Below, in pieces: positions 1 to 20,000 of a stretch of DNA of 20,000 nt. The position numbers and the translations under genes are program-made. Origin of the DNA: an uncultured virus (IMG/VR IMGVR_UViG_3300037044_000254) (Duplodnaviria; Heunggongvirae; Uroviricota; Caudoviricetes); the IMG/VR virus record IMGVR_UViG_3300037044_000254; one strand, given 5' to 3'. Under the pieces are notes generated by a model. It worked only from the letters and a program-made list of their open reading frames with translations. It made no database searches and was not told the DNA's origin. Position 1 is the first letter of the stretch; the number at the start of each line of letters is the position of its first letter.

Positions 1-142
1 CATAGGATACCAGGGTAAAGATTTCGTCCACCACGCTGTCCTCGGTTTCGTGTTCCTGAATGTACTCGTCGATCATCGCCTTAATTTCTGGCGTGATCAG
101 GTGCTTGGGAACATATAAGGTTGCTCCGTAGTAATCAGCCAT
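1..142 (-). CDS. Hypothetical protein, 5' part (runs off window; MADYYGATLYVPKHLITPEIK...)
   Basis: GAGGAGG RBS then ATG at 142 overlapping the upstream gene end; frame open to window edge. Confidence 0.65.
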   Translation of the reverse strand, partial: MADYYGATLYVPKHLITPEIKAMIDEYIQEHETEDSVVDEIFTLVSY

Positions 143-344
143 TTAGGGCCTCCTCCTCTATGGGATCAGCCAGATCCTGAATCCCCTCAAGTAGATTTAA
201 GATGCCGTCTCTTTCCGGGCTGCTGATACCCAACCCTGCCAGCCAGGTTATTTGCTTGGAAAGCAGATCCAAGTCAACGCTGATAACTCCATATTCAGAG
301 CGGTCACAATTCATCAGGCTTGCTATTCTTTTTGGCTGTACCAT
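135..344 (-). CDS. Hypothetical protein (69 aa)
   Basis: GGAGG RBS, tightly packed in the minus-strand operon. Confidence 0.65.
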   Translation of the reverse strand: MVQPKRIASLMNCDRSEYGVISVDLDLLSKQITWLAGLGISSPERDGILNLLEGIQDLADPIEEEALNG

Positions 345-356
345 AAACCGCCTCCC

Positions 357-857
357 TTACCCTTCCCCGAAAGGATTTAACGATTCTTCTTCCACCTCTG
401 CATCGAAGTGCATCTGGGCCATGTGAATGATGTAATCCGGTTCGATGTCGTTCTCCCGGGCCAGGTGCAGCAGGTCCGCCACCAGGTCATAAATGCCGGT
501 GGTCAAATCGATGCCCCCTGATTCAATGTCCTCTTTGAAAACGGCCATGACCGCCTTTTCACCTGTCGCAGCCCTTTCGTTATTGGTCAAAATCAAGTTA
601 CCTGCTGCCCGGTGGACAACATCGCCCGCGGCCCAGTTCAACAGTTCAGCCCCCACCTTCCGGGCGGTTTCTTTGTCGATAATGGCGCTGCCCCGATATG
701 CCCCAGCCGGTCCGCGGATGTCGAGAGAAAGACAGCACGGCATTTGAAAATCGGGATAGAGTTCGATAATCCCATGAGATGTTTTGCCGTTTTTCCGATT
801 GGAGTTAGCCCCAAAGCCATCTTTGCTGGTATCGAAGGGAATTTGCAGCATGGTCAT
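357..857 (-). CDS. Hypothetical mobile-element protein (C-terminal helical 'DLVADLLHLA' domain)
   Basis: AAGGAGG RBS, 166-aa ORF, operon context. Confidence 0.7.
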   Translation of the reverse strand: MTMLQIPFDTSKDGFGANSNRKNGKTSHGIIELYPDFQMPCCLSLDIRGPAGAYRGSAIIDKETARKVGAELLNWAAGDVVHRAAGNLILTNNERAATGEKAVMAVFKEDIESGGIDLTTGIYDLVADLLHLARENDIEPDYIIHMAQMHFDAEVEEESLNPFGEG

Positions 858-891
858 GCCTCCTTTACAAAATGCGGTTCAAATTATTCCT

Positions 892-917
892 TAAAGGCCG
901 GAGGCGTCCGGCCCCTC
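892..917 (-). terminator. GC-rich hairpin downstream of the DUF3150 gene (terminator or processing stem)
   Basis: GGGGCCGGA-cgcc-TCCGGCCTT followed by only a short T run. Confidence 0.45.
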
Positions 918-921
918 AGGG

Positions 922-1854
922 TTAGCTCAAGTCGATCATCCGCTTGTAATTCCCGGAGATGGCATTCACGTCCTCGGTCTTGGAAGCCACCGCGGCCACC
1001 TGGTCGGCTAATCCCGCCAACTCAGCTTTGAGGGCGTCGTTGTCCTTGAGGGTCTTGATGTCCACCCCGTCCAGGCCGGCCTTCAGCTTCGCCAGTTCCT
1101 CCTCCAGAGGCTTGTAGCCGAAGATGTTCATGTCCCGGGACCAATCGTGGAGCTTGCGGACCTTCTCCAGCGAGTCGTTGCGGATGACCTTCCCCTCCCG
1201 CATTTTGAGCGACAAGTCGGCCACCACTTCCCGGATGGTCTTCATGTAGTCCAGGAAGGCCAGCTCGACGGCCTCTTTGCACTTGGCCTCCAGCTCGGCC
1301 TTGGCCCGCTGGTAGGCCTCGATGACTTCCGGGGCGCTGGTCTTGGAGGGGGGCTCGGCCGCCTTGATCTCAGTGATGGTCCAGAAGAAATCGAATTTCC
1401 GCCGCAGGACTTCCCGGGGGGGATAGTGGGGCCTCATCAATTCCCAGGAACCGGGATGCTTCGATTCGCAGAAGGCTTTCCACTCATCCCGGATGGCGTC
1501 GTACTTCTCGCAGAACTCGTCGGCCAGGGCCAGGTATTCTCTCTGCACCTGGGCCAGCCTTTCCAGGGTCTGGGCCAGCCTGCCTTTGGGAGAGCACCGC
1601 ACCCATTCCAGCACGAAATCGTAGGTGTTTTCGTTTAAGACGCGCCGCCCCTCACTGATCTTGCGGTTGAAAGCCTGGCGCCATTCGGCCGGGTAGAGTT
1701 TTTTGTTCCCCAGGTGGAAGAACTCCGGGACCTGCTCCATCCCCAGGTCCTCTTTGGTGAGGTTCACGATTCCGGGCCAGCTTTTGGTGCAGAGCTGGAT
1801 CGCCACCAGTCCGTCAAAGCCGTTGTCATTCGATTTCTTTGTGCTCATGGTCAT
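922..1854 (-). CDS. DUF3150-family protein
   Basis: N-terminal 'LVAIQLCTKSWPG..LTKEDLG..PEFFHLGNKKL' pattern plus long helical C-terminus; GGAGG RBS favours a start at 1854 or 1848 rather than 1914. Confidence 0.75.
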   Translation of the reverse strand: MTMSTKKSNDNGFDGLVAIQLCTKSWPGIVNLTKEDLGMEQVPEFFHLGNKKLYPAEWRQAFNRKISEGRRVLNENTYDFVLEWVRCSPKGRLAQTLERLAQVQREYLALADEFCEKYDAIRDEWKAFCESKHPGSWELMRPHYPPREVLRRKFDFFWTITEIKAAEPPSKTSAPEVIEAYQRAKAELEAKCKEAVELAFLDYMKTIREVVADLSLKMREGKVIRNDSLEKVRKLHDWSRDMNIFGYKPLEEELAKLKAGLDGVDIKTLKDNDALKAELAGLADQVAAVASKTEDVNAISGNYKRMIDLS

Positions 1855-1863
1855 GCCTCCAGA

Positions 1864-1894
1864 AAAAGATAAAGGCCGGACAATGCCGGCCTTT
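1864..1894 (-). terminator. Terminator-like hairpin immediately upstream of the DUF3150 RBS
   Basis: AAAGGCCGG-cattgt-CCGGCCTTT followed by ATCTTTTT. Confidence 0.55.
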
Positions 1895-2033
1895 TGTTGC
1901 GGGAACCCGTTCATCCCTTATGTTTCTGTTGTTGACCTCAATTTAGCTTGGTTCAGTTATTATTCAGAAAAAAAAGACCTAGCAGCTCAAATTCTGCCAG
2001 GTCTCCGGATTTGCTTAATCGCGATTAATTTTA

Positions 2034-2363
2034 TTAATTCCCGTCTGCTGCTCCAATAGAGGCTTTCTTTTTATGTAGGTCTTGAATAAGACCTTGAAGC
2101 CTCTCTAAAATTACTTGGATGTCGTATCGTTCCATAAGAACCGCTAAGTCGCTACTAAGATCTTCATTCATTAATGTCCCCGATGGGACCGTTAAGATTT
2201 TAGCGATACGTGAGAGAATTTTCAATGAAGGGACTCTCTCTCCTCTTTCAATCATGGAAATGTGTGAAGTGGAAACTTTGCAGGCTTTTGCCATTTTTTC
2301 TTGGGAAAGCCCTTTTTCAAGTCTTAATTGCTTAATTTTCTTACACGAAATGACGTCAGGCAT
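2034..2363 (-). CDS. XRE-family (HTH_3) transcriptional regulator
   Basis: IKQLRLEKGLSQEKMA...STSHISMIERGERVPSLKILSRIA is a canonical XRE HTH. Confidence 0.9.
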   Translation of the reverse strand: MPDVISCKKIKQLRLEKGLSQEKMAKACKVSTSHISMIERGERVPSLKILSRIAKILTVPSGTLMNEDLSSDLAVLMERYDIQVILERLQGLIQDLHKKKASIGAADGN

Positions 2364-2409
2364 ATCGCACGCTCAAGTTGGAAAACGGTTGTTTCCACTA
2401 CGGGGAACT

Positions 2410-2469
2410 TTAGAGATTTCTATGACCCCCAAAGCGGCTGACAAATTGGATAATCGATATTTGTTTCAT
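2410..2469 (-). CDS. Possible 19-aa peptide MKQISIIQFVSRFGGHRNL
   Basis: Strong GGAGGAG RBS directly before the ATG; below the ORF-track cutoff. Confidence 0.35.
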   Translation of the reverse strand: MKQISIIQFVSRFGGHRNL

Positions 2470-2500
2470 AGCGACTCCTCCTTTGTCAGCGATTTTATAT

Positions 2501-2791
2501 TTAGGCTGATATATTAAACAGCCACTGTATAATCTCATAAACCTTTTCAGCCACGCTTACCATTTGTGTTAAAGAAGCAACCCTATCATTCTTTTTGTTG
2601 GCCGCCTTATCGGCCATTTCAGAAATGTCTTGTTCCGAGTCGTTCATAAATTGCTCGGAAATTTCGAGTTGCCGTCTCATAAGTCTGATTTCGATGCATT
2701 CCGCCCGAAATGACTTATGTTTTGCCAGTCGCGCTTCAAGGTCCGTGAGAAATTCTCTGAGTTCCCTGAGTGAGCGGGATATATTCTTCAT
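2501..2791 (-). CDS. Hypothetical coiled-coil protein (96 aa)
   Basis: AGGAGGAGG RBS; AT-richer segment. Confidence 0.7.
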   Translation of the reverse strand: MKNISRSLRELREFLTDLEARLAKHKSFRAECIEIRLMRRQLEISEQFMNDSEQDISEMADKAANKKNDRVASLTQMVSVAEKVYEIIQWLFNISA

Positions 2792-2949
2792 TTTACCTCC
2801 TCCTTTCAGATCATGTATTTGAAAGTCGGTAGGGAAGACATCCGCCCACTCGCAGCGATATCCTGCAAACTTTTATTTTTTGCTTACCGCCTCATTAGCC
2901 ACCCCCTGTTCGGTTTTCTTATTTTTCGCCCGCCTCCCTCCGAGCTATA

Positions 2950-2982
2950 ATTTCACTTTAAGTGAAATATTGTGTTTGTCAA
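2950..2982 (-). promoter_or_regulatory. Sigma70-like promoter with a palindromic operator over the -10
   Basis: TTGACA (2982-2977)-N16-TAAAGT; palindrome ATTTCACTT-T-AAGTGAAAT at 2950-2968. Confidence 0.6.
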
Positions 2983-3074
2983 GGGAAAATTAATGAGTAT
3001 ATAAATTTTTTTGCAATCCTCTTTCAACCCATTTAAGGCAGCTGCCCAGAACTGGTTGAAAGTAATGAGGGTTT

Positions 3075-3290
3075 TTACTTAAAGAGGGCTGTTTCGATTT
3101 CATCGACCCGCTCCGAGTCCACGTCGTCCACCCCTTGAAAGACATAAACCGGGTTTCCCTCGAATTCCTTGATTCTCTCATCGTCTCCGCCTTCAGTATC
3201 AAAGTCCAGGACCATGACCTCGATGCCCTCCTGGTCGGCCATGATGTGTTGAATCAGGCCGCCGTCCATCGTGATGACCACTCTTGCCAT
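3075..3290 (-). CDS. Small acidic hypothetical protein
   Basis: AAGGAGGAGG RBS; 'VVITMDGGLIQHI' beta-rich N-terminus. Confidence 0.75.
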   Translation of the reverse strand: MARVVITMDGGLIQHIMADQEGIEVMVLDFDTEGGDDERIKEFEGNPVYVFQGVDDVDSERVDEIETALFK

Positions 3291-3305
3291 GAGCCCACCT
3301 CCTCC

Positions 3306-3464
3306 TTAACCGCACCAGGGATTATGATTAAGCTCCTCGAACCCCGGGGCCGGAGGGCCAAGGGTCGAAAGAATTTGATCGGCTTCCGGGGTCCACCAAT
3401 CAGTGGCCGCCTTGCCGTCCGGAGAAAAATCCAGGGCGATTTCTTCATGCTTTTTGTTTGGCAT
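3306..3464 (-). CDS. 52-aa protein resembling the DUF2997 N-terminus, ending NHNPWCG
   Basis: ATG at 3464 overlaps the end of the upstream gene; EEIALDFSPDG resembles TEIILDFAPDG. Confidence 0.55.
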   Translation of the reverse strand: MPNKKHEEIALDFSPDGKAATDWWTPEADQILSTLGPPAPGFEELNHNPWCG

Positions 3465-3633
3465 TGGTCCGCACCCCCTGAAAATATTCTGGTTTGTTCT
3501 GGCGGTTCGACACCACGCCCAGGGCCTTCTCGAAATGGCCCATGGCCTCATCGCAACCCTTGCCCTGGAATCCCTTGCCTTCCATTTTGACCTCGCCGTC
3601 AGGGGCAAAATCCAAGATAATTTCTGTTGCCAT
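3445..3633 (-). CDS. DUF2997-family protein
   Basis: 'IILDFAPDGEVKMEGKGFQGKGC...FEKALG...KPEYF' signature; typical neighbour of DUF1257 and AAA genes. Confidence 0.85.
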   Translation of the reverse strand: MATEIILDFAPDGEVKMEGKGFQGKGCDEAMGHFEKALGVVSNRQNKPEYFQGVRTNAKQKA

Positions 3634-3636
3634 GCC

Positions 3637-4047
3637 TTATCTCCTGCAGACCAGCCGGATGCGGCCGTCGCCTTGTTTTTCTTCAGTGACTCGATAGCCC
3701 TTCTTCTTGGCTTCGGCTTTGGCTTTCTCTACCCCGTAGGACTGCTTGAGCTTTCCCAGCCAGGAGTCGTTATAGCCGTTTTCCTTCCGGTCAAAGTCGG
3801 AGATATGAGCCCGGTATAAACCATCCGAGTACTGCTGGAAACCGATGTCGTTGGCTGCCATGCCCACATGCTGCCGCCGGATGATGATGTGGGCCTGCTG
3901 CTCTCGCTTATCTCCCTGGTAGCCGTAAAGAGCCTTGGCTTCCTGGTGGACCTCTAACTTATCCGGACCAAAACCCAAACGCCCCAACGCGGCCACCAGG
4001 GCCGCCTTGTCCCGAAACTCAACCTGCACTTCTGAGTAGTGGCTCAT
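3637..4047 (-). CDS. DUF1257 (Ycf35-like) protein
   Basis: 'MSHYSEVQVEFRDKAALVAAL..LGF', 'NDIGF', 'LKQSYG..A...GY.V.E' motifs. Confidence 0.85.
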   Translation of the reverse strand: MSHYSEVQVEFRDKAALVAALGRLGFGPDKLEVHQEAKALYGYQGDKREQQAHIIIRRQHVGMAANDIGFQQYSDGLYRAHISDFDRKENGYNDSWLGKLKQSYGVEKAKAEAKKKGYRVTEEKQGDGRIRLVCRR

Positions 4048-4259
4048 CAGTTTCCTCCCTCCGGGCCGACAATGCCCATGATCTTGATTTCAGATTGGAT
4101 GCCCACGTTAAGCAGTTCCTGGACACAGGCGTCGATATCACCCTCATGCAGGGCCTTTGCCCTGGCGGTAATTATGAGCCATGCCCATTTTGGAAGGCTT
4201 ATCGGGACCGGAACCTCGATGATTTGCCGAGTTTCTTCGCTGATCTCCACGGCCATCAT
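4047..4259 (-). CDS. Hypothetical protein (70 aa)
   Basis: ATGA coupling to the AAA stop at 4256-4259 and overlap with the DUF1257 start. Confidence 0.6.
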   Translation of the reverse strand: MMAVEISEETRQIIEVPVPISLPKWAWLIITARAKALHEGDIDACVQELLNVGIQSEIKIMGIVGPEGGN

Positions 4260-5674
4260 AACTGCACCCTCCTCTTCCCCTTGACCTCTTCCAGGACCGG
4301 CTTGCTGGCCGGGATGGTCCGGGCCCGTGCCCATTCCCTGAGACGGTCCATCTGGTCTTTCTGTGACCGGGAAATGGGGATGACGAACCGGGCTGCCGCC
4401 GAAAGATCCCCGCCGTTGTAAGCGGCCTCGATGGCCACCTGCCGGATTTCCGCACCACTGTAGCTGTCCAGGTCCGGCATTTTGGGGAAGTCGAGGTTTT
4501 TCTTACCCATAAACTGCCCCAGGTAAATCTCCAGGATGTCGTAACGCTGCTGAAGACCAGGATTCTCCACAAAGAAGATAGCGTCCCACCGGCCCATCCG
4601 GGTGTATTCCGGGGGGAGCTTCGAGTAATCGTTGCAGGTAGCGATCACGAACACCTCAGAGGTGTGGTCGTTCAGCCAGGTTAAGAAGGCGCCCCCCACC
4701 CTTTGGGTCGTGCCGCCATCCGTGGAAGACCCGCCCACCCCGGCCAGCCCCTTCTCGATCTCGTCAATAAAGAGGATGCAGGGCGCCATGGCGTCCACCA
4801 CCTTCAGGGCTTCCCGGATCTTCGCTTCCGATTCACCAACCAGGGAGCCAAAGATTTTACCCATGCTCAAGGAGAGGCAGGGCCAGCCCACCTGATTGCC
4901 CAGAGCCTTGGCAAAGTGGCTCTTACCAGTCCCCGGGATTCCCAGGAGCAGGATCCCCCGGAAAGGCAACCCGGGGCGCCGCTTCTCGAACCGGCCCAAC
5001 GTCCAGTCCTTGAGGTTCTCCAGGCCGCCCAGGGTTTCAAAGGTTTCCTTGAACTGGCTGAACTCCAGGGCCGCCGACTTCTTGACCATCTGGGCCTTTA
5101 GCTCGGTGATGGTTTTGGGGTCGAAGCATTTCTGCCGCACCAGGGCTAACGCCATGGCGTTCTCTGCTTCCTCCCAGGTGAGCCCCTGAGCCGCATCCAG
5201 GACCATGTCCTCATCCCCGGCCTTGACCCCGGTGCTATCCTCCAGGCCTGCCAGGATTCCCCTCAACTCTTCCCGGGTGGGCAGGGGAAAATCCAGAACC
5301 ACCACCTCCCGCTCCAGTTCCGCGGGCAACTCAGCGTCCGGGGCAACCATGACCAACGTGATCCCCTTGGCCTTGTAAACCGGCAGGTTGTTTTGAATTG
5401 CCTGGATAACCGGCGGCTCCTTAATAAAGAAATGGTAATTTCTCAGGAACCACACCGATTTTTCTTTGCCCCTTGCCGCCGCATTAGGAAGGTCAAAGGG
5501 GTCGCACTCTTGCCACTCCGCCCCGTTGCCCAATTCCCGATAGCCCCTCACGATGTCCCATTGATAAGGGGTCCTGCCGTTGATCTTCTTGACCATGGAG
5601 CCAATGAACCGCTCCGGCTCATGCGTCCGTACCATAAGGACCGGGTAACCGGCCTTCAGATAATCGGTGATCAT
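4256..5674 (-). CDS. AAA+ ATPase (Ycf46-like: degenerate N-terminal domain plus active C-terminal AAA)
   Basis: Walker A GIPGTGKS, Walker B ILFIDEIEK, SRH/Arg finger 'ATCN..LPPEYTRMGRWD'. Confidence 0.92.
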   Translation of the reverse strand: MITDYLKAGYPVLMVRTHEPERFIGSMVKKINGRTPYQWDIVRGYRELGNGAEWQECDPFDLPNAAARGKEKSVWFLRNYHFFIKEPPVIQAIQNNLPVYKAKGITLVMVAPDAELPAELEREVVVLDFPLPTREELRGILAGLEDSTGVKAGDEDMVLDAAQGLTWEEAENAMALALVRQKCFDPKTITELKAQMVKKSAALEFSQFKETFETLGGLENLKDWTLGRFEKRRPGLPFRGILLLGIPGTGKSHFAKALGNQVGWPCLSLSMGKIFGSLVGESEAKIREALKVVDAMAPCILFIDEIEKGLAGVGGSSTDGGTTQRVGGAFLTWLNDHTSEVFVIATCNDYSKLPPEYTRMGRWDAIFFVENPGLQQRYDILEIYLGQFMGKKNLDFPKMPDLDSYSGAEIRQVAIEAAYNGGDLSAAARFVIPISRSQKDQMDRLREWARARTIPASKPVLEEVKGKRRVQL

Positions 5675-5703
5675 CGTCTTGTCTCCAGAAAAGATGGTTT
5701 TAC

Positions 5704-6060
5704 TTAAAGGTTGTCAAACAGGCTCGGATCCCGCAGTTCCGGGACCGTCACTCCCAGGTGCTTCTCCAGCCATTCGGCCACCAGGCGCCGGTGACAGAAT
5801 TTGCCCGGAGCCTCCCAACAAATGAGGATGGAATTTTTCCCCAGATCCTCGTAAACCTTCCGGGGGTCCAGGTTGTCCAGGATCTTCTGATACTCTTCCC
5901 GGTAGGTGTCCTCGTCCATCTTTAGCATCTCGCGCCGAGGGGCCAGGGCCGGGTAGCTGCGGCCCCGGTACCACCGCGGGGCCCGGAGGGCGATAGAGAC
6001 GCTACTGCTCCCGAAGCCGTCTTGTTGGCTGCATATTCTTGAGAAGTTACTGGTTTGCAC
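5704..6060 (-). CDS. DUF488-family protein (copy 1)
   Basis: 'ILICWEAPGKFCHRRLVAEWL' motif; GTG start with AAGGAGG RBS. Confidence 0.8.
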   Translation of the reverse strand: MQTSNFSRICSQQDGFGSSSVSIALRAPRWYRGRSYPALAPRREMLKMDEDTYREEYQKILDNLDPRKVYEDLGKNSILICWEAPGKFCHRRLVAEWLEKHLGVTVPELRDPSLFDNL

Positions 6061-6143
6061 CCCACCTCCTTTCGGGGCGCCCCGTCCTCGTGCCTTCCAG
6101 GACGCCCCGGGCTATGGGTTTAATCACATAAGCCCTACGCGAG

Positions 6144-6317
6144 TTATTTGAATTGGTCCAAGAGCGTCCAGCCCACCTTGTCCTCGCCCAGGCGGTCGGA
6201 GATCATGCCGACCATCTCATCTTTGGTCATGCCCGGAAGATCAATAATGAGCTTGAGGCTTCTGGCTATCCGCCGCACCTTGGCCGCCGGGAGCTTTTTT
6301 AATTGGGATATGGTCAT
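6144..6317 (-). CDS. Small Rho-N/HeH-like nucleic-acid-binding protein (57 aa)
   Basis: 'LKKLPAAKVRRIARSL...PGMTKDEMVGMI' pattern; GGAGG RBS before ATG 6317. Confidence 0.55.
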   Translation of the reverse strand: MTISQLKKLPAAKVRRIARSLKLIIDLPGMTKDEMVGMISDRLGEDKVGWTLLDQFK

Positions 6318-6339
6318 CGTCGTTGCCTCCAGTCGGGAT

Positions 6340-6960
6340 ATGAGTAAGGCACTCAAAGAGAGGCACGAATCCGCCAGACTCGCGCCCCGTCGTTCAGAGC
6401 CTCACTACAATTTTTGTTAAGGGTTATCAGCTTCACGCTTTGCTCGCCGGCCGCTTGAACATTGTCCGCCGTTCTCGTTCCCTTCCTTCCTGGAGTTTCC
6501 GTCGCTCCTCCACCTCCAGGCCGCTTGCGCTCAGGATTGATTCAGGTTTCCGCTGTCCCGCACATCTCCGGGTCCTCTCTGCGCTTGGTATAAGGAGACC
6601 AAAAACCAGGGTATCTTTTAGGAGGGTCCCTACCTCCAGGATTCGTCTCGGCCAATCCATAAGTCCGTGAGCTTCTTGGTTTCCTGCCAGAGTGCTCAGT
6701 CCTCAGCAGTTTTCCGGTCCTGCTAACCTACCCGCCTTTTCCAGTTTGACCCTTGAGCCGGGGAGGCCTCGCTCGCCCTCCGGGTATCCCAGTTTCGGGA
6801 ATCCATTGCGCCTTGAGCTGCGCCTCATTTGCAATTTCGCTTTTCCCGTAGGATTGCCAGAGTTGCTATCCTCTTTCTGATTGTAACCAGCGCTGCCTTC
6901 TGTTTTGTGGGGGGTTCTATTAGGCTCCCGGACTCCCCCCCGGGGAGCGCTGCTGGTTAC
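6340..6960 (-). ncRNA. Candidate long structured non-coding RNA or leader
   Basis: No convincing CDS; dense hairpins, including a 12-bp stem at 6360-6388 that closes fully only on the minus strand via G-U pairs. Confidence 0.35.
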
Positions 6961-7066
6961 GGCTTTTGCGCCTTTACTTTATCCTATAGTTGCGTCCTCC
7001 TTTATTACCATGATTTGTTATTGTTATTTAGTTTTATCCTATAATATTACGCACCTATGTAAAGAA

Positions 7067-7102
7067 GTTTATTCTCACAATCGCAGGTTTATTCTCACAA
7101 TC
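7067..7102. repeat. 16-bp direct repeat GTTTATTCTCACAATC x2 (20-bp period)
   Basis: Exact copies at 7067-7082 and 7087-7102 in AT-rich intergenic DNA. Confidence 0.85.
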
Positions 7103-7225
7103 CTAAGTAGTGTTTAGCATTGTAATTAACGTTACTTCAGATTAAGGACAAATCTCACCGCTCCCAACTGTTATTGGGTTTTATAAGGATATTATTTATG
7201 GGAATCAGTAACGCTGCATTAAGGT

Positions 7226-8152
7226 CTAAACAACATGTAGCGCCATATCGAACTCTTTATAAATCAACCCTTCCGAACTTGGCATCATGCACAGGTACTC
7301 CGAGAGCCATGTTTGTTTTGATACCTGCCGCTTTTTGGAAATTGCATCATCGATCCGATAGTACCCGTCGGCATGGCGAGCCCGGCCCTGGCATTCATCC
7401 CACAGGTCGCAAGTCTCGCAATCTCGGCCATCGCACCGCTCCAGCACGTCAAGGATGCACCACTTGTAAAGCTGGTAGCCCCGGGCCGGGGCCTCTTCCA
7501 CGACCGACTGCATGAGGCCATAGGTCTTGTGCATGGTGGAGTAGATATGCGTGCTGGCCCGGTGCCCCCGCTTACTCATGGGGATGGACAAGGCGGCCTC
7601 GTAAATCCGGGGGTCCATCTCATCAATCTCATCCAATTTAAGTTTCTGCGGGTGCGCCCCGCGAACGCTCTTAGATGAGGCCGTGAGAATCTGGATGTTC
7701 GACAGGTTGCCCAGGACCGTTCGTTGTGCCAGCATGTCGCCGCGCAGCAGGTATCGGAAATCCTCGGTCACCATGCCCCAGCCGTCCCCCTCGCCGGTCA
7801 AGTGTTCGTACATGCGCTTGCTCTGTTCCAGAGACCCGCCTAACACCTTGGTGGCACACCCGGTCTTAAACACGGTATCCAGCCAGGTAGCCAGGGCGCC
7901 CAGGAGGGTTTTGCCACCGCCGCGGTTGGCCCAGCAGACCGAGTCCTGGACCACCTCAAAGAAGCTGTCCACGATGTACTCGGCCGGCGGGGTATGTTCG
8001 GGGCAGACCTGGGCTCGGGGAACGCGTAACTTCCAGAAGGAGTCGATAAATTTCAGCAGTTCCTCGGCGCCATCGAATCCTTCGCACCGGTAATGTTCCA
8101 GGAGGCCGCGCTTCATGTCTCCCGGGTCAATGTCGGCCAATTGGAGGTTCAT
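7226..8152 (-). CDS. Terminase large subunit, ATPase domain only
   Basis: Walker A ANRGGGKT, 'VRG...LKLDEIDEM' Walker B, 'YST' motif III, 'W.SEYLC...EGLIYKEFD..HVV' lid/linker, then stop. Confidence 0.85.
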   Translation of the reverse strand: MNLQLADIDPGDMKRGLLEHYRCEGFDGAEELLKFIDSFWKLRVPRAQVCPEHTPPAEYIVDSFFEVVQDSVCWANRGGGKTLLGALATWLDTVFKTGCATKVLGGSLEQSKRMYEHLTGEGDGWGMVTEDFRYLLRGDMLAQRTVLGNLSNIQILTASSKSVRGAHPQKLKLDEIDEMDPRIYEAALSIPMSKRGHRASTHIYSTMHKTYGLMQSVVEEAPARGYQLYKWCILDVLERCDGRDCETCDLWDECQGRARHADGYYRIDDAISKKRQVSKQTWLSEYLCMMPSSEGLIYKEFDMALHVV

Positions 8153-8370
8153 AAGGCCCCGCCGCCATGCACCCAGTATGCCAAAGCTCGCAAATGAGAC
8201 AAAAAGGGGGTACGGTTACACGCGCCACCTATGGGTAAAATACGGGCGATTCGTGAGGCAAGGTAATTGGTGAGGTGGGTTCGTGTTCGTTGAAATACAG
8301 ACGTTAGGCGACCCCGGGAAGCGTTGATATGGTAAGGGTTTACCGATTTAGGGGCATTGTGGAGAATATT

Positions 8371-8441
8371 AGTGGGGAAAGTGGGTTCTATAGCCCTCAA
8401 AGTGGGGAATAGGGTTCCTATATAGGGGGCAAGTGGGGATA
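8371..8441. repeat. Imperfect ~30-bp tandem repeats (AGTGGGGA x3) with CTATAG / CCTATATAGG palindromes
   Basis: AGTGGGGA at 8371, 8401 and 8432; perfect palindrome at 8417-8426. Confidence 0.6.
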
Positions 8442-8495
8442 GCACGTTTTTATTAAAATTGTCGTCCATTTTTGTAAGTTTAATAAAATTCATGT

Positions 8496-8990
8496 CTAGT
8501 CTTTTTTTTCGCCATAATCATTGATCAATTTCACGAGGTCGAGAACAGCTTCTCTTATAGACTTCTCTTTATATGGTATGTCTATGATCTTAAGCTGGTC
8601 TGCGACCTTTTCGATGAGACCGGCTCCCTGCATGAATTTGATATACTTTTCCTTCAGGGCGATAATGTTCCTCATGCAGGCCACTTTCACAAAAGGGTTG
8701 GTGGCCGTTCGATAGGCTCTCCATTCCATCCGGAGCGCCTGCTCGTAACTCCTGATTTCACGCCCCAGGACTTCCGCCTGATCCACCGCTTTGGAGAGGG
8801 CCCGGTCGAAGGCTTTACCGTCCTCTTTGTCACGTCGCACCTGTCGTTCTGAAATCCCGTAAAATTCTGAAATTTCGGACACTTTCAAGCCGCTATCGAA
8901 GAGGTCCTGGATCTCCCGGATGCGCTGCTGCCGGCGCCTCGAAATGGGCGGAATTTCCTTCGGGGCGTTGGGGGTTTCGGACAGTGTCAT
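8496..8990 (-). CDS. Putative terminase small subunit (N-terminal HTH plus helical oligomerisation region)
   Basis: 'GLKVSEISEFYGISERQVRRD' HTH; lies between terminase-domain genes; ATGA-coupled to the upstream gene. Confidence 0.6.
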   Translation of the reverse strand: MTLSETPNAPKEIPPISRRRQQRIREIQDLFDSGLKVSEISEFYGISERQVRRDKEDGKAFDRALSKAVDQAEVLGREIRSYEQALRMEWRAYRTATNPFVKVACMRNIIALKEKYIKFMQGAGLIEKVADQLKIIDIPYKEKSIREAVLDLVKLINDYGEKKD

Positions 8991-9496
8991 CGTCCGCCTT
9001 GCCAGCCGGCATAGAAATATCGGAGACCATCCGGCCCGTGGTGCGCCCCTTTCCCGGGCTCATGCTTCTCGTACTGACTCATCTCCACCAGCATCTCCCG
9101 GGGACAGTTCCGGGAGAAGACCAGGCCACTCGATCCCTTAGTGCTCCTGGAATACTGAAGCCACCTCTTGACCGTTTCATGGCCCCAATGCACCGATTGG
9201 CGAGGACCCAGGATGTCCACGCCGAAGGCCAGGGAATAAGCCCGGAGCATATCCGGGGCCGATGGATCCCCCCAGCCTCCCGTGAGTTGGCCGTAACCCC
9301 GGGCCTTATGAATCTCCAGGGCTATCTTTGCGTTCTCGTCCGGGGTCCTGAGCACCTGGTAGTGGGCAAAGAGCACGATCACCCGCTCCATCTTCCGGTC
9401 CGGCTGGATCCAAAGAGTGACGTTTGGGTTGCGGAAGCCCTTGTCGATCCCCAGAAAGAGGTCGCAGTCGGGGGCGTAGTAGGGGTCAGGGGTCAT
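8987..9496 (-). CDS. Stand-alone terminase RNase H-like nuclease domain, acidic triad intact
   Basis: 'FLGIDKGFRNP', 'WGDPSAPD', 'HHGPDGLRYF'; likely ATG 9496 coupled to the upstream stop. Confidence 0.75.
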   Translation of the reverse strand: MTPDPYYAPDCDLFLGIDKGFRNPNVTLWIQPDRKMERVIVLFAHYQVLRTPDENAKIALEIHKARGYGQLTGGWGDPSAPDMLRAYSLAFGVDILGPRQSVHWGHETVKRWLQYSRSTKGSSGLVFSRNCPREMLVEMSQYEKHEPGKGAHHGPDGLRYFYAGWQGGR

Positions 9497-9801
9497 CGGA
9501 GCGCCCGCCCACAAGCACGACACCTATCCGGTGCTTGTTTTAGACCATGTTGTTTTAATAATTTTTTAATCTCGGCTAATGTTTTTTTGCCACAGTTTTT
9601 CATTTTCAATAATTCCTGGCCTGACATGTTGGCTAAATCGGAAAGCGTTAAGGTCCCTCCATCTTTATTTGGGGATAGGGTGGCCTTGTCATAGAGCATT
9701 CGTCTCAAACAGCCGCTGGCTCTAGTGGAAAGGGAGTTGATTTCTTTAAATACTCTAAAAAAATGGCCGTCGAGGGCTCTTATGGTAATTTCATCGCTCA
9801 T
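9493..9801 (-). CDS. Stand-alone RNA polymerase alpha C-terminal domain-like protein
   Basis: 'LSTRASGCL...TLSDLANMSGQELLKMKNCGKKTLAEIKKLL' matches the RpoA CTD pattern. Confidence 0.8.
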   Translation of the reverse strand: MSDEITIRALDGHFFRVFKEINSLSTRASGCLRRMLYDKATLSPNKDGGTLTLSDLANMSGQELLKMKNCGKKTLAEIKKLLKQHGLKQAPDRCRACGRALR

Positions 9802-10181
9802 TTCTTCATATCCCCCGGCTTGATCCCGAACTGGTTAAGGAGCTGTCCTGCCGCCTCTTTCTTCAGGACGCTGTCGGCCAAATGACTCAATGAACCGTCC
9901 GGCAAGATGACCCCGTTGCCCCTCAAAACTTTCCAGCCCTCCATGACTTGACAGATGTCCACCTGCGCCAGTTCCGCCCACCCCTGGAAATCTATCCTGG
10001 TTTTCTGCCAGAGGGCCTCCAGGTCCACCTCCTGGCCTGGGGGCGGAGAGTCCGGGAGCTGTCGCTCCACCTTGGGCCAGGCTGCGGCCATGGACATCAA
10101 GATGGGGTCCCGGACCATGAGGGCCACCCCCTGGTAATTCTCGGCGGCCCGGTGGATTAGGAGGGCATCATCCCGCCTCAT
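9798..10181 (-). CDS. Hypothetical protein (127 aa)
   Basis: ATGA-coupled on both sides. Confidence 0.75.
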   Translation of the reverse strand: MRRDDALLIHRAAENYQGVALMVRDPILMSMAAAWPKVERQLPDSPPPGQEVDLEALWQKTRIDFQGWAELAQVDICQVMEGWKVLRGNGVILPDGSLSHLADSVLKKEAAGQLLNQFGIKPGDMKK

Positions 10182-10951
10182 GCTGCCTGCTCCGGACCCT
10201 TTGCCTCTTCCACCGTCATCATTTGCTCCAGGCCGATCCTGGCCAGTTCCAGGAGTTTCAGGAAAGCCGCGGCGCTATTCTTGATCACGCACTTCTTCTT
10301 GATCTTGACCACCAGGTCGAAGAAGGCGTCATAGGTGTCCAGGTTTGCCAGGTAAACCGCGTCCGCGGAGAAGGCCACCGCCGTTTCCTTGAGGAGTTCG
10401 TCTAGGCTCTGGATCTCCTCAGGTAAGAACATGAAGTTGGCCAGCTTATATTGGAGGCGCTGCTCGGAAATGGCCGAAAATTGGATTCCTTCCAGGGCTT
10501 TGACGGTATCTGAATCCAGCCCGGCGTAGAGTTTGGCCTGAACGTTGCCAATGCTCTCCCATAACTCCTTCAGGATCACCAGGTCGTCCTGGCCGGCGAT
10601 GGCGTTGTGGGAGAGCTGGATCCCCAGCTTCTCGTCCGCCGTCTTCTCATCGGCTACCACCATAACCAGAAGCTGTTCTACCCCGGCCTGTCGGGCCGCC
10701 ATGGTGCGATGGTTTCCGGAGAGGACCAAGAGCTTGCCGCACTCCTCCCGGTAGCAGAGGGGCAGGGAGGAAAGGTTGCCATCCTTACGCACGTTCTCCA
10801 CCAGGGACTGAAATTGCTCGGCCTTCATATAGCGGGCGTTCTTGTCCAGGAGCTTCAGCTCTCCCGGGTCCACCAGCTCCAGCCGGTAGGGGAACAGGCC
10901 GGCCAGCTTCTCGTTAAGGAGCTTTAGGATTTCTGATATTTCTTCAGCCAT
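10178..10951 (-). CDS. ParB/Srx N-terminal domain protein
   Basis: 'KNARYM..EQFQSLVENVRKDG...VLSGNHRTMAA' ParB-like motif. Confidence 0.85.
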   Translation of the reverse strand: MAEEISEILKLLNEKLAGLFPYRLELVDPGELKLLDKNARYMKAEQFQSLVENVRKDGNLSSLPLCYREECGKLLVLSGNHRTMAARQAGVEQLLVMVVADEKTADEKLGIQLSHNAIAGQDDLVILKELWESIGNVQAKLYAGLDSDTVKALEGIQFSAISEQRLQYKLANFMFLPEEIQSLDELLKETAVAFSADAVYLANLDTYDAFFDLVVKIKKKCVIKNSAAAFLKLLELARIGLEQMMTVEEAKGPEQAA

Positions 10952-12222
10952 AACGGGATGACCTCCTCCAACCCTCTAATTCCCAGGTCGGTTTCATAGA
11001 CCAGCTTCCCGGGATCTCGCCGGGCCAGTTTAAAAAGCCCCCGGTATTTCATGGATACCGGCTTGTCGGTAAAAACCATCGTCCTGCAGGTGGGAAGCTC
11101 GTCAAGGAGATGCTCCTCCATCATCCGCCTGATCTCCTTGCTCTGAATCACCAGGAGGAGGAGTTTCGCCAGCCTCGAGTACCGGGTCGAATCTACGACG
11201 AAATCCGCCAAGAGATAGACATCGCCTCTCCCCTGCATCCGGGCAAAGATCAGGAAGCCGAAGACCTTCCCATCCACAGCCACCGCAAAGGGAGCTTCTC
11301 CATCGGCTGGGATCCCCACACCTTTGGAAAGGTAAACGTCCCGGAAATAATTGACGATGGCGTTGGTGGTGGGTGCTATGGTGAGCTTGGAGCCCGGGGT
11401 AATCTCGTCCTGGTCCGACAGACGGGCAAAGGGCACGAACTGGGACCGCCGCTGCTGTTTCAGGACCGCCAGCCGCAGGGCAGCCATGTTGGAATAGATG
11501 TAGACTGGCTTCATCCTGGCCTTGCGTACCACGGCCACCATGGGCAGGCCCGGGTACTGCCGGTCATCCAGATAAAGGTAGTCACGCTCCATCATCTTCA
11601 TAATGGTGCGTTTCTTCCTGTCCTCGTCGATCATCTCGTAGTTGGGCTCGTCCCATGCGAAGATCTCACCCAGGCGCTTGAACATCCGCTCATAGCCGCC
11701 GGCGTAGGTGGGCAGAAAGGCGATGACCACCCCGTCTTTCGGGATCTCGTCCAGTAGATCGAAAATATCCTTACTGGTGTAGCCTTCCAGCCGGACCCCC
11801 TGCTTCCGCTCCCGGAGCTTCTCGACCGTGGATTGGTGAAACTGGGAGAAGTTTTTGCAGTAGTGGGCCCAATGGCGGGCCTTGAAGATGTTATTCGCCT
11901 TCTCGTATTTCAGGGCCTCCAGGAGGACCATCACGGTGGCGGCTTTGCCTTCCCCGTCCTCCATGAAGGCTTCGAGCCATTGATAATCTTCTTCCCGGAC
12001 AGTGAGGTTAAAGGGCTGGTCGGCCAGATAGGCCCCCAGGGCGCCGGAGTAAAGAGAAACGTCGTTGCCCCAGATCCGGGCCTTGGGAGCGTAACGGGAA
12101 ATGAGTTGCTCCACCGTGAAGTTGCCGGAGCAGCCCACGTACACCTGCCGGCCGTCAAAGGCGGGGCCGTTATTCCCCAACCATTTTCGGGTTTCAGCGT
12201 TTATGGAACCGATGAAGGCCAT
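10924..12222 (-). CDS. Putative DNA-modification enzyme: divergent adenine MTase-like N-domain plus GNAT/Mom-like C-domain
   Basis: 'VYVGCSGNFT' (motif I-like), 'GNDVS', 'AFLPTY' (DPPY-like position); C-terminal 'AVAVDGKVFGFLIF...RLAKLLL'; paired with ParB. Confidence 0.55.
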   Translation of the reverse strand: MAFIGSINAETRKWLGNNGPAFDGRQVYVGCSGNFTVEQLISRYAPKARIWGNDVSLYSGALGAYLADQPFNLTVREEDYQWLEAFMEDGEGKAATVMVLLEALKYEKANNIFKARHWAHYCKNFSQFHQSTVEKLRERKQGVRLEGYTSKDIFDLLDEIPKDGVVIAFLPTYAGGYERMFKRLGEIFAWDEPNYEMIDEDRKKRTIMKMMERDYLYLDDRQYPGLPMVAVVRKARMKPVYIYSNMAALRLAVLKQQRRSQFVPFARLSDQDEITPGSKLTIAPTTNAIVNYFRDVYLSKGVGIPADGEAPFAVAVDGKVFGFLIFARMQGRGDVYLLADFVVDSTRYSRLAKLLLLVIQSKEIRRMMEEHLLDELPTCRTMVFTDKPVSMKYRGLFKLARRDPGKLVYETDLGIRGLEEVIPLWLKKYQKS

Positions 12223-12232
12223 CTATCCTCTC

Positions 12233-12261
12233 TTGGAAAAGACCTTAAAATGCTTTATAAT
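12233..12261 (+). promoter_or_regulatory. Sigma70-like promoter of the TA operon
   Basis: TTGGAA-N17-TATAAT. Confidence 0.6.
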
Positions 12262-12285
12262 TGACGGCACAGGAGGACAGTTCCC

Positions 12286-12480
12286 ATGGGTAATACCGAA
12301 ATCTCCCAAAAGGCCGTCCCTTCAAAAGGAAAGCCGCAGAATGCTCAGGCCGCCGCCGGTCTCCTGTTGGTCTCCAACCTTGGCTGGAGCGCCGAAGAGG
12401 CGAAGGAAACGCGGGCCCGCCTGGGCGCCTTGGAAGAAGACTGGGACACCCCGGGCATGGAGGATTATGACCACCTATAA
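12286..12480 (+). CDS. Putative antitoxin
   Basis: AGGAGG RBS, acidic C-terminus EEDWDTPGMEDYD, overlaps the toxin start. Confidence 0.7.
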   Translation: MGNTEISQKAVPSKGKPQNAQAAAGLLLVSNLGWSAEEAKETRARLGALEEDWDTPGMEDYDHL

Positions 12481-12814
12481 ACGGGGGGACGTGATCCTCG
12501 TCAAATTCCCCTACTCGGACCTGGTCAGATATAAAAAGAGGCCGGCCCTGGTGGTCCAGGACGAGACCGTCGAAACCGGGTTGAGCCAGAGGGTCGTGGT
12601 TCAAATAACCTCCAACCTGGACCGCACCGGAGATACCCGGGTGCCGGTCAAGAAAAATAGTCCCGACGGCCAGGCCATGGGGATTCTCTCGGATTCCGTC
12701 ATCGTTGCCGATCATCTGGCCACTGTCCTCCCCAGGGAAATCGACAAAGTGATTGGCCGCTGCACCTGTATGCCAGAGGTTGAAACAGCCTTGAGACGGG
12801 TGCTCGGCCTCTGA
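12467..12814 (+). CDS. mazF: PemK/MazF-family endoribonuclease toxin
   Basis: 'RGDVILVKFPYSD...KKRPALVVQ...VVVQITS'; GGAGG RBS before ATG 12467. Confidence 0.92.
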   Translation: MTTYKRGDVILVKFPYSDLVRYKKRPALVVQDETVETGLSQRVVVQITSNLDRTGDTRVPVKKNSPDGQAMGILSDSVIVADHLATVLPREIDKVIGRCTCMPEVETALRRVLGL

Positions 12815-12892
12815 TTCTTCCTTTTCCACCAATCCTGATCTGGAGCGGGTCGGTTGAATCGAACAACCAGCACCACCTGGTCGATGATGCCC

Positions 12893-13282
12893 TCACCACG
12901 AGTCCCCGCCTTCATGTAAACTCCGAAGCCACTCAGCTTGGCGCTTATGGCTGGGCATAAACTCCTCGATGAGCACGCCGGTGTGCTTCCGCATCCAGGC
13001 GGCCACTACCCGGCGGTGACAGAACTTTCCGGGGGCCTCCCAGCAAAGCATGATGAAGTTGTCGCCGCCCAGATCAGTGATCACCCGCATAGGGTCGAGC
13101 CTGTCCAGGACCTCAGCTTTATAAAGCCGGGTGAAGGTTGTGGGGTCCATGATCTTAATGAGAGGCCGCGGCGGGGCCAGAATAGTGCATCGGGTGCCCC
13201 GCCAGCCCCGGGGCACCCCCAGGGAGATGGCCACCGCCTGGGGGAGATGGCCGGCGATTTTGAAATTCGAGGTTAGGATCAT
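12893..13282 (-). CDS. DUF488-family protein (copy 2)
   Basis: 'MLCWEAPGKFCHRRVVAAW'; ATGA-coupled to the radical SAM gene. Confidence 0.8.
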   Translation of the reverse strand: MILTSNFKIAGHLPQAVAISLGVPRGWRGTRCTILAPPRPLIKIMDPTTFTRLYKAEVLDRLDPMRVITDLGGDNFIMLCWEAPGKFCHRRVVAAWMRKHTGVLIEEFMPSHKRQAEWLRSLHEGGDSW

Positions 13283-14022
13283 GCAGCAGCCTCCAGTAAA
13301 TCCTTCTTCAGATAGTAGGGTTTCCCCAGCCTGGAAAGTCTCTCCTCCATCTCCCCCTTAAATTTCCGCCAGTCAATCTCCTTGGCCAGGGGGTGATAGT
13401 TGAGCTTTCCAACCTTGTAGAGGTCAACAAAATCTTGGGTGGCTTCCAGGAGCCGATAGACCGCCTCCGGGTCGATGACCGGCTCGAAGGAAACCCAAGT
13501 CTTTAAGCCGATCTTTTTTGCCAGATAGAGCGAATCAATCCGATCTTGAGGCAAGGCGGCGCCCGGTTCCCAGACACGGCTGATGTTCGGGACATCATGG
13601 GTTAAGGTGACGCTCCAGGCGTTGAGGGGGTTCAGGGTTAAAAGATCTCGGTCCCGCTCCAGCCCCCAGGCTCCCCCCTTGGTTAAAATGGTGACGGTGA
13701 GATCATTGGCCATCAGGATTTCCAGCGCCCGACGGGTTACCCGGGCTTCCTTTTCCAGGGGCTGGTAAGTGTCGCTGGTGAAGGACAGCAGGATCTCGCT
13801 CTTGTCTCTCGCCATTGAACGGGCCTGTTCTTCCAGGTCCTCCAGGACTCCCGGTCGGGGCTTGATATATGATGGATCATGAAACGTCGCCCGATCCGTG
13901 AATGTGGCCGTGGGGGCGAAACAGTAAAGGCAGCCATGGGCGCAACCCCGATAAAGGTTCAGGGCCAGGGGCGCATACTCCCCGGCCTTGCCCCGGGGCT
14001 CATAAATCACCGATCTTTTCAT
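13279..14022 (-). CDS. Radical SAM protein (SPL-like family)
   Basis: 'LNLYRGCAHGCLYCFA' CxxxCxxC, 'SDTYQPLE', 'ILTK', 'SFEP'; GAGGTG RBS before ATG 14022. Confidence 0.9.
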   Translation of the reverse strand: MKRSVIYEPRGKAGEYAPLALNLYRGCAHGCLYCFAPTATFTDRATFHDPSYIKPRPGVLEDLEEQARSMARDKSEILLSFTSDTYQPLEKEARVTRRALEILMANDLTVTILTKGGAWGLERDRDLLTLNPLNAWSVTLTHDVPNISRVWEPGAALPQDRIDSLYLAKKIGLKTWVSFEPVIDPEAVYRLLEATQDFVDLYKVGKLNYHPLAKEIDWRKFKGEMEERLSRLGKPYYLKKDLLEAAA

Positions 14023-14549
14023 AACCACCTCACCCTTGGTGTAACTTCGGTCGCCAACCCCAGGATCAGGAAATGCAGGGCGCCGATCCCGTAATTGTCC
14101 ATGTCCAGGGGTTTGTCCCGGAATGGCCGGCGGGGGTCCCGCTCCGGCATCCGGTATTTCATAAATTCGGGAATCGTCTTCGGACACTCCCGGGAAATGG
14201 TGATCCCGCCCGGGATGCCTTGCTTGTAGTTACCCAACCGCTTCCCCAGGAGGTTGCGGGCCAGGCCCAGTTCCTCAGGCGCCGCCACCGACCATAATCG
14301 CTGGCGCCGCATCCGCTTGATAAACTCCGGCTCCTTGGGGTCACAGTAAAACTTTCTGATATTTAGCTCCTGGGCCCAGGCCTTGGCGATGGGCAGGAGG
14401 TCGTCGAAGTAAAAACTCTCCTCATACAGTTCCCGGAAGATGTGGAGATGATCCTTGGGAGCCGGGGTATATTCGGCGGCTAACATGACGGTAGGATTAT
14501 CCATGCCCCACTTGACCCCGACGTAAACCCTGGGTTTAGGTTCTTCCAC
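14019..14549 (-). CDS. Second stand-alone terminase nuclease-like domain, catalytic Asp residues substituted
   Basis: 'VYVGVKWGMDNPT', 'HIFRELY', 'FYCDPKEP', 'ISRECPKTIPEFMKY', 'DMDNYGIGALHF'. Confidence 0.75.
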   Translation of the reverse strand: MEEPKPRVYVGVKWGMDNPTVMLAAEYTPAPKDHLHIFRELYEESFYFDDLLPIAKAWAQELNIRKFYCDPKEPEFIKRMRRQRLWSVAAPEELGLARNLLGKRLGNYKQGIPGGITISRECPKTIPEFMKYRMPERDPRRPFRDKPLDMDNYGIGALHFLILGLATEVTPRVRWL

Positions 14550-14550
14550 G

Positions 14551-14760
14551 TCACCCCTGCAAGCTCTGGTAATAATCCAGGTTGGTCAGCACCCACCGCC
14601 CGGTTTCATCCTTCTTGGCCGGAATTTTGCCTTCCCGGAGCAGTTTTTTGACCGTCTCCGGGTGCATCTCCAAAAACTTGGCTATGGCCTTGACCCCCCG
14701 GTAGAATTCTATCGGCACGGTGATGATCGGCTGAACGGCGCTGCCCTCGCCCTGCGGCAT
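14551..14760 (-). CDS. HTH_17 / excisionase-like DNA-binding protein
   Basis: 'VKAIAKFLEMHPETVKKLLREGKIPAKK..GRW'; likely ATG 14760. Confidence 0.8.
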   Translation of the reverse strand: MPQGEGSAVQPIITVPIEFYRGVKAIAKFLEMHPETVKKLLREGKIPAKKDETGRWVLTNLDYYQSLQG

Positions 14761-14761
14761 C

Positions 14762-15283
14762 TCAGGCTCCCTCAAAAAGGTTTTGGCGGTGGTTTGCCCT
14801 GCCAAATTCGGCAATAAGGAGCCCGTCGGCAACCCCGTTGTCTTTCAGATATTTCAGTTGCGCGGTTGGCCAGAGAGCCCGGGCTCTGGAAAGAGACATC
14901 TCGGCTTTGATCTTGTCGGCCCCTCCCCGCTTAAGCACCTTCAACTCCCCTGGCCTCAGGTTGAGGCCGAAATATTTCTTCCAGGTCCGGGGGTGAACGG
15001 GTTTTGCCGAAACCCCGGCGCCGCCACAAACCCCCTGCCAGAAGCCGTAATTTTCAATCATGGCGCTCCGGCTGAACATCTTTTCCATCGTGTCATCGCT
15101 CCGTACCTGGATCATTTCGATAGTCGCAATTTTTACCTGGCCAAGGTAGTGCCTCACCCGTTCCCAGGTTCCCCAGCGCCCACAATCCACCAGGGCGCCG
15201 CGGTAGTCCAAGATACCCCACCCCCCAGCCGTCACACCGGGGTCAATTCCCAGGAAGAGAATTGAGGGATCAGGAAACCTCAC
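14762..15283 (-). CDS. RuvC-like Holliday junction resolvase
   Basis: 'FLGIDPG..GGWG', 'ATIE', 'VHPRTWKK', 'DNGVADGLLIA'; GTG 15283 with GGAGG RBS. Confidence 0.85.
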   Translation of the reverse strand: MRFPDPSILFLGIDPGVTAGGWGILDYRGALVDCGRWGTWERVRHYLGQVKIATIEMIQVRSDDTMEKMFSRSAMIENYGFWQGVCGGAGVSAKPVHPRTWKKYFGLNLRPGELKVLKRGGADKIKAEMSLSRARALWPTAQLKYLKDNGVADGLLIAEFGRANHRQNLFEGA

Positions 15284-15444
15284 AGCGGCGGCCTCCGATC
15301 TTGGTTCCGGTAATACCAGACGACCCTGATCCTGGTGACGATCCCCCCAAGCCAATCCCAGACCCCCAGGATGATCAGGCCGGTGATCGCCGAGGCGATG
15401 ATGCCCATGCCGACGGCGTAGCCAAGTTTGAAGGCTTCGATCAT
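15280..15444 (-). CDS. 54-aa predicted membrane protein (MIEAFKLGYAVGMGIIASAITGLIILGVWDWLGG...)
   Basis: Fills the dnaC-ruvC gap with ATGA/GTGA coupling at both ends; one hydrophobic segment; absent from the ORF track. Confidence 0.7.
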   Translation of the reverse strand: MIEAFKLGYAVGMGIIASAITGLIILGVWDWLGGIVTRIRVVWYYRNQDRRPPL

Positions 15445-16112
15445 TTCTGCCACCTGCGATCCTTTCCCTCCAAAATTAAGGTTTCGCCCATACCGGAAAT
15501 CCTTGAGGCCAGCCGCTCCCCGAAATCTCCGTAGTGCTCCGTCACCTGGTCGAGACTGAAATTTGAAGTGATGATGGTGGGCAGACGGTGACCAGCCCGG
15601 TAATCGATGATGCTGTAGAGCGCCTCTTGCACCAGAGGAGTGCTCCGCTCGGTGCCCAGGTCATCGATCACGAGAAAGCGATACCGGGAAAAATCCTCGG
15701 TGATCTCGCTTGCCGGGGTGCTGAAGTTATTGCGGAACGAGTCCCGAAGCTTGTTAAACAGATCCACGCTGCGGATAAAAATCCGGCTATTTTCGCCCCA
15801 CTGCTGGATCTCCCGAACCAGATAAGCCACGGCCAGATGAGTCTTGCCGGTGCCAACCGGGCCGCAGATGAAAGGGGGCGGAACTTCGTAAGGCTGATGG
15901 AAGTCAAACAGCCGGGCCCCCAGGTGGATCGGGAACACTCCCTTTTCCAGGAGAATTCGCCTCAGGACCTGCTCCTGCTCCGCCGGGGTCGGTGGAGAGG
16001 GTTCGTGCTCGGGAGGCATATTTTCCAGGATGCGCTGGATTCGGTTTTTGATAAGCTCCAGGACCGGCTTGCCCTCTGCTGCCGCGATTCCTTGAGTCGA
16101 AGTCTCGGTCAT
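15441..16112 (-). CDS. DnaC/IstB-like ATPase (helicase loader)
   Basis: Walker A GPVGTGKT, Walker B LVIDDLG, 'TIITSN', 'RLASRI'. Confidence 0.9.
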   Translation of the reverse strand: MTETSTQGIAAAEGKPVLELIKNRIQRILENMPPEHEPSPPTPAEQEQVLRRILLEKGVFPIHLGARLFDFHQPYEVPPPFICGPVGTGKTHLAVAYLVREIQQWGENSRIFIRSVDLFNKLRDSFRNNFSTPASEITEDFSRYRFLVIDDLGTERSTPLVQEALYSIIDYRAGHRLPTIITSNFSLDQVTEHYGDFGERLASRISGMGETLILEGKDRRWQK

Positions 16113-16929
16113 AGTTACCCTCCAGGACCTTCAGGGCGTTGGTATCGTTGGCAATGAGAAAATCGAAGGTGAGCCAAGGCTTATTGAGAACCTTGACCTT
16201 GTTAAACAATCCCTCCCACCAGGCAGGGTCGCCTCGTTTGCGGATGCGGACAGCGAGCCGCTTGCTGCGTTCGGTGGTCAGTTCCGCCAGGGATGGTCTG
16301 CAACCCAAATCGATCCAGAGCTTAAAGACTTTGGCCGGAGTGATCTGCGGGGCAGGAGGGGGAGGGGCGGCGTTAGCCGACAATAGCACGTTAGTGCTAT
16401 TAGGTTTTTCTTGTAAGTGTAAATGTAAGTGTTGATTCTTACAGGCATCTCCTGATCCTGTCGGGACACCGTCAAGAGATTGTCCGGATTCTTTCGGGAC
16501 ATTATCAGGAGATTGTCCGGACACTGTCGGGACACTATCAGGAGATTGTCCTTGCCTTTTCTGCTTTCGGCGCTCTTTTTTCTTGGAATATTCGTCACAC
16601 CTCTCCGCCAGTTTGGGACAGGCTATCTCCTGCTTTTCCTGCCATAATTGAGAATCTATTGCATTTATCTGGGCCAGGAGGTTGCAAAATTCCATCAGGT
16701 ATTCAGGGGAACACCGGAGATCGTCAGCTACCAGGTCCAGATCGTAATCCGGTTCAAACTCAAATTTACCGTTCTTCTCTTCGGCCTTGCCAAGCTTCTC
16801 CAGGAGACGCCAATATCGCCCCATAGCGGCCATGGCGCCGTCTTCACCGCCACGAGACAGACCCCACTTTTCTATCTTACGGACCTTCTTGTTTTCATCG
16901 GCATCGCACTGGTGTTGGAACCATTTCAT
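15904..16929 (-). CDS. Phage replication initiator (replisome organiser-like)
   Basis: 'MKWFQH..D..NKKVRK' N-terminus, internal iteron-like repeats, 'TFDFLI....LKVLEGNYD' C-domain, upstream of the DnaC-like gene. Confidence 0.75.
   Translation of the reverse strand: MKWFQHQCDADENKKVRKIEKWGLSRGGEDGAMAAMGRYWRLLEKLGKAEEKNGKFEFEPDYDLDLVADDLRCSPEYLMEFCNLLAQINAIDSQLWQEKQEIACPKLAERCDEYSKKKERRKQKRQGQSPDSVPTVSGQSPDNVPKESGQSLDGVPTGSGDACKNQHLHLHLQEKPNSTNVLLSANAAPPPPAPQITPAKVFKLWIDLGCRPSLAELTTERSKRLAVRIRKRGDPAWWEGLFNKVKVLNKPWLTFDFLIANDTNALKVLEGNYDRDFDSRNRGSRGQAGPGAYQKPNPAHPGKYASRARTLSTDPGGAGAGPEANSPGKGSVPDPPGGPAV
16461..16551. repeat. Three 33-bp iteron-like repeats (putative replication origin)
   Basis: TCGGGACA..TCA.GAGATTGTCC at 16461, 16494 and 16527; adjacent AT-rich tract at 16391-16440. 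Confidence 0.75.
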
Positions 16930-17474
16930 TTTGCTTCCTGCCTCTTGGTCCCCAGCTTCACCACCCGGGCGCCGCCCCGAACTATCCGTACCATATGCAA
17001 CAGCGCCTCGGCCTTAGCCTGAAGCCGCCGGCAGGCCACCTCCACATCCTTAAGTTCGGCATCCCACGGGTGGTCGAACATCAATTCGCCATTGTCCATG
17101 GCGTCCACCAGGTCGGTAACCGCCTTCAGATAGGAGGCGGACCCCGAAATGACCTCGGTGGCGGCCCGGTTGATGTCGGCTTGATCCGCACTGGACTTAG
17201 GTATGGAATAGGCAACGCGGCCAAAGAGATGTTCCAGAAAATCCAAGAGGCGGTAATCCTGGCGTAAATGAATGATCTTAAGGAGTTCGGGACGCAAGAG
17301 ATTGTATTTAACTTCGTTCCCGTCCCGCATTTTGTAGAGAGTATAAGCTTCGACCCCGATGCCGGCGGCGGTTTCCTTTACTTCGCCTTCCGGGACCGTT
17401 TCGTAAACCAGGCGCTTTAGCTGGCGACGCTGGGTTTCCAGGGGTAGCTCTAAAAAATCCTCAATCTCAGGCAT
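16926..17474 (-). CDS. Phage regulatory CII-like protein
   Basis: HTH-like N-terminus, 'DYRLLDFLEHLFGRVAYSIP', position after the cro-like gene. Confidence 0.65.
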   Translation of the reverse strand: MPEIEDFLELPLETQRRQLKRLVYETVPEGEVKETAAGIGVEAYTLYKMRDGNEVKYNLLRPELLKIIHLRQDYRLLDFLEHLFGRVAYSIPKSSADQADINRAATEVISGSASYLKAVTDLVDAMDNGELMFDHPWDAELKDVEVACRRLQAKAEALLHMVRIVRGGARVVKLGTKRQEAK

Positions 17475-17511
17475 GAATCACCCATAGCTAATTTTTGAGA
17501 AGAATTTCCAC

Positions 17512-17540
17512 TTACACACAGGCTGATTGGGTGTTAAGGT
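17512..17540 (+). promoter_or_regulatory. PRE/pE-like promoter pointing toward cI
   Basis: TTACAC-N17-TAAGGT with extended -10 TGn, located between the cII-like and cro-like genes. Confidence 0.4.
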
Positions 17541-17548
17541 TGGCCAGC

Positions 17549-17713
17549 ATGAAAATTTCCGCCATAATCCCTGCTTGTGTCCGTTGCCTCCAGGCCTGCC
17601 CGAAGTGCCCGCACCTGCCTGAGGAGATCAGGCGGAGCCAGGCTGAGGGGGCCCTGAGGTTACTCAAGGAGATATTCCCCTGGCTTCCAGAGCCGGAGGA
17701 TCAGGAGGGGTAG
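17549..17713 (+). CDS. Possible 54-aa Cys-rich protein (CxxCxxxCxxC), antisense to the early operon
   Basis: ATG 8 nt after the putative -10; CVRCLQACPKC. Confidence 0.35.
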   Translation: MKISAIIPACVRCLQACPKCPHLPEEIRRSQAEGALRLLKEIFPWLPEPEDQEG

Positions 17714-17879
17714 CCATGGAGGGCAAGTCGTCAAAGGATAACTCTACGCCGCGCCTCTGCATGGCCCTTTTGATCCGGTGGAACATCTCGGGGCGGGGAG
17801 TGCGCTGGCCCCTGTTAATCTTCCGGATATAGTCCGGGTGACAAGGAACTTCGGTGGAGATTTCGACGGGTAGCTTCAT
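17664..17879 (-). CDS. Cro-like HTH regulator
   Basis: 'EISTEVPCHPDYIRKINRGQRTPRPEMFHRI' HTH; divergent from cI; likely leaderless ATG 17879. Confidence 0.7.
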   Translation of the reverse strand: MKLPVEISTEVPCHPDYIRKINRGQRTPRPEMFHRIKRAMQRRGVELSFDDLPSMATPPDPPALEARGISP

Positions 17880-17886
17880 GCCTAAT

Positions 17887-17915
17887 GGAATAAGACATGG
17901 CGTCTCCTTTGTCAA
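17887..17915 (-). promoter_or_regulatory. Early (cro) promoter containing operator O1 (17893-17905)
   Basis: TTGACA-N17-TATTCC; AGACA-tgg-CGTCT in the spacer. Confidence 0.65.
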
Positions 17916-17941
17916 GAAGAAAAAAATACTCAAAAGGCATA

Positions 17942-17970
17942 TTGATAAAAGAGACAAAATGTCTTAATTA
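17942..17970 (+). promoter_or_regulatory. cI promoter containing operator O2 (17952-17964)
   Basis: TTGATA-N17-TAATTA; perfect AGACA-aaa-TGTCT in the spacer. Confidence 0.55.
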
Positions 17971-17977
17971 GGATGCT

Positions 17978-18682
17978 ATGAAAAAGCCGGGAGAGATAAT
18001 CGCAGAGACTTTAGAAGCCAAGGGCTTAAAGGCGGAGGCACTGGCCCGCCTTGTGGGGATGAAGGGGGACACCCTTCGGAAAAAGATCAAAGGGGAACGG
18101 GAATGGCGCCCCAGTGAACTCTCCAAGATAGGGGATGCCCTGAGTATCCCCAAGTCCCACCTTTTAGGAGAGGATATTCGACCATTTCAACCACCGCAGC
18201 CGGTCATTACTGTTTTGGGGACACAGGCCGATATATTGCCCGGGATAAAGACCGAAGATTACCTGGCCGTCCCCCTGGTGGAGGGTTCCATTGCCGCTGG
18301 TTATGTCGGAGCTATTCCGGGGGATTATGTGAGGGGGCTGGTGTGGGTTTACCGGCCGGAGATCGGCAAGCGCCAGCACCACAACTTGAGAGCCGTCCAG
18401 CTGGCCAAAGACGCCCACTCCATGGAGCCCACCATCCGCCCCGGCGACATTGTTATCGTCGACCCGGAGGATCGGAAAATTAACCCAAAGGCGATCTATG
18501 CGGTGCGATTAGATTCCGAAGGTGGTTGTGCCATAAAAAGAGTCCGGGTAAGTGATAGTTACGTTGTCCTAATGTCCGACAACCGGGACCCTATTTATGG
18601 GCCGGTAGTTTTAACCAAAGACCGGGCCGAAAACTTAATCATCGGAAGGGTGATCTGGTCCTGGACCAGTTGGGTGAGGTAA
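17978..18682 (+). CDS. cI: CI-like repressor (HTH plus S24 autopeptidase)
   Basis: N-terminal HTH, 'IAAG' cleavage site, catalytic Ser (HSMEPT) and Lys (AIKRV). Confidence 0.92.
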   Translation: MKKPGEIIAETLEAKGLKAEALARLVGMKGDTLRKKIKGEREWRPSELSKIGDALSIPKSHLLGEDIRPFQPPQPVITVLGTQADILPGIKTEDYLAVPLVEGSIAAGYVGAIPGDYVRGLVWVYRPEIGKRQHHNLRAVQLAKDAHSMEPTIRPGDIVIVDPEDRKINPKAIYAVRLDSEGGCAIKRVRVSDSYVVLMSDNRDPIYGPVVLTKDRAENLIIGRVIWSWTSWVR

Positions 18683-18732
18683 GAAGGGCGGGGTGATGCG
18701 ACACAATGGGAGAGGAGTTAGTCGAGCTATTG

Positions 18733-18784
18733 ATACAAAATGTCTTTAAAATATATTGACATGAACGACTGAGTGTCTTATGCT
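18733..18784 (+). promoter_or_regulatory. xis-int promoter with operators O3 (18733-18745) and O4 (18766-18778)
   Basis: TTGACA-N17-TATGCT; ATACA-aaa-TGTCT and CGACT-gag-TGTCT. Confidence 0.7.
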
Positions 18785-18790
18785 TAATTC

Positions 18791-19129
18791 ATGCACTCCC
18801 TCCCCCACCCCGAACCCCTGCTCACTCGCGAGGAACTGGCAGAGCTTCTGAAGATTCATCCCCGTTCGGTTAAGCGGCATTATCTGAAAACCTGCGGCAA
18901 GATCGTCCCCGGGGCCCGGGGAGAGCGTTATAGTTGGCGGGAAATAAATGACTACATTGCCACCCAAAGGCAAGCGCAAAACCTGGTACATCGATTTTCA
19001 ACAGAACGGCCAAAGGTATTGCAAGGGGGGCTTTCCGACAAAACGGGAGGCCCAGGCCGCCGAGGCCGAATGGAAAAAAGAATTAAAGCAGAGTCCCGAG
19101 GCCTCGACCCCTACCGACACGGATTTTAA
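18791..19129 (+). CDS. xis: Excisionase-like HTH protein
   Basis: 'LLTREELAELLKIHPRSV...RYSWREINDYI'; directly upstream of and overlapping the integrase. Confidence 0.75.
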   Translation: MHSLPHPEPLLTREELAELLKIHPRSVKRHYLKTCGKIVPGARGERYSWREINDYIATQRQAQNLVHRFSTERPKVLQGGLSDKTGGPGRRGRMEKRIKAESRGLDPYRHGF

Positions 19130-20000
19130 AACGATCGCTTACGAGTATCTGGATTATAGTGAGCGGCGTTTTGTCACCAAGACTTATAAGGGCAAAGTTT
19201 TCGTCTACTCGCAATTCCTGCAGCACGCCGGCAACCTTCCTCTCCGACAAATCGACGCCCGGATTGTCGAAGGGTATCTGGCCACTCTCCCCCGCAACAC
19301 CAATTATAACCGGCACCGCAAATTCCTCTGCGCCTTTTTCCAATGGGCCTTTAAGCGAGGCCTGGTGGACCGCAACCCCTGCATCTATATCGACCAGATG
19401 CCTACCCAACCCAGCCGTAAGGTAATTCCTTCCCAAGAGGAGATGGTCAAGATCCTGATGGCCAGCGGCGAGTTTCGCCCCTTCTTCCTGGCTCTCTACT
19501 CCCTTGCGGCCCGGGTTGACGAAATCAACCGGCTCCGCTGGGAGGATGTGAATCTCGAGAAGCGCCTCGTGACCCTTTGGACCCGGAAAGGCAACGGTCA
19601 ATGGCGGCCACAACCCAAGCCGATGAATGAGGATTTGTATCAGGAGTTAAAAAGGCTGTATGGCAAGGCTTCCCAGGAATATGTCTTTCCAAACCCCAAG
19701 ACCGGCATGCCCTACCGGAACCGACGCAAACAGATCAGAAACGTCTGTGCCGTCGCGGGAGTGCCTTATTATGGGTTTCACGCGATTCGCCATCATGTAG
19801 CCTCCCTCATGGCCGACGAACACAAGGCCAGCCTCCCTACCATCCAGAGAATGCTGGGCCATACCCAGGTCAGCACCACGGCCCGGTATATTCAGTCGGT
19901 TACAGATGATCTGAGGGCCGCAGCGGAGAAGCTCAAAATAAAAAGTCCCGCGAATGACTCCCGCGACAGCAAAAAAGAAGGGGTTAGTCATAACGGCTAA
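18948..20000 (+). CDS. int: Tyrosine recombinase / phage integrase
   Basis: Catalytic R (AARVDE), K (TRKG), HxxR (FHAIRH), LGH and Y (TARY); N-terminal arm-binding domain. Confidence 0.95.
   Translation: MTTLPPKGKRKTWYIDFQQNGQRYCKGGFPTKREAQAAEAEWKKELKQSPEASTPTDTDFKTIAYEYLDYSERRFVTKTYKGKVFVYSQFLQHAGNLPLRQIDARIVEGYLATLPRNTNYNRHRKFLCAFFQWAFKRGLVDRNPCIYIDQMPTQPSRKVIPSQEEMVKILMASGEFRPFFLALYSLAARVDEINRLRWEDVNLEKRLVTLWTRKGNGQWRPQPKPMNEDLYQELKRLYGKASQEYVFPNPKTGMPYRNRRKQIRNVCAVAGVPYYGFHAIRHHVASLMADEHKASLPTIQRMLGHTQVSTTARYIQSVTDDLRAAAEKLKIKSPANDSRDSKKEGVSHNG

Follow-up and report, generated by a model that had tools for sequence, protein, structure and literature searches.

A large terminase encoded as separate nuclease and ATPase genes, in permuted order, in a clade of tailed phages

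Organization of the Terminase Locus

The window, a 20,000-nucleotide stretch of DNA from an uncultured member of the Caudoviricetes (IMG/VR record IMGVR_UViG_3300037044_000254), contains a block of minus-strand genes in which a nuclease gene is followed by a gene for a TerS-like helix-turn-helix (HTH) protein and then by an ATPase gene. An initial annotation, made from the DNA letters, had read the nuclease and ATPase genes as the two halves of one large terminase (TerL); the coordinates and peptides that it quoted were all correct. The features referred to below are the following:

14019..14549, minus strand: nuclease-like paralog, probably inactive, 176 aa, detected with hhalign and phrog_6672
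9798..10181, minus strand: p127, a conserved gene with no assigned function that travels with the terminase genes
9493..9801, minus strand: accessory gene, 102 aa, whose product contains an RNA polymerase alpha C-terminal-like domain (Pfam RNA_pol_A_CTD, E 4.7e-10)
8987..9496, minus strand: stand-alone terminase nuclease gene, 169 aa, RNase H-like fold, catalytic residues D18/D77/D156
8496..8990, minus strand: TerS-like HTH protein, putative small terminase, 164 aa, assigned from its HTH, size and position
8153..8495, minus strand: non-coding spacer, 343 nt, with a sigma-54-type promoter match and upstream CCCCACTT-type boxes
7226..8152, minus strand: stand-alone terminase ATPase gene, 308 aa, with Walker A (ANRGGGKT), Walker B (LKLDE) and a conserved Cys cluster
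6357..7225, no strand assigned: conserved 869-nt region with no convincing ORF, consisting of an AT-rich part and then a purine-rich conserved part

The nuclease ORF starts with an ATG at 9496 (N-terminus MTPDPYYAPDCDLFLGIDKGFRNP...) and stops at 8987. There is an alternative GTG upstream, at 9523; homologues use the ATG. This ATG overlaps the stop codon of the upstream gene in an ATGA, and the nuclease stop overlaps the start of the TerS-like gene in the same way. The ATPase ORF ends with ...EGLIYKEFDMALHVV*. The accessory gene preceding the nuclease gene is variably present among near-identical relatives (it is absent in L004), and one contig of RNA-library run X17 skips from 9492 to 9798. 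In the window's subclade, p127 is located upstream of the nuclease gene; in four other loci (L016, L017, L019 and L020) it immediately precedes the ATPase gene. A RuvC-like resolvase is encoded by a separate gene in the window.

The ATPase and Nuclease ORFs Correspond to the Two Domains of TerL

Neither ORF was recognized on its own by domain families. The ATPase ORF had no match in Pfam (E ≤ 0.01; including Terminase_6N, Terminase_1/3 and GpA_ATPase) or among PHROG TerL families (E ≤ 0.001), nor did the nuclease ORF match Pfam or PHROGs at the same respective thresholds, and single-sequence PDB searches with the two ORFs returned only noise. The identities of the two proteins rest, therefore, on colinearity with fused relatives, on a PDB profile search, and on AlphaFold models and their comparison by Foldseek.

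Both ORFs are colinear on single fused proteins (P0105, P0154, P0155, P0156 and P0158), so that the ATPase and nuclease do read as one TerL, as had been proposed. The ATPase matches residues 74–348 of P0105 with 49% identity, the ATPase and the matched segment both ending at ...HV[VI], while the nuclease ORF aligns to residues 360–514; the corresponding segments of P0154 are residues 12–304 and 311–472. The ATPase ORF thus stops where TerL proteins enter the nuclease domain. The nuclease is much more diverged from the fused relatives (27–31% identity) than is the ATPase (44–49%). The fused relatives themselves gave only sub-threshold matches to GpA_ATPase and Terminase_6N; since the ATPase lineage is divergent, the absence of a Pfam or PHROG match is no evidence against a TerL fold. 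The C-terminal part of the fused relatives, homologous to the nuclease ORF, matched PF17289 (Terminase_6C) in all nine proteins tested (E ≤ 0.0064), six of which reached or exceeded the curated cut-off.

The PDB profile search returned the D6E TerL (E 2e-17). The AF2 models had pLDDT values of 91.6 (ATPase) and 91.7 (nuclease), and their top Foldseek matches were exclusively terminase ATPase and nuclease structures, in agreement with the domain identities originally suggested. For the ATPase, the top ten PDB matches were all terminase ATPases, with T4 gp17 (2o0j; E 2e-8, TMq 0.61) the best and P74-26, D6E, PhiV-1, HK97 and Sf6 TerL among the others. The nuclease model matched the D6E TerL best (5oe8; E 1.4e-6, TMq 0.67), with SPP1 G2P nuclease (2wc9), G20c, P22 and HSV pUL15C as further top matches.

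The catalytic residues are retained in both proteins. K81/T82 of Walker A and D174/E175 of Walker B are invariant in 53 ATPase sequences. In 31 aligned nuclease sequences, D18 and D156 never vary and conservation of D77 is 90% or more, bearing out the three acidic motifs noted in the initial annotation. Purifying selection acts on both genes: dN/dS is 0.07–0.16 for the ATPase (pairs with dS < 1) and 0.06–0.19 for the nuclease (the window's pairs with dS < 1). The nuclease ORF is thus a large-terminase nuclease domain by fold and residues, from which a role in cutting DNA during packaging is predicted.

The Split Is Not an Artefact and the Halves Are Apparently Not Rejoined

The sequence comes from a metagenome assembly, and one related locus (L009) has a deletion that removes the N-terminus of the nuclease. 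We therefore considered whether the split could be an assembly artefact or a decaying pair of pseudogenes in a defective prophage. However, an independent contig from a DNA run covers positions 7287–9900 without any difference, the same layout is found in 34 independent contigs, all compared copies have intact ORFs with low dN/dS, and a complete relative genome (G002) has the same split. We consider the probability of an artefact or of decay to be negligible, and a frameshift or sequencing error is excluded by the same recurrence of the layout. A unique, decaying copy among fused relatives, which the initial annotation had named as a refuting outcome, is not what the relatives look like: every close relative is split, with dN/dS near 0.1.

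Contigs from three RNA libraries cover the nuclease, TerS-like and ATPase genes, although presence in such contigs is no proof of transcription. There was little or no contig cover at about 6944–7315, 8308–8431 and 9548–9795, and these stretches were left uninterpreted. The junctions seen in the RNA- and DNA-run contigs correspond to strain variants only.

The DNA following the ATPase gene is AT-rich and non-coding, as previously described: GC is 0.44 in 7001–7500, compared to 0.56–0.61 on either side, and there is no minus-strand ORF of at least 40 aa in 7225–6835. It contains two exact 16-nt direct repeats (7067–7082 and 7087–7102) and a sigma-70-like promoter-like site at 7063..7036 on the minus strand. 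The 869-nt region is 95–96% identical at the nucleotide level in L003–L005, and in viral contigs an exact-pattern search turned up just four copies, all near-identical. The region was rejected as a structured RNA (z of +1.4 and +1.3 on the two strands relative to shuffles). No remnant of a nuclease domain was found in it by tblastn or HMM.

A conserved non-coding region at this position could suggest that the halves are rejoined into one working chain by trans-splicing, by a split intein, or by excision and circularization, and terL genes whose colinear parts are separated by group I introns or homing endonuclease genes are indeed described in two earlier reports (PMC4246154, PMC12880540). Against this, Rfam (E ≤ 1) detected no intron or RNA family of any other kind in the window, there was no tRNA or tmRNA, and the 3′ region folds no better than shuffled sequence. 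An intron half could not be accommodated ahead of the nuclease gene, whose start overlaps the stop of the previous gene, and the ATPase ORF stops at the domain boundary with no intein-sized extension. No contig of the three RNA-library runs or the DNA run joins the end of the ATPase gene (7226) to the start of the nuclease gene (9496). Rejoining is thus highly improbable. The recurrence of the layout, the purifying selection and the existence of a complete relative with no other TerL all argue against misassembly, decay and splicing, and we conclude that the large terminase is truly split at the boundary between ATPase and nuclease, with the genes in the order nuclease, TerS-like, ATPase.

Distribution and Origin of the Split Terminase

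Of 49 close loci, 34 have a nuclease gene upstream of the ATPase gene and on its strand, and no locus has one downstream. All 33 related loci that show both upstream genes have the order nuclease, TerS-like, ATPase, so that the search for the same split order in other genomes, suggested at the outset, was amply rewarded. All 28 close loci located in genome bins are split, and 26 of these loci carry Thermodesulfobacteriota-type labels. The more distant loci, in contrast, are all fused (52/52), and 49 of them are in bins labelled Planctomycetota, as are most of the closest fused relatives (38–49% ATPase identity). The same division is seen in protein length: among the matches listed, all 106 protein clusters with at least 55% identity are no longer than 362 aa, while 13 of the 14 with at most 49% identity are at least 446 aa long. 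A viral-contig search with the fused protein P0105 returned no relatives.

In the phylogenetic tree, the 38 split forms fall on one side of a single branch (ultrafast bootstrap 90, SH-aLRT 47), lending modest support to a single origin of the split. Most likely, a fused enzyme of the type found in the Planctomycetota relatives was split a single time, in the lineage ancestral to a large clade of phages.

The window ends before any portal gene. The complete relative genome, G002 (53.9 kb, with terminal repeats), has portal, protease, major capsid and tape-measure/tail genes, and its only matches to terminase profiles are the split pair.

The two halves may not always have the same history. Between the window and L002, dS is 0.07 for the ATPase and 0.57 for the nuclease, and this discordant divergence of the modules gives modest support to exchange of the nuclease.

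The TerS-Like Gene and the Spacer Upstream of the ATPase Gene

The gene between the two halves (33/33 loci) encodes an HTH protein that had been labelled TerS. The HTH domain, size and position fit this label, but the family matches are weak and confined to the HTH. The protein matches Pfam HTH_23 (E 2.5e-5) and, weakly, phrog_7067 “terminase small subunit” (E 9.5e-4), which is matched by five of eleven homologues. It is under purifying selection (dN/dS 0.07–0.24). Several observations would fit a late-gene transcription regulator instead: one homologue matches Sigma70_r4_2, three of the eleven match phrog_836 “late transcriptional activator”, the ESM Atlas search returned HTH or ECF-sigma-like neighbours only, and the gene is immediately followed by a conserved promoter cassette containing repeated boxes. 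However, a protein of about 160 aa with an N-terminal HTH and a helical C-terminal part, at a fixed site between terminase genes, would fit a small terminase, as would the phrog_7067 matches. The HTH protein is therefore probably the small terminase, while a regulator is a possible, if clearly less favoured, reading of this one gene.

Sigma-54 promoters have a GG-N10-GC core (consensus TGGCAC-N5-TTGCW). The spacer upstream of the ATPase gene contains a match to this pattern, TGGCATACTGGGTGC, at 8183..8169 on the minus strand. It is the only match in the window, compared to 0.15 expected, although one or more matches also turned up in 28 of 200 shuffles. In addition to its copies in the window and L118, nhmmer found the spacer element between the TerS-like and ATPase genes in 20 further loci, and the GG and downstream positions of the promoter element are invariant in 19 aligned copies. 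The spacer is missing in close relatives. No Sigma54_activat domain was found in the window ORFs scanned, and RNAalifold gave essentially no consensus structure for the spacer RNA. The match is thus a putative sigma-54-type promoter of the ATPase gene, predicted from its sequence.

Two other candidates in this area were dismissed. A 114-codon ORF (8493..8149) is most likely not a gene, considering the distribution of variable columns by codon position (34/41/43) and its dN/dS of 0.39–0.96. An 18-nt inverted repeat that pairs the nuclease coding region with the ATPase start is attributed to chance: L004 alone shares it with the window (16/17), and it is weak in L002 and absent elsewhere.

Loci That Lack the Nuclease

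Eight related loci, each with 3.9 kb or more of sequence upstream, have an intact ATPase gene under purifying selection and lack the nuclease gene; one whole genome bin (G007) contains no nuclease match. The ATPase can thus persist without a linked nuclease. This raises the alternative that the nuclease has left the packaging machine for another role, such as junction resolution or DNA processing, and that the ATPase uses a different cutter or none. The faster divergence of the nuclease and an HNH-like stretch in a long portal ORF of G002 (phrog_559, E 2.4e-5) would be consistent with such a scenario. On the other hand, the nuclease keeps all three catalytic acids with a dN/dS of about 0.1, its gene invariably heads an operon-like block in which the TerS-like and ATPase genes follow (33/33 loci), and the window already encodes its RuvC-like resolvase separately. 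Moreover, the nuclease-less loci studied in detail are small islands without capsid genes, and are consequently not self-sufficient phages. A nuclease that works outside of packaging is therefore unlikely, though less so than the artefact or rejoining explanations above, and we favour a nuclease that still serves the packaging machine.

One such island, L051 (L118 is the same locus), is about 7.9 kb long and is located between glycogen-metabolism and transporter genes. It consists of an integrase gene, genes for 275-aa, 101-aa, 757-aa and 96-aa proteins, and p127-like, TerS-like and ATPase genes, in that order. The integrase, the lack of capsid and tail genes and the host genes on both sides fit the layout of a PICI-like phage satellite; no att-like direct repeats were found around the island. 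Such 8-kb islands occur in the same bacterial lineages as the split-terminase phages. Bin G008 contains both a nuclease-less locus (L055) and nuclease-bearing loci (L044 and L047), which is the only hint of mobilization by a helper phage, and binning may mix genomes.

The window also encodes a second nuclease-like protein, a paralog that has been seen in split-clade loci only. It matched the nuclease profile with an hhalign probability of 98.4% and phrog_6672 “terminase large subunit” with E 3.2e-5. In all five copies the first and third catalytic Asp residues are replaced, by K/N and G/S/A, respectively, and the paralog is probably inactive.

A speculative extension, which we put forward tentatively and regard as rather doubtful, is that the split made the motor half tradable. 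The islands of about 8 kb would then be satellites that redirect packaging by bringing their own TerS-like protein and ATPase, as recognition and motor subunits, and use the free nuclease, portal and capsid of a helper phage, and the dead paralog may structurally take the place of the missing C-terminal domain in the motor.

A Model for the Split Terminase

The explanation that we consider very probable is that the window derives from a temperate long-tailed prophage of a Thermodesulfobacteriota-type (“deltaproteobacterial”, sulfate-reducer-type) genome, which inherited TerL as two separately translated proteins encoded in the order nuclease, TerS-like, ATPase. The break falls exactly at the linker that joins both domains in the one-chain enzymes. 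The nuclease gene is presumably coupled translationally to its neighbours through the ATGA overlaps, while the ATPase gene, in the window's subclade, would be placed behind its own sigma-54-type promoter cassette.

We infer that the ATPase and nuclease chains form one motor. In our working model, DNA would be translocated by an ATPase ring seated on the portal. The nuclease, as a free protein, would be brought in non-covalently along with the TerS-like protein and would make the initiation cut and the headful or cos cuts. The permuted order might reflect a tandem duplication of terS-terL after which the two copies underwent reciprocal loss, or a move of the nuclease segment to a new position, either of which is speculation.

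Comparison with Known Systems

A large, conserved clade in which the halves of TerL are separate proteins, with a reversed gene order and, in part of the clade, separate promoters, constitutes a natural system for asking how the nuclease is recruited and how it is silenced during translocation, as well as which half contacts the portal and which TerS. In packaging models, the covalent linker between motor and nuclease couples translocation to cutting. The clade is equally a natural system for asking whether pattern-recognition defences that sense TerL still see the split form; evasion of Avs immunity, proposed in the initial annotation, would be a conjecture of this kind. Both the ATPase-only islands and the dead paralog hint that the halves have been put to other uses as well. 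Since Pfam and PHROGs recognize neither half, such phages look terminase-less in annotation.

The window pair has the same folds and catalytic motifs as the one-chain TerLs of D6E (5oe8/5oea), T4 (gp17; 2o0j/3cpe), P74-26 (4znk), SPP1 (G2P nuclease; 2wc9), HK97 (6z6d) and Sf6 (4iei), but lacks the covalent linker and has a permuted gene order. That translocation is possible without a covalently attached nuclease is illustrated by gp16, the packaging ATPase of the phi29 type, which is a motor that lacks an active nuclease. Phi29 uses a pRNA, and its DNA, being protein-primed and of unit length, does not have to be cut; the window, unlike phi29, retains an active-looking nuclease gene next to the TerS-like gene.

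In Lelliottia phage phD2B and the Jug phages, terL is interrupted by group I introns or homing-endonuclease genes, according to the reports cited above (PMC4246154, PMC12880540). There, too, TerL is read from more than one ORF. In those phages, as described, the pieces keep a colinear order and splicing is presumed to join them in a single mRNA, whereas the window has a permuted order, no intron signal, and ORF boundaries that overlap neighbouring genes.

A single chain is treated as universal in tailed phages (PMC7824862). The premise of the initial annotation that TerL is normally one polypeptide leaves out of account the two-gene terminases that have been published (PMC11920828, PMC12820723, PMC5513430). 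The Arthrobacter cluster AY phages (BillyTP; BlueShadow genes 2 and 3) have a two-gene TerL throughout the cluster, by the accounts in PMC11920828 and PMC12820723, and thus share with the window clade a clade-wide separation of the ATPase and nuclease domains. In cluster AT (KellEzio and Kitkat), the TerL-related genes 4 and 10 are set apart by other genes, as in the window; PMC5513430 does not state which domain each encodes. (Gene order in clusters AY and AT was compared by published description.) There is no detectable sequence relation between cluster AT and the window, and a search with the window ATPase against 50,697 phage records returned no Arthrobacter cluster AY or AT phage, the single weak match being a Microcystis phage. 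The hosts also differ, being Actinobacteria for cluster AY and Thermodesulfobacteriota for the window clade. In cluster AY, as published, the ATPase gene is directly followed by the nuclease gene, which is the canonical order, whereas in the window clade the nuclease comes first and the TerS-like gene lies between the halves, often together with a promoter cassette or cargo genes. The literature searched contained intron-split, intein-containing and two-gene colinear cases, and no nuclease-first layout. The two-gene terminase as such is thus already known, and the nuclease-first order with a TerS-like gene in between is a rearranged form of it.

Organization of the Terminase Genes

The genes around the split large terminase (TerL) all lie on the minus strand. 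The features referred to below are:

12222..10924, minus strand: Dam-like and GNAT-like DNA-modification gene (PF22555/PF22559)
10951..10178, minus strand: ParB-like gene
10181..9798, minus strand: p127
9801..9493, minus strand: 102-aa gene with an RNA polymerase alpha C-terminal-like domain (domain match E 4.7e-10)
9496..8987, minus strand: nuclease ORF, ATG start at 9496
8990..8496, minus strand: helix-turn-helix (HTH) protein, 164 aa
8493..8149, minus strand: 114-codon ORF, in a 343-nt stretch (8153–8495)
8152..7226, minus strand: ATPase ORF
7225..6357: 869 nt without a convincing ORF
3′ of the 869-nt region, in this order, minus strand: p70, a DUF488 gene and an AAA ATPase gene
Right end of the window: tyrosine integrase, CI-like repressor, CII-like, O-like, DnaC-like and RuvC-like genes

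The peptides and coordinates quoted in the initial annotation were exact. The nuclease ATG at 9496 overlaps the stop of the preceding gene as ATGA. The nuclease stop and the HTH start share the same kind of overlap. The presence of the integrase and the CI-like repressor, together with the CII-, O-, DnaC- and RuvC-like genes, shows that the window is from a temperate prophage.

The 102-aa gene (9493–9801, minus strand), inserted between p127 and the nuclease gene, is missing from two near-identical relatives, locus L004 and one contig from the RNA-library run X17. The terminase genes are surrounded by a set that has the appearance of DNA modification (10178–14187 and 5704–6060, minus strand), consisting of the Dam-like and GNAT-like gene, the ParB-like gene, a radical SAM gene and two DUF488-N3a genes, with genes for an AAA ATPase and a DUF1257 protein downstream.

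Identity of the Two Halves

Neither ORF alone matched Pfam or PHROGs, and PDB searches with each single sequence gave only noise. The assignment of the two ORFs as TerL ATPase and nuclease in the initial annotation was nevertheless borne out by alignments to fused, one-chain relatives, by profile searches, by structural models and by the catalytic residues. When the ATPase ORF was searched against 5.8 billion proteins, at least 120 clusters were matched; among the matches listed, all 106 clusters at ≥55% identity were ≤362 aa long, while 13 of the 14 at ≤49% identity were 446–538 aa. The ATPase ORF aligned with residues 74–348 of a 530-aa fused relative (P0105) at 49% identity, with a common end motif (...HV[VI]), and the nuclease ORF aligned with residues 360–514 of the same protein. 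With the nuclease ORF as query, exhaustive phmmer searching returned 49 representatives, which were either stand-alone proteins of 160–179 aa or C-terminal parts of 370–504-aa proteins. In four other single chains (P0154, P0155, P0156 and P0158), the ATPase ORF matched the N-terminal part and the nuclease ORF the C-terminal part (residues 12–304 and 311–472, respectively, in P0154). Pfam Terminase_6C was matched by nine fused relatives, with scores that reached the curated cut-off in six, and a profile of split and fused forms matched the D6E large terminase in the PDB (E 2e-17).

AlphaFold models built on alignments had pLDDT values of 91.6 (ATPase) and 91.7 (nuclease). The best PDB matches to the ATPase model were the T4 gp17, P74-26, D6E, PhiV-1, HK97 and Sf6 terminases, and those to the nuclease model were the nuclease domains of D6E, SPP1 G2P, G20c, P22 and herpesvirus pUL15. 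Walker A (K81/T82) and Walker B (D174/E175) of the ATPase are invariant in 53 sequences; in 31 nuclease sequences, D18 and D156 never vary and D77 hardly does.

The ATPase also has a Cys/His cluster (C50, H53, C232, C240, C245, C248, C254 and C288), invariant or nearly so and common to split and fused relatives, a pattern suggestive of a metal-binding insertion in this lineage of terminases.

Conservation of the Split

A close ATPase homologue was found in 21 viral-contig loci. In 18 of these, the nuclease gene lies upstream and in the same orientation; two others have no upstream sequence, and the third (L021) has 4 kb without a nuclease. In genome bins, the best 80 loci were considered, with one genome per species. 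Among these, all 28 loci at ≥59% identity were split, and all 52 at 38–46% identity were fused, in one open frame of 471–566 codons. The split loci were in bins assigned to Deltaproteobacteria, Thermodesulfobacteriota, Syntrophales, Syntrophobacterales, Desulfobaccales, Desulfobacca or Desulfobacteraceae (26/28) or labeled only Proteobacteria (2/28), and the fused loci were in bins of Planctomycetota lineages (49) or unclassified bins (3). Pooling the 49 close loci, the nuclease was upstream in 34, absent in 8 (scored only with at least 3.9 kb of upstream sequence), not judgeable in 7 and downstream in none. The order nuclease, HTH, ATPase, which the initial annotation had proposed to look for in other genomes, held in 33/33 loci in which both the nuclease and HTH genes were detected, with a nuclease-to-HTH gap of ≤164 nt in 28. 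In a maximum-likelihood tree, the 38 split forms all fell on one side of a single branch; its support was modest (90/47), with 90% of bootstrap trees concurring.

Pairwise dN/dS (at dS <1) was 0.06–0.19 for the nuclease, 0.07–0.16 for the ATPase and 0.07–0.24 for the HTH gene, and, with all 28 bin loci at ≥59% identity split, the window is not a lone decaying copy among fused relatives. A related genome, G002 (53.9 kb, with terminal repeats and rated 100% complete), encodes portal, protease, major capsid, tape-measure and tail proteins; searched with terminase profiles, it gave no match beyond separate ATPase and nuclease genes. An independent DNA-run contig covers 7287–9900 with zero differences, and contigs of three RNA libraries cover the ATPase, HTH and nuclease genes. 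The conserved layout, low dN/dS and independent contigs rule out misassembly, sequencing error and decay, and uphold the original claim that neither a frameshift nor a sequencing error explains the split.

All junctions in the RNA-library and DNA-run contigs were strain variants that skip either the spacer (8143→8518) or the gene with the RpoA-CTD-like domain (9492→9798); none ran from the 3′ end of the ATPase gene to the 5′ end of the nuclease gene. There is no space for an intron half, because the nuclease start overlaps the upstream gene; Rfam finds nothing, and the ATPase ORF has no intein-sized tail. Rejoining by splicing is thus very unlikely. The window TerL is a genuine large terminase in two genes whose order is reversed; the arrangement is inherited and under selection, and it defines a large prophage clade with Thermodesulfobacteriota-type hosts.

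The halves have not always diverged together. Between the window and locus L002, dS was 0.07 for the ATPase and 0.57 for the nuclease, and in locus L009 the nuclease was 91% and the ATPase 75% identical. The pattern is that of ordinary phage mosaicism, the breakpoint lying between the halves.

At L009 4003–4504, a deletion joins codons 1–29 of the ParB-like gene to the nuclease gene near its codon 29 and removes catalytic D18; it is likely that this copy is defective or the assembly chimeric. In the complete relative genome, the portal ORF (L032, 7425–10655) is 1076 aa long and also matches head-morphogenesis families, with an HNH endonuclease family near the C-terminus (E 2.4e-5).

The HTH Gene and Flanking Noncoding DNA

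The gene between the halves had been called TerS. Its product is TerS-like in size, architecture and place. The matches to families are weak ones that do not extend beyond the HTH region: HTH_23, phrog_7067 (5/11 homologues), phrog_836, “late transcriptional activator” (3/11), and ECF-sigma-like neighbors in the Atlas. We consider TerS the better reading, held with some reserve.

The 114-codon ORF that follows is probably not a gene, judging from an even spread of variable columns over codon positions (34/41/43) and a dN/dS of 0.39–0.96. The spacer stretch is wholly missing from close relatives, being present or absent among close strains. Its DNA is nonetheless conserved at the same position, after the HTH gene and ahead of the ATPase gene, in 20 other loci that include some quite distant ones. 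No consensus RNA structure emerged for the stretch, which holds repeated CCCCACTT-type boxes. The core of a sigma-54 promoter is GG-N10-GC, which TGGCATACTGGGTGC at 8169–8183 (minus strand), just ahead of the ATPase start, fits; the key positions do not vary among 19 aligned copies. From the conserved spacer and this match, the ATPase gene of the window's subclade seems to be served by a regulated promoter of its own. Relatives without the spacer have the ATPase gene in translational coupling with the HTH gene.

Downstream of the ATPase gene (6357–7225), an AT-rich part contains two exact 16-nt direct repeats (7067–7082 and 7087–7102) and one sigma-70-like site, followed by a purine-rich part whose identity in relatives is 95–96% and which hardly changes even in L009. 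The region yielded no nuclease remnant, no Rfam match and no excess folding energy. It is provisionally taken as a conserved regulatory or leader region.

Probably Inactive Paralog and ATPase-Only Islands

A second terminase-nuclease-like gene (14549..14019, minus strand; hhalign 98.4%) adjoins the radical-SAM gene. The first and third of the catalytic Asp residues are replaced (by K/N and G/S/A) in 5/5 copies, and the product is probably an inactive nuclease. The paralog is conserved across the split clade, in loci with enough upstream sequence, and was found in 0/62 fused-TerL loci within their 5–6-kb flanks.

The eight nuclease-less loci are scattered in the tree among nuclease-bearing relatives. 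One, L051 (also L118, 11715–19462), is an island of ≈7.9 kb without nuclease, capsid or tail genes, in the order integrase, three unknown genes (one of 757 aa), p127-like, TerS-like and ATPase, flanked by host carbohydrate-metabolism and transporter genes; its 3.4-Mb bin contains no nuclease match anywhere. A second bin carries the same island as L052. L055 has only the p127/TerS/ATPase block in common with it, has a different primase gene ahead and abuts host genes; its bin (G008) also holds two nuclease-bearing loci. As a group, these integrase-bearing islands of ≈8 kb lack capsid and tail genes as well as a nuclease. The island ATPase genes keep Walker A and B, with dN/dS ≈0.10. We hypothesize that these islands are satellites with half a terminase.

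Because ATPase genes can thus persist without a nuclease, we leave a slight residual probability that the free nuclease is no longer used in packaging. We infer that the two chains assemble as one enzyme.

Comparison with Known Terminases

Avs3 senses both TerL domains. Avs1–3 recognize TerL, and an Avs3–terminase structure exists (PMC11564622; PDB 8dgc). The fused nuclease domain has been described as universal in a comparative study (PMC7824862). Intron-split colinear terL genes are on record (PMC4246154, PMC12880540). Arthrobacter phages are described as having two TerL-related genes, 4 and 10, in cluster AT (PMC5513430), and in cluster AY a large terminase of “two separate and consecutive genes”, gene 2 being the ATPase and gene 3 the nuclease (PMC11920828, PMC12820723). 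No nuclease-first layout was described in the main-text literature searched. The clean divide between split and fused forms by host phylum, the dead paralog and the ATPase-only islands add to the interest of the system. The two-gene large terminase is already known but little studied, and its reversed-order form is new.
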